Part shown: piece after piece, positions 1 to 64,000 of the stretch
How positions within the stretch are numbered: position 1 is the first letter of the stretch
Layout of the letters: the number at the start of each line of letters is the position of its first letter
From: an uncultured Alphaproteobacteria bacterium
Lineage (GTDB): Bacteria > Pseudomonadota > Alphaproteobacteria > Rhizobiales > Methyloligellaceae
Reading direction: 5' to 3'
DNA length: 64,000 bases
NCBI GenBank assembly: GCA_963783455.1
Contig: CAWANV010000009.1
Coordinates: 72,750-136,749, forward strand
Position numbers and translations under genes: made by a program
The notes under the pieces: model-generated
Database searches by the model: none
What the model saw: only the letters and a program-made list of their open reading frames with translations
What the model was told of the DNA's origin: nothing

Positions 1-655
1 CCCGCGGAGCGAAGCCGGGAGACCGCTCGCTGATGAGAAGGCCGCGCTCGCCGATCGCCCGCTGCAAGTCATCATTCTCGGGCGGATAGACGATGTCGAT
101 GCCGCCGGCGAGCACGGCGATGGTGCCATGCTCGAGCGCGGCAAGATGCGCCGCCGTATCGATGCCGCGGGCGAGCCCCGAGGCGATGACGAACCCTTCA
201 AGCGCGAGATCGGTGGCGATCTGGCGGGTGAATTTCTGTCCAACGGCGGAGCCGTTGCGGGCGCCGACGATGGCGACGATGGGGATGTCGGCGAGCTCGA
301 GTCTGCCCTTGGCGTAGAGGAGGGGCGGTGGCGAATCGACCTGGGCGAGCGCCGGCGGATAGCCCGGCTCGCCGATGGCGACGAGGCTTGCCCCCAAGCT
401 TTCGGCAGCCTCGAGTTCGGCTTCGGCTTCGGCCTCGGTGCAGAGGCGGATGTCGGAGCGTCCTCCGCGCCGCGATAGGAGCGGCAGCGCGGCAATGGCG
501 GCCTCGGCGCCGCCGAACTCATTGACGAGGGCGCGGAAGGTGGCGGGCCCCACATTCTCGCTTCTGATCAATCTGAGCCAAGCGAGACGCTGATGATGGT
601 TCAGGCGCGCCGAGGGCTTGGTCGGAGCTGAGGCCTTAGAGCTTCGTTTCGCCAA
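1..655 (-). CDS. dprA: DNA-processing protein DprA (3' part runs off the window start)
   Basis: Manual minus-strand translation gives [18 protein letters not shown] ... [15 protein letters not shown] ... [17 protein letters not shown], all DprA motifs. Putative TTG start overlaps the plsY end; conserved plsY-dprA order. Confidence 0.9.
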
Positions 656-1265
656 TGCGCGCCTCCTCGCCTCGCGCCAGCCGCTCGATATTCGCGGCAT
701 GGCGGATATAGAGAAGGACGGTGAGCAGCAGGAACAGCACGGCGAGCCGCCATTGGCCGGTGAAAGCGAGCGTGCCGACGCTCGCTATGCTTGCAGCAAG
801 CGCGGAGAGCGATGAATAGCGCGTGGTGGCCGCCACCAAGAGCCAGACCACGCAGAACACGGCCGCGGCCGGCCAATAAAGCCCGAGCAGTACACCGATA
901 TAGGTCGCAACCCCTTTACCGCCCCGGAAGCCGAGCCAGACCGGAAAGAGATGACCAAGAAAGGCCCCGAGGCCGGCCGGCATTGCCGCGTACGGACCGA
1001 AATGAGATCCCACCCAGACGGCGGCTGTGCCCTTCAACAGGTCGAGCAGGAGCGTGAGCGCGGCAAGGCCCTTATTGCCGGTGCGCAAGACATTGGTGGC
1101 ACCGATATTGCCGGAGCCGATCTGACGCAAATCGCCGAGCCCGGCGAACTTGGCGAGGAGTAGTCCGAAGGGGATGGAGCCGAGCAGATAGCCGAACGCG
1201 AAGCTCAAGAGACAAAGGCTCAGGAGAAAAGGGACGGCGTCACCCCAATCGCCAGGAGGAGGCAT
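636..1265 (-). CDS. plsY: Glycerol-3-phosphate acyltransferase PlsY
   Basis: [39 protein letters not shown] and RHAANIERL motifs. Confidence 0.95.
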
Positions 1266-1291
1266 CGATCACCCTTCTAGAGAGGGCGCCG

Positions 1292-2627
1292 TTACGGGCC
1301 CGGACTGTCAGCGTAGTTGTAGACGAGGCGTCCGGCAACGACGGTCAGAAGCGCGCGGCCCTGAAGCCGCGCAGCGTCGAACGGCGTGTTTTTGGACTTG
1401 GAGCGCAAGCGCTCGGGTTCAACAACCCAGGGCGTCTCAAGGTCGATCAACACGAGATCGGCCGGGGCGCCTTTAGCGAGGCGTCCGCTTCCGGTCCCGA
1501 GCAGCCGGGCCGGATTTGCCGTCAGCGCTTGTAGCAGCCGGCCAAGCTCGACGTCCCCGTTGTGGTACAGGCGAAGGGCCACGGCGAGCAGGGTCTCAAG
1601 GCCTATGGCGCCGTCGGCGGCCTCGGCAAATGGGCGGCGCTTTCCCTCGGCGCCTCTCGGATCGTGGGCCGATACAATCACGTCGATGTCGCCGCTCGCC
1701 ACGCCCTCGACCATGGCGCGGCGGTCGTCCTCGGACCGGAGCGGCGGCCTTATCTTGAAGAAGGTGCGGTAGGGGCCGATGTCGTTTTCGTTGAGCGTGA
1801 GGTGGTTGATGGACACGCCGCAGGTGACGGGAATGCCTCGTTGCTTGGCGGCGCGGACGATGTCGAGCGAGGCCCGGCAAGAGATCTGGCCGGCGTGATA
1901 GCGCCCGCCGGTGAGCTCGACCAGACGGATATCGCGCTCCAGCATGATGGTTTCGGCGGCAGCAGGGACGCCGCGAAGCCCTAGCCTGGTCGCGACTTCG
2001 CCCTCGTTCATCACGCCATCCTGTGCCAGGGTGGGGTCTTCAAGGTGATGCACGATCAGCGCGCCGAAATCCTTGGCGTAAGCGAGCACGTTGCGCATGA
2101 CCTTGGCGTCGGCGAGGCTCGCCTTGCCGTTGGCAAAGGCGACGGCGCCCGCCTCGTGCAGGAGGCCGATCTCGCTCATTTCCTCGCCCAACAGACCTTT
2201 GGTCATGGCCGCCATGGGATGGACGTGAACAAGGGCGGTGTCGCGCGCGCGCCTCAGGATGAAATCGACCAGCGCCACGTCGTCGATCACCGGATCGGTA
2301 TTGGGCATGCAGACGATGGTGGTGACGCCGCCCGCGGCGGCCGCCCGGCTCGCCGTGGCCAAGCGTCTCGCGGTGCTCGTGGCCGGGCTCGCCGGTAAAG
2401 ACCATCATGTCGACGAGGCCGGGCGCAAGCACGCGGCCGCCGCAGTCGACGATCTCGGCATCGCCGACGGCGCCTGACGCGATATGCGGTCCGAGATCGG
2501 CAATGAGGCCGTCTGCGATCAGCACGCCGCCGGTCTGATCGAGGCGGGAGGAAGGATCGATCAGCCGCGCATTGACGAACGCTGTCGCGCGGGAGGGAGA
2601 GCGCTGGTCTTGGGTGAGCGCCTGCAT
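1292..2627 (-). CDS. pyrC: Dihydroorotase (one apparent frameshift near 2365)
   Basis: N-part [10 protein letters not shown]...APGLVDM...[10 protein letters not shown] lies in ORF 2040..3695. C-part [18 protein letters not shown]...SKSKNTPF lies in ORF 1292..2362. Follows pyrB. Confidence 0.92.
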
Positions 2628-2632
2628 CGCCG

Positions 2633-3590
2633 TCACCGGTTCGGCAGATGGCGGGCCAGGGCCTGGAGCACCGCCATGCGTACCGCCACGCCCATCTCCA
2701 CCTGCTCGCGGATGACGCTGCGCGCGTCGTCGGCGACATTGGAGTCGATCTCCACGCCTCTGTTCATCGGGCCCGGATGCATGACGAGCGCGTCCGGCTT
2801 GGCGCGGGCGAGTTTGTCGTAGTCGAGGCCGAAGAAGTGGAAATATTCGCGCTGTGCTCGGAACCAGGCTCGAAGTCATGCGCTCGCGCTGGAGCCGCAG
2901 CATCATGACGATATCGGCGTCTGCCAAACCCTCGCGCATCGAGGTGTAAACCTCGACCCCCAGCCGCCCGATGCCGGAGGGGAGCAATGTGGAAGGCGCC
3001 ACCACGCGGACGCGGGCGCCGAGCGCGTTAAGAAGCAGGATATTGGATCGCGCGACCCGCGAATGCTGGATATCGCCGCAGATCGCCACGATGAGGCCCT
3101 CGATGCGCGCTTTGTGGCGGCGGATGGTGAGCGCATCGAGCAGCGCCTGCGTCGGGTGCTCGTGGCTGCCGTCGCCGGCATTGATCACCGAGCAGTCGAC
3201 CTTTTGGGACAAGAGCTCGACCGCGCCCGCCGCATGATGGCGCACCACGAGGAGGTCGGGGCGCATGGCGTTCAAGGTCACCGCCGTATCGATCAAGGTC
3301 TCGCCCTTCTGGACCGACGAGGTGCCGACCGACATGTTCATCACGTCGGCGCCAAGCCTCTTGCCGGCAAGCTCGAAGGAGCTTTGGGTCCGGGTCGAAG
3401 CCTCGAAGAAGAGATTGATCAGGGTGCGGCCGCGCAGATCGTCGCGTTTCTTGTCGATTTGCCGGCTGAGCTTGGCGGCCTGTTCGGAAAGATCGAGCAG
3501 CGCCGTGATTTCGGCGCGCGAAAGGCCTTCGATTCCAAGAAGATGGCGGTGAGGAAAGGAAAGGTCGGAGGCTTCGGCCGCAATGCTCAT
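2633..3590 (-). CDS. pyrB: Aspartate carbamoyltransferase catalytic subunit (apparent frameshift near 2855)
   Basis: [30 protein letters not shown] and MLRLQRERM motifs; the C-terminal MHPGPMNRG part is in another frame. Confidence 0.95.
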
Positions 3591-3807
3591 CAAAGGGACT
3601 GTATAAGCCTCACCGCAGGATGCGGCAAGCGTGGCGGCGCAATTAAGGTAAGCTTGCCCTAACGCGCCTTTGGGAGCTTGATGCCCATGGCCCATCGCCC
3701 GGCTCCAGACTGGCGGTGCCGATCAGTGTCCGTGTCACGAATCTACGCTATCCTCGGTCATCTTACCGTTTGTGCAGGTAGGGAACCTCAAATCAAGGAG
3801 GCAAAAG

Positions 3808-4038
3808 ATGCGTAAGCTTGCGATTGCCTTAGCTGTGTCAGCGGCGGTGTTGTTCGCCGGAGGCCTCGCGTGGAAGGCCGACGCCACGACCTGGAGGTCG
3901 GGAACCCTGAATTTTCCGTCTGCGGCAAAGAACTATTCGCCGGTCGAGAAGACCGCCTGTGATGGATGGGGGCGGCACTGCCCGCCGGGATTCACTTGGC
4001 GTTGCGGTCCGTTCCGGTGCTGGTGCGCGCCTTGCTAA
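3808..4038 (+). CDS. Small secreted cysteine-rich protein (76 aa from the ATG at 3808)
   Basis: AAGGAGG SD upstream of ATG 3808; Sec-type signal peptide MRKLAIALAVSAAVLFAGGLAWKADA; C-terminus ACDGWGRHCPPGFTWRCGPFRCWCAPC with 6 Cys; followed by a hairpin. Confidence 0.8.
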   Translation: MRKLAIALAVSAAVLFAGGLAWKADATTWRSGTLNFPSAAKNYSPVEKTACDGWGRHCPPGFTWRCGPFRCWCAPC

Positions 4039-4081
4039 TCGGCTGACGGCAGAAGCAGCCTAAGCGCCCTCGACACCATCA

Positions 4082-4116
4082 GAGGCCGCCGCATCTGGCG
4101 GCCTCGTCCTTTCTCT
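4082..4116 (+). terminator. Probable rho-independent terminator after the Cys-rich micro-protein gene
   Basis: GAGGCCGCC-GCATCT-GGCGGCCTC stem-loop followed by a pyrimidine-rich tail (GTCCTTTCTCT). Confidence 0.55.
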
Positions 4117-4273
4117 GGGGGCGGGGGAGAGGATGGAGAGGCCGACCTTCTTGCTTGCCAGCGCACCCGGAATTTCAATAACTTGCGGTTTACGGCTCGC
4201 AGCGAATCAACGAGACTCGCGCGACCGGCGAGACTGGAAGCCGGCATGGAGTCGGTCAGGCGGAGGCTGCGCC

Positions 4274-4429
4274 ATGATGAGCTTACCTTTTCTTCTCTTT
4301 GCCTGCGGACTTGGCGCGGCCTGGCTCAGGCAGCGCGGGGCGGCAATGGGCTTTTGGGTCGCAGGCCTCGTGGTGCTGCTCGTGCTGTTCCGCGTCCATA
4401 TGAGCGACGTTCTGAACATCGCACTTTGA
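4274..4429 (+). CDS. Small two-TM membrane protein (DUF5993-like)
   Basis: GGAGG SD; MMSLPFLLF...FRVHMSDVLNIAL with two hydrophobic segments; the H-x-x-D-x-L-x-I-x-L ending is typical of the small protein found upstream of DsbB-like genes. Confidence 0.7.
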   Translation: MMSLPFLLFACGLGAAWLRQRGAAMGFWVAGLVVLLVLFRVHMSDVLNIAL

Positions 4430-4445
4430 GCTAAGGGGACGAAGG

Positions 4446-5003
4446 GTGCCGAGCGATCTGTCGAGGCTCCTCAATGCCTTGGGGTTGATTGCCGTCGATA
4501 CTTTGCTGGCACTCGCCTTTATCGATCAGCTCTGGTTTCGCGACCTGCCATGTCCCTTGTGCATCCTGCAACGGGCCGGCTTCACCGCCGCAGGCTTCGG
4601 GCTTGCGCTCAATCTCCTCTTCGGCCCGCGACCGAGCCATTATGGCGTGACGATCTTGGGCGCAAGCGTGGGCGCGGCCATCTCCATGCGCCAAACCCTG
4701 CTCCACATCGTTCCGGGCACCGGCTCATACGGCAATGCGATCTTTGGGCTGCATCTCTACACCTGGGCATTCATCGCCTTTGCCCTGATGGTCATCGGCT
4801 GCGCCGTTCTCTTGCTTGACGACCGGCAATTCGCTCGCCCCGAGCCTTGGTCTAGCCGCATGAACGTGCTGCCGCTCACGGCATTCGTCGTGTTCGTCGT
4901 GCTCGCTGTCGGCAACGTCATCTCGACGCTGCTCATCTGCGGCGCGGGTTTCTGCCCCGACTATCCCACACAATATCTCCTGTTCAACGGAACTCCGGTC
5001 TAG
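4446..5003 (+). CDS. Disulfide bond formation protein, DsbB/DsbI family
   Basis: DLPCPLCILQR motif, multiple TM helices, second Cys pair CGAGFC near the C-terminus. Confidence 0.88.
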   Translation: MPSDLSRLLNALGLIAVDTLLALAFIDQLWFRDLPCPLCILQRAGFTAAGFGLALNLLFGPRPSHYGVTILGASVGAAISMRQTLLHIVPGTGSYGNAIFGLHLYTWAFIAFALMVIGCAVLLLDDRQFARPEPWSSRMNVLPLTAFVVFVVLAVGNVISTLLICGAGFCPDYPTQYLLFNGTPV

Positions 5004-5007
5004 CGGC

Positions 5008-5487
5008 TTAAGCGGTGAGACGGTTCAGCCGGTCGAGCGCGCCTTGCAGGATGTAGGCTGCCGCCATGCGGTCGATCACTTGAGCGCGCCGCTTGCGGGA
5101 GGCGCCGGCCTCGATGAGGTGGCGTTCGACGGCGGCGGTCGAAAGCCGCTCGTCCCAGAAGACCATGGGGACCTCGATGCGGGCGGCAAGGTTGCGGGCG
5201 AAGGCCCGCGTCGATTGGGCGCGCGGTCCCTCAGAGCCGTCGAGATTGATGGGGAGGCCGATCACCAGCGCGCCGACCTCATGCTCTTCTACCGCTTCCT
5301 GAATGACCTTGGCATCTTCGGTGAACTTGGTCCGGCGCACCGTGTGGTACGGCGTGGCGATCGAGCGCGTCACGTCCGACAAGGCCAGGCCGATGGTCTT
5401 GGTGCCGACATCGAGACCGAGCAGCCGCGCCTCGCGGGCGAGCAGCGGGGGCAGGTCTTCGATGGCGACGAGAGGTGCTACAGTCAC
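5008..5487 (-). CDS. ruvX: Holliday-junction-resolvase-like / pre-16S rRNA nuclease RuvX (YqgF)
   Basis: LLGLDVGTKTIGLA, WDERLST and IDRMAAAYILQG motifs. Confidence 0.95.
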   Translation of the reverse strand: MTVAPLVAIEDLPPLLAREARLLGLDVGTKTIGLALSDVTRSIATPYHTVRRTKFTEDAKVIQEAVEEHEVGALVIGLPINLDGSEGPRAQSTRAFARNLAARIEVPMVFWDERLSTAAVERHLIEAGASRKRRAQVIDRMAAAYILQGALDRLNRLTA

Positions 5488-5513
5488 GAGAGGCGCATCA
5501 AGGGGTGTAACGC

Positions 5514-6215
5514 ATGAGGATCACGTGGTTCGGCCATTCTTGCTTCCGTATCGATACCGGCTCGAGCAGCATCCTGATCGATCCCTTTCTGACCGGCAAC
5601 ACCACCTTCGAGGAGGCTGACATCCCCCTGCATAAGGCCGCCAAGGGGGTGACCCATGTGGCGCTCACCCACGGGCATGAGGACCACACGGGGGACACCG
5701 TGCGCATCTGCAAGGAGACAGGGGCCCAGCTCATCGCCGTGCATGAGCTTGCCACCCATATGGCGGCCCATGGGGTGGAGAAAATCGATCCCGGCAACAC
5801 CGGCGGCACGCTCCATCACGGCGACTTCGATCTCACCTTCGTTCCGGCTTGGCATTCGGCTTCGAACATCGTGGACGGGCGCCCGGTCTATCTCGGCGCC
5901 TGTTGCGGCCTGATCGTTACGCCCAGCGGAGACAAGACGGTCTACCACATGGGCGATACCGCAATCTTCTCCGACATGGGACTGATCAACGAAATTTACG
6001 CGCCGGCGATCGGCTTCGTGCCGATCGGCGACCGCTATACCATGGGCGCCAAGACCGCGGCGCTGGCCTGCAAGCGCTTCTTCCAGTTCGAGCTGATCGT
6101 GCCTTGCCATTACGGCACCTTTCCCGTGCTCGATGAGACCGCCGACAAGTTCATCGCCGAGATGGGCGGCAACACTGTGCTCGTGCCGGAGGTTGGGGTG
6201 CCGTTCGAGGCCTGA
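5514..6215 (+). CDS. UPF0173 metal-dependent hydrolase (MBL fold)
   Basis: [24 protein letters not shown] and PCHYGTF motifs. Confidence 0.9.
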
Positions 6216-6289
6216 AGCCAAGTTGCCGCTTGAGCGGCACGGTGCTAGACGAGCGCTCAAGGAACGCAAAGCTTAAGGCCCCTCCCTTC

Positions 6290-6577
6290 ATGTCCGTCGA
6301 TCGCGCCACTGTCCGCCGCATCGCCCGCCTTGCCCGCCTCGCCATCACCGAGGAGGAGGCCGGCCGGCTCGAGCAGGAGCTGTCGGGCATCCTCGATTGG
6401 GTCGCCCAGCTCGACGAGATCGACACCAGCGCGGTCGAGCCGATGACGCGGGTGGCGGCCATGACCATGAAGAAGCGCAAGGACGAGGTCACCGACGGTT
6501 TCTGCGCCGCCGACATCCTCAAGAACGCGCCACAGGTCGATGACGGCTATTTCGTCGTGCCCAAGGTCGTCGAATAG
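6290..6577 (+). CDS. gatC: Asp/Glu-tRNA amidotransferase subunit C
   Basis: [17 protein letters not shown]...YFVVPKVVE. Confidence 0.95.
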
Positions 6578-6631
6578 GAGGGCATGATGCGCCGCGCCGT
6601 TTTCTTGTGCGAACATTTGAAGCCATAGGCC

Positions 6632-8120
6632 GTGACCAAACTGACCGATCTCACCATTGCCGAAGCGCGCGAGGGCTTGCGCGACAAGTCGTTCTCGGCG
6701 CGCGAGCTCACGCAAGCTCATCTCGCCGCGATCGAATCCGCCAACGCGGCGCTCAACGCATACGTTCTGCCGACGCCGGAGCGGGCGCTCGAGATGGCAA
6801 AAGCAAGCGACGCGCGCCTCAAAAAAGGAGAGGGAGGCAGCGCTCGAAGGCATCCCGCTCGGCATCAAGGATCTGTTCTGCACCAAAGGGTTCCGCACCA
6901 CCGCCTGCTCGCACATTCTCGACGGCTTCACGCCCACCTATGAATCGACGGTGACGGCCAATCTCTGGGCGGAAGGGGCGGTGATGCTGGGCAAGCTCAA
7001 CAATGACGAGTTCGCCATGGGCTCGTCCAACGAGACGAGCTATTACGGCCCCGTCATCAATCCCTGGCAGCGCCGAGGCTCGAACGCAAAGCTCGTGCCC
7101 GGCGGCTCCTCGGGCGGCTCCTCGGCGGCGGTGGCGGCAAGGCTCTGCATGGGGGCGACCGCCACCGACACGGGCGGCTCGATCCGCCAGCCCGCCGCCG
7201 TGACCGGCACGGTCGGCATCAAGCCCACCTACGGCCGCTGCTCGCGCTGGGGGATCGTGGCGTTCGCCTCCTCGCTCGATCAGGCGGGGCCGATCGCCCG
7301 CACCGTGGAGGACGCCGCCATCCTGTTGCAGGTCATGGCGAGCCACGATCCCAAGGACACGACGAGCGTCGCTATGAAGGTGCCGGACTACGAGGCCGCC
7401 GTGGGGAAGGGCGTGAAGGGGCTCACCATCGGCATCCCCAAGGAATATCGCGTGCCGGGCATGGCGCCCGAGATCGAGGCGTTATGGCAGAAGGGGGTGG
7501 AGTGGCTGAAGGACGCCGGCGCCAAGATCAAGGAGGTGAGCCTGCCGCACACCAAATATGCGCTGCCCTCTTATTATATTGTCGCGCCGGCCGAGGCCTC
7601 CTCCAATCTCGCCCGCTATGACGGCGTGCGCTACGGCTTGCGCGAGAAGGGCTCGGACGTGACCTCGATGTATGAGAACACGCGCGCGGCTGGCTTCGGG
7701 CAGGAGGTGAAGCGCCGCATCCTGATCGGCACCTATGTGCTGTCGGCGGGCTATTATGACGCCTATTATCTGAAAGCCCAGAAGGTGCGCACCTTGATCA
7801 AGCGCGACTTCGATAGCGCGTTCGAGGAGGTCGATGCGATCCTGACGCCGACCACGCCGGGACCCGCCTTCGCGCTCGGCGAGAAATCGGGAGACCCGGT
7901 CGAGATGTATCTCAACGACATCTTCACCGTGACGGTGAACATGGCGGGCTTGCCGGGGATGAGCGTGCCGGCCGGGCTATCGTCAGAGGGCACGCCGCTC
8001 GGGCTTCAGCTCATCGGCAAGCCCTTCGACGAGGAGACGCTATTCCGCGTGGGCCGCGTGATCGAGGCGGCGGCGGGGCCGCTGGCCAAGCCGCACGACT
8101 GGTGGAGCAAAGCCGCATGA
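6632..8120 (+). CDS. gatA: Asp/Glu-tRNA amidotransferase subunit A (apparent frameshift near 6835)
   Basis: [14 protein letters not shown]-terminus, then amidase signature [16 protein letters not shown] and [13 protein letters not shown]. Confidence 0.95.
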
Positions 8121-8530
8121 GCGAGCCTACGACGAAGCGCATTTTGGTGTCCTCAGGGAGCCCCTACGAGCCCGTCATCGGCTTCTCGCGGGCGGTACGC
8201 GTCGGCAATATCGTCGCCGTGGGCGGCACCACCGCGGGCTCAGGCGGCAAGCCGGTCAAGGTCGGCGATCCCGCGGCGCAGACCCGCGCCATCCTCGAGA
8301 TCATCGAGAAAGCGCTGCAAGATGCCGGCGCGAGCCTCAAGGATGTGATCCGCACCCGGACCTATCTCGTCGACATCGCCCATTGGGAGGCGGTGGGCCG
8401 CGTGCATGGCGAGTTCTTCGGCGACATTCGCCCGGCCTCGAGCATGCTGCAAGTGACGGGCTTCATCAGTCCGGACTGGCTGGTGGAAATCGAGGCCGAC
8501 GCCGTCGTACCCGCATTCTGCAGCTTGAAG
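8117..8530 (+). CDS. RidA/YjgF/Rid family protein (end uncertain; as given it reads in frame into the next gene)
   Basis: [19 protein letters not shown]...[14 protein letters not shown]...[10 protein letters not shown]; ATG overlaps the gatA stop (ATGA). Confidence 0.85.
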
Positions 8531-8542
8531 GACGATCACGCC

Positions 8543-8858
8543 ATGGCGCCACGCAAGGCCAAGGATTGCAAGACGATGGAGGAGGTGAGGGCCGAGATCG
8601 ACCGCATCGATCACGGCGCTGGTCGATCTGATCGGCGAGCGCTTTATCTTTGTCGACCGCGCCTGGGAGCTCAAGCAGTCGCCGGCTGAGGCGCGGGTGC
8701 CGTGGCGCATCCAGCAGGTGATCGACGGGGTCCGCGCGCGGGCGGCGGAGAAGGGCCTGCCGCCCGAGCTCGCCGAGGCCTTATGGCGGCAGATGATCGG
8801 CTGGTTCATCCAATATGAGGAGGAGAAGCTCCGCCAGCAGCTTGAATCTGAGAAGTAG
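8543..8858 (+). CDS. Chorismate mutase / isochorismate-pyruvate lyase (AroQ/PchB-like; apparent frameshift near 8612)
   Basis: [15 protein letters not shown] + [10 protein letters not shown]...[18 protein letters not shown]...[13 protein letters not shown]; GAAGGA SD-like sequence upstream. Confidence 0.85.
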
Positions 8859-8867
8859 CCGCGAGTT

Positions 8868-8904
8868 CCCCCTCTCCCCAGTGGGGAGAGGGCAGGGTGA
8901 GGGG
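8868..8904 (+). repeat. Palindromic REP-like element, CCCTCTCCC/GGGAGAGGG...GGGTGAGGGG family
   Basis: CCCCCTCTCCCCAGTGGGGAGAGGGCAGGGTGAGGGG; a near-identical copy lies inverted at 34573-34610. Confidence 0.8.
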
Positions 8905-8923
8905 ACTTTGCCCAATTCAATTC

Positions 8924-9008
8924 GTCATGCCCGGCCTTGTGCCGGGCATCCACGCCTTTAAGTTATAACCATCAAGACGTGGATGGCCGGGACAAGCCCG
9001 GCCATGAC
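8924..9008. repeat. Inverted pair of REP-like palindromes (GTCATGCCCGG...CATCCAC family)
   Basis: GTCATGCCCGGCCTTGTGCCGGGCATCCACG (8924-8954) and its inverted mate CGTGGATGGCCGGGACAAGCCCGGCCATGAC (8978-9008); each unit is itself a hairpin. Confidence 0.85.
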
Positions 9009-9023
9009 CAGAGCGTTCCTGCC

Positions 9024-10497
9024 ATGGATCAAAAAGCGGAAAAGACGAATCTCATCGAAGGCGAGACCGGCCCCTGGGAGGTGGTGATCGGCATGGAGGT
9101 GCATGCGCAAGTCACCTCCAACGCCAAGCTGTTCTCGGGCGCCTCGACCGAGTTCGGCGGCGAGCCGAACTCCCATGTGAGCCTGGTCGATGCCGCCATG
9201 CCCGGCATGCTGCCGGTCATCAACGAAGGCTGCATCGCCCAAGCCATCCGCACCGGGCTGGGCTTGAAGGCCAAGATCAACCTGACGTCGATTTTCGACC
9301 GCAAGAACTATTTCTATCCCGACCTGCCGCAAGGCTATCAGATCAGCCAGTACAAGAGCCCGATCGTGGGCGAGGGCGAGGTCATCGTCGATCTCTTGAG
9401 CGGCGAGCGGGTCACCGTCGGCATCGAGCGACTGCATCTCGAGCAGGACGCGGGCAAGAGCCTGCACGACCAGCATCCGCTCTATTCCTATGTCGATCTC
9501 AACCGCTCGGGCGTGGCGCTGATGGAGATCGTATCGAAGCCCGATTTGCGCTCGTCCGAGCAGGCCAAGGCTTATGTCGGCAAGCTCAGGACCATCATGC
9601 GCTATCTCGGCACTTGCGACGGCAATATGGAGCAGGGCTCGCTCCGCGCCGACGTCAACGTGTCGGTGCGCCGGCCCGGTGAGCCGCTCGGCACAAGATG
9701 CGAGATCAAGAACGTCAACTCCATCCGCTTCATCGGCCAGGCCATCGAGCATGAGGCGCGCCGCCAGATCGAGATCCTGGAGGAGGGCGGCGTCATCCAT
9801 CAGGAGACGCGGCTGTTCGACGCCAAGACCGGGGAGACGCGCTCCATGCGCTCGAAGGAGGAGGCGCATGACTATCGCTATTTCCCGGACCCCGATCTCT
9901 TGCCGCTCGAGCTGACGCAAGACTATGTGGATAGGCTTGGTAAGGATCTGCCCGAGCTTCCCGACGCCAAGCGGGCGCGCTTCATCGCCGACTATGGCTT
10001 GAGCCCCTATGATTCCGACGTGCTGATCGCCGAGAAGGAGTCCGCCGATTATTTCGAGAGCGTGGCCAAGGGCCGCGACGCCAAGCAGGCCGCGAACTGG
10101 GTGATCAACGAGCTGTTCGGCCGCCTCAACAAGGAAGGCCGGGACATTATCGACAGCCCCGTCACAACAAGCCAGCTCGGCGCGATCCTCGATCTCATCA
10201 AGGCGGAAACCATCTCGGGCAAGATCGCCAAGGATGTGTTCGACATCGTTTGGGCGGAAGGCGGCGAGCCCGCTGCCATCGTCGAGGCGCGCGGGCCTGA
10301 CCCAGGTCACCGACATGGGCGCCATCGAGCAGGCGGTCGATCAGGTGATCGCCGCCAACCCCGAGAAGGCCGAGCAGGCTAAGCTCAAGCCCGCGCTCGC
10401 CGGCTGGTTCGTCGGCCAGGTGATGAAAGTCACAGGCGGGAAGGCGAGCCCGCAGGCCGTCAATGAGCTCATCAAGCAAAAGCTCGGGATCGAATGA
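9024..10497 (+). CDS. gatB: Asp/Glu-tRNA amidotransferase subunit B (apparent frameshift near 10290)
   Basis: [31 protein letters not shown] and [17 protein letters not shown] motifs; C-terminal [17 protein letters not shown] is in another frame. Confidence 0.95.
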
Positions 10498-11468
10498 CGC
10501 ACGCGATCCGCGTCCATGAATATGGCGGGCCCGAAGTCCTCAAATGGGAGAAGGTCGAAATCGGCGACCCTGGCCCGGGCGAGGTCAAGATCAGGCAGAC
10601 GGCGATCGGCCTCAACTATATCGACGTCTATGTGCGCACGGGTCTTTATCCGCAGCCCTCATTCCCGTTCATTCCGGGCATGGAAGGGGCCGGCGTGGTC
10701 GTGGGCGTCGGCGAAGGCGTGCGCGATCTCAAGGTCGGGCGCCATGTCGCCTATGCCGGCCCGATCGGCGCCTATGCCGAGGAGCGTCTGATCGCCGCTG
10801 ACCGCGTGGTCAAGATTCCCGCCGGCATCGGCGACGAGACGGCGGCGGCTGTCATGCTCAAGGGCATGACCGCGCAATATCTGTTGCGCCGGACATACAG
10901 AGTGGAGCCGGACACGACGCTCCTGTTCCACGCGGCGGCGGGCGGCGTCGGGCTCATCGCCTGCCAATGGGCCGCTTCCCTCGGGGCGACCGTGATCGGA
11001 ACGGTGGGCTCGGCAGGCAAGGCGCTGATCGCCCGCGCCCATGGCTGCGCCCATGTCATCAATATTCGCGAGGAGGACGTCGTCGCCAAGGTCAAGGAGT
11101 ACACCAAGGGGAAGGGGGTCGACGTCGTCTATGACTCGATCGGCAAGGATACGTTTCCCGCGTCGCTCGATTGCCTCAAGCCGCTCGGCATGTGGGTGAG
11201 CTTTGGGCAGGCGTCGGGTCCGGTGCCGCCGTTCAAGATTACGCTGCTGTCGCAAAAGGGCTCGCTGTTCGCCACGCGTCCCTCGCTCGGTACCTATATC
11301 GGGACGCGCAAGGACCTGGTCGCCACGGCGAACGATCTGTTCGACGTCCTCGCCAAGGGTAAGGTCAGGATCGCCGTCAACCAGACCTACCCTCTCGCCG
11401 ACGCGGCCCAGGCACACCGCGATCTCGAAGCGCGGCTCACCACGGGATCGACGGTGTTGCTGCCCTGA
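10494..11468 (+). CDS. qor: NADPH:quinone oxidoreductase (zeta-crystallin family)
   Basis: [28 protein letters not shown] and LEARLTTGS motifs. Confidence 0.9.
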
Positions 11469-11579
11469 ACTTCCGCCGGCATCGGCGAACGCGTTCTGCG
11501 CACAGGGAACGGGGGCGCCTGCCCAGCCTCCGCTTTCTCGAAATCTCTTCTTGGTTATCGACAAGTCACTTTGAATGGT

Positions 11580-11710
11580 CAAAGAATCATTGCCAAAGCG
11601 CAAAGCTTAACCGATTGGCCGCGGATTGGCGCGCAATGTAAACTAATATTACCGAGCGTTATAGATTTAGTGATTTTGCGTTAATCACGCCCATTCAGAA
11701 GTTATTCAAA
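11580..11710. promoter_or_regulatory. AT-rich promoter region with CtrA-like elements upstream of the Sel1-repeat gene
   Basis: TTAACC at 11607; GTAA-N7-TTAC at 11638-11652; TTCA-N7-TTCA at 11694-11708; inverted repeat GTGATT-N7-AATCAC at 11670-11688; GANTC at 11584. Confidence 0.4.
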
Positions 11711-11823
11711 GTGCTCTCCCATGATTATCGCGTCGATGGTGCAACAAAGACGCCTGGGGATCTTGTGTAACCACCCGAATATTCGACAGGCGGTCAGACG
11801 AGTGGTAAAAGGGGGCATGTGAG

Positions 11824-12090
11824 ATGGCGCGGATGGACATTTCGACGGAAACGGTCGAGTTGGGGGCGCAGATGGGCGCTCCGGATGCCCTTTTCGAGCT
11901 CGGGATGCTTTATGCGACCGGCCGGGACGTGGCGACCGACCTCATCGTGGCTCACAAATGGTTCAACCTTGCCGCCGCGCGTGGCAACCCATCGGCCTTG
12001 GCCCATCGCATCGAGGTCGCCCGCGAGATGTCGACCGAGCAGATCGCCGCCGCGCAGAAGCTCGCCCGCGAATGGCTGCAAACCCACTAG
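11824..12090 (+). CDS. Small Sel1-repeat protein
   Basis: ALFELGMLYATGRDVATDLIVAHKWFNLAAARGN is a single Sel1 repeat; C-terminal IAAAQKLAREW helix. Confidence 0.88.
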   Translation: MARMDISTETVELGAQMGAPDALFELGMLYATGRDVATDLIVAHKWFNLAAARGNPSALAHRIEVAREMSTEQIAAAQKLAREWLQTH

Positions 12091-12848
12091 CGCAGAGTGT
12101 CGCCGTCAGCCGCCTCGCCGCTGCATTTGCGGAAGAAGGACAGGACGCAGCGGTAGCTCTTGCGCGCGAAACCGCCGACCGCGCTGCTGGCTCGCTGGGC
12201 TCGGCTCGGATGGCTCTCTTCGGGGCTGGCGACCGGGGAGCCCTCGGCCGCGAGAGGTGCGGGCGATTGATCGAGCGAAAGCGGCTCCTCCGGCAGCGGC
12301 TGATCAACCTCCTGCGACGAGCCGCCTAGCCTGCTGCGCGCGTTGCGCAAGCCCTGCCGTGAGGCGCTGACCGCGCGACCGCCGAGCTCGACGAGCGTCT
12401 TGGGCTGATCGCCCTTCGGCTTCTCGAAGGCTTTCTGGTTCTGCTCGATCTTGTCGGTGAGATTCTTGATGCGAGCATCCGAGGCGAGGTCCTCCGGCAT
12501 CGGGCCGTCATAGCTATAGACTTTCTCCACACCGTTGCAGGCAGGGGAGCTGCGCTCCGCCGAGCAGGAGGCATGGTGGCCCTCTTTGGCGGTGCGGATG
12601 ACGCAGTAAAGCTTCAGCGCGTCGCTCGGCTTCGAGCCTCCGGCGGTGACCCGGCAGATATAGGTCTGGTCGGGGTTCGTGCAGGTGACGCAGTAGCTTG
12701 CCTCACCGGCCAGGGCGGACGGCACGGCGCAGACGATGAGGCCTGCGGCGAACGCCACATGCGAAAGCGGCCTTTGGCGAAACTGCCAAGCCATGGCGCG
12801 GGCGTATCCCTCTCCCGTCATAATTGCCTCAAAGTTTAGCACAGGCAT
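12087..12848 (-). CDS. Hypothetical exported protein with N-terminal 6-Cys domain (start may be downstream, at MAWQF)
   Basis: Hydrophobic signal-like stretch, then YCVTC...YIC...LYC...ASC...AC; low-complexity middle; C-terminal YRCVLSFFRKC. Confidence 0.65.
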   Translation of the reverse strand: MPVLNFEAIMTGEGYARAMAWQFRQRPLSHVAFAAGLIVCAVPSALAGEASYCVTCTNPDQTYICRVTAGGSKPSDALKLYCVIRTAKEGHHASCSAERSSPACNGVEKVYSYDGPMPEDLASDARIKNLTDKIEQNQKAFEKPKGDQPKTLVELGGRAVSASRQGLRNARSRLGGSSQEVDQPLPEEPLSLDQSPAPLAAEGSPVASPEESHPSRAQRASSAVGGFARKSYRCVLSFFRKCSGEAADGDTLR

Positions 12849-13080
12849 GACAGCGGAAGCGTCGGAAAATCAGGGATAATTCAGCTGCAACCCAGACGCG
12901 TATCCCAGGGGGAAACCTGCCGATCAAGCGCCGGCCCCCTCGATATCCGTCCGCGCCGGCACCATTTGTCGAGCCAGGGCAGCAAGTTGGATGGTCGGGA
13001 TGCCGCGCTCGCTCCCAAGCGCCCGCTTAAGGGGAGCGATGTTGACCGCCCAGCAGCGGATCAGTAAGCCTTCATTGTTC

Positions 13081-13173
13081 GGAGACGTGGCCGAGAGGCT
13101 GAAGGCGGCGGTTTGCTAAACCGTTATACGGTCAAAAGCCGTATCGAGGGTTCGAATCCCTCCGTCTCCGCCA
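13081..13173 (+). tRNA. tRNA-Ser(GCT)
   Basis: GGAGACG acceptor stem pairing with CGTCTCC; anticodon arm GCGGT-TTGCTAA-ACCGT; long variable arm; GGTTCGAATCC T-loop; encoded CCA. Confidence 0.97.
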
Positions 13174-13258
13174 ATTATTTGAGCATGAGCCGGCAGCGTT
13201 GACGCGCCGGCCATCGGTCGCTTGCGTTCCTCGTCACAATGCGGCCTCAAGGGGAGGG

Positions 13259-13813
13259 ATGATGACACGCATGTCGCCGAACGCCGCTAACCGGGCCGAT
13301 CCGCATGTTGACCCTGTCTTCATCGAGAGGGAGCGAAACCGGTTTGCCGCCCGGGCGCTTGCCTTTCTCGTCCTGCTCAATGGCGCCGCGGCGCTCGTCC
13401 TGCTGTCGATCTTGGCGAGCGCTCCGGAGTCGACGGTCGAGCCCAAATTCGCTTCCGCGATGCTGTTCTTCAGCGGCGGGGCTATCGCCGCGCTTCTGAG
13501 TTCGTTTCTCGCTTACATCAATCGGACGGTGACCATGGAGGCGCCGGAGCGTGCGAGCTTACGGCGCGTCCTGCAAATTTTCGCTATTGCCGCCGTCATC
13601 GGCAGCGGCGCGGCATTTCTCACGGGCATGAACATGGTGGCGACCGCCGCGTCGGAAAAGTCGAGCTCCCATCCGAAGGGATCGAAGGAGCAACGCGCGC
13701 CGGTATCACGACCGAGCGAGCGGGTGCAGCTTCTCTATAAAACCGGTGCGGCTGCCGCCAATATTCAACTGCCGGCTCTGCTTGCACTCCGTCTGGGAAA
13801 GAGGCCGGCTTAA
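13259..13813 (+). CDS. Hypothetical membrane protein (3 TM)
   Basis: GGGGAGGG SD; LVLLNGAAALVLL and further hydrophobic helices. Confidence 0.65.
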   Translation: MMTRMSPNAANRADPHVDPVFIERERNRFAARALAFLVLLNGAAALVLLSILASAPESTVEPKFASAMLFFSGGAIAALLSSFLAYINRTVTMEAPERASLRRVLQIFAIAAVIGSGAAFLTGMNMVATAASEKSSSHPKGSKEQRAPVSRPSERVQLLYKTGAAAANIQLPALLALRLGKRPA

Positions 13814-14007
13814 GGCGGTCCCGTAATCTGGCGCGTGAAGTTGTCCCAGACTCTCCTTAGGTCGACGGTGAGATCGTTCACCTTTTGCCCGACCACGTCC
13901 CAGTTCACCATGCGGCCGCCCTGGAGAGGGTCCGCCCTGGAATCGGCGACGTAGGCGCCGCCGATGGTGAGCAACGCCCCGATTATCATGCCAAAGAGAA
14001 GTCGCAT
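13810..14007 (-). CDS. Small single-TM hypothetical protein
   Basis: GGAGAGG SD-like sequence; MRLLFGMIIGALLTIGGAYVAD...RMVNWDVV, a pattern typical of small Rhizobiales membrane proteins. Confidence 0.7.
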   Translation of the reverse strand: MRLLFGMIIGALLTIGGAYVADSRADPLQGGRMVNWDVVGQKVNDLTVDLRRVWDNFTRQITGPP

Positions 14008-14171
14008 CCCCGCCACCCTCTCCAATATCTCCCGATCATAAGCCTCAAGGCAGGGAAGAGGAAGTTGCAAGCGGCGGTTCTCCTCAGGGCGGCGGCGAGG
14101 AGCCTGGCGTCGCGTAGGTCGTTGCCAAATCGGGCGAATTGAGCACTCGATAGGCCGGCCGATGCGATCCT

Positions 14172-14185
14172 TTGATCCTGGTCAA
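14172..14185 (+). promoter_or_regulatory. FNR/FixK-type box
   Basis: TTGAT-CCTG-GTCAA, one mismatch to TTGAT-N4-ATCAA; centred about 80 bp upstream of ORF 14260. Confidence 0.55.
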
Positions 14186-14259
14186 GGTTCTTCGGGGCGC
14201 GTTGCCCAAGGTGCTGCCTGGAGAGTGGATGAAACCATGGCAGCACTGCGCGCCGGGCG

Positions 14260-15156
14260 ATGACGGGCCTCAAGGACATCGATTATGTCCTCGCCAAGCT
14301 TGCCTTCATGCGCTCGGAGCGGATTTGGCCGAACGGGCTGCGCTATCTCTGGACCGATGCCTTCGGCCTCGTGCTTCTCGTCTCCCTCTACGAGGAGCTG
14401 AAAGAGCAGCGCTTCCTCGACGAGGCCGTGTGGCTCGTGGCCGAGGTCGAGCGGGTGCTCGGGCGGAAGCGTGGCATCCGCATCGGCGAAGAGTCTGACC
14501 GCGACGGACAATATTTCCACTACCTCGCCATGTGGCTCTATGCCCTTTCCGTGCTGGGGCGCTATGAGGCTTCCTATCGGGAGAAAGGCGTCGCCCTGGC
14601 GCGCGATATCCACGGCCCCTTCGTCGTTCCCGGCCGCGGCGTGATCTGGAAAATGAAGGAGGATTTGAGTGGGCCTTACCCGGGCTACGGTTTCGGCGCG
14701 CTCGATGCCTTTGACGGCTATGTGTCGTACCGGCTGCTGGATGAGCAGGCGCTCGCCGGCGAAATCGCCGAGATGCGCGAGATCATCGACAGAACCGCCG
14801 GCGACCTCGTCATCACCCAGGATCTTGGGCTCGGCATGATGTTGTGGATGACGCATTTCTTCCCCACGGAGGGGTGGGCCGAACTGCAGAGGCGGCGCTC
14901 GCTCGCCATGCTCGACCGGATGTGGATGGAGGAGGGCTATTTCGCGCGCGAGCCTTACCTGCCGGAGATGCGCTTCGCCTTCACCAATTACGGCGTCTCG
15001 GTTGGCTTGCAGGCGGCCGGCGCCATGCAGGATCGCGTCCTCCGGCTCAACGCCTATTTCGAGACCTATCGGTCGGGCGACGAATATGACCGCGCCGCCA
15101 TCACCCATGTGATGGCGTGCAGCTCCCACTTTCCGGGTCTCCTGCTGCGGCAGTAG
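14260..15156 (+). CDS. Conserved hypothetical protein (RYLWTDAF / DGQYFHYL motifs; possibly alpha/alpha-barrel glycosidase-like)
   Basis: 298-aa ORF with typical GC3-rich codons; the true start may be ATG 14229 (after GGAGAG) if there is an indel. Confidence 0.75.
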   Translation: MTGLKDIDYVLAKLAFMRSERIWPNGLRYLWTDAFGLVLLVSLYEELKEQRFLDEAVWLVAEVERVLGRKRGIRIGEESDRDGQYFHYLAMWLYALSVLGRYEASYREKGVALARDIHGPFVVPGRGVIWKMKEDLSGPYPGYGFGALDAFDGYVSYRLLDEQALAGEIAEMREIIDRTAGDLVITQDLGLGMMLWMTHFFPTEGWAELQRRRSLAMLDRMWMEEGYFAREPYLPEMRFAFTNYGVSVGLQAAGAMQDRVLRLNAYFETYRSGDEYDRAAITHVMACSSHFPGLLLRQ

Positions 15157-15163
15157 CGCTCAA

Positions 15164-16658
15164 TCATTTGCCGCCGTCGATCGTGATGCCGTCGCGGACG
15201 GCCAGACGCCGGGCGATGGCGACGCCCGAATTGAGCGCGCCCTCCATGTATCCTGCGAATTTGTAGCAGGAATACTCGCCGGCGAAATGCAGCCGGTCCT
15301 CGATGCCCTGGTGCAGGATCGGTCCCATGGTCGTCACCTCGCCGGGAGCGGCGAAGGAGTAGCTCGCACGCGTCCAAGGGACCGCGGGCCAATCCATGAA
15401 GCGGCTGGCAACGAAGGCCTCGGCAAATTTTGGGTAGCGCGCCCGAAGCTCTTCCTCATAGGCCGCGTCGCGCTTGTCGGCGGGGATTGCCCGCATCGCG
15501 TCGGCGCCGGGCCCGCCGGAGAAGGCGATCATGCCAGCGGGCGCGTCGCCCTCCTGACCGGCGGTCGATTCCCAGGTGGCCTGGACGTTTCCGTTGCTCA
15601 GCGATTCCGGCGAGAGATCGTCGTTCAGCCAGAATCGGTTCTTGAGCGAGATCAGATATTTGACATTGTGCCCCATCTGCGGCCGCAGCATCGCCGGGAA
15701 GCGGCGGGTCGAACTTGATGTTGTCCCATACCGAGGGCGGAACGGTCAGGATCGCATCGTCGGCGGTGAAGTGTCCGGCCGTCGCCGCAAGCCACGACGA
15801 CGCGGTCTTTCTCGATCTTCACCTCGCTTCACGGGCAGGTTCAAAAAAATGCGCTCGGCGCCGATCTCGCGCCGCGAGTTTTTGCGCGAGCTGCTGGTTG
15901 CCGCCCTTGCAGTGATAAACGTCGGTCTCGGTCCAGTACTTCTCGAGGCTGCCGCCTTTGACGGCGGTGAGCAAACCGAGATAGCCCTGCCGATCGGACG
16001 GCACGCCCGTTTCGGACACGAAGTCCCCGATGATCGCCTTTTTCGCGATCTCGGGCGCATCGACCGACATGACCTTATCGGCGACGGTGGTCATGTCGAG
16101 CCTCTTGGCGTCAGGCGTTTCCCATGGCGTGTCCTCAAGCACGGGCCTTGCGTCGTCGCCGATCGACTCAAGGATGTCGTCCATTCCCTGCCACAGGGGC
16201 GCGGTTTCGCTTTCACTCAGGAGCTTGCCGTCGATGACGACCGGCCAATCGGCGCCGGTGTCGGGAATATCGAGGAACTCGAGGCCGAACTTCTTGGCAT
16301 AGGCAGCCCAAAGCCGGTGATTGCTGCCAATCAACTCGCCGCCGCCCTCGACGAAGCGCCCTGGAACGAAATTGTCGAAGGTGACGACCCGGCCGCTGAC
16401 CCGATCGCGGGCTTCCAGCACCGTCACGTCATAGCCGGCCGCCAGCAACTCGTAGGCGGCGGTGAGTCCGGCAAAGCCCGCACCAATGACGATGACCGAC
16501 TTGCCGGAGGGCTGGGCGCGTTGCGCGAGTACACGCGAACCGCTGAGCAGCAGCGCCGTACCGGCGGCGACCGAGCCCAGCAGAAATTCGCGCCGCGTTA
16601 CCGCGTCAATCGGCGTGCCGAAACGCGCGTGAAGGCGGGCATAAAGCGAGCGACGCAT
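15164..16658 (-). CDS. Flavin monoamine oxidase family protein with Tat signal (apparent frameshifts around 15700-15870)
   Basis: TRREFL twin-arginine motif; VIVIGAGFAGLTAA...LEARDRVSGR FAD motif; C-terminal LHFAGEY...GYMEGALNSG. Confidence 0.88.
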
Positions 16659-16743
16659 GACAGCCCCCAAATTCAGCCGGCCTTTGCGCCGGAAGCGGCC
16701 TCACCTTGAAGCCGCTAATCGGCTAACGTCAATGGGCCCGCGT

Positions 16744-19224
<2,481 letters not shown>

Positions 19225-19248
19225 GACTTCTGGACCAGATTTCCGGAC

Positions 19249-19647
19249 TTACAGCTTGGAGAAAGTGAGAACGAGGCAACCATTCAAGAGTTCGCGCTCG
19301 GAGAGGCGCAGGCGCGGCGAGAGGGTGATGCGCCGCTCGAACCGCCCATAGGGGATCTCCAATCTCACGATATTGGCCTTCCTGCCCTTGGACGGTAGGG
19401 GGCGGATGCCGGCGATGATCAAGGTCGGGCCTTCGATCTCGACGCGCACCGCCTCCGGCGCCACGCCGGGGAGCGCGGCGATGATCCAAAGCTGCCGCTC
19501 GGTCTCGAACACATCGACGGGCGGCTCCCAACGGGCGGCGCGGGCGCCTTCGCGCGAGGGCTCGAAGAACTGGCGCTGGAGCTGCTCGGCCTGCTTGATG
19601 AGAGCGCAGGCCTCAGCCCACATCTGATGTTTCGCGTCACGCATCAC
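19249..19647 (-). CDS. Hsp20/alpha-crystallin small heat-shock protein
   Basis: WEPPVDVFET, ALPGV, RLEIPYGRFERRI and NGCLVL motifs; 24 nt upstream of lon. Confidence 0.9.
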   Translation of the reverse strand: MMRDAKHQMWAEACALIKQAEQLQRQFFEPSREGARAARWEPPVDVFETERQLWIIAALPGVAPEAVRVEIEGPTLIIAGIRPLPSKGRKANIVRLEIPYGRFERRITLSPRLRLSERELLNGCLVLTFSKL

Positions 19648-19703
19648 GCCAACCTTGGAGCTTTGGTCGAGACGGTCTCGATTGGGTCGATTCTGATCCG
19701 ACC

Positions 19704-19754
19704 GATCTCGACCGACATGATCTCGATCAACATGATATCGACCGAAATGATCTT
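19704..19754. repeat. Tandem 15-bp repeat (3.4 copies) containing an FNR/FixK-like box
   Basis: GATCTCGACCGACAT / GATCTCGATCAACAT / GATATCGACCGAAAT / GATCTT; the minus strand of 19717-19730 reads TTGAT-CGAG-ATCAT. Confidence 0.7.
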
Positions 19755-19887
19755 AGCGCTTGAGCCAGCACAGTGGAAACGATCGGGGTCGCGGGGCAGG
19801 GGGATTCCCCAGGCCGGGACGCATATCTGGGACGTTGGCGAGGCCCTTGCAAGGGCTTGCGCAAGCGAGATCAGCGTCGCGAGGGGC

Positions 19888-20760
19888 TCAGCAATTCGGG
19901 CCGCAGCTCGGCGTAATCGGCACATAGTCGTTCGGCGTGCGCACCGGCGGCGTCGATTGGGGCACCGCCGTCAGGCCGTTGATGAGCAGGCCAGTGGTGG
20001 CGCCGTCGTAATACCATTCCCTGATGAAGGGCTGGTCGGGGTAGGTGCCGGTCGGTTGGATGCCGTAATAATAGGGCCATCTCTGCCCCTTCCCGGTTTT
20101 GCCGGCGAGCTTGGTCTTCTGGCCCGACACGGCGGCAAGGATGGCATTGATGTCGGCCTGGTTTGCATCCTTCGCCGTCGCCGGGCCTGGCCCCGACACG
20201 ACAAACATCTGACTAGCCAAATTCAGCGTAGAGAGGAGTCCGTCGCGCTGAAGCGAGAGATATTTACCGAACACGAAGACGAACTTTGCTTGGTTCGGTC
20301 CGTTCACTTTCATCAGGGCGATGCCGCCGCGCACGGTGAGCGCGCCGGCCGGCGTCTTGATCGCGATGCCCTGCTCTTGCTTCGACAGCTTGCCGCCGAC
20401 GTAACGCAGCGCGCCCTTGGAGAAGCTCGCCACCAGCGAGCCTTTGCCGCTTGACGGGTTGTAGACGAATTTGTCGATGACGAGGCTCGAATCCGGGCCG
20501 ACCGTGAAGGTCGAGCCGTCGAGCAGGAGCACTTGCACCACGCCGGAGCCGGAAGTGTCGATGCGCTCGTTATAGACGACCGCCTTGCCGATTTTGAGGG
20601 TAGTGGTTTCGCCGCCGGGCGGCTGGCTGGTCGCCTCAGGCTTGACGGCTGCGGCGACGCCGACCTTTTCGGCGGCTAGCGCGCTGCCGAGGGCCAAAGG
20701 ACAGATGAAAACGGCCGCGCCAAGCGAGGCTGTGGCCCAAAATACTAGAGATGTGCGCAT
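19888..20760 (-). CDS. Secreted FecR-domain protein (short paralog)
   Basis: Signal peptide ending ALA-AEKVGVAAAV; FecR-like ERIDTSGSGVVQVLLLDGSTFTVGPDSSLVIDKFVYNP...IKTPAGALTVRG; ATG 20760 preferred (GGGG SD-like). Confidence 0.85.
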   Translation of the reverse strand: MRTSLVFWATASLGAAVFICPLALGSALAAEKVGVAAAVKPEATSQPPGGETTTLKIGKAVVYNERIDTSGSGVVQVLLLDGSTFTVGPDSSLVIDKFVYNPSSGKGSLVASFSKGALRYVGGKLSKQEQGIAIKTPAGALTVRGGIALMKVNGPNQAKFVFVFGKYLSLQRDGLLSTLNLASQMFVVSGPGPATAKDANQADINAILAAVSGQKTKLAGKTGKGQRWPYYYGIQPTGTYPDQPFIREWYYDGATTGLLINGLTAVPQSTPPVRTPNDYVPITPSCGPNC

Positions 20761-20837
20761 TGATCCCCGTCCCAAAAGTGACAGGGGAGATATGGGGTTA
20801 GGGGTGCCCGGCGACAAGGCTGCCTACAGGCGGCCGC

Positions 20838-23771
20838 CTAGGGCGTCACGTTGGTGCCACCAAAAATGCCGGTCGCTTTCCAGCTGGAATTGCCGACGCC
20901 GAAATTGCCGATCACGCCTTGCGGGATTGCGCGATACCCAGTTGATCCGACGAAGGAGCCATTGGCCGCTCCGATCAGGTGGTCCGAACCAGTCAGTACG
21001 CCGGCAAACTGGGCCTTGCCTGGCGCCAGCATCAGGCCAGAGAAGTCCTTGCCGTCGAAATCGCTGATGCTGAGCAGACCCGATCGCTTCCGGAAGTCCC
21101 AGCTCATGTCCATGTCGCCCGTCGCGGTATATTGCTGCCCGTTCGTAGCAACGGTGCCGATTGCGTCGCCTTTATAGGTAGCACCGCCCTGGATGGGCAT
21201 ATCCGAGGATGAAACGACCTTACCTCCAATCCACCAGCCGAGTTGGACGTCCTTGGTTGTTGCCTGATTGGAGTGGTCGTTAGAGGTGACTCTCGTCCCC
21301 CACGCGCCCCATTTCATGAAATCACAAGATTGGCAGAAGGCTCTCTTCTGCACTGGAGCGGGAGCCTCGGGGTTCTCACTGTCAGATGGCTCGATGGGGA
21401 ACAAAACCGCGTTCGCATTGATCGCATCGGCGCTGACCATGTAGCTCTGCACGTCCGGATCATTGTCGACATAGGTCTTCAGCTGGATGATTGGAATGCC
21501 AAAGGGGCCGCGCCTAGTCTCAAGATACTTCTCCGAGACGCTCGAGCCGCTTTCCGCTTCGATCGCGGCAAAAATCTTGTCGTCGATGAAGGCGGAGCGT
21601 TCTTCGCCGCCGAATTTGAGATTGTATTTTGGATTCTGCAGGAGCCCGTCGCCGAGATTGAGGGACGCCGTCATCGTATTGGTTTCGGCATCGAGCGAAA
21701 TGGAAACGTCGTTCGGCGATAAATTGACGAGCGTGGCCACGTTGCTGCTGCCGCGCTGTTGCGCCAAGCCCGCCGCGTAGCCCTTGAACGTCGCAGTGGT
21801 CTGCGCCAGCGGCTCTGCGATTGGCGCTCCCCCGACGCCGATATGGTAGGTCGCCCCGGACTGGTTCTCGACGGACGGGTTTACGGGGTTGAGCGGAGCG
21901 TCGCGGCCAATATTGTGCGTGCCCGTCGAATCGAACCCGATCACCAGGTTGGGATTGCTGCCCGGGGCGCCCATAAAGTGCGAGAGCGCACCAGTGGAAT
22001 CGGGACCAGCCAAGCTGGCGATGTCGCCAGTGAAGCTATAGGTCTGCGGGTTTGCCGCGCCAGTTAAGTCATAGGCGACCATGGACCCGCCACGTCTTTC
22101 GCCTGTCAGACCCGTTGTGGGATCCCATTCGCCCAGGGCGATGTTGATGAAGGTTTCGCGTTTGCTTGGGTCGGTGCCGACAAAGAAATTCGTTTGGAGC
22201 CAGACCGCACGGCTTGTATCCACCTCGTTGCTTCCCACAGGCGGCGGCGCGTCCTTCTCCAGCAGCATCAAGGATGAAATATTATACCTGCCGGCCGTTG
22301 TTGGGGACGAGGTTTCGGAGGCAAAGGGACCGAATGCGCCTGGCTGGGAGATGTCCTGGGTTAGTTGGAAGGTGTGCACCTTGCCGCTCGGCGTGTCGAA
22401 TGTGTAGCCGTCGCCGCCGATGATCATCATCGGATCATTGTCGTTCTCGGCAGGCACCAGAATTGGTCCTGTGTCCCCGGTCGTATTCCATTGGCCTGGG
22501 CGGATCTGGTAAGCGAAGAAACCGGGCTTCGCCACGGCGATCCCGACGAGATTGGTCGTCACGCCGCCCTGGACAACTTTTGCATCAGTGACCACGCAGA
22601 AGCCGTCGATGCAGGCGCCGCCAGGTGCATCGGTCTGGTTTGCCTCAAACCACGGGAAGTCGACCGAGGCATCGGAAACGACGTGCGCCTCTATAGTCTG
22701 GCAGTTTGGGTTGGTGCAATTGGCATCGATCAGCCCGGTCACCGTGCCAAACATCCGGCCATTCAGAACGCCAAAGGTCCAGAGGAAGTCGTCGCCATGC
22801 GGTCCGGCAGGGGCGTTGTCGGGATACTTGCCGCCGCCGAGAAGTCCGGACCCGTTGTCGGTGGTGTATTTGTTCGGCGTGTCAGGAAATGCCGTATAGA
22901 CCCCGGGCGAAGCCAATATGCGCACGTTTACTGGAATAGGGTCTGGAGGTGGCGGCGTGGTCGTGTCCGTGGTTTGCTGGTTCTGCTGCTTCTGAAGCGT
23001 GTCCTGGATCTGCGTCTGGGTTGCCTCATTGACCGTGTCGTCCGGGTCGGCGATGGTGTCGTTCTGAAGAGTCGTCGCCGGTCCCGTGCCGTCAGTGCTG
23101 GTGTTGCCTAGGCCGTTTGTGCTGCCATTGGTGAGAGCCGCCATGACGGCCTTGATGTCTTCGGGTCGCGTCGGTCTGATCGTGGGTGAGCCGCTTGTCA
23201 GGTCTAGCGTATAGCCCGGCTCGTAGACGCTGTACGTCTTCCCGCCCTTGCTCGTGAAGGTCATGGCGGTGCCATAGAGGAAAGACCAGATTTTCCCATT
23301 GCCCTGAGCCATGCCGCCGCGGATGGCGAGCGCGCCAGCCGGCGTGTTGACGGTGACGCCGTTCTCGTTCTTGGAGATCTTGCCGCCGACGAAGCGCGCC
23401 ACGCCCTTGGAGAAGGAGGCGACGATCTGGCCGGTCTGCTTCTTCGGGTCGTAGACGAATTTGTCGATGACGAGGTCGGAGCCTGGGCCGACGGTGAAGG
23501 TCGAGCCGTCGACGAGAAGCACCTGCACCAGGCCGCTCGCCGTTGTGTTGATGCGCTCGTTAAAGAAGATCGACTTGCCGATATTGAGCTGGCTCTGCGG
23601 CGATCCGGAAAGGCTCGAGAAGGCGTCGGGATTGACGGCGGCCGCCACGCCAACCTTGTCGGCCGCGGCAGGGCCGATGGCGGCGGCAAGGCCGAGGCAA
23701 AGGCCGAGAAGCGCCGCGGAGCTTGCGCCCCATGACCGTGCTTTAAGCCCTGATCGACTTGCCCCCATCAT
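20838..23771 (-). CDS. Large secreted protein: N-terminal FecR domain, T/Q/P linker, C-terminal TbpB/HphA-like beta-barrel(s)
   Basis: Signal peptide ending AAA-DKVGVAAAV; FecR-like domain; C-terminal MPIQGGATYKGDAIG...WDFRKRSG...GSFVG...GVIGNF...ATGIFGG matches the 8-stranded barrel pattern of Slam-dependent cargo. Confidence 0.8.
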   Translation of the reverse strand: MMGASRSGLKARSWGASSAALLGLCLGLAAAIGPAAADKVGVAAAVNPDAFSSLSGSPQSQLNIGKSIFFNERINTTASGLVQVLLVDGSTFTVGPGSDLVIDKFVYDPKKQTGQIVASFSKGVARFVGGKISKNENGVTVNTPAGALAIRGGMAQGNGKIWSFLYGTAMTFTSKGGKTYSVYEPGYTLDLTSGSPTIRPTRPEDIKAVMAALTNGSTNGLGNTSTDGTGPATTLQNDTIADPDDTVNEATQTQIQDTLQKQQNQQTTDTTTPPPPDPIPVNVRILASPGVYTAFPDTPNKYTTDNGSGLLGGGKYPDNAPAGPHGDDFLWTFGVLNGRMFGTVTGLIDANCTNPNCQTIEAHVVSDASVDFPWFEANQTDAPGGACIDGFCVVTDAKVVQGGVTTNLVGIAVAKPGFFAYQIRPGQWNTTGDTGPILVPAENDNDPMMIIGGDGYTFDTPSGKVHTFQLTQDISQPGAFGPFASETSSPTTAGRYNISSLMLLEKDAPPPVGSNEVDTSRAVWLQTNFFVGTDPSKRETFINIALGEWDPTTGLTGERRGGSMVAYDLTGAANPQTYSFTGDIASLAGPDSTGALSHFMGAPGSNPNLVIGFDSTGTHNIGRDAPLNPVNPSVENQSGATYHIGVGGAPIAEPLAQTTATFKGYAAGLAQQRGSSNVATLVNLSPNDVSISLDAETNTMTASLNLGDGLLQNPKYNLKFGGEERSAFIDDKIFAAIEAESGSSVSEKYLETRRGPFGIPIIQLKTYVDNDPDVQSYMVSADAINANAVLFPIEPSDSENPEAPAPVQKRAFCQSCDFMKWGAWGTRVTSNDHSNQATTKDVQLGWWIGGKVVSSSDMPIQGGATYKGDAIGTVATNGQQYTATGDMDMSWDFRKRSGLLSISDFDGKDFSGLMLAPGKAQFAGVLTGSDHLIGAANGSFVGSTGYRAIPQGVIGNFGVGNSSWKATGIFGGTNVTP

Positions 23772-23774
23772 CCC

Positions 23775-25148
23775 TCAGAACCTCTTCTGCACCCCGAGAA
23801 GAGCGGTCAAATCGTCGAACGCCCTTATATCATAGTTCGACGCCTGATCGCGATACTCGACCTGGGGCACCAGAGCCCAGGTTTCCGCCACCGGCACCAC
23901 CAAGGCCGTGCGGCCCCACCAGGTGGTATCCTCCTCCGCCTCGTTGGGATTGATGGTCGGATCGGGATCGTCATAGTCCCGGCGAATCACGCCGCCGCCG
24001 ACCTGCAAGGTCCAGGGATAGCGCGCCTGCCAAAGAGGATTGTTGAAGGTCCAGGCAAAGCCCCCCGAAAAGGCGACCTCCCAGTCGGCATAGAAGTCGG
24101 CTTTGGCGGCTTCGCGCTGGGCGTAGAGTTGCGTGGTCACCACGAAGGCCGGCGTCATGTAGTAGGAATAAGTAAAGCCGAAACGGGTCTGCGCCCCGTC
24201 GCGCTGCGAGTTGAACGGAAGATCGGTCGAGTTGTCGAACTCGCGCCAGCGCGTCTCAAGCCGCGCATCGAGAACGCTGCGCTCGGCGGCAAAGCTCAAG
24301 AGGCGCAAGCCGGCGCCGGGCGCGGTGAAATAAGGATCGTAGCCGAGATAAGCGAGGTCGCCGATGGCATAGACGAAGGCGCGCGTCTTATCCATGCCCC
24401 AGCGCTTCATGTTGAAGCTTGGGCCCACGGTGGCCTCGAAGAAGTCGAGGTCGATGTCTTGGAGCTCCTTGTCGAAATAGGCGGTGCTGTAGGCGAGTGC
24501 GTCGAACTCGATGCGGTCGCCTTGGCGCTTCAGGTCCCAGGAATAATGCAGCGTGCCGATATTGAGCGCGCTCCAGCCGGCGCGGCCGACCGATTGCTGA
24601 TCGAGCGTGAAGTCGATGCCGTTCAAGGTCACGCTCTGCGTGCCGGGACCAGCGTTGGCGTTGCTCTCCCAGCGGATCGCCGAGAAGATGGTGGCGGAGA
24701 AGGACGGCGGGTCGGCGGCAATGGCAAGCTGCTGGAGATAGAGGCGGATCTGCGCGGCGACCGAGGGCGGCACGCTCGGATTGGCAAGGGCCTGCGCGAA
24801 ATAGGAACGGGCCACCTCGTATGCGCCGAGGCGATAATAGAGGATGCCGAGCTCGAGCTGGAGCCGCGGCGTGTTGGGTGCATAGATCAACATGCGCTCG
24901 AGCGTGGAGACGGCGGCTTCATAGTCGCCGACTTGCGAAGAGAGCGTCGCATATTCGAAGGCGAGGTCGAGATCGTTCGGGCGCGCGATCATCTGCTGGA
25001 GCAGAGCTTCGCGGCGCGCCTCGACGTCAGGAGGCCCGAGCCGCTGCACGGCGACGGTCGTATCGCCGGCGGCAAAACTCGGCGTAGCCTCGCCCACGAC
25101 GAGACCGGCCACCGCAAGCGCGATCGCCCACTTCGTCCACCCCAGCAT
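23775..25148 (-). CDS. TPR + outer-membrane beta-barrel protein (Slam / type XI secretion, DUF560-like)
   Basis: Signal peptide; TPRs (GDYEAAVSTLERML...RLQLELGILYYRLGAYEVARSYF); WESNANAGP at the barrel start (compare the YDSN.N.GP motif of Slam); amphipathic strands; terminal Phe (GVQKRF). Confidence 0.8.
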   Translation of the reverse strand: MLGWTKWAIALAVAGLVVGEATPSFAAGDTTVAVQRLGPPDVEARREALLQQMIARPNDLDLAFEYATLSSQVGDYEAAVSTLERMLIYAPNTPRLQLELGILYYRLGAYEVARSYFAQALANPSVPPSVAAQIRLYLQQLAIAADPPSFSATIFSAIRWESNANAGPGTQSVTLNGIDFTLDQQSVGRAGWSALNIGTLHYSWDLKRQGDRIEFDALAYSTAYFDKELQDIDLDFFEATVGPSFNMKRWGMDKTRAFVYAIGDLAYLGYDPYFTAPGAGLRLLSFAAERSVLDARLETRWREFDNSTDLPFNSQRDGAQTRFGFTYSYYMTPAFVVTTQLYAQREAAKADFYADWEVAFSGGFAWTFNNPLWQARYPWTLQVGGGVIRRDYDDPDPTINPNEAEEDTTWWGRTALVVPVAETWALVPQVEYRDQASNYDIRAFDDLTALLGVQKRF

Positions 25149-25316
25149 CTAAGACCGCTCGGCCTTTCCGAGAGGCGCTTGCAGGTTGATTCCCGACAAC
25201 GCCGCCCCGTCCTCCAGGAACGTTAGCCAGTTAACCTTTGGCCAGCAAGTGCCGAAGCTCGTTTCTTTAGGTTTTTCAAAGGTCCTGTGGCCCATCGGGC
25301 ACGCGATTCTCATGCT

Positions 25317-25328
25317 ATGGTTAACCAT
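25317..25328. promoter_or_regulatory. Perfect palindrome ATGGTTAACCAT (two overlapping CtrA-type TTAACCAT 8-mers)
   Basis: Seen directly in the divergent intergenic region; another TTAACC at 25231. Confidence 0.45.
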
Positions 25329-26903
25329 GGGAGGGGCCGATTCCCGTCAGGCTGAGAGTCTTGGATTTCATGGGGCGGCCCCGACGCCTACACGCCGCCG
25401 CCGGCAACCGTAGAGCGCATCGAGACCCATGCCTCCATCGTCTTTCTCGCCGGCGCCTTCGCCTACAAGGTAAAACGGGCGGTCAAATACCCTTTTCTCG
25501 ATTTTTCGACGCTTAAGAAGCGGCATGAGGCTTGCCTGAACGAGCTCCGCGTCAATTTCCGCACGGCGCCTCAGCTTTATCTTGAGGTGGTCCCGGTAAC
25601 CATCGGAGACAGCGGTACCTTTCGCCTCGGCGGGGAGGGGCAGGCGGTCGAATGGGTGCTCCGCATGCGCCGATTCGACCAGGCGAAGCTCTACGACCGC
25701 ATGGCAGGCGAGGGGCGGCTTGGCTTGGCCTCGATGCCCCGTCTGGCGGAGGTCATCGCCGCGTTTCCATGATTCGGCCGACCGGGTGCTTGCGCCGGAC
25801 CAAGCCGTGCTGCCGCTCGAAGGCGTGCTCCGCGACAACGCGGAAGCCTTTGCCGCCAATGCGAACGTTGTTCCGGCGCGAGGCGGCGCGGGAGCTTGCG
25901 CGGCGCAAGCCGCGAGAGGCTCGCCGCACTCTCGCCCTTGCTTGAGGCGCGGGCGAGGGGAGGCTATGTGCGCCATTGCCACGGCGATCTCCACTTGCGC
26001 AACATCGTCGAGATCGATGGCTCCCCCGTCTTGTTCGACGCCATCGAGTTCGACGATCGGCTTGCCACGATCGACGTTCTCTACGATCTCGCCTTTCTGC
26101 TCATGGATCTCGGCAAGCGCGGGCTCGACGCCCCACGCCAACGCCGTGCTCAACGCCTATCTCGATGAAGAGGGCAGCACGGGCAATCTCATCGGACTTG
26201 CGACGCTGCCGCTCTTCCTCTCGATGCGGGCGACGATCAGAGCCAAGGTCGAGCTGTTGCGCGCGCGCATGGCGGGTCATGATCAAGCCGAAGCCGCGCG
26301 TGCGGAGGCGCGCGTTTATTTCGCGCTGGCCGAGAGATTTCTTGCGCCGGCCGCACCCGCGCCTCATCGCCATCGGTGGATTGTCGGGCAGCGGCAAGTC
26401 GGCGGTAGCCCGCGCCATCGCGCCCTCAATCGGCGCCTTTCCGGGTGCGGTGCATGTGCGGAGCGATGTCGAGCGCAAGCGCCTGTTCGGGGTCGCTCCG
26501 TCGGAACGGCTGCCGGCCAGCGCCTATGCGCCGGAGGTTTCCGATCGAGGTCTATGCCATGTGCCGCAAGCGCGCCCTCATGGCGCTCGAAGGCGGGCAG
26601 GCCGTGATCGTCGACGCCGTGCATGCAAAGCAAGAGGAGCGCGAGGCGCTTGCCGCGCTCGCGGCAGAGAAGCGCGTCCCGTTCACCGGGCTTTGGCTCG
26701 AAGCGCCGGCACAATTCATGCGGGACAGGATCGCCACCCGCACAGGCGATGTGTCGGACGCGACACCTGAGGTGGTCGATGTTCAACTCGGCTACGATAT
26801 CGGACCGCAAAGCTTCGAGGTGATCGATGCAAGCCTTCCGGTCGATCAGGTCGCGGCGTCTTGCCTCGAGCGCATCGGCGCGCAGCCCCGCGCGCCCCTC
26901 TAG
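25327..26903 (+). CDS. Bifunctional aminoglycoside-phosphotransferase-like / P-loop kinase (COG2187+COG0645, Rv2004c-like; several apparent frameshifts)
   Basis: VERIETHASIVFLAG..AYKVKRAV...DFST, RHCHGDLHLRNI, FDAIEF, GGLSGSGKS, RSDVERKRL and GDVSDAT across frames. Confidence 0.88.
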
Positions 26904-27023
26904 ATTCATGCTTTGCTAACGCTCTCTGGCCGACAGTCGGGCGAGGGCCGGCTGCGTCGATCTCGCGGCCTTAGCGGGGTCGTTCCGACGCCTCGTTAGA
27001 AGCCCTTTCGGGGGGTCGGGACG

Positions 27024-28143
27024 TTGCGTTTTGTGGGTCAGCTCAAGCCTGCGCGGCTTGCGGGCGGGCGAGGTGATGCGGGCTCGTTCGGCCCCGCACG
27101 CTTTGCCGTGCCGCTTCTGCTGACCGCCAGTCTCGCCTTTGGCCTCGCTGCTTGCAGCTCAGGGAGCGACAACGGCGAGAAGCTCGGCGAGCGCGTCATC
27201 CCGCTCGGCCAGCCGGTGCCCAAGGGCGGCGGCTCCTACCAGCTCGGCAAGCCCTATCAAGTCGCCGGCCTCTGGTACACGCCGCGGGAGGACCCAGGCT
27301 ACGACCGGGTCGGCAGCGCGTCCTGGTATGGCGAGCTGTTCCACGGGCGCCGCACCGCCAATGGCGAGATCTACGACATGGATCGGCTCTCGGCGGCGCA
27401 CCCGACCTTGCCGCTGCCGGTCTATGCGCGGGTGACCAATCTCAACAACGGCCGGTCCATCGTGGTCCGCATCAACGATCGAGGGCCTTACGCGCGCGAC
27501 CGGATCATCGATCTGTCGCGCCGCTCGGCTGAGCTGCTCGGCTTCCGCAATCACGGCACGGCGACCGTGCGCGTCAAATATCTCGGCCGCGCTCCCTTGA
27601 ACGGCGACGACAGCTACGAGCGGAGATATCTCGCAAGCCAGAGCTGGGTGCAGTTTGCAGCCAAAGGGAAATCGTCAAAGGGGAGGCGACGTGGGCAGCA
27701 TCGCCGATGAGCAGCACGCTGCCTGCCGGAGAATCCGGAGAATTTGGCCTTGCCATGGAACTTGCCATGGAAGGAGGCCGCGCCCAAGGGCGCCGGCTGC
27801 TCCAGCCGATCCGGCGCTGCTTGGCTGGCGAGCGACCGCGAAAGCGGCCGCGCTACCGGCACCTCAGGCCACAGGCTCCATCCCGCGCGAGGCAAGCCGA
27901 AAGCGCAGGCTAACGGGCCGGTCATCCAGGCGGGATCGTTCAAGAGCAAGGAGAACGCCGATCGAGCGCGCAACGTCGCTTTCCGCCATTGCGCCCGTCG
28001 ACGTGGCCCCGATCGCCGTCGGCGGGGACGTCTATTTCCGCGTCCGGGTCGGGCCTTTTTCGGATTTATCAGGGGCCGAAGCGGCGTTGGCCAAGGTGAC
28101 GAAGGCCGGCTATCAAGGCGCCAAGATGGTGGCGAAGAACTAG
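27024..28143 (+). CDS. rlpA: Septal ring lytic transglycosylase RlpA with SPOR domain (apparent frameshifts)
   Basis: Lipobox LAAC; ASWYG..FHGRRTANGE, AAHPTLPLP and RINDRGP motifs; C-terminal IQAGSF..ENA / RVRVGPF. Confidence 0.92.
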
Positions 28144-28257
28144 CGCGCGTCTTTTCGGCTACCGGGTTGATTTTTCCGCAAGAGCGCTTGATATTGGCTG
28201 AGTTCGGCTGCGAACAGCGGCCGTCATCATCCACTTCGATCCGACCCCGGTCAGCCC

Positions 28258-29465
28258 GTGTACGCCTCGCGCCTTGACAGATGGATCAAGATCGCAGCGG
28301 CAGGCTGCCGTTCTCGCGCTCGGCGCCGGCTCGGTCACGGCTACGGTCCGCGCCGCCGCTCCGCCAAGCGCCTTCGAGACCAAGGCGAAGCACGCCATCC
28401 TTATGGATGCCGACGCCAATCTCGTGCTGTTCGAGAAGGACGCCGATACGCTGGCCCCGCCGGCGAGCATGAGCAAGCTCATGACGCTCGCCATCGTGTT
28501 CCGCGAGCTGAAGGCAGGGCGGCTCAAGCTCGAGGACCAGTTCAAGGTGAGCGAGCACGCATGGCGGACCGGGGGAGCGCCTTCCGGCGGGTCGGCCATG
28601 TTCGCGCCGCTCAATACCATGGTGAGCGTGGACGATCTCATCCAGGGCATCACCGTCCAGTCGGGAAACGATGCCGCCATCATCCTCGCCGAAGGGATTG
28701 CCGGCAGCGAAGAAGCCTTTGCCAAACAGATGACCGAGTACGCGCCGAACCATCGGACTCGCGAAATCGACCTTCGTCAACGCGACCGGTCTGCCGGCCG
28801 AAGGCCATCTGATGACGCGCGCGCGAGCTCGCGATCCTCGCCCATTATCTCATCTACACTTACCCCGAGTACTATCACTTCTTCGGGCAGAAGGAGTTCA
28901 AGTACCGCGACAAGTTCGTGTTCCTTAATCGCAATCCGCTCATCGCTCTGGATCCTCGGCGTGGACGGACTGAAGACCGGATTCATCAAGGAATCGGGCT
29001 ACGGGCTGGTGGCGAGCGCCAAGCGCGGCGGCCAGCGGCTTCTCCTCGTCGTCGAACGGCCTCGAGTTCGGCGAAGGACCGCGAGGCCGAGGCGCGCAAG
29101 CTGCTCGACTGGGGTTTCAAGAGCTTCAAGCCCTTCAGGCTGTTCGACGAAGGCCAGAAGGTGAGCGACGCGCTCGTGTGGGGCGGCACCGCAGCACTAC
29201 GTGCCGCTTGTCGGCGACGGCAACATCAACATCATCCTGCCCGCGACCGCGACCGGCAAGGTCACGGCGTCGATCGTGTATGATGGGCCGATCAAGGCTC
29301 CCATCCGCAAAGGCGATCAGGTGGCGGTGCTGCAGAGTGACCTCGGCCGAATCCCAAGCGACCAACGACATCCCGCTTTATGCCGGCGACGACATCGACC
29401 AGAGCAACTTCGCCATGCGCGGATTGGATTCGTTGCTCGTGCTCGCCTTCGGCTGGCTGTTGTAG
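28258..29465 (+). CDS. dacA: D-alanyl-D-alanine carboxypeptidase (PBP5/6; several apparent frameshifts)
   Basis: PASMSKLMT (SxxK), SGND (SxN), DGLKTG, and C-terminal APIRKGD. Confidence 0.9.
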
Positions 29466-29477
29466 CCCGCTAACACA

Positions 29478-30129
29478 ATGCAGCGCGAAGCCGCCGAAAC
29501 CGGCAGATTCATCACATTCGAAGGCGGCGAGGGCTCCGGCAAGTCCACCCAGGCCGGCATTCTCGCCAACCGGCTGGCGCGCGCCGGCCGCAAGGTGCTC
29601 GCCACCCGCGAGCCCGGCGGCTCGCCGGCCGCCGAGGAGATCCGCGAGGCGCTGCTGTCGGGGCGCGTCTGGCAGTTCGGTCCCTTTGCCGAAGCCTTGC
29701 TGTTCGCGGTCGCGCGCGCCGACCATATCGAGAACGCGATCGGGCAGGCGCTGCTCGAAGGCAAATGGGTCGTGTGCGACCGCTTCCTCGATTCCACGCG
29801 CGCCTATCAAGGGGCGACGGCCGGCGTGCCGCGCGGGCTGATCAACGCCTTGGAGCGGCTCACGGTCGGCGGCCTGTTGCCCGACATCACCTTCGTTCTC
29901 GATATTCCGCCTGAGGAGGGGCTTGGCGCGCGCGGCCGAGCGGCGTAGCGGCAACGCGCCCGACCGCTTCGAGAGCCAGGAGCTCATGCTGCATGAGCGC
30001 GTGCGCAGGGCCTTTCTCGATATCGCCGAGGAGGAGCCGGACCGCTGCGTGGTCATCGACGCGAGCCAGCCCGAGGCCATGGTCGCCGAGGATGTGTGGG
30101 AGGTGGTCCTGCAGCGCTTAAGCCCATGA
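29478..30129 (+). CDS. tmk: Thymidylate kinase (apparent frameshift near 29925)
   Basis: FITFEGGEGSGKSTQ, TREPGG, CDRFLDST and DRFE motifs. Confidence 0.95.
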
Positions 30130-31236
30130 GCATGGCGGCGGAGCGCTCGCGCGCGGCGCTTAGCGAGCCCGATCGGCTCGACGGATTCTCGACGCCCCGC
30201 GAGGTGGATCGCCTGTTCGGCCATGAGGCGGCACTGAACGAATTCGCCGACGCGCTCGAAAGCGGCCGCATGCATCATGCCTGGCTGCTGGTCGGGCCGG
30301 AGGGCATCGGCAAGGCGACGCTTGCCTATCGCTTCGCGCGCTCGGTGCTCGCCGAAGGCGATGATGCTGTCGAGCGACGGACGCGACACCGGTGTTCCGC
30401 AAGGTGGCGGCGCTCTCGCACCCGAACCTTCTCCTCATCCGGCGCTCGTGGGTCGAGAAGTCGAAGCGCTATTCGCAATGGATCGGCGTCGACGAGGTGA
30501 GGCGGCTTAGGGCCTTTCTCGGCAATACGGCGGGCGAGGGGGGTTGGCGCGTCGTCATTGTCGACCGCGCCGACGAGCTGAACCAGAATGCGGCGAACGC
30601 GCTCCTGAAGGCGCTGGAAGAGCCGCCGTCCAAGACCTTGTTTCTCCTGATCTCGAGCGCCGAGGGACGGCTTCCCGTCACCATCCGCTCCCGCGCCCGG
30701 ACACTTCGTGTCACTGCCTTAGGAGAGGAGGATTTGGAAAGAGGCCGTGCGGGCGGCGCTCGCCCGCGACGAGCCACGAGGCCGATGCCAGGACGCTCAC
30801 CACCGCGCTGGCTTTGAGCCAGGGGAGCGTGCGCCGCGCGCTCGAGCTCGTCTCCAGCGACGGCATCGAGCTTTATGGCGAGATCGCCGCGGCCCTCGCC
30901 GCCCTGCCGGACATCGACGGGCCGCGCCTGCACCGTCAGGTCGAGCGGCTTGCCGGCGCCGCCGACACCGAGCGCTTCGACCTCTATCTTGCGCTCCTGC
31001 TTGGGCTCATCGAGCGCCTCATCCGCTTCACGGCGACCGGCGAGGGGGCGACGCAAGAGGAGCAGAAGCTCGCCAAGCGGCTCATTTCGCCTGCCAATCT
31101 CGCTGATTGGGCGGAAGCGTGGGAGGCGATTTCGGAGGCCAAGCGGGAGGCCTTCGCCCTCAATCTCGATCGCGGCCTCTTGCTGCTCGAGACCTGGTTC
31201 CGGCTGCAGCATCTGGCGCGGGAACATCCTGTTTAG
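30126..31236 (+). CDS. holB: DNA polymerase III subunit delta' (apparent frameshifts)
   Basis: HHAWLLVGPEGIGKATLA, NAANALLKALEEPP, TIRSR and NLDR motifs. Confidence 0.93.
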
Positions 31237-31290
31237 CGAGGAAAGCCAGCAAGCTTGCCCGCGGCCGCCGCCCAGGCTATTCCTGCCGCC

Positions 31291-32859
31291 ATGGCAGACA
31301 AGCGGCCCTATTACATCACCACCGCCATCTCCTATCCGAACGACGCGCCCCATATCGGCCATGCCTATGAGGCCGTGGCGACCGATGCGCTGGCGCGCTT
31401 CCGGCGGTTGCAGGGCCGCGACGTCTTCTTCCTGACCGGGACCGACGAGCACGGCATCAAGATGCTGCAGACGGCGAAAGCGCAAGGCATCACGCCGTCC
31501 GAGCTTGCCGACCGCAACACCCCCAAGTTCCGCGACATGGTCGCGCGTGCTGAACTGCTCCAACGACGATTTCATCCGTACGCGGGAGGAGCGCCACGAA
31601 CTGGCCTGCCAGGAGCTGTGGCGGCGCATGCAAGACGCGGGCGACATCTATCTCGACAAATATGCCGGCTGGTACTCGGTGCGCGACGAGGCCTATTACG
31701 ACGCAAGCGAGCTGAAGGAGGCGGCCGACGGGCGCAAGCTCTCGCCGCAAGGAACGCCGGTCGAATGGGTCGAGGAGGAGAGCTATTTCTTCCGCCTGTC
31801 GGCCTATCAGGACAGGCTGCTCGCCCATTACGCAGGCGCATCCCGAGTTCATCGGGCCCGATACGCGGGCGAACGAGGTGAAGAGCTTCGTGCGCGGCGG
31901 CCTCCAGGACCTCTCGATCTCGCGCACCACCTTCGACTGGGGCATTCCCGTGCCGGGCGACCCGAAGCACATCATGTATGTGTGGGTGGACGCGCTCACC
32001 AATTATCTCACCGGCGTCGGTTTTCCCGACGAGGCGTCAGCGACGTTCAAGCGCTACTGGCCGGCCGACGTGCATATCATCGGCAAGGACATCATCCGCT
32101 TTCACGCCGTCTATTGGCCGGCCTTCCTGATGTCGGCCGGCGTCGCCCTGCCCAAGCGAGTGTTCGGCCACGGCTTTCTCTATAACCGCGGGGAGAAGAT
32201 GTCGAAGTCGGTCGGCAATGTGGTCGATCCCTTCGTGCTGGTGAAGGATTACGGCGTCGACCCGCTCCGCTACTTCCTGTTGCGCGAGGTGCCGTTCGGC
32301 CAGGACGGCAATTACAGCCGCGAGGGCATCGTGCAGCGCATCAATGCCGACCTCGCCAACGATCTCGGCAATCTCGCCCAGCGCTCGCTGTCGATGATCG
32401 CCAAGAATTGCGGGGGCCGCGTGCCCAAGCCGGGCAGAGCTCACCGAGGCCGACCGGACCATTCTCGCGGCGGCCGACGGGGCGCTTCAGCGCGGGTCGA
32501 CCGAGGCCATCGACGATTTCGCCATTCACCGCGCGCTGGAAATCATCTGGGCGCTGGTCGCCGACGCCAATCGCTATTTCGCCGGCGAGGAGCCCTGGGC
32601 GCATAAGAAGACCAACCCCGAGAGGATGGGGACGATCCTCTATGTCACGGCTGAGGTCACGCGGCAGATCGCCATTCTGGTGCAGCCGGTCATGCCGGAA
32701 AGCGCGGGCAAGCTGCTCGATCAGCTCGGCGTGCCGGACGATGCACGCAATTTCGCCGCGCTTGGGCCAAAGGGAAGGCTTAAGCCCGGGACTGAATTGC
32801 CGCCGCCCAAGCCCGTGTTCCCGCGCCATGTCGAGGCGGAGGAAACCCCTGTAGCGTGA
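31291..32859 (+). CDS. metG: Methionine--tRNA ligase (apparent frameshifts)
   Basis: [40 protein letters not shown] and KMSKS motifs. Confidence 0.95.
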
Positions 32860-33667
32860 TGATTGTCGATAGCCACTGCCATCTCGATTTTCCCGAGCTT
32901 AGGTCCGAGCTCGATGCGGTGCTCGACGCGCGCTCGGGCAGCAGGCGTCGGGCTGATGGTGACGATTTCGACACGGGTGCGCCGCTTCAACGAGCTGCAA
33001 GCCATCGTCGAGGCCCATGACAACTGTGTTCTGCTCGGTCGGCACCCATCCCCACAACGCCGCCGAGGAGCCGGACATCATGGTGGAGGAGCTGGTCGAG
33101 CTCGCGCGCCATCCCAAAGTGGTGGCGATCGGCGAGGCGGGCCTCGACTATCACTACGACCACAGCCCGCGCGACATGCAGAAGAAGAGCTTCCGCACCC
33201 ATATCGCCGCCGCGCGGGAGACCGGCCTGCCGCTCGTCATCCACGCCCGCGACGCCGACGCCGACATCGCCCGCATGCTGGAGGAGGAGACGGCGAAGGG
33301 CGCGTTCCCCTTCGTGCTGCATTGCTTCACCAGCGGTCCCGATCTTGCGCGGCGGGGGCTTGCGCTCGGCGGCTATATCTCCTTCTCCGGCGTCATCACC
33401 TTCAAGAACGCGGAGCCCTTGCGCGACATCGCGCTTGCCGTGCCGTCTGACCGTCTCCTGGTCGAGACCGACGCGCCATACCTTGCGCCCGAGCCCATGC
33501 GCGGAAAGACCAATGAGCCGGCCTTCGTGGTGCATACCGCGGCGCGCCTTGCCGCTTTGCGCGGCGTGCGTGAGACCGAGATGGCGCGCATGACCACCGA
33601 GAACTTCTTCAGGCTGTTCAAGAAGGTGCCGCGCTCGTCCCTGAAGTCGCCGCAAAGCGCCGCATGA
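32859..33667 (+). CDS. tatD: TatD family DNase (apparent frameshifts)
   Basis: [29 protein letters not shown] and VETDAPYLAP motifs. Confidence 0.93.
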
Positions 33668-34465
33668 CATTGAAGCTCACCATTCTCGGCTGCGGCACGT
33701 CGGGCGGCGTGCCGCGCGTCGGCAATCATTGGGGCGCGTGCGATCCCAAAAATCCCAAGAACCGGCGCCGGCGCTGCTCGCTGCTGGTGGAGCGCGCAGG
33801 CCCTGAGGGCGAGACCGCGGTGCTGGTCGACACCTCGCCCGATCTTCGCCAGCAATTGCTCGATTGCCGGGGCGGCCTGGCTCGACGGGGTGCTTTACAC
33901 CCACGATCACGCCGACCATTCGCACGGCATCGACGATTTGCGCATGGTGTCGTTCAACGGGCATCGCCGGGTCGACGTCTATTACGACGAGGCCACGGGC
34001 AAGCTGCTCCGCTCGCGCTTCGCCTATTGCTTCGAATCGCCGCCCGGCAGCGAGTATCCGGCGATTCTCAAAGGCCACGAGATCCGCGCCGGCGAGAAGG
34101 TCAGAATTTCAGGCGCAGGCGGCGCGATCGAGGCGCTCCCCTTCCGCCAGCTTCATGGGCAGGGCGAGACGCTCGGCTTCCGCTTCGGCGGCATCGCCTA
34201 TTCGCCGGATGTGAGCGACCTGCCGGAGGAGTCGCTGAAGGCTCTCGAAGGCCTCGATGTGTGGATCCTCGATGCGCTGCGCTACACGCCTCATCCGAGC
34301 CATCTCTCGGTCGAGCAGGCGCTCGCCTGGATTGCGCGGGTGAAGCCGAAACGCGCCGTGCTCACCCATATGCATCTCGATCTCGATTATGCGGCGCTTG
34401 CCCGCGAGCTTCCGCAAGGCGTCGAGCCCGCCTATGACGGCATGGTGCTGACCACGGAGGGGTGA
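33664..34465 (+). CDS. MBL-fold metallo-hydrolase (PhnP/YycJ-like; apparent frameshift near 33870)
   Basis: ILGCGTSGGVP, VDTSPDLRQQ, THDHADHSHG, LTHMH and PAYDG motifs. Confidence 0.9.
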
Positions 34466-34485
34466 GGATCGGATTGCGGCATTTA

Positions 34486-34610
34486 CCTCTCCCCGATGGG
34501 GAGAGGTCGCACCTTCGCCTACTTGGCGAAGGCGCGGGTGAGGGGGGCTTCGGATTTGCCCTCTTTGTTTATCCCCCTCACCCCAGCCCTCTCCCCGCAG
34601 GGGAGAGGGG
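34486..34610. repeat. Composite palindromic REP-like element (inverted pair with nested hairpins) between convergent genes
   Basis: CCTCTCCCCGATGGGGAGAGG, inner hairpin CCTTCGCC-TACTT-GGCGAAGG, GGGTGAGGGG, then inverted CCCCTCACCCC-AG-CCCTCTCCCCGCAGGGGAGAGGG; same family as 8868-8904. Confidence 0.85.
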
Positions 34611-35318
34611 GTCTGCCTCCACGATCTGGCCAGTCTCGGTCCAGTCAGGCATGGCGAGAGGGACGAAGCGCTCGGCCACCTCATCCGGCGTGGGGAGCGT
34701 CGCCTGGTCCTCGCCGGGATAGGCTTCAGCGCGCATGCGGGTCGCCGTGGCACCGGGGTCGATGAGGTTCACCTTGATGGGACTGTCGGCAGTCTCGTTG
34801 GCATAGGTCTTGGCCAGAGCTTCCAGCGCCGCCTTGGAGACGGAGTAGGGGGCCCAATAGGCGCGCGCGCTGCGCGCCACGCCCGAGGTGACGAAGATCA
34901 CGCGCCCGGCGTCCGAGCGGCGGAGCAGAGGATCGAGCGTGCGGATCAGCCGCCAATTGGCGGTGACGTTGACGGCGAAGCTGCGCTCCCAGTGCTCGGC
35001 CGGAATATGGGGCAGCGGCGAGAGGCGGCCGAGGATGGCGGCGTTGCCGACCAGAACGTCGAGCCTGCCGAAACGCTCGTAGAGAGAGGGCCCGAGAGCG
35101 TCGATGGCCTTGCCGTCGGCAAGGTCGAGCGGAATAAGCGTGGCCTTGCCGCCGCCGGCTCTGATCCGATCGTCGACCTCTTCAAGTGCCTTGCGGTTTC
35201 GTGCGAGCAGCAGCACATGCGCGCCCTCTTGCGCGAATTTCTCCGCGACGGCGCGGCCGATGCCGCGCGAGGCGCCGGTGATAAGCGCAATGCGATCCTT
35301 GAGACGCTGCGACGTCAA
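34578..35318 (-). CDS. SDR family oxidoreductase (YciK-like)
   Basis: ITGASRGIG, NAAILG, YSVSK and PGATATRMRAEAYPGED motifs; downstream of purF. Confidence 0.9.
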   Translation of the reverse strand: MTSQRLKDRIALITGASRGIGRAVAEKFAQEGAHVLLLARNRKALEEVDDRIRAGGGKATLIPLDLADGKAIDALGPSLYERFGRLDVLVGNAAILGRLSPLPHIPAEHWERSFAVNVTANWRLIRTLDPLLRRSDAGRVIFVTSGVARSARAYWAPYSVSKAALEALAKTYANETADSPIKVNLIDPGATATRMRAEAYPGEDQATLPTPDEVAERFVPLAMPDWTETGQIVEADPLSPAGRGLG

Positions 35319-36796
35319 CCGACCTCGGCGAGGAAGGAGAGCTGCTTCTGCTGCGGCGGGCCTTCGCGGTCCCTAAGCCTGGTCGGATATTCGCCGGTGA
35401 AGCAATGGTCGGTGAACTGGGGATGGGCGTTGTCGCGGCCATCATAGCCCATGGCCTGGTAGATGCCCTCGACGGAAAGGAAGGCGAGGGAGTCGGCGCC
35501 GATGAACGCCCGCATCTCTTCGAGACTGCGATGGGCGGCGAGCAGCTTGTCCTGGTCGGGCGTGTCGATGCCGTAGAAATCGGGATGGGTGATGGGCGGG
35601 CTCGAAATGCGCATATGCACCTCGCTCGCGCCCGCCTCGCGCATCATCTGCACGATCTTCACCGAGGTCGTGCCCCGCACCACGCTGTCGTCGATGAGCA
35701 CGATGCGCTTGCCCTTGACCTGGCCCTCATTGGCGCTGTGCTTCAGCTTCACGCCGAGCTGCCTGATGCGCTGCTCGGGCTCGATGAAGGTGCGGCCCAC
35801 ATAGTGGTTGCGGATGATGCCGTATTCGAAGGGCAGCCCTGAGATCTTGCGAATAGCCGATGGAGGCGGGCACGCCGGAATCGGGGATGGGGATGACGAC
35901 GTCGGCGTCGGCCGGAGCCTCGCGCGCCAATTGCCGCCCCATCTCTTTGCGCACCTCGTAGACCGAGCGGCCGCCGACGATGGAGTCTGGCCTGGCGAAA
36001 TAGATATATTCGAAGATGCAGAGCCGGGCCGGGAAATTTCGGCACGAATCTGTGGCTCTCGAGCCCCTCGCGGGTGATCACCACCACCTCGCCATTCTCC
36101 ACCTCGCGCACGAAATCGGCGCCGATGATGTCGAGGGCGCAGGTCTCCGACGCGAGCACCCATGCCTCGCCGAGCTTGCCAAGAACGAGAGGCCTGATGC
36201 CGAAGGGATCGCGCGCGCCGATCAGCTTCTTGTGGGTGAGGCCGACCAGCGCATAGGCGCCTTCGACCTGGAGCAGGGCTTCGATGAACTTCTCGACAAA
36301 GCGCTGCTTCTCGCTGCGCGCCACGAGGTGGAGGATCACCTCGGTATCGGTGGTCGACTGGCAGATGGCGCCCTTCTTGATCAGAGATTCGCGCAAGGTG
36401 AGCGCGTTGGTGAGGTTGCCGTTGTGGCCGAGCGCGAAGCCGCCAGAGTCGAGATCGACGAACAGCGGCTGCACGTTGCGCAAGACCGGGTCGCCGCAGG
36501 TGGAATAGCGGACATGGCCGATGGCCACTGTCGCCTTTCAGCCGCTCGATCACCGGCCGCGAGGTGAAGTGGTCGCCGACGAGGCCAACGCGGCGCTCGG
36601 TATGGAAGTGGCTCCCGTCGAAGCTGACGATGCCGGCCGCTTCCTGTCCCCGATGCTGGAGCGCATGCAGCCCAAGCGCGGTGAGGGCCGCCGCGTCGGG
36701 ATGGTTGAAGATGCCGAAGACGCCGCACTCCTCGTGCAGCCGGTCCTCTTCGAGCCAGCTCAAATCGGGCGTCTCGGTCAAAACCTGCTCTGTCAC
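35315..36796 (-). CDS. purF: Amidophosphoribosyltransferase (apparent frameshifts)
   Basis: [40 protein letters not shown] and DDSVVRGTT motifs. Confidence 0.96.
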
Positions 36797-36880
36797 GGGC
36801 CTTAGCCTCCTCCAAGTAGATAGGCGCCCCGAAGAGCGCTTCAATGGCACGCGACGCAACGTATTCCTAGAGCCTTAACC

Positions 36881-37459
36881 TCAAGATTTCTGGTCCGGCT
36901 GGGGCTCTTCGGCGGGCACCTCAGGTTGTCCCTCGGGCTGACCGCCGGGCTGCTCCTCCTCCTTCGGCCCAGGCAGAAACTGCTCCGGATTCATGGGGAG
37001 CAGCGATTCGATGGCGACTTGCGTCTGCTGGAGAATGGAATAGGAGCGCGCATTGCGGACCCACTCTGGCTGGTCGCGGGCAAGCGCGCTGAACAGAATA
37101 AAGACGATGGCGACCAGAAGGAAACCGCGCGCCAGGCCGAAGACGAAGCCCAAAGTGCGGTCGAGAGCGCCGACCTGGCTGTCGAGCACGCGGTCGGAGA
37201 TGCGGAAGGTGATCAGGCTCACCACGATCAGGGTGATGATGAAAACGCCGGCGGCGAAGGCGATCTGGGCCACGCTCGGGTTGTCGATATAGGGGTCGAG
37301 CACGCTCGCATATTTGGGCGTGAGATAAAGCGCGGCGACGGCGGCGACAGCCCAGGAGAAGATGGACAGGACCTCGCGCGTGAAGCCGCGCACCATGGCG
37401 AGAAAGCCCGAGATGAGCATGATGACGATAAGAATGACATCGAGCCAGGAGATGGGCAT
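36881..37459 (-). CDS. cvpA: CvpA family membrane protein
   Basis: RGFTREVLS and LDRTLGFVFGLARG motifs; conserved position upstream of purF. Confidence 0.92.
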   Translation of the reverse strand: MPISWLDVILIVIMLISGFLAMVRGFTREVLSIFSWAVAAVAALYLTPKYASVLDPYIDNPSVAQIAFAAGVFIITLIVVSLITFRISDRVLDSQVGALDRTLGFVFGLARGFLLVAIVFILFSALARDQPEWVRNARSYSILQQTQVAIESLLPMNPEQFLPGPKEEEQPGGQPEGQPEVPAEEPQPDQKS

Positions 37460-37582
37460 GGCACGAGGCTCCTTCGGCGGGCGGCGCGCACACTATCACG
37501 ATTCCCGGCGATGAAGCACAAATGGCCCCGCTCGCGCAATCACTGAAGCGGCGCCCGGCGCATTGTCGCAGGGCCTCCGATT

Positions 37583-38968
37583 CTACTCGATGGCCGGCGC
37601 GCCAAATAAGGCCACGAGTTCCTCCAATTGGGAGAGGGGAAGGAGCCGCATCTCCCTGGCCTCCCGGTCCCCTTCGCCTGCGGCGGCAGGCACGACGGCG
37701 CGGCTGAAGCCGAGCTTGGCCGCTTCCTTAAGCCGCTGATCCATATGGCCTACGGCCCGCACCGCGCCGGTCAGGCTCACCTCGCCGAAATAGACGGCGT
37801 CCTCGGGCGCGGGGTTGCCGCTCATCGAGGAGACGAGCGCCGCCGCAGCGGCAAGGTCGGCTGCGGGCTCATTGAGACGCAAGCCGCCGGCGACATTCAG
37901 ATAAACATCATGAGCGCCGAGCCGCACCCCGCAGCGGGCTTCGAGCACGGCGATCAGCATGGCGAGCCGATTGGGGTCCCATCCCACCACGGCGCGCCGC
38001 GGCGTGCCGAACAAGGAGGGCGCGACCAGCGCCTGGATCTCCACAAGGATCGGGCGCGTGCCTTCCATGCCGGCGAAGACAGCCGTGCCGGGCGCGCCGC
38101 GGTCGCGGTCGCTCAAGAACAGAGCCGAGGGGTTCTCCACCTCCTTCAGACCGTCCTGGCGCATCTCGAACACGCCGATCTCGTCGGTCGGTCCGAAACG
38201 GTTCTTCACCGCGCGCAAGATGCGGAACTGGTGCCCGCTCAAGCCTTCGAACGAAAGCACGGTGTCGACCATGTGCTCGATCACCTTGGGGCCGGCGATC
38301 TGGCCGTCCTTGGTGACGTGGCCGACCAGGACGAGGGTCGAGCCGCTTCCTTTGGCGTGGCTGATCAGGGCCGAGGCGCAGCCTCTGAGCTGGGAGATGG
38401 TGCCGGGCGCGGCTTCCACGGCCTCGGACCAGAGCGTCTGCACCGAGTCGATGACGATGAGCGCGGGCGGCGCTGCGCTCGCCAGCGTGGCGACGATATT
38501 GGCGAGGTTGGTTTCGGTGCCGAGCGCGACCGGGCGCCTCGCGCGAGCCCAAGACGTGCCGCCCGCATGCGCACCTGAGCCGGCGCCTCCTCGCCGGAGA
38601 GATAGACGACGCGCGCGCCGGTCTCGGCAAGCTTGGCGGCAGCCTGGAGCAGGAGCGTCGATTTGCCGATGCCGGGATCGCCGCCGACCAGCACGGCAGA
38701 GCCAGGCACGAGCCCTCCGCCGAGAACCCGGTCGAGCTCGGCAATGCCGGTCGGCAGGCGGGGGGCCTCGTGCGTGGCGGCCGCGAGCGTCTCGAAAGCG
38801 GCAGAGTCGCCCCTTGCCGCCTCTGATGGCGACGAGGGCAGGGGAGCCGGATGGCGCCGCCTCCTCGATGATGGAGTTCCACTCGCCGCAAGCGGCGCAT
38901 TTGCCGGACCAGCGGGTGGTCACCGCGCCGCAGGCTTGGCAGACGAAGGCGCGCGAAGTCTTGGCCAT
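37583..38968 (-). CDS. radA: DNA repair protein RadA/Sms (apparent frameshifts)
   Basis: Zn finger [28 protein letters not shown] and GEVSLTG motifs. Confidence 0.95.
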
Positions 38969-38976
38969 GAGAGCGC

Positions 38977-40136
38977 CTAGCCGCCGATATAGCGCCGGGA
39001 GGCGCGCCGGCCGAGATTGGTGAGGACCTCGTAGTCGATGGTGCCGGCGTGATGCGGCCATGTCTTGCGCCGGGACATTCGGCCCGATCAGCTCGACCCA
39101 CGCACCGCGGCAGGAGATCTCCTCGGGCACGCCGGTCACGTCGATGGTGATCAGATCCATCGACACGCGGCCCAGGATCGGGGCGGCATGAGCGCCGAGA
39201 TAGACGACGAGACCTGTCCTCGCCATCTCTCGGTCGACAACGACCGGAAGAATCCGTCGGCATAGCCCACCGAGACGACAGCCACGCGCGAGGTCTGCTT
39301 GCAGCGTCCGTGTCGCGCCGTAGCCGACGGTCTCTCCGGGGGCGACGTTGCGCACTTGGAGGATGCGGCCCTTGAGGTGCACGACGGGCTGGAACGGATT
39401 CTCGCCCTGGCGGGAGGGCTTGCCTCCATAAAGCGCAATGCCGGGCCGCACGAGGTCGTAGGCATAAGCGCGCCCGAGCAGGATGCCGGCGGAATTGGCG
39501 AGGCTCGCAAGCGCCGCCGGCAGGCGCGCGCGAAGCCTGTCGAAAATTTTCCGCTGCGCTTCGCTCTTCGGGTGTTTCGGCTCGTCGGCGCAGGCGAGAT
39601 GGCTCATCACGAGGGAGAGCGTCATGGCCTGCCAGAGGTCGCGCGCATCCGCCACCTGATCGACCTCCGCCGCCGAAAGGCCGAGGCGGTTCATGCCGCT
39701 GTCGAGATGCACGGCACAAGGCGAGCTTCTCGCCCTGCGCCGCGCAGAAGGACGCCCACTCCCTGATCTCCTCGGCGCTGTTCAGCACGGGACGGAGATC
39801 GTGCGCGCGGTAGAGCTCGGCCGTCCCCGGCATGAGGCCGGCGAAGACGTAGATGACGGCATGGGGCAACAGCGCACGTAAGGCCTTGGCCTCGCCAAGG
39901 GTCGCCACGAAGAACGTCTTGCAGCCCGCGCGCGAGAGCGCTGGCGCGGCTTCCGCCATGCCGAGACCATAGGCATCGGCCTTGACCACGGCGGCGCATT
40001 CGGCAGGCGCGGCAAGATCGCGCAAGCGGCGATAATTGGCGGTGAGCGCATCGAGATCGATGGTGAGGATCGCGGTCTCGCGTGGCCCTGCGTCGCGCTC
40101 GCTCGAGGGGGCCTCGCGCGGGCGCGCAGGGCTCAC
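38977..40136 (-). CDS. alr: Alanine racemase (apparent frameshifts)
   Basis: AVVKADAYGLG (PLP Lys), DSGMNRLG, SHLACAD, GYADG and GRVSMD motifs; GTG start overlaps the dnaB stop. Confidence 0.95.
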
Positions 40137-41618
40137 TCGCGGCGCTCCGGCAGGCGCCCCTCGCTGGCGAGATTGCTGAACCTCGTGAACTCCGGCGTGA
40201 ATTGCAGCGTCACCGTGCCCGTGGGCCCGTGCCGCTGCTTGCCGATGATCACGTCGGCCTTGCCGGTCACCATCTCCATTCCTTGCTGCCACAGCTTGTG
40301 CTCTTCGGTGTTCTCGCGGGGTTGGCTACGCTCCAGATAATATTCCTCACGGAACACGAACAACACCACATCGGCGTCCTGCTCGATCGAGCCGGATTCG
40401 CGCAAATCCGCGAGTTGCGGGCGTTTGTCCTCCCTCTGCTCGACCTGGCGGGAGAGCTGGGAGAGGGCAAGGATGGGGACATGCAGCTCCTTGGCAAGGG
40501 CCTTCAGCCCGGTGGTGATCTCCGAGACCTCCTGCACGCGGCCCTCCGCGGCGCGCTTCGAGGAGCCGGACAGGAGCTGGAGGTAGTCGACGACGATGAA
40601 GCCGAGCCCCCTCTGGCGCTTCAGCCGCCGCGCTCGTGCCGCAAGCTGGGCGACGGTGATGCCGCCGGTCTGGTCGATGTAGAGGGGGAGATGCTGAAGC
40701 TCCTGGGACACCTCGACGATGCGGTCGAACTCGTCGGCATCGATCCTGCCGCGGCGGATGCGGTCGGACGGGATATAGGCCTGCTCGGAGATGATGCGGG
40801 TGGCGAGCTGCTCGGCCGACATCTCGAGCGAGAAGAAGCCCACCACGGCGCCGTCGAGCGCGGTCTCCGAGTCCCCGCCGGGCTTGTAAGTCTTCGCCAC
40901 GTGATAGGCGATGTTGGTGGCAAGCGCCGTCTTGCCCATGGCAGGGCGCCCGGCGATGATGATGAGGTCCGACGGCTGCAGCCCGCCCATGCGGTGGTCG
41001 AGGTCGGTGAAGCCGGTGGCAAGTCCCGACAGGCCGCCATCGCGCCGGTAGGCATTGGCGGCCATGTCGATGGCATCGGTCAGCGCGGACGAGAAGGGCT
41101 CGAAGCCCGCGCCGTATTTGCCGGTCTCGGCAAGCTCGTAAAGCTGCTGCTCGGCACCCTCGATCTGGGCCGAAGGGGGCGCGTCGATGGGCGAATCGAA
41201 GGCGGTGTTGACCATCTCCTCGCCGATCCTGAATGAGCTGGCGGCGGATGGCGAGGTCGTAGACGGTGCGGCCGTAATCCTCGGCATTGATGATGGTGGT
41301 GGCGTTGGCCGCTAAGCGCCCGAGATATTGCGGGACGGACAGCTCGCCCACCGGCGGGTCGGCCTGGAAGAACGTCTTGAGCGTGATGGGGGTGGCTCGC
41401 TTGCCGCTCAAGATGAGCTTTGCCGCCGCCTCATAAATGCGGGCGTGGAGCGCGTCGTAGAAATGACCGGGCTTCAGAAAATTCGAGACCCGGTCGATCG
41501 CCTCGTTGTTGACCAGGATGGCGCCGAGAAGGGCTTGTTCCGCCTCAAGATTATGCGGCGCCTCGCGGAAAACTGGCGTTTGCGGGCCAGGGCCGGGGAG
41601 AATCAGTGCCGTGCTCAT
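40133..41618 (-). CDS. dnaB: Replicative DNA helicase (apparent frameshift near 41230)
   Basis: PHNLEAEQALLG, GRPAMGKT, SLEMS, VDYLQL, LSQLSR, DLRESGSIEQDAD and KQRHGP motifs. Confidence 0.97.
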
Positions 41619-41707
41619 GCGCCAACACTACTCCAAACGCGAGTCGCGGATAGTCATGAGGTCTGTGGACAACGGGGACAGCGTGCTCTCGCCCACAAGG
41701 AGAGCGG

Positions 41708-42967
41708 CTAGCTCGCGGCGCGGCGTCTCCTGGCCGGGGCATGGTGAGCGTCGCGGTGACGCAGTTCCCGCTCGGCCTCATATATATAGTCGCGGGTCAG
41801 CGGCAGCGCCTTCTGGTTCTTGGCCAGTTGCAGCTGGAACACCGTCACGTTCTGGTGGCGGAACCCGACTTCGCACATGGCAAAGTAACATTCCCACATC
41901 CGGCAGAAGCGTTCGCCAAACCTTGCGACCGCTGTGGTCCAGTTGGCGCGGAAGCGTTGCCGCCAATGGCGCAAGGTCATGGCGTAATGCAGGCGCAGGA
42001 CCTCGATATCGGTGACGAGGAGGCCCTTGCGCTCGACCACGGGGAGCACTTCGCTCAAAGAGGGAGCGTAGGCGCCCGGAAAGATGTGTTTGGTGATAAA
42101 GGGGTTCATCGCGGCTGGACCGTCGAAGCGGCCGATGGAATGAAGCAAGGCCACCCCGTCCGGCTTGAGAAGCCTGCCGATCCTGTCGAAAAAGCTTCCA
42201 TAATGGCTCAAGCCCACATGCTCGAACATGCCCACCGACACGATGCGGTCGAATTGGTCTTTGAGGTCGCGATAGTCGCACAGCTCGAAGCGGACCGCCT
42301 TGGCAAGGCCCATGGCTTGCGCCCGCTCCCGTGAGATCTTCAGCTGATTCTCGCTCAAGGTGACGCCGGTTACGGTGACGTGAGCGGTCTTGGCGAGATA
42401 AAGGGCAAGTCCGCCCCAGCCCGAACCGATATCGAGCACGGTCATGCCGTCCTGAAGCTTGAGCTTGGCGGCGAGGTGACGCTTCTTGGCGGCCTGTGCC
42501 TCGTCGAGCGACATGCCGGCCTGTTCGAAATAGGCGCAGGAATATTGGCGGTCGGCGTCGAGGAAAAGATCGTAGAGACCGCGCTCAAGGTCGTAATGAT
42601 GGGCGACGTTCCGCCTCGATCGGGACCTCGGGTTGAACTGCCAAAGCCTGCGGGTCAGGAAGCGAACGCGCTCTAGGGTCCGCATCCAGCGCGACAGGGC
42701 GGGACCATCGAGATTGGAAGCGAGCAATTCCAAAAGATCGTAGATCGTGCCCTGCTCGATGATCAGGCGGCCGTCCATATAGGCCTCGCCGATCGCAAGC
42801 GTGGGGTTGAGCGCAAGGCGCCACTCCGTCCGCTTGTCGGCAATGCGCGCGGCCACGGGGGCGCCGCGATGGTCGCCGAAGCCATAATTGCGGCCATCCG
42901 CGTCGATCAGGTTGAGATGGCCTGTCGCGATGGTCTGATCGAGGATATAGCGGAGCGGGCGAAACAT
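41708..42967 (-). CDS. cfa: Cyclopropane-fatty-acyl-phospholipid synthase family methyltransferase
   Basis: NVAHHYDL, QYSCAYF, LDIGSGWGG, RIVSVGMFEHVG and HYAMTL motifs. Confidence 0.92.
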   Translation of the reverse strand: MFRPLRYILDQTIATGHLNLIDADGRNYGFGDHRGAPVAARIADKRTEWRLALNPTLAIGEAYMDGRLIIEQGTIYDLLELLASNLDGPALSRWMRTLERVRFLTRRLWQFNPRSRSRRNVAHHYDLERGLYDLFLDADRQYSCAYFEQAGMSLDEAQAAKKRHLAAKLKLQDGMTVLDIGSGWGGLALYLAKTAHVTVTGVTLSENQLKISRERAQAMGLAKAVRFELCDYRDLKDQFDRIVSVGMFEHVGLSHYGSFFDRIGRLLKPDGVALLHSIGRFDGPAAMNPFITKHIFPGAYAPSLSEVLPVVERKGLLVTDIEVLRLHYAMTLRHWRQRFRANWTTAVARFGERFCRMWECYFAMCEVGFRHQNVTVFQLQLAKNQKALPLTRDYIYEAERELRHRDAHHAPARRRRAAS

Positions 42968-43113
42968 GACATCACGCGCTGAACCGGGCCTCCACCCTAA
43001 GGTCCAGACAGACTGGATACCCTGCTATTTAAGAACTCGCGAGCGGCAAAACAACAATCTGCCGCAGGAGGTTCCTTGAGGCTTTGCCGCAAGGTCCGCT
43101 CGCGCGGCGGAGC

Positions 43114-43722
43114 TTAGGCGCCCGTCTCTTCTTCCCCTTCAGCCCCTCCGGCAAGCTCGGCCGGCGCCCCTTCCTCGAACAGCGCCGCGGCGGCGATTCG
43201 CGCGGCTTCGGCGTCCTCCTCGGCTTCGGTCTTCGCCTTGCTGATGTCCTCACCGCGCGCCTGCCGCGCCGCCTCGTCGGGCGAGCGGGCGACATTGACG
43301 ACGACGTGAGGGGCGACCTCGGCGTGCAGCGAGATGCGGACGTCATGCAGGCCGAGCGTCTTGATCGGCCGGTCGAGCATCACCTGGCGCCGCTCGATGG
43401 AAAAGCCGCCTTCGGTAACCGCCGTGGCGATATCGCGGGTGGAAACCGAGCCGTAGAGCTGGCCGGTGTCGCCCGCCTGGCGGATGACGATGAAGCTCTG
43501 TCCGTCGAGCTTGACCGACACCCCTTGCGCCTCCGATTTGAGCTCGAGATCCCGCGCCTCGAGCTGCGCCCGCTCGCGCTCGAAGCGCTTGCGATTGGCT
43601 TCGGTGGCACGAAGCGCCTTGCCTTGCGGGAGCAGAAAGTTGCGCGCGAAGCCGTCCTTGACGGTGACCACGTCGCCCATTTGTCCGAGGCGCCCAATGC
43701 GTTCGAGCAGAATGACTTGCAT
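43114..43722 (-). CDS. rplI: 50S ribosomal protein L9
   Basis: [39 protein letters not shown]; AGGAG SD. Confidence 0.97.
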
Positions 43723-43742
43723 GTTCGACACTCCTATCCTTG

Positions 43743-44721
43743 TCAGATCGTTCCGCCGCTGTTGGGGGGTTGCCCGCCGCGATTGGCGCGCTGGCGCAAG
43801 CCCAGCAAGGGCTCGGCCAGGCCGACAATGGCGACGGCGATGGCCACCCAGCCCAACAGCAAAATTCCGAGATAGACGGTAGCGAGTAGAAGCCCACGCA
43901 GCGGGACGCCCCGGCTATAGACGTGGATCACCGCCAATCCCTGCAGCACGTAAGCGAACAGCAACGCCCCGGCGAGGCCGGTGGCGAGCAGGCCCGGCAG
44001 GCCTGGCAGAAATGATGCGGCGAGCGCGCCGGCGAAAATGAGCACGAACGCGTTCGGCAGCTCGAGGGCATGAAGGTCGGGCCACGGCCGGCGCGCGCGC
44101 CCCGAGGCGTCGACGATCAGTCCCGCCATCCATAGATTGAACAGGGTGATGGTGAGCCAGATGATGGCGAAGGCGGCAGGAAGCGCCCGGGCGAGCACGT
44201 TCGAGAGGCTGCGCGATGTTCTCCTCGGTGAGGAGGGTGCCGTCGCGATCGAGCTCCTTCAAGGCGCTGTGACTGAGAATCTGGCGGATCAACTCGCGAT
44301 AGCTGTCCTGATCGTAGCCCAGGATGAGCACGAGGATGCCGGCCAGGATGCCGGCCATCAGCGCCGCCCAGCCGACGAGACGGCCCGGCGGATACCATTC
44401 GAGCGCACTCGGCACCTGGCCTTGCGTTGCCGCGACCGGGCGCGATAGGAGCGCGAGATGGACCAGGAGCGCGGTCGGCGCGGCCACTGAGAGGGCGAAG
44501 ATCGCTGCCGTGGCAGGCCCGAGGCTCGCGGCGATGATCACCGTGCCGGTGAGCGCCGAGAACAGCGCCGCCATTCCGCCCCAGCCGAGCCCGGCCAGAC
44601 AAAGCGGCAAGGGCGCGAGATAGAACAGCACGCCGGCAAGCGCGGTGGCCGTGGCGGCCGAGGCGAACAGAGCCGCCGAAACGAGGCCCGAGCCGGCGCC
44701 GATGATGAGAGGTGTTGGCAT
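43743..44721 (-). CDS. DUF2232-like membrane protein (apparent frameshift near 44210)
   Basis: Multi-TM protein with LEWYPPGRL and QGLAVIH; conserved position between rpsR and rplI. Confidence 0.82.
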
Positions 44722-44818
44722 TGATGCGCTGTCCCGCCTCCTAAAAGCGGTTAGGGGAGGGAGGTGCCCCGCCCCAACTTTGCTTACGGCCTAAGCTCAA
44801 GCGGCGTGCCTGAACTCC

Positions 44819-45064
44819 CTACTGAATAAGGTAAGGCAGAAGGCCAAGGAACCGCGCGCGCTTGATCGCACGGGCGAGCTCGCGCTGCTTCTTGGCGGAA
44901 ACTGCGGTGATCCGGCTCGGCACCATCTTGCCGCGCTCTGACACGTAACGCTGCAGAAGCTTCACGTCCTTGTAGTCGATCTTCGGCGCCTTATCGCCGG
45001 AGAAGGGACAGGTCTTGCGCCGGCGATAGAAGGGGCGGCGCGCCTGCATTTGCGTCATGCTCAT
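44819..45064 (-). CDS. rpsR: 30S ribosomal protein S18
   Basis: [25 protein letters not shown] and [13 protein letters not shown] motifs. Confidence 0.97.
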
Positions 45065-45597
45065 CAGGAGTCCTCCCCGCCTTCGATGGCGGCTACGGTT
45101 GCAACCTCAGCCTCGGCCTCGACGGGGACGCGCGCTTCCCGCGGGGCAAAATCGCGGTCGCGGTCGCGATAGTCGCGCCGGCCTCCGCGGCCGCCGCCGC
45201 GATCGCCCCGATCGCCACGGTCGCCTCGATCCCCGCGATCGCCGCGATCGCCGCGGCCTTCGCGCTCGTCGCGGTCGGCACGGCGCATCATCGCCGACGG
45301 TGCCGCATCGTGCTCGTCGACCTTCACGGTCAGGAAGCGGATGACGTCGGTTGAAAGGCGCATCTGGCGCTCGAGCTCGTTCACCGCCTCGTGGGGCGCG
45401 TCGATATTCATCAGCGCATAATGGGCCTTGCGGTTCTTCTTGATGCGGTAGGCAAGCGACTTCAGTCCCCAATATTCGGTCTTGCCGACCGACCCGCCGC
45501 GCTCCTCGAGGATAGAGCGGAAGCTCTGGAGAAGAGCGTCGACCTGCTGGGCGGAAATATCCTGCCGCGCCAGGAATACATGCTCATAGAGAGACAT
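45064..45597 (-). CDS. rpsF: 30S ribosomal protein S6 with long R/G/D-rich tail
   Basis: [33 protein letters not shown]. Confidence 0.97.
45199..45252 (-). repeat. Six tandem 9-bp units encoding (GDR)6 in the S6 tail
   Basis: gcgatcgcc/ccgatcgcc/acggtcgcc/tcgatcccc/gcgatcgcc/gcgatcgcc on the + strand; variation is synonymous. Confidence 0.85.
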
Positions 45598-45770
45598 GGA
45601 TTGCCTTTCCTTCTTCGTTGCTCCGGCGCGAAGCCTCGCATGGGCGCTTTAGAAGGAAAGGCCCAAGAGACGACCCTGAGAGCGGAGACACGGGAGGGCG
45701 GCGATCAAAGCCTGCCGCTCGATACTTTGAGCGGTCCTCCGTTCAGCCTCCGACCGGAGCGGTTGCTGGT
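45598..45770 (-). promoter_or_regulatory. Structured rpsF 5' leader (candidate S6:S18 autoregulatory element)
   Basis: Minus strand has hairpin CCGCTC-AAAGTATC-GAGCGG and a CCTTTCCTTCT segment complementary to the AGAAGGAAAGG SD region. Confidence 0.5.
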
Positions 45771-45835
45771 GGCGGACTTATAAGACTTCGCGCGGGCTTT
45801 GCAAGGCCCGGCAGGCCCGCTGTGAAGCTCGCCTC

Positions 45836-46315
45836 CTATTGCGGGGCCGACTGCGACGTGCACTCCGTGGCTTTGTTCTCGGTCACGGAGAACGCCTTGC
45901 AATTGCCGGCGGCGTTGACCTCGACCACCCCCAACTTGTCGATGGGCGCATCGGCATATTCGACGGTGAAGCTCACGGGCGTGACGACCTGTATGGTCAT
46001 GTCCTGCGGTGGGCGGCCCTTGGCGTCGAAGGCGAAGATGAGGTCCTTGGGGTCGCCCATGCGCGGCGTCAGCTGGAGTTCGGTGTAGTTCGGGGTCGGG
46101 GCCTGGGCGTTAACCGTGATGGCGACGGTGGGCGGGTTCGACTTGTTGATGACGACGCTCACATCGTCCACGGAGACGAGCTGTACCAGCGCGGGATCGG
46201 GCGGCAGTTTCGACTTCCAGGGCCAGGGCAGCGGATCGGCGGCCAAGAGGGGCAAGCTTGCGGTCATGACCGCCAAGAATGCGGTCAAGGCGCCGAGGAG
46301 AACGGGACGATTCAT
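45836..46315 (-). CDS. Hypothetical secreted protein
   Basis: AAGGGAG SD; signal peptide; beta-rich domain KSNPP...APTPNY...FDAKGRPP; C-terminal Cys pair. Confidence 0.72.
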   Translation of the reverse strand: MNRPVLLGALTAFLAVMTASLPLLAADPLPWPWKSKLPPDPALVQLVSVDDVSVVINKSNPPTVAITVNAQAPTPNYTELQLTPRMGDPKDLIFAFDAKGRPPQDMTIQVVTPVSFTVEYADAPIDKLGVVEVNAAGNCKAFSVTENKATECTSQSAPQ

Positions 46316-46522
46316 GCATGTCTCCCTTTTTCAGTCTTAATTAGGGCTGCCTATCGGAACACTCTTCTAGCACGTGGGGTTGCGCGGGCGCGTTATCTTT
46401 TCGGTTGCTTGGTCTGTCGTACTGGCGGAGCGGCGGCAAGCCTCGCTTGACAGAAAAGATTGAAACAGTGTCTTTGGCCGCAACTCGTCATCTCCCCCAT
46501 TCATCGAAGTCATGCAGCGCCT

Positions 46523-47465
46523 ATGAGCATTGCTTTCATCTTTCCCGGCCAGGGAAGCCAAGCCGTCGGCATGGGAGCCGAGCTCGCCAAGGCTTACCCT
46601 TCCGCGCGCGCCGTGTTCGACGAGGTCGACGCGGCGCTGTCACAGAACCTGTCGCGGTTGATGTGGGAAGGACCCGAAGCCGAACTCACGCTCACCGAGA
46701 ACGCGCAGCCGGCGCTGATGGCGGTCTCTCTGGCGGCCATGCGGGTGCTCGGCGACAAGGGGCTCAAGCTTCCGTCCCGCGTGGCCTATGTCGCAGGCCA
46801 CTCGCTCGGCGAATATTCGGCCCTTGCCGCGGCCGGCGCGCTCAGCCTCGCCGACACGGCGCGGCTCCTCAAGACTCGTGGCCGCGCCATGCAGGAGGCG
46901 GTGCCCGTGGGCGAAGGGGCGATGGCGGCCTTGCTCGGCGCCGATCTCGCCCAGGCGCAGGAGCTTGCCAAGGTAGCGGCGCAAGGCGAGGTGTGCGAGG
47001 CCGCCAATGACAATGCGCCGGGGCAGGTGGTGATCTCGGGCGCCAAGCGAGCGATCGAGCGCGCCGTGAGCTTGGCGCCGAAATTCGGCGCCCGTCGCGC
47101 GGTGCTGCTTCCGGTGAGCGCCCCCTTCCATTGCGCCCTGATGCAGCCTGCGGCCGAGGCGATGCGGGCGGCGCTCTCCAAAGTGACGATCAACCCGCCC
47201 GCGGTTCCTCTGATCGCCAACGTGCTCGCCGCGCCGATCTCCGACCCCGAAATCATTCGTGCGCGTCTCGTCGAGCAGATCACTGGCATGGTCAGGTGGC
47301 GGGAGACGATGCTTTATCTCAAGGCAGAACGGCGTCGGCACCGTCTATGAAGTGGGCGCCGGGCGCGTGCTCACCGGGATCGCCCGGCGCTTCGAAGGGA
47401 TCGAGGCGCGGAGCGTCGGCACGCCAGAAGAGCTCGAAGCCGCGGCGGCGGCGCTTGCGGCCTAA
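46523..47465 (+). CDS. fabD: Malonyl-CoA:ACP transacylase (apparent frameshift near 47325)
   Basis: FIFPGQGSQ, AGHSLGEY, VSAPFHC and EVGAGRVL motifs. Confidence 0.96.
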
Positions 47466-47492
47466 GGCCGCTTAGGAGAAGGAGAGGTTTCG

Positions 47493-48234
47493 ATGTTCGA
47501 TCTCACAGGCAAAGGAGCGCTCGTCACGGGCGCCACCGGCGGGATCGGCGGCGCCATCGCCAAGGCGCTGCATGCCCAAGGCGCCAACGTCGCGATCTCA
47601 GGCACCAAGCGCGGAGCGTCTCGATGCGCTCGCCGCCGAACTCGGCTCCCGCGTGTTCGTGCTTCCTTGCGATCTGCGCGACCGCGCCGGCGGTGGCCAA
47701 GCTTGCCGAGGAGGCCGAGAAGACGCTCGGCCAGGTCGGACATCCTCGTCAACAATGCGGGCATCACCCACGACAATCTCTTCATGCGCATGAAGGACGA
47801 GGAATGGGACGACGTGATCGCCGTCAATCTCACCTCGGTGTTCGTGCTCACCCGCGGCATCTTGCGGAACATGATGCGCCGCCGTTACGGGCGCATCGTC
47901 AATATCGCCTCGATCTCAGGCGTGCTCGGCAATCCGGGGCAGCGGCAACTATGCGGCCTCGAAGGCGGGACTGGTCGGCATGACCAAGTCGCTGGCCCGC
48001 GAGGTGGCGAGCCGGGGCATCACCGCCAACTGCATCGCGCCCGGGTTCATCAAGACGCCCATGACCGATGCCTTGACGCCGAAGCAAGTCGAGGCTATTG
48101 CCGCCGCCATCCCGGCAAAGACCTTCGGCAAGCCCGAAGACGTCGCCGCCGCCGTGGCCTTCCTCGCCAGCAACGAGGCGGCCTATATCACGGGCGAGAC
48201 GATGCATGTGAACGGCGGTATGGTCATGGTGTAA
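47493..48234 (+). CDS. fabG: 3-oxoacyl-ACP reductase (apparent frameshifts)
   Basis: VTGATGGIG, VNNAGIT, NYAASK, APGFIKT and HVNGG motifs. Confidence 0.95.
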
Positions 48235-48489
48235 GCGTTTGATTGACAAAGACTTGGAGCAACGGCTTCAGCAGGTTTGGCAGGCATTTTTCCCCCGGTG
48301 AGGGCTTCTGGCAAAGTCGCATAAAGTATGCTACCCAAACGGCCGCTCTGTGGGGGCTTGACAAACGACAATCCCACCGCGATCAACCCTCTTAAACTTA
48401 CCGCTCGGGGGTGCGTTAGGCCGTCAGCCGCCAGCTCGGGGGGACGTGCGAGGCTTAAGGACTGACAAGCAAGGGACGGTGAGGCGGAT

Positions 48490-48729
48490 ATGAGCGATAT
48501 CTCGGAGCGCGTAAAGAAGATCGTGGTGGAGCATCTCGGGGTCGAGGCCGACAAGGTCACCGAGAACGCGAGCTTCATCGACGACCTTGGGGCCGACAGC
48601 CTCGACACCGTCGAGCTCGTCATGGCCTTCGAGGAGGAGTTCGGCTGCGAGATCCCCGACGATGCGGCGGAGACCATCCTCACCGTCGGCGATGCCATAA
48701 AATTCCTGGAGAAGAATACAGCCGCTTGA
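48490..48729 (+). CDS. acpP: Acyl carrier protein
   Basis: [20 protein letters not shown]. Confidence 0.98.
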
Positions 48730-48826
48730 CGCGACTTCGCGCGGGGCTTAGCCGCACCCGTCGTGACAAACGAAAGCCCTCGAACGGCTCGACAACAGGT
48801 TCCCGCGAGGACCACGCGAAAGCGCG

Positions 48827-50092
48827 ATGCGACGTGTCGTCATCACAGGCTTGGGTCTCGTCTCGCCGCTCGGCTGCGGCTACGAGACGACGTGGGAGCG
48901 GCTGACCGCGGGTCATAACGCCGCCCGCCGCATCGAGACTTTCGACGTCTCCGATCTCTCCTGCCAGATCGCCTGCCAGGTCCCGCGTGGCGACGGCTCC
49001 AACGGCAGCTTCAATCCGAACGACTGGATGGAGCCGAAAGAGCAGCGCAAGGTCGACGAGTTCATCATCTACGCCATGGGCGCCGCTACCCAGGCGCTGA
49101 CAGATGCCGGTTGGAAGCCTACGGCCTATGAGGACCAGATCCGCACCGGCGTGCTGATCGGCTCAGGCATCGGCGGGCTCCAGGGCATCGAGAAGACCTC
49201 GCTGCTTTTGGCCGAGAAGGGCCCGCGCCGGGTGAGCCCGTTCTTCATTCCCGGGCGCCTGATCAATCTCGCCGCAGGCTATGTCTCCATCGAGCATGGC
49301 CTCAAAGGGCCGAACCACGCCGTCGTCACCGCCTGCTCGACCGGCGCGCATGCCATCGGCGATGCCTCGCGCCTCGTTGCGCTCGGCGATGCCGACGTGA
49401 TGCTCGCCGGCGGCAGCGAATCGCCGGTCTGCCGGCTGGCAATCGCGGGCTTCGCCGCCTGCCGCGCGCTCTCCACCAATTTCAACGATCAGCCGCAGCG
49501 CGCGTCGCGCCCCTATGATCGCGACCGCGACGGCTTCGTCATGGGCGAGGGGGCCGGCGTGGTGGTGCTCGAAGAGCTCGAACACGCCAAGGCGAGGGGC
49601 GCGCGGATCTATGCCGAGATCATCGGCTATGGGCTGTCGGGCGACGCCTTCCACATCACCGCGCCCGCCGAGGACGGCGACGGCGCCTATCGCTGCATGG
49701 TCGCGGCGGTGAAGCGCGCCGGCATCGACCCCGCCGACATCGACTATATCAATGCGCACGGCACCTCGACGCCGATGGGCGACGAGATCGAGCTGGCCGC
49801 GGTCGAGCGGCTGTTCGGCAACGCTGCGGGGAAGGTCTCGATGTCTTCGACCAAGTCGGCGATCGGCCATCTGCTCGGCGCGGCCGGCGCGGTCGAGGCG
49901 ATCTTCTCGGCGCTGGCGATCCGCGACAATCTCGCGCCGCCGACCCTCAATCTCGACAATCCTTCGGTGGCGACGGCCATCGACCTCGTGCCGCATCAGG
50001 CACGGCGCCGGACCATCGATACGGTGCTGTCGAATTCCTTCGGCTTTGGCGGAACGAATGCCTCGCTGATCCTTCGCCGCTGCGACGCCTGA
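48827..50092 (+). CDS. fabF: Beta-ketoacyl-ACP synthase II
   Basis: VTACSTG, NAHGTST, STKSAIGHLLGAAG and SNSFGFGG motifs. Confidence 0.97.
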   Translation: MRRVVITGLGLVSPLGCGYETTWERLTAGHNAARRIETFDVSDLSCQIACQVPRGDGSNGSFNPNDWMEPKEQRKVDEFIIYAMGAATQALTDAGWKPTAYEDQIRTGVLIGSGIGGLQGIEKTSLLLAEKGPRRVSPFFIPGRLINLAAGYVSIEHGLKGPNHAVVTACSTGAHAIGDASRLVALGDADVMLAGGSESPVCRLAIAGFAACRALSTNFNDQPQRASRPYDRDRDGFVMGEGAGVVVLEELEHAKARGARIYAEIIGYGLSGDAFHITAPAEDGDGAYRCMVAAVKRAGIDPADIDYINAHGTSTPMGDEIELAAVERLFGNAAGKVSMSSTKSAIGHLLGAAGAVEAIFSALAIRDNLAPPTLNLDNPSVATAIDLVPHQARRRTIDTVLSNSFGFGGTNASLILRRCDA

Positions 50093-50184
50093 CGGGCGCC
50101 CTTGGCGTTTGTCGCGGCGAACCTCCCTTTCGCCATATTTCGACTTCAAGTGGTTGGCATCGTCCGCTGCAGGGCCTTCTAGCC

Positions 50185-51654
50185 ATGTCTTTGACCAGAG
50201 ACCTTCCGTCGACGGCTAACGACAACGACGAGCGCCTTCCGGCCGGCGCGGCCGGGCGGCAGCTCGCGGTGCTTCCCGCGCAGCCCGGCCGAGGCGCTGG
50301 AGCCGACGCGTCCGCCCGACGCCGCCGGAGCGCGATGAGCCCGAGCCGGACCCGCATCCCTTCTTGCGGATGCTCGATGGGCTCGTGACCTTCTTCTTCC
50401 TCTTGGCCTGCCTGCTCGTGGGCGTCTTCTATTGGGTCAAGGTGCAGTTCGACCAGCCCGGCCCGCTCGCCACCTCGACGGTGGTCGCCATTCCGCAAGG
50501 GCGAGGGGGTGAGCGCCATCGCCGAGCGGCTCGAGCGCGACGGCGTGATCGCCGACCGGCGCATCTTCATGACCAGCATCCTGTACTTTATGTATCTGAA
50601 GGGGCAGGGGAGCCTGAAGGCCGGCGAATACGAGTTCCGCAAATATGCGACCATGCGGCAGGTGCTCGATACGCTGGTCGAGGGCAAGTCGATCGAGCAC
50701 AAGGTCACGCTTGCCGAAGGGCTGACCAGCTTCCAGATCGTGGACGAAGCTCATGGCCCATCCCGAGCTGCATGGCGAGATCGCCGAAATTCCTCCCGAA
50801 GGCAGCCTGCTCCCCGATACCTACAGGTTCGGCCGCAACGACACGCGCCAGGACATCATCGAGCGCATGCAGGCCGCGCAAGCGAAGTTCCTCGCCAAAG
50901 TATGGGAAACCCGCGACGAAGGCATCGTGGTGACGACGCCGGAAGAGGCGCTGATCCTCGCTTCGATCGTGGAGAAGGAGACGGGCCGGGCCGATGAGCG
51001 CCCGCTGCATCGCGAGCGTGTTCCAGAACCGGCTCAGGAAGAACATGCGGCTGCAGTCCGACCCCACCATCATCTATGGCCTGGTGGGCGGCAAGGGCGT
51101 GCTCGACCATCCCATTCAGCAGGACGAGCTCGATCGCGAAACGCAATATAATACATACAAAATCAATGGCTTACCGCCGACGCCGATCGCCAATCCCGGC
51201 CGCGCCGCGATCGAGGCGGTGCTGCGGCCGGCCAAGACCAAAGACCTCTATTTCGTTGCCGACGGCACGGGCGGCCACGTCTTTGCGGCGACGCTCGACG
51301 AGCACAATAAGAATGTCGTCCAGCTGGCGGAAGGTCGAGCGCGAGATCCGCGCCAAGGAAGCGCAAGAGGCGGCAGCCAAAGCCGCACAAGATGCGGCCG
51401 CCGGGGACGCGGGTGGCGTCGCGACCGCCGCCCAGCCGGCCCCGCCTGGCGCCGCCGCAGGTACGCCGCAAGGTCCTGGAGCGCCCGTCGCCAAAAGCGC
51501 TCCCGGCGTCATGGCAGCGGAGCCTGCGGACCTGTCAGGCGCCTTTGCCGACCCGACTGTCCTTCTCAATCCGGCGCAAGATCCCTTCGCGGTGCCGGCC
51601 GAGGCTGCGAGCGGCGAGGCGGTGCCGAAGCCGTTGCGGAATCCGAAGCGCTAG
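50185..51654 (+). CDS. mltG: Endolytic transglycosylase MltG (apparent frameshifts)
   Basis: LKAGEY, EGSLLPDTY, LASIVEKET, LQSDPT, GLPPTPIANPG and LYFVADGTGGH motifs. Confidence 0.93.
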
Positions 51655-51767
51655 CTGCGCTAAGGCCGATCTTCACTAACTTCGAGCCTTCCCGTGCCGC
51701 AAGCCGCGCGACTCGGCTTATAAGCGGCATGGCTTAGAGACTCCAACGCGGCAAGGCCTACGACCGG

Positions 51768-52658
51768 ATGACCCTCAAAAGCATGACTGGCTTTGCCCGC
51801 GCCGACGGCGTGCACGGGGACACGAGCTGGCATTGGGAAGCGCGGAGCGTCAACGGCCGCAACCTCGATCTCCGCTTGCGTCTGCCGTCGGGCTTCGATG
51901 GGCTTGAGATCAGGGCGCGCAGCCTCTGCCCAGGAGAAGCTCGCGCGCGGCAATTGCACCATCAACCTTTGGGTGAAGCGCGAGAGCGGGCAGATGGAGA
52001 TCAGGCTGAACGAGGCGGCGCTCCGCCAAGCCCAAGCCGTGGCGGAACGGGCGCAAGACTTGACCGGGCTCAAGCCTCCGCGTCTCGACACGCTGCTCGG
52101 CCATGCGCGGCGTGGTCGAAACGGTGGAGGGGGAGGAGAGCGAGGAGGCGCAAGCGGCGCTCAGCCATGCTCTCATCGCCAGCCTTGCCGCTGCGCTCGA
52201 TCAGCTCGTGCAGCGCGCGCGCGGGCGAAGGGGAGCGGCTTCAGACCGTGATCGAGAAGCAGCTTGCCGCGATCGGAAGCCTGGTCGAGCGCGCCGCCGG
52301 CGCTGCCGCCCGGCAGCCCGAGGCGATCGCAGCGCGCCTTGGCGAGCAGATCGCCCGCCTCACCGAGCCAGGCTCAGGCCTCGACCCCGAGCGGCTGCAC
52401 CAGGAAGCTTTGCTGCTTGCCGCCAAGGCCGATATCCAGGAGGAGCTCGATCGCTTGCGCGCTCATGTCGCGGCAGCCAACGAGCTCATCGAGAGCGACC
52501 AGCCGGTCGGGCGCAAATTCGAGTTCCTGGCGCAGGAGTTCAATCGCGAGGCGAACACGATCTGCTCGAAGGCTTCCGACATCGAGATCAGCCGGACCGG
52601 GCTCGAGCTCAAGACCGTCATCGATCAGCTGCGCGAGCAGGTCCAGAACATCGAGTGA
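51768..52658 (+). CDS. yicC: YicC/YloC family endoribonuclease (apparent frameshifts)
   Basis: SMTGFAR, RSVNGR, DIQEELDRL, QEFNREANT and REQVQNIE motifs. Confidence 0.93.
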   Translation: MTLKSMTGFARADGVHGDTSWHWEARSVNGRNLDLRLRLPSGFDGLEIRARSLCPGEARARQLHHQPLGEARERADGDQAERGGAPPSPSRGGTGARLDRAQASASRHAARPCAAWSKRWRGRRARRRKRRSAMLSSPALPLRSISSCSARAGEGERLQTVIEKQLAAIGSLVERAAGAAARQPEAIAARLGEQIARLTEPGSGLDPERLHQEALLLAAKADIQEELDRLRAHVAAANELIESDQPVGRKFEFLAQEFNREANTICSKASDIEISRTGLELKTVIDQLREQVQNIE

Positions 52659-52664
52659 GGGAAG

Positions 52665-53300
52665 ATGGAGACGGGCATCGCCAGAAGGGGCCTCATGCTG
52701 GTGTTGTCGTCGCCCTCCGGCGCGGGCAAGACCACGCTGGCGCGGCGGCTGCTCGACGAGGAGCCGGGCATCGCGATGTCGATCTCCCATACCACGCGCC
52801 CGAAGCGCAAGGGCGAGAAGGACGGCGAGGACTACCACTTCGTCGACCGCGACACCTTCACGCGGATGCGCGATCACGGCGAGTTCCTGGAATGGGCGGT
52901 GGTGTTCGACAATTATTACGGCACGACGCGGAAACCCGTGGAGCAGGCGCTGGCGGAAGGGCGCGACGTGCTGTTCGACGTCGATTGGCAGGGGGCGGCG
53001 GCCTTGCGCGCCACGGCCGAGCACGATGTCGTCACGGTCTTTATTCTTCCGCCCACGGCGGCAGACCTCGAACAGCGCCTCAATGTGCGCGCTCAGGATC
53101 CGCCTGAAATCGTGCGGCGCAGGATGCTCGGCGCCAGCAACGAGATCCAGCACTGGCAGGAATACGATTATGTCGTGGTCAATTACGACATCGAGCAGTC
53201 GGTGGCGGCGGTGCGCTCGATCCTCGCCGCCGAGCGCCTGCGAGGCTCGCGCCTGACCGGCCTCAGGAGCTTCGTGCAGAATTTGCTGGCCGCGCTCTAG
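52665..53300 (+). CDS. gmk: Guanylate kinase
   Basis: SSPSGAGKTT, SHTTR, DYHFV, YYGT and DVDWQG motifs. Confidence 0.96.
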   Translation: METGIARRGLMLVLSSPSGAGKTTLARRLLDEEPGIAMSISHTTRPKRKGEKDGEDYHFVDRDTFTRMRDHGEFLEWAVVFDNYYGTTRKPVEQALAEGRDVLFDVDWQGAAALRATAEHDVVTVFILPPTAADLEQRLNVRAQDPPEIVRRRMLGASNEIQHWQEYDYVVVNYDIEQSVAAVRSILAAERLRGSRLTGLRSFVQNLLAAL

Positions 53301-54160
53301 CGCTTGCTCCGCGATTGCGCCTCAAGCGCGTTGGCGATGCGGCAGAACTCGGCCGACGCCGAGCTCTTCGGCGCGCGCCTTAGGGTCGATGCCGAGCCCT
53401 TGCAACAGCGCCTCGCTATCAGGGGTGATCTGGCGCAGCGAGGAGCGGAGCATCTTGCGCCTCTGGCCGAACGCGGCGGCGGTGACCTTTTCCAACGTGG
53501 ACACGTCGCAAGGCGGCTGCAGGCGCCTCCCGCGGGACGAACTCGACAAGGGCCGAGTCCACCTTGGGTCTCGGCGTGAAGGCTGCCGCCGGGAGCGTGA
53601 AGAGGATGCGCGGCGAGGTGCGCCACTGAGAGAGCACCGCAAGCCGCCCATAGTCCTTGCCACCGGAAGCGGCCACGATGCGCATCGCCACCTCGCGCTG
53701 GAACATCAGAACGAGCCGGTCGAACCAGGGCGGCCAGGGCTCGGTCTTCAGCCAGGAGATGAGGAGGGGGGTCGCGACGCTATAAGGCAAGTTGGCGACG
53801 ATGCGGGCAGGCGAGGGGAGCGCGAGAGCGCCATAGTCGACCTCTCTGGCATCGGCGGGGAGGATATCGAGCCGCCCGGGATAGAGCGCGGCGATGGCTT
53901 GAAGCGCCGGCAGGCATCGCTCGTCCTTCTCGATGGCGACGACGCGGCCAGCGCCTTCGAGAAGCAGCGCGCGGGTGAGCCCGCCGGGGCCGGGGCCCAC
54001 CTCGACGACGTTCACGCCTTCGAGCGGGCCAGCTGGCGCGGGCGATGCGCCTTGTCAGATTGAAATCGAGCAGAAAGTTCTGGCCGAGGCTCTTCTTCGC
54101 CGAAAGCCCCAGTTCACGGATCACCTCGCGGAGCGGCGGCAAGCCGTCGGGCGTGCTCAC
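53297..54160 (-). CDS. rsmA: 16S rRNA m6,2A dimethyltransferase (apparent frameshifts)
   Basis: [29 protein letters not shown] and FGQRRKML motifs. Confidence 0.95.
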
Positions 54161-55180
54161 GCGCGCGCCTCGGCCTTTTCGCTCATGGCCGAGGCCAAGC
54201 GCAGCGCTTCGATCAGACTGCGCGGGCTGGCCTTGCCGGTGCCGGCAAGACGGAAGGCCGTGCCATGGTCGGGAGAGGTGCGCACGAAGGGCAGTCCGAG
54301 CGTCACGTTGACGCCCTCCTCGAAGGCGAGCGTCTTGAACGGCACGAGCGCCTGGTCGTGATACATGCAGATGGCCGCGTCGTAGGTCGAGCGGGCGCTC
54401 GTGTGGAACAGCGTATCGGCAGGATGCGGGCCGCTGACGTCGAGCCCCTTCGCCCGCGCCGCCTCGATCGCGGGCATGATGATGTCGATCTCCTCGCGGC
54501 CCAAGCTTCCCTCTTCGCCGGCGTGCGGGTTGAGGCCCGAGACGGCAAGGCGCGGACGCTTCAAGCCGAAATAGCGGCGGAGGCCGCTTGCCGTGATCTC
54601 GATGGTGGCGAGGATCAGGTCCCTGGTCAGTAGGCGCGGGACGTCCTTGAGCGGGATGTGGATGGTGACCGGGACCACTTTGAGGGTGGGGCTGGCGAGC
54701 ATCATCACCGGATGCAAGGGCGCTCCCTTTGCCGAGGCAAGAGCGGCGAGATACTCGGTGTGTCCCGGGAAGGGGAAGCCCGCGCCATAGAGCACGGCTT
54801 TAGAGATGGGGTTGGTCACGACGGCGCGCGCCGCTCCCTTCTGTACGAGGCTCACCGCGCGCTCGATCGACTGCTTGACCGCCGGCACGGCGGCTTCTTC
54901 GGGACGTCCGGCCATGACGGTGCCCAGACCCGCGACCGGCAGCACCGGAAGAGCCTGTTGGAAGAGACCGGTCGCGGCGCTCGCCTCGGACGACTTCGCC
55001 GATCGGCACGGTAAGGCCTAACGCGCGGGCGCGCTCGGCAAGAACGGCCGCATCGCCGATCAAGACGAAAGGAGGAATGGTTTCACGCGTCCTCGCCGTC
55101 CAGGCGAGAAGCGTGATGTCCGGCCCGATCCCGGCTGGATCGCCAAGGGTGAGCGCTAAGGGACGTTCGGCAAGACCCAT
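54157..55180 (-). CDS. pdxA: 4-hydroxythreonine-4-phosphate dehydrogenase (apparent frameshift near 54985)
   Basis: [26 protein letters not shown] and RTSPDHGT motifs. Confidence 0.95.
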
Positions 55181-55208
55181 GGAGCTTCGGCTAGCACGAA
55201 ACAGCGCC

Positions 55209-56205
55209 CTAGCGGTATTCGATGAAGGCCTCCTGACGGAGATCGCGCAACAGGCGCTCGGCCCGAAGCGACATTTCCTGGTTCATCAATTTGCGCTGCG
55301 TCTCCGCGCGGGCATCGTCGTCGCCCCTGAACGAGCGCTTGCCGCAGACCGCGTACAGCTCGACGGCAGCCGCCGAGATGGTGGGGGGCGTCATTTGCCC
55401 GATCTTCGCGTTCATCACGAGAAGCCGCGCCGGCTGTGCCAGAGACGCCGGCTTCTGGTCCTGGAGCGTCTTCACGCTTGCGCCGTTCACGCCCTTGGCG
55501 AGTTCGGCGCAGGACCCAAATCGGCCGCGCAGATCCTCGGCTGCCGCAAGCCTTGCAGCGATGGTCCTCTGATCGGCGCCCGCGGGGATTTCGAACTTCA
55601 CCTGCCGGAGCTGCAAGGCGGTCTCCGCCGGGCCTCCGCCGCCGCCTTCCTCGCCGGCATCGGACATGGCCTGGGTGACATCGGCGTCGCCGATCTGCAC
55701 GTCGCGGCGGAACTTGCGCCGCACCGCCTCCTGCCAAACGATTTGCGCCCTGATGCGGTCCTTGAGCGTCTTGATGTTGACGCCGGCTTGGCCGAGCGCG
55801 GTGGCGAGGCCATCGACGCTAAGATTGTTCTTCTGCGCCATGTCTTCGAGGATCTTCGTTACATCGTCCTCGTCGGGGGTCACGCCGAGCTTCCGGCCCT
55901 CCTGCAGTTGCAGCCGCTCATCGATCAGCATATCGGTCGCCTGCTTCTTCAAAGCGGGCGAGGGCTGCTGCTGCGTGGTGATGGCGAGGAAGCGCTCGCG
56001 CTGGTCGATGTCATAATCGGAGATCGGGTTGTCGTTGACGAGAACCTTGATCGAGACCTCCTGCGCCGCTCCGGGAGCGCGCGCCGCCGATCAGAGAGAC
56101 CGCGAGCAGGAGCGCTCCGACCAGGCCGCCCCAGCAACGCAAGGCAGTGCCGGCAACGGTCCTCACCGATGCGACGTCCTTCAAGCGCTGGCCGTAATCA
56201 GGCAT
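55209..56205 (-). CDS. surA: SurA N-terminal-domain chaperone / peptidylprolyl isomerase (apparent frameshifts)
   Basis: VLVNDNPISDYDIDQR, LIDERLQLQE and LRDLRQEAFIEYR; position between lptD and pdxA. Confidence 0.85.
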
Positions 56206-56219
56206 GGACCTTCGCCGCC

Positions 56220-58591
56220 CTAGTCGTTGGTGTCGGACCCGCTGGCGCCGAACACACCGTTGGCCTCCGTCGATAAGGAGTAGGTGCCGAGATATTTCAG
56301 GTTGAAGTTCACGAGGAAGCGCTCGTCCGGCTCGATGTCTTGGTCGCGGATGAAGGAGCGCTGATAGGTCACGTCGAGCATGAAACAGTCGTCCTGATAG
56401 CGCAGGCCCAAGCCGTCAGTGATGGTCTGCTCGGTCGCGATGTCGTAGCGGAGGTTGCCGAGCAGCGACCAATCCTGGGTGATCGCCAAAACGCCAGCCG
56501 TCACGATTTCCTCCCGTGCCTCGCCCTCCGCGAGCCCGGGCTCGCCGGTGACGTCGGCATAGTTCACTTTGACTTGCGCCGGCCCGTATCGCGCCCATGA
56601 GCCGAGATCGGTGCGCCTGATGTCGAAGGTTTCCTGATCGAAGCGCGATTGCGCCGAGAAGCCGAGATTCGTGGTGGCTTGGATGTAGAGGCCGCCCACA
56701 TAGTCGGACGCGTCGGTGGCGAGGCCGCTCGACCTGTAGAACGCGGTATCGAACTCGTTCTCGCCGGCGAGTTGATAGCTTTCGCCGAACACGGCGCGGC
56801 CATAGGCGCCGGAAGCGAGCTGGGCCGTGTAGCGCACGCCCACATTCGCGCGCGTGCCGGTCTCGATGCGGTCGTAGCCGGAGAACTTGTCGATATCGAA
56901 TAGAAGCGTGTCGTCAAACACGAGGCTCAGAGCGTCCTCGTTCGGGATCTCTTGCTGATCGCCCACCGAGTTCAGGCCTGGCGATGATCTGGCCGATAGG
57001 CTCGACCACGTGGGTGATGCTGCCGGTGCTGGCGATGAAGGGATAGCGATATTCGATGCCGGCGATGGCATTGCCGCGCAGAATGGCGCCATTGTCCCCC
57101 TTCACTTCGGTGGCGAATTCCTCCGAGCCATTCAGCCCATTATCGAACCCGTCGACCCCGTAAACGTCGCCGCGCAAGCTGCGCAAAGGGCGTGTAGACC
57201 TGACCGATGCCGTCGATCATCTGGCGCCGCCAATTGGCTTCCACGATCAGGCGATTGGAATCCATCGCCCTCCTGATTGTGAGAACACCATCGCGTTGGA
57301 GTTGAAGCTGAGCTCGCCGCCGATGATCGGCTTGTTGACGATGTAGTCGTAGTCGATGATCGGGAAGACCGTGGCATCGGAAAACGGCTCGTCGGTGAAC
57401 AGCAGGCTCTGGGTGTTGTAGAACCTCGTGGAGAAATAGTTACGGTCGTGCAGGCCCTCGAGATAGATCTGCGAGATGCGGTCGGTCTTGAGCCGGCTGT
57501 CGAGGTTGTAGAAGCGCCGGAAGGTTTCGTCGGTCTCGGCGAGAATGTCCCAGCCCCAGCTGTAGTAAGGATCGAGCGCGAACTTGCCCTCGGTCTTGAT
57601 GCTGCCGCGGAAATCGCCGTCGGTGGGACTTTCGAAGGTGCCCTCGTCCCACACGCCGGCGAGCTGGACGCGATAGCCGCCGCTCGCCAAGCGCTGCCGC
57701 CAATCGCCCAGGAGCAGAGTCCCCGCCTTCTCCGTGAACATCGGCGCGAAGGTGAAGTCGTAATGATCCGAGAGCGCGAAATAGTAGGGGACCTGGACCG
57801 TGGTGCCGAGCTGGTTGGAATGGCTGTAGCTCGGCATGAGGAAGCCGGACTTCCGCTTCACGGTCGGGTCGGCCATCTGGAAATAGGGCACCCAAACCAG
57901 CGGCACGCCCAAGAAGTCGAAGAACGCATTCTTGTAGGTGATGGTGGCCTGGTCGCGCTTGTGGGTGATCTTGCCGGCGCGAATGCGCCAGGTGGGCGGC
58001 TTGCTCGGGTTCTCCTCGCAGACTTTGCAAGGCGTGAACCATCCGTTCTCGAACACGGTGACGTTGCCGGCCTGGCGCGACGCCGAGGACGCGACGATGC
58101 GCGTGTCGTCCTTGGTGACGAGCTTAAGCGCGTCGATGAAGCCGTCGCGGAAATCGTCGGTGAGGGTGATGTGGTCGGCGGTGATCACCGCGCCGTCAGG
58201 ATCCTTGATGCGGACATTGCCCTCGGCCGCGAGCGTGTTCGAGCCGCGATCGTAGACGACCCGGTCGGCGAGAAGCGTGTAGTTGCCGTAGTAGAGCTCG
58301 ACGTTGCCCTTGGCGGTGATCTTGGAGTTCTCGTTGTCGTAGATCATCTCGTCGGCTTGCAGCAGCATCGGCTCCGACGAGTCGACTTTCGGCGGCTGGA
58401 TGATCTGCTCGAGCGCTGGTCTGCGCCTGCCCGAAGGCCGGTTGCCAAGGGGCGAGGGCGACCGCAAAAGCGGCGAGAACGCAGGCGAAAAGGGGCACGC
58501 GCAGGCGTCCAAGCGCCCTGCCTTTAGACGCAGCAAGGCCGGGCGGAGCCCGGCGCATCCCGATCAGTCTTGTGCGCGCGCCCGCCATCAT
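56220..58591 (-). CDS. lptD: LPS-assembly protein LptD (apparent frameshifts)
   Basis: LLQADEMIYD, FTPCKVC, KRKSGFL, NEDA, DKFSGYDRIE and YQDDCF motifs. Confidence 0.93.
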
Positions 58592-59705
58592 CCGTCCTCT
58601 TTGTACAAGAGCACGGTGAGCGCGAGCGAAGCCGCGATGATCACCGGCACCCAGGCCGCCGCGACCGCGGAGGTCAGTCCGGCCATGGCGAAGTTGCGCG
58701 ACATCTCGGAAAACACGAAGAAGATAAAGCCCGCCGCGAGCCCGAACACGGCGTTGATCTGCACGTTGCCGAAGCGGAATCCCCTGAGCGAACAGGTGGC
58801 GGCGATGAGCACCATGGTCACGAGCAGGAACGGCCGCGACAAGAGAAGCTGGTACTGCACGCGGTATTGGGTGGCGGGAAGGCCCGCCTTCTCGGCGATC
58901 TGGATGAAGTTCGGCAGATCCCAGAACGAGATCGAGAACACCGTGCCGAGGCTGTCGCGGACCTGGGTCGGCGTGAGATAGGTGCTGAGCAGATAGCGCT
59001 TGTAGAGCGCGGGCTCTTGGCCCACGGCGCTCACCCAGGCGTCGTCGAGTTCCCAGCGGCCGTCCTTGAGCACGGCCCTCTTGGCCTCGATCCGCTCGGT
59101 CAAGCCATGATCGCGGTCGTATTGAAACACCGTGACGCCGTTAAGCTCGAGCCCCTGATTGAGCACCTCGGCGGCATGGATGACGGATGGACCGTCGGTG
59201 CCGTCCTCACGCAGCCAGGCGCCTGCGCCCTTGGTCTTGAGCAGGATTCGCCGCGCCCGAACGCGTTGGCATAAAGCCGCTCGGCCTCGCCGCGGGCGAC
59301 CGCCGCAATCGGATTGTAGAGCAGCACAAAGCCGACCCCGAGCAGGAAGGCGACAATCATCGCAGGGAGAGTGAATTGCCACACCGAAATGCCGGCAGCG
59401 CGCAGCACGACGAGCTCGGAGGAGCGGCTCAGCATCAGGAAGATGCCGATGGTCCCGATCAGCACGGCGAAGGGGAGGACGAGCTCGGAGAAGGACGGCA
59501 GACGCAGCAGCGTCATCCAGGCAAGGAGGAGGCCCGGAACGTCTCCCGAGTAGTTGCCGGCGCGGCGGAGCATCTCGATGAAATCGACGAAGAAGATGAG
59601 GACGCAACAGAGCAGGAACATCGCCAGCATGGCGAGCAAGAAACGCAGCGAGAAATAGCGCGCAAGCGTCCCCACTGCACTGATGCCTGGCATCTGCGCT
59701 CTCAC
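58588..59705 (-). CDS. lptG: LPS export ABC transporter permease LptG (apparent frameshift near 59250)
   Basis: LSRSSELVVLRAAGISVWQF, ISFWDL and LLYKEDG motifs. Confidence 0.92.
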
Positions 59706-60883
59706 GTCGCTTGCATCCCTCTACCGGCCCAAAACATTATCTTTTTTGGCTGGAACTTGAGCTCGAAGCTCAGTCTGGACCGCAGTTCAGGGGCCATTTT
59801 AACGTGCGCCGCCCAGGCCGCAACGAGAATCGCCCCCAGCGGAACAGCATACACAAGCGCCACAGCCCACGCATTGAGCGCCACCAGGTTGCCGGCCATG
59901 AGCCCTGCAACCCGCAAGCCTAAGGCGATGCCGAAGGCCAAGAGAATCTGGGCCCAACGGCTCTCCCGCGTGGTGCGGGCGTGGCCAAGGAGGGCAATGG
60001 CGACAAAGGCGAAGACAAGGGGATAAAGCGGCGTGGCGAGGCGATCATGCAGTTCCGATCGGATCTGACCGTAATTGCGTTTGGTCGCCTTGTCGTTCAT
60101 GTCGGGGCTGATGAGGTCGCTGATGTATTTCTCGCGAGGCCGAAGGTCTTTTCCGATGTTATCCTTGGGACTGAACTCAGAAATATCGAGCATGTTCTGA
60201 TCGAATGCTACGATCTGTACGTTTTTGTCTGCTTCCTGGCCATCGTAGCGATGCACGTAGCCCTCGAACATCACGAGATAGGAGCCCTCGTCGTTGGTGA
60301 TGATGCGGCCGCGCTCGGCGAGGTAGCTCATCACCTGCTTGTTGTCGCGCTCGTCGTGGACGAGGAGGCCGAGCAGATCGCCGTTCAAGCTGCGGTCGCG
60401 GATGTGGAAGGTGAGCCCGGCTTCTGGGCTGGAAAAGCGGCCTGGTTGAATGACTTGCGAGATCAGGTCGGCCCTTACCTGGGTGACGAAGCTGCGCAGA
60501 GCCCGCATGCTTGCGGGCGTCAGGAAGAGGTTGGCGAGAAGAATGGCGATCGAGACGAGGGAGGCGAGCGCGAGAAGAGGGGCGCCGATACGCCAGACCG
60601 GCGCTCCCGAAGCCGTCATCACGATCAGCTCGCTGTCGCCGTTCATTCGGTCGAGCGTGTAGAGCGCGGCCATCAGCATGGCATTGGGGGCGATGAGCGC
60701 CATCAGGCTCGGCAGGCTGAGCATAGTCATCTGAAAGAACAGCACGATTCCCTGACCCTGCGAGGTGATCAGGTTCAATTCTTTCAAGGCTGTAGCCAGC
60801 CAGACGACGATCGTCAGCGTCAGCAGGATGACGAGGAATGCATTCGTCACCTGCCGAAACATGTATCGGCCGAAGAGCATCAT
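59702..60883 (-). CDS. lptF: LPS export ABC transporter permease LptF
   Basis: FGRYMFRQ, DSELIVMTASG, PGRF and ELHDRLATPL motifs; start at MMLFGRY. Confidence 0.92.
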   Translation of the reverse strand: MMLFGRYMFRQVTNAFLVILLTLTIVVWLATALKELNLITSQGQGIVLFFQMTMLSLPSLMALIAPNAMLMAALYTLDRMNGDSELIVMTASGAPVWRIGAPLLALASLVSIAILLANLFLTPASMRALRSFVTQVRADLISQVIQPGRFSSPEAGLTFHIRDRSLNGDLLGLLVHDERDNKQVMSYLAERGRIITNDEGSYLVMFEGYVHRYDGQEADKNVQIVAFDQNMLDISEFSPKDNIGKDLRPREKYISDLISPDMNDKATKRNYGQIRSELHDRLATPLYPLVFAFVAIALLGHARTTRESRWAQILLAFGIALGLRVAGLMAGNLVALNAWAVALVYAVPLGAILVAAWAAHVKMAPELRSRLSFELKFQPKKIMFWAGRGMQAT

Positions 60884-61150
60884 GGCCGTTGTGCAAATCC
60901 CCCGAATGGCCCCCTTGGCGATGCTCGCCTGAAGCGTCGCCAACCCCCTGGTGGCAAAGATGATTCCCATCAGGCTAAGATGGCGGAATTTCGGCGTTTT
61001 TGGAATGGCTTGCTTTCCCCCAAGACAGGATTTACCTAGGTCCGCTGTTATTTCCTGCCGCTGTTGCAAGACTGCACCAGTCAGCGCTTTCGGCTCGCGC
61101 CGGGCGCGCTGTCCCGATTGATTGCCCGAAGCCCTACGGCAGAGGCAGCG

Positions 61151-62691
61151 ATGGAGTTCGTTGTGAGCGATCAGACCGCCTTGTCCTTTGCCAGCAAGAC
61201 CGCACCGGCCGACGGCGTGGTCGTGGTTTTCGCCGAAGAGGGGCCGAAGCTTACGCCAACGGCCCAAGACCTCGACAAGAAGTCGAAGGGTTTGCTGTCG
61301 AGAGCGGCCGAGATCACTGGGTTCAAGGGCAAGAAGGAGCAGACGGTCGATCTCCTCGCGCCGCAGGGGCTCAAATTCGCGCGGCTCGTGCTCGTGGGCC
61401 TGGACAAGGCAAGCGCCTACAGCCCGGAGGACTGGCTCAATCTCGGCGGCGCGGTGAGGGGCATGCTCAGCGGCAAGGAGGCGCCGGCCGCGCACATCTT
61501 CCTGGAAACGGCCGGGGGTGACTGTGGCGCCCGCCGATATTGCGAGCTTCGCCCTTGGGGCGCTGCTCCGCGGCTACAAGTTCAAAAAGTACAAGACCAA
61601 GACGCGCAAGAAAAACGATGCCGCCGCCGAAGCCAACGACAGGACGCTGAAGAAGATCGTCATTCATTGCGCCGATCCTAAAGCTGCGGGTCAGGCGTTT
61701 GCGCCGGCGCGTGCCATGGCCGAGGGCGTCACGCTTGCCCGCGATCTGGTCAACGAGCCCGCCAACGTGCTCGGGCCGGCCGAGTTCGCCGCGCGTGCCA
61801 AAGGAGCTCAGCAAGCTCGGCGTGCAGGTGGAGGTGCTCGGACCGAAGGCCTTGCAGAAGCTCGGCATGAACGCGTTGCTCGCCGTGGGGCAGGGCAGCG
61901 CGCGGCCAAGTCACGTGGCGGTCATGCAATGGAAAGGCGCTGGCACGCGAGGCGGCGAGCCCATCGTCATTGTCGGCAAGGGCGTCACCTTCGATACCGG
62001 CGGCATTTCGTTGAAGCCGGCGGCCGGCATGGAGGAGATGAAAGGCGACATGGCGGGAGCGGCTTGCGTCGTCGGCCTCATGCACGAGCTCGCCGCGCGC
62101 AAGGCGAAGGTGAACGCGGTCGGCATCATCGGTCTGGTCGAGAATATGCCGAGCGGGAGCGCACAGCGTCCCGGCGACGTCGTGACCGCGATGTCGGGAC
62201 AGACCATCGAGGTGCTCAACACCGACGCCGAGGGCCGCATGGTTCTCGCCGATTGTCTGTGGTACGCGCAAAGCCGCTTCAAGCCGAAGGCGGTGATCAA
62301 CCTTGCGACCTTGACGGGGGCCGTCATGGTGGCGCTTGGGAAGGAGCATGCGGGTCTGTTCAGCAACAACGATGAGCTCGCGAACCAACTGATCGCGGCG
62401 GGCAGCGTCACGGGAGAGAAACTGTGGCGGCTGCCGCTCGGGCCGAAATACGACAAGATGATCAACTCGAAGATCGCCGACATGAAGAACACGGGAGGGA
62501 AGTGGGGCGGGTCGATCTCCGCCGCGCAGTTCCTCCAGCGCTTCATCAAGGAGGAGACTCCCTGGGCGCATCTCGACATCGCCGGCACCGCCATGTCGTC
62601 GGTCGACAGCGAGATCAATCGGAGCTGGGGATCGGGGTTCGGCGTGAGACTGCTCGACCGGCTGATCGCCGACCATTACGAGCGCCGTTAG
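61151..62691 (+). CDS. pepA: Leucyl aminopeptidase (apparent frameshifts)
   Basis: [35 protein letters not shown] and HLDIAGT motifs. Confidence 0.96.
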
Positions 62692-62726
62692 GCGCGCATC
62701 GCCGGTGCGGAACGCGGGTCAGATAA

Positions 62727-62754
62727 ATTTTCCATAATATACCTTATGCGAATC
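62727..62754 (-). other. Probable XerCD dif site (chromosome dimer resolution)
   Basis: Minus strand GATTCGCATAA-GGTATT-ATATGGAAAAT, an 11-6-11 layout resembling E. coli GGTGCGCATAA-TGTATA-TTATGTTAAAT; AT-rich islet in a GC-rich intergenic region. Confidence 0.72.
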
Positions 62755-62860
62755 GGGGATATGAGGCAGAAAATGGCTTGGTCCCGCTATCCCTTTGACA
62801 ATACGCATCAATTCTATCCGGCCCTGCGCGCGGCGATGGGCCGGCATTCTGCCGCGCGCG

Positions 62861-63695
62861 ATGCCTGACGAGACGGCCAGGCGCTACACGGTCGACGATT
62901 TGCTCTCGGTGATGGCGCGCCTGCGCGACAAGGAGACGGGCTGTCCCTGGGACGTCGAGCAGAGCTTCGCCACCATCGCCCCCTACACCATCGAGGAGGC
63001 TTACGAGGTCGCCGATGCGATCGCGCGCGATGATCTCGACGCGCTCAAGGAGGAGCTCGGCGATCTTCTGCTGCAGGTGGTCTATCACGCGCAGATGGCG
63101 TCCGAGGAGGAGCGCTTCGATTTTGCCGATGTGGTCGACGCGATCACGCGCAAGATGATCCGCCGGCACCCGCACGTGTTCGCCGATGCGAGTCGGGATG
63201 AGTTTCTGACGGGAGACATGTGGCAGCGCATCAAGAACGAGGAGAAGGCCGAGCGCGGCGCGGCGGCCGAGGGCTCAAGGCTCGATGACGTGCCGCTTGC
63301 GCTCCCTGCTCTGACGCGCGCCGTCAAACTTCAGAAGCGCGCCGCCGAGGTCGGCTTCGACTGGCCGAGCCTCGCGCCGGTTCTCGCCAAGGCAGAAGAG
63401 GAGATCGCCGAGCTGAAGACGGCGATCGCCGAAGAGCGATGGCGAAGCAAGGGACAGTCACGCGAAGCGTGTCGCCGAGGAGTTCGGCGATCTCCTCTTC
63501 GTCATGGCGAATATCGCGCGGCATCTCAAGGTCGATCCGGAAGCGGCGTTGCGCGGCGCCAACGCCAAGTTCGTGCGGCGCTTCAAAAGCATCGAGGACG
63601 CGCTCGCCAAGGAAGGCCGCAAGCCCGAGGATGCGACGCTCGAGGAGATGGACGAGCTGTGGGACGAGGCGAAGGCTGCCGAGACGAAATCCTAG
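62861..63695 (+). CDS. mazG: Nucleoside triphosphate pyrophosphohydrolase MazG (apparent frameshift near 63440)
   Basis: LRDKETGCPWD, EEAYEV, EELGDLLLQV, RRHPHVF, GFDW and ANAKFVRRF motifs. Confidence 0.95.
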
Positions 63696-63707
63696 GGAGC
63701 CCTCTGC

Positions 63708-64000
63708 TCACGCCGCGGCTCGGATCGGTCGGGCGCGTTTGATCCGCTCGCGTTCGCGGGGCGAGTTCATCGCCTCCCAAAGGTCGGTGCGCCGCTGCAC
63801 GTTTAGCCAGAACTCGGGACTGTTGCCGAAGACGCGCGCCAGGATGAGCGCGGTCGGCGCGGTCACGTTCCGGCGGTCGTTGCACAGCTCGTTGACATGC
63901 TTGCGTTGCACCCCCATGGCCTTGGCCAGGGCACCCTGGGTCAGGCCCATCGGCTGCATGAACTCCTGCATTAGGACTTCGCCGACGGTCGCAGGCTTGC
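63708..64000 (-). CDS. higA: HigA family addiction-module antitoxin (start beyond window end)
   Basis: KPATVGEVLMQEFMQPMGLTQGALAKAMGVQRKHVNELC...TALILARVFGNSPEFWLNVQ is a HigA/VapI HTH signature. Confidence 0.88.
   Translation of the reverse strand, partial: KPATVGEVLMQEFMQPMGLTQGALAKAMGVQRKHVNELCNDRRNVTAPTALILARVFGNSPEFWLNVQRRTDLWEAMNSPRERERIKRARPIRAAA

Follow-up and report, generated by a model that had tools for sequence, protein, structure and literature searches.

What is a Slam-like outer-membrane channel doing in one operon with two proteins that carry FecR-like domains, at a locus with no TonB-dependent receptor, ECF sigma factor or cyclase gene nearby? The operon lies in a 64-kb window (the whole stretch of DNA analysed) and comprises three minus-strand ORFs at 23775-25148 (457 aa), 20838-23771 (977 aa) and 19888-20760 (290 aa, with its ATG start at 20760). 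They are separated by 3 and 77 nt, and the ORF coordinates thus confirm the arrangement given in the first-pass annotation. Our preferred answer, to which we assign a probability of about 0.45, is that the channel and its FecR partners are the outer arm of a cAMP relay spanning the envelope, the inner arm being an unlinked CHASE2 cyclase. The computed basis of this reading is the homology of the channel to Slam, the predicted barrel of the cargo, the FecR/retention-domain homology, the loss of a threonine, and the linkage to CHASE2 genes in other families. The features are as follows.

25286..25303, no strand: conserved imperfect palindrome CGTG-N8-GCCACA, from aligned upstream regions
23775..25148, minus strand: Slam/DUF560-like outer-membrane protein, 457 aa, from profile matches and HHalign
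20838..23771, minus strand: 977-aa cargo-type protein, from domain matches and a predicted structure (pLDDT 84.8)
23127..23663, minus strand: FecR-like domain of the cargo, residues 37-215, from predicted structure and profile comparison
23313..23318, minus strand: Gly152-Gly153 of the cargo, aligned to E. coli FecR Gly181-Thr182
22938..23126, minus strand: low-complexity Thr/Gln/Asn/Gly/Pro linker, residues 216-278, predicted disordered
21828..22937, minus strand: beta-rich insert, residues 279-648, with weak barrel-like structural matches (Z 5-6)
20841..21809, minus strand: TbpB C-lobe-like handle and 8-stranded barrel, residues 655-977, from predicted structure
19888..20760, minus strand: 290-aa secreted FecR-only paralog, with a FecR match and a Pro-rich tail ending in a Cys pair

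All three genes are genuine, uninterrupted and conserved. Their split as an assembly or frameshift artefact was considered and rejected because all three ORFs have full-length homologs. The absence of the expected neighbours is also borne out by profile matches: there is no TonB-dependent receptor (PF00593) in the whole assembly, which is 74.6% complete, no cyclase match within the window, and no sigma70_r4_2 match within it either, all of the latter lying far outside. Many genes around the operon carry frameshifts. A sigma-70 consensus scan found no promoter.

The 457-residue protein has a signal peptide, TPR matches at residues 47-126 and a barrel at residues ~147-457 with a C-terminal Phe; the alternation pattern read from the alignment suggests about 14 strands, collinear with SlipAM. 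Its direct match to SlipAM (PF04575) is weak, 20.7 bits over residues 260-457 where the cut-off is 22, and four of 22 relatives pass that cut-off. HHalign comparison with 12 strong SlipAM proteins, however, aligns it end to end over 284 columns (99.3%, E 1.3e-20), against at most 0.46% for reversed and five shuffled controls. A PDB sequence search with the channel profile returned TPR proteins only. Judged from these alignments, the protein is a divergent Slam/DUF560 homolog, with the N-terminal TPRs of type XI secretion system (T11SS) channels. The translocon proposed at first pass is therefore borne out by HHalign, the query itself remaining under the Pfam threshold.

The adjacent 977-residue protein runs from a Sec-type signal without a lipobox, as read from the sequence, through the FecR-like/retention domain, linker, beta-rich insert and TbpB-like handle to an 8-stranded barrel. 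A single-sequence fold (pLDDT 31.8) was discarded; the model used falls below pLDDT 50 at residues 216-271 of the linker. Eight barrel strands are predicted at residues 863-974, the fold on which the first-pass annotation had staked its proposal. Structure comparison of the model agrees with the TbpB-like C-terminus suggested there, the C-terminal part matching the TbpB C-lobe (5kkx; Z 15.1, rmsd 4.1, 198 aligned) and the barrel NHBA (6cuj; Z 13.9, rmsd 2.1, 141 aligned). Residues 822-942 match NF041636 slam_lipo (E 6e-6, under cut-off), the Cys813/Cys816 pair of the handle/barrel region is invariant in 52/52 long cargos, and a cargo-type barrel ends 109 of 120 homologs. Such a predicted handle and barrel are characteristic of type 11 cargo. 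The beta-rich insert is confined to the long cargo class; profile comparison with the C-lobe gives no support for an origin as a duplicated TbpB lobe (probability below 4%), and the structural matches reach only Z 5-6. Median conservation is 74% in the FecR domain and 34-54% in the other parts. The passengers are variable, tandem and duplicated, as in adhesin cassettes.

Both FecR domains score just over the PF04773 cut-off of 24, with 24.5 bits at residues 73-153 of the cargo and 24.6 bits at residues 67-149 of the 290-residue protein, as the first reading had led us to expect. In the model, the cargo domain resembles the cell-surface-signalling domain of PupR (6ovm; Z 13.3, rmsd 3.3, 134 aligned) and also 5IX9 (Z 8.6), the periplasmic plug of the RTX adhesin MpIBP (PMC5550230). 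When the short protein is compared with PDB sequences, 5IX9 alone is significant (E 1.1e-5); it is also found by profile comparison at E 6.9e-12, with a profile in which four of 20 rows come from giant adhesin-like proteins. The match is limited to the opening ~70 positions of a FecR-like domain profile ~180 positions long. Matches to the LapA retention module (NF033682) are below cut-off. On this sequence evidence, the first half of the FecR-like domain and the RTX-adhesin periplasmic retention domain are homologs, and by analogy this homology suggests an antenna that stays tethered, not a protein that is released. The same retention/FecR domain heads giant type 1-secretion-like proteins. It heads the passenger of one operon (L112) comprising TolC, passenger, ABC, HlyD and CHASE2 cyclase genes, and at two further loci (L087 and L105) proteins with this domain are encoded beside CHASE2 cyclases.

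E. coli FecR cleaves itself at Gly181-Thr182, according to the accessible part of PMC12036975. The corresponding position is Gly-Gly in both the cargo and the short protein; in 120 homologs it is Gly-Gly 116 times, Gly-Cys twice and Gly-Ala twice. Because the Gly-Thr site aligns to Gly-Gly, self-processing, as originally suggested for these domains, is unlikely for either protein. The threonine was lost in one event in the tree sample. Thr loss as a rule for barrel-fused cargo was rejected, since two such cargos from distant lineages (L148 and L163) keep Gly-Thr; with the loss a single event in the sample, this architecture does not require it.

The 290-residue protein is 45-46% identical to the large one over ~200-220 residues. 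A decayed fragment was considered and rejected: such paralogs share a conserved tail and form their own clade of nine rows (100/88). The short form is the sole FecR partner at 19 of 36 distant loci, which keep the channel but have no cargo barrel. Because these loci carry short FecR-only proteins alone, it is unlikely that the short protein is just a decoy, a role once proposed for it.

Where, then, is the inner arm? A survey suggested by the first-pass annotation found one CHASE2 adenylate cyclase in the genome, on a different contig from the operon; the split trans-envelope device proposed there is likewise supported. Outside the host family, among 43 barrel-spanning homolog matches, a CHASE2 gene lies within 10 kb of at least 27, in other families of the order, and most are within 0.5 kb; for 16 of the 43 there is no CHASE2 gene among the matches listed within 10 kb. 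Of 20 loci in other orders and classes, five also have a CHASE2 gene within that distance, and every one of the 36 barrel-found loci examined outside the family has a FecR-like gene. Within the Methyloligellaceae, the cyclase is 123-220 kb from the operon in all 18 same-contig cases. CHASE2 is present in 98 of 101 genomes of the family and the barrel was found in 59; genomes with no detected barrel have other stand-alone FecR-like proteins. Coupling is not obligate in this family, because the cyclase is unlinked and persists in genomes with no barrel detected.

In the proposed mechanism, the 977-residue cargo would cross the inner membrane by Sec, and its C-terminal barrel would lead it through the Slam-like channel. 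The folded N-terminal FecR-like domain could not pass and would stay periplasmic, like an RTX-adhesin retention domain, with the ~60-residue linker sitting in the channel as a tether and the variable beta-rich domains outside the cell as antenna or adhesin. Binding or pull from outside would shift or free the FecR-like domain, which would then contact the CHASE2 domain and alter the cAMP signal that reaches Crp-family regulators; with Gly instead of Thr, the domain would remain covalently attached to its antenna. The 290-residue protein may be a minimal partner of channel and cyclase, a FecR domain with a short tail, that sets the baseline or senses a different cue. Outer-membrane input to CHASE2 cyclases has precedent in NsrA-CyaK, as described in the accessible parts of PMC7529298 and PMC13001267. 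A more specific version, which we hold only tentatively, is that type 11 export stalls: the FecR retention domain would hold an exchangeable antenna in the Slam pore and would itself be the ligand of the CHASE2 cyclase.

Could the whole cargo simply be secreted, the FecR-like domain acting outside the cell as effector or adhesin and the cAMP link being regulatory only, with the operon an output of a Crp-type regulator? T11SS cargo is described as combining an N-terminal effector with a targeting barrel at the C-terminus, and known unlipidated cargo, such as that of SPI, is released into the medium (PMC8406197), which counts against the relay. The cargo also has weak NCBIfam matches to the Leptospira surface adhesin Lsa33. 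In S. meliloti, the FecR-domain gene SMc02177 is a cAMP-Clr target dispensable for signal perception (PMC5498481), which also counts against the relay. The upstream palindrome fits as well: it lies 137 nt upstream of the first gene, is kept in 16 of 17 aligned upstream regions, has Crp-like half-sites, and judged by this conservation is likely to be a regulator site. Its spacing, however, is 2 nt longer than that of Crp or Clr boxes, and a genome scan with it gave no clear regulon. Moreover, conservation is highest in the FecR domain and the outer parts vary, opposite to the pattern of an exposed effector, and 19 distant loci keep channel and FecR gene without any cargo barrel. We consider ordinary export rather improbable.

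Two other explanations dispense with one half of the proposed relay. The FecR-like domain might be a retention plug only, holding an adhesin that does not signal in the host lineage, while the cyclase listens to other FecR-like proteins. The homology to 5IX9, the adhesin-like variability and duplication of the passengers, and the cyclase, which is nowhere in the family linked to the operon and persists in genomes with no detected barrel, all agree with this. Yet the only FecR-like genes found in the assembly (74.6% complete) are the two of the operon, and members of the same Gly-Gly/Gly-Ala clade in other families are encoded next to the cyclase (L059, L062, L066, L068, L069, L071 and L089); we regard a silent tether as unlikely. 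Alternatively, nothing may be exported, the channel being an outer-membrane receptor or scaffold on whose TPRs both FecR proteins dock in the periplasm and relay to CHASE2. Many loci have short FecR proteins only and no targeting barrel, and NsrA works as an outer-membrane receptor in the available part of PMC7529298, but all 52 long cargos retain the cargo-type handle and barrel, invariant residues included, and the passengers vary as expected of exposed domains. This is the least probable of the explanations, and a very doubtful one.

How new is the trans-envelope relay? We found no literature joining FecR with type XI secretion or DUF560 in a search mostly outside subscription papers; among the matches listed, none joined CHASE2, FecR and surface lipoprotein assembly, and none mentioned FecR in connection with retention modules. 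A supplement does report FecR with cluster-1 T11SS 201 times, at an FDR of 0.24, above its threshold of 0.10 (PMC12282271). The first-pass annotation, right about the Slam-like translocon, the barrel cargo, the split device and a CHASE2 cyclase elsewhere, is not supported on self-processing, is weakened on the decoy, and is weakened too in calling the system undescribed: in the accessible part of PMC9239204 (2022), a Campylobacterota cluster of CHASE2 cyclase, phosphodiesterase, FecR and TPR genes is proposed as one signalling pathway. What is new here is the unlinked cyclase, the variable tandem cargos, the Thr loss and the link between FecR and retention domains.

If export stalls as suggested, then taken with the L112 TolC operon it would point to one principle across two secretion systems: what CHASE2 sensors read would be the FecR/retention domains of surface proteins that are only half secreted, so that cells could sense surface contact or adhesion by way of cAMP. 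CHASE2 input is described as unknown in the part of PMC5192318 available, and the verified T11SS cargos come from one host-associated cluster in that of PMC12282271. The present protein family, with 1,674 clusters at E<=1e-30, offers a concrete candidate CHASE2 ligand and a possible role in signalling for channels of the Slam type. The FecR-adhesin retention homology yields a sharp topology prediction, and one CHASE2 cyclase per genome in the lineage makes for simple genetics.

Among known systems, the FecR/PupR/FoxR anti-sigma factors share the periplasmic-domain fold and an alignable Gly-Thr position. In the present proteins, however, this domain directly follows the signal peptide, there is no cytoplasmic sigma-binding domain, membrane anchor, adjacent ECF sigma factor or TonB receptor, and Gly replaces the Thr of the self-cleavage site. 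NsrA of Sinorhizobium reportedly has FecR and TPR content; no such FecR-channel fusion occurs among the six longer proteins of the best 150 channel matches. The S. meliloti NsrA-CyaK/CyaD1/CyaD2 system, likened here by description from the available parts of PMC7529298 and PMC13001267, also has an outer-membrane input to CHASE2 cyclases, but NsrA is one large barrel protein whose job would here be split between channel and cargo. The Campylobacterota cluster, again likened by description, shares three gene types; in the accessible part of PMC9239204 the TPR protein is not called Slam-like nor the FecR protein a T11SS cargo. Here, unlike there, the cyclase gene lies apart from those of the FecR and TPR proteins, no phosphodiesterase gene adjoins them, and a short paralog is present. 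With the Slam/T11SS family (PF04575; Slam1-TbpB/fHbp, HsmA-HphA, HrpB-HrpC, NilB-NilC) the locus shares a TPR-barrel protein homologous end to end and an adjacent Sec-signal protein predicted to end in a handle and 8-stranded barrel. It differs in the divergence of its channel, the lack of a TonB-dependent receptor, the many related loci without barrel cargo and the linkage of the family to CHASE2 sensors, and its cargo, with FecR/retention domain and long linker, falls outside the ten cargo groups given in the available part of PMC12282271. Compared with the retention modules of RTX adhesins (MpIBP RIN, 5IX9; LapA, NF033682), finally, a Sec-type signal and a Slam-like neighbour stand in place of a type 1 secretion passenger with RTX repeats and adjacent ABC/HlyD/TolC genes, and the domain is of full FecR type, not half; its first ~70 residues, however, are homologous to the N-terminal beta-sandwich of those modules in sequence and fold, and in both cases an N-terminal domain followed by a flexible linker heads a protein that is, or here would be, led out by its C-terminus.

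The three co-oriented genes lie on the minus strand with intergenic gaps of 3 and 77 nt, in coordinates, lengths and spacing just as the first-pass annotation had described them:

23775-25148, minus strand, channel ORF, 457 aa
20838-23771, minus strand, cargo ORF, 977 aa
19888-20760, minus strand, short FecR paralog ORF, 290 aa

The source assembly spans 2.8 Mb at an estimated completeness of 74.6%, and housekeeping genes (Lon, Hsp20 and a lytic transglycosylase-family gene) flank the operon. Several flanking genes are frameshifted; full-length homologs exist for all three operon genes, those with organism names coming from Methyloceanibacter. Single frameshifts break many upstream housekeeping genes (positions 25368-33450), the pattern of an uncorrected long-read assembly. 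Among the 19 top-scoring loci from relatives, 18 have the channel gene with FecR-plus-barrel cargos of about 540-1065 aa behind it, a single cargo at 8 loci and two at 10; the short paralog is present at 11 of these 18. The channel was detected in 59 of the 101 Methyloligellaceae genomes searched.

The channel has TPRs and, as proposed, a Slam/DUF560-like barrel, although its match to SlipAM (PF04575) falls slightly below the Pfam cut-off, which 4 of 22 relatives pass. Compared by HHalign with 12 strong SlipAM barrels, a barrel profile of 33 homologs aligns end-to-end over 284 columns (99.3%, E 1.3e-20), reversed and five shuffled controls reaching at most 0.46%. The hydrophobic alternation in the alignment, read by eye, suggests about 14 strands. 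At E<=1e-30 the channel profile hits 1,674 clusters. We conclude on this profile evidence that the channel is a divergent Slam/DUF560 homolog. Three channel homologs (P0311, P0346 and P0386) have an extra N-terminal ~170-190 aa with no Pfam match that looks AMIN-like.

An 8-stranded C-terminal barrel is described as the hallmark of type 11 secretion cargo (PMC8406197; bioRxiv 10.1101/2023.03.29.534853). The TbpB/HphA-type barrel claimed for the large ORF is borne out in a structure model built from a 120-row alignment (pLDDT 84.8), in which residues 655-977 resemble the C-lobe of TbpB (Z 15.1, rmsd 4.1, 198 aligned). Within that region, residues 810-977 resemble the barrel of NHBA (Z 13.9, rmsd 2.1); residues 66-216 resemble the PupR signalling domain (Z 13.3), and residues 216-271 are predicted to be disordered. 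Of 120 cargo homologs, 109 have the barrel as their C-terminal end, 69 of them under 700 aa and 39 at least 900 aa; an insert (residues 279-648) is confined to the long class, and its comparison as a duplicated lobe did not demonstrate duplication. Median conservation is 74% in the FecR domain and 34-54% in other regions. A lipobox-like motif occurs in one of the 120 homologs and not in the cargo studied here. One genome (G048) has a second cargo copy that lacks a channel gene (L039:8431-11310 versus L040:9550-11349); its FecR-coding part matches that of the operon cargo at 96% identity across 877 nt and the passengers differ (959 versus 599 aa), which suggests passenger exchange. Elsewhere (L060:6642-18589) a divergent channel/cargo pair lies between Crp-HTH/TPR-S, TIR and STAND NTPase genes.

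Outside the family, a FecR-like gene is present at all 36 loci located by way of the channel, 16 of them chosen mainly because a CHASE2 gene lies nearby. A barrel cargo is encoded at 17 of these loci; the other 19 have short FecR forms only. What stays constant is thus the channel together with a FecR domain, and the short paralog, earlier called an adaptor or decoy, looks like a minimal partner rather than a decoy. In the tree the Methyloligellaceae short proteins group as a clade apart (9 rows, 100/88). Of the 43 FecR ORFs with lengths of 240-470 aa, 16 have two Cys within the last 30 residues.

Against PDB sequences, the sole significant match of the short paralog is 5IX9 (E 1.1e-5), described as the periplasmic plug by which MpIBP, an adhesin, is held in its TolC pore (PMC5550230); the LapA retention module was modelled on 5IX9 (bioRxiv 10.1101/198937). 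A profile search gives the match at E 6.9e-12 (positions 3-72), with 4 of the 20 profile rows coming from adhesin-like giants. In other genomes the FecR-like domain forms the N-terminus of proteins that range from 1,450 to more than 4,000 aa, and all eight FecR-headed large proteins scanned match the LapA-type retention model NF033682 below cut-off. One co-oriented run (L112:5572-18930, genome G479) of TolC, a 2,276-aa FecR-headed passenger, type 1 ABC, HlyD and CHASE2 cyclase genes represents the module in type 1 secretion form; at two further loci (L087:7177-14155 and L105:8188-14909) giant proteins with the domain at their N-terminus, Gly-Thr retained, are encoded directly upstream of a CHASE2 cyclase.

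E. coli FecR cleaves itself at Gly181-Thr182 (PMC12036975). These residues align, weakly (E 4e-4), with cargo Gly152-Gly153, which makes the self-processing once suggested for the FecR domains unlikely at this locus. In the order-wide sample all 41 barrel-fused domains lack Gly-Thr, whereas 25 of the 52 remaining domains have it; these counts take in two loci present in duplicate, and frameshift fragments were classed as having no barrel. On the sequences compared, loss of the Thr is lineage-specific, since the barrel-fused domains lacking Gly-Thr form one branch (97/97) in a tree of 88 rows with the motif columns excluded, and barrel-fused cargos of distant lineages (L148, L163) keep it.

The first-pass annotation had proposed a survey for CHASE2 cyclases elsewhere in the genome. 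The source genome has a single CHASE2 gene, located on contig C19 and encoding a class III cyclase of 737 aa; no FecR-like genes besides the operon's two were found in this 74.6% complete assembly. Among 300 genomes of the order, whose kin are not independent, a CHASE2 gene lies within 10 kb of at least 27 of the 43 barrel-spanning hits outside the family, most of those linked within 0.5 kb. At 20 loci of other orders or classes, the channel adjoins a FecR-like gene in 11 and a CHASE2 gene in five, some without a cyclase domain. CHASE2 was found in 98 of 101 Methyloligellaceae genomes, at 123-220 kb from the channel in all 18 same-contig cases, and is kept in those where no channel was detected; separation and retention both count against obligate coupling. 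All four genomes examined with CHASE2 and no detected channel have other stand-alone FecR-like proteins. At five loci of one family (L056, L058, L063, L064, L065) a 5'-nucleotidase/metallophosphoesterase gene adjoins the channel gene, with no adjacent cyclase. A cyclic-nucleotide-gated ion channel gene separates cargo and cyclase at L069 and L071, with a cNMP-binding ABC transporter beyond them at L069.

From these homologies and this linkage we infer export, topology, binding and a ligand for the best-supported reading, to which we give a probability of about 0.45. The cargo would enter the Slam-like pore C-terminus first and stall, its FecR/retention domain staying periplasmic and a variable antenna being exposed on the outside. 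From the periplasm this domain would pass a signal to the CHASE2 cyclase, whose gene is unlinked. In S. meliloti, activation of the cyclase CyaK is reported to require NsrA (PMC7529298, PMC13001267). The retention homology would also suit an adhesin that is tethered and, in this lineage, not coupled to the cyclase, for which the wide separation within the family may speak and the close linkage outside it does not; we consider this unlikely.

Plain export of the cargo, with operon expression under cAMP control, is somewhat doubtful. A palindrome, CGTG-N8-GCCACA (positions 25286-25303), is conserved in 16 of 17 upstream regions, and positions 25190-25330 hold the further conserved elements TTAACCAT and CTTG...TAACGT; there is a resemblance to Crp and CtrA sites. 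Two more secreted-looking genes (G000 C8:210464 and C8:768226) have palindromes like it upstream. In S. meliloti, a gene for a FecR-domain protein is targeted by cAMP and dispensable for perception (PMC5498481). That the FecR proteins are periplasmic partners of a receptor barrel is quite improbable. The stalled cargo signalling to CHASE2 is the reading we prefer.

The system had been called undescribed. Among the papers searched, the gene cluster is in print once, in Campylobacterota, with CHASE2 cyclase, phosphodiesterase, FecR protein and TPR protein (PMC9239204); our literature search, reaching few subscription papers, found no paper that combines FecR with either type XI secretion or DUF560, and a term search of the main text of a 2025 cargo survey did not return FecR (PMC12282271). 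The parts of the operon all belong to known kinds; new at this locus are the unlinked cyclase, the tandem variable cargos, the conserved short paralog and the predicted non-cleavable domain.
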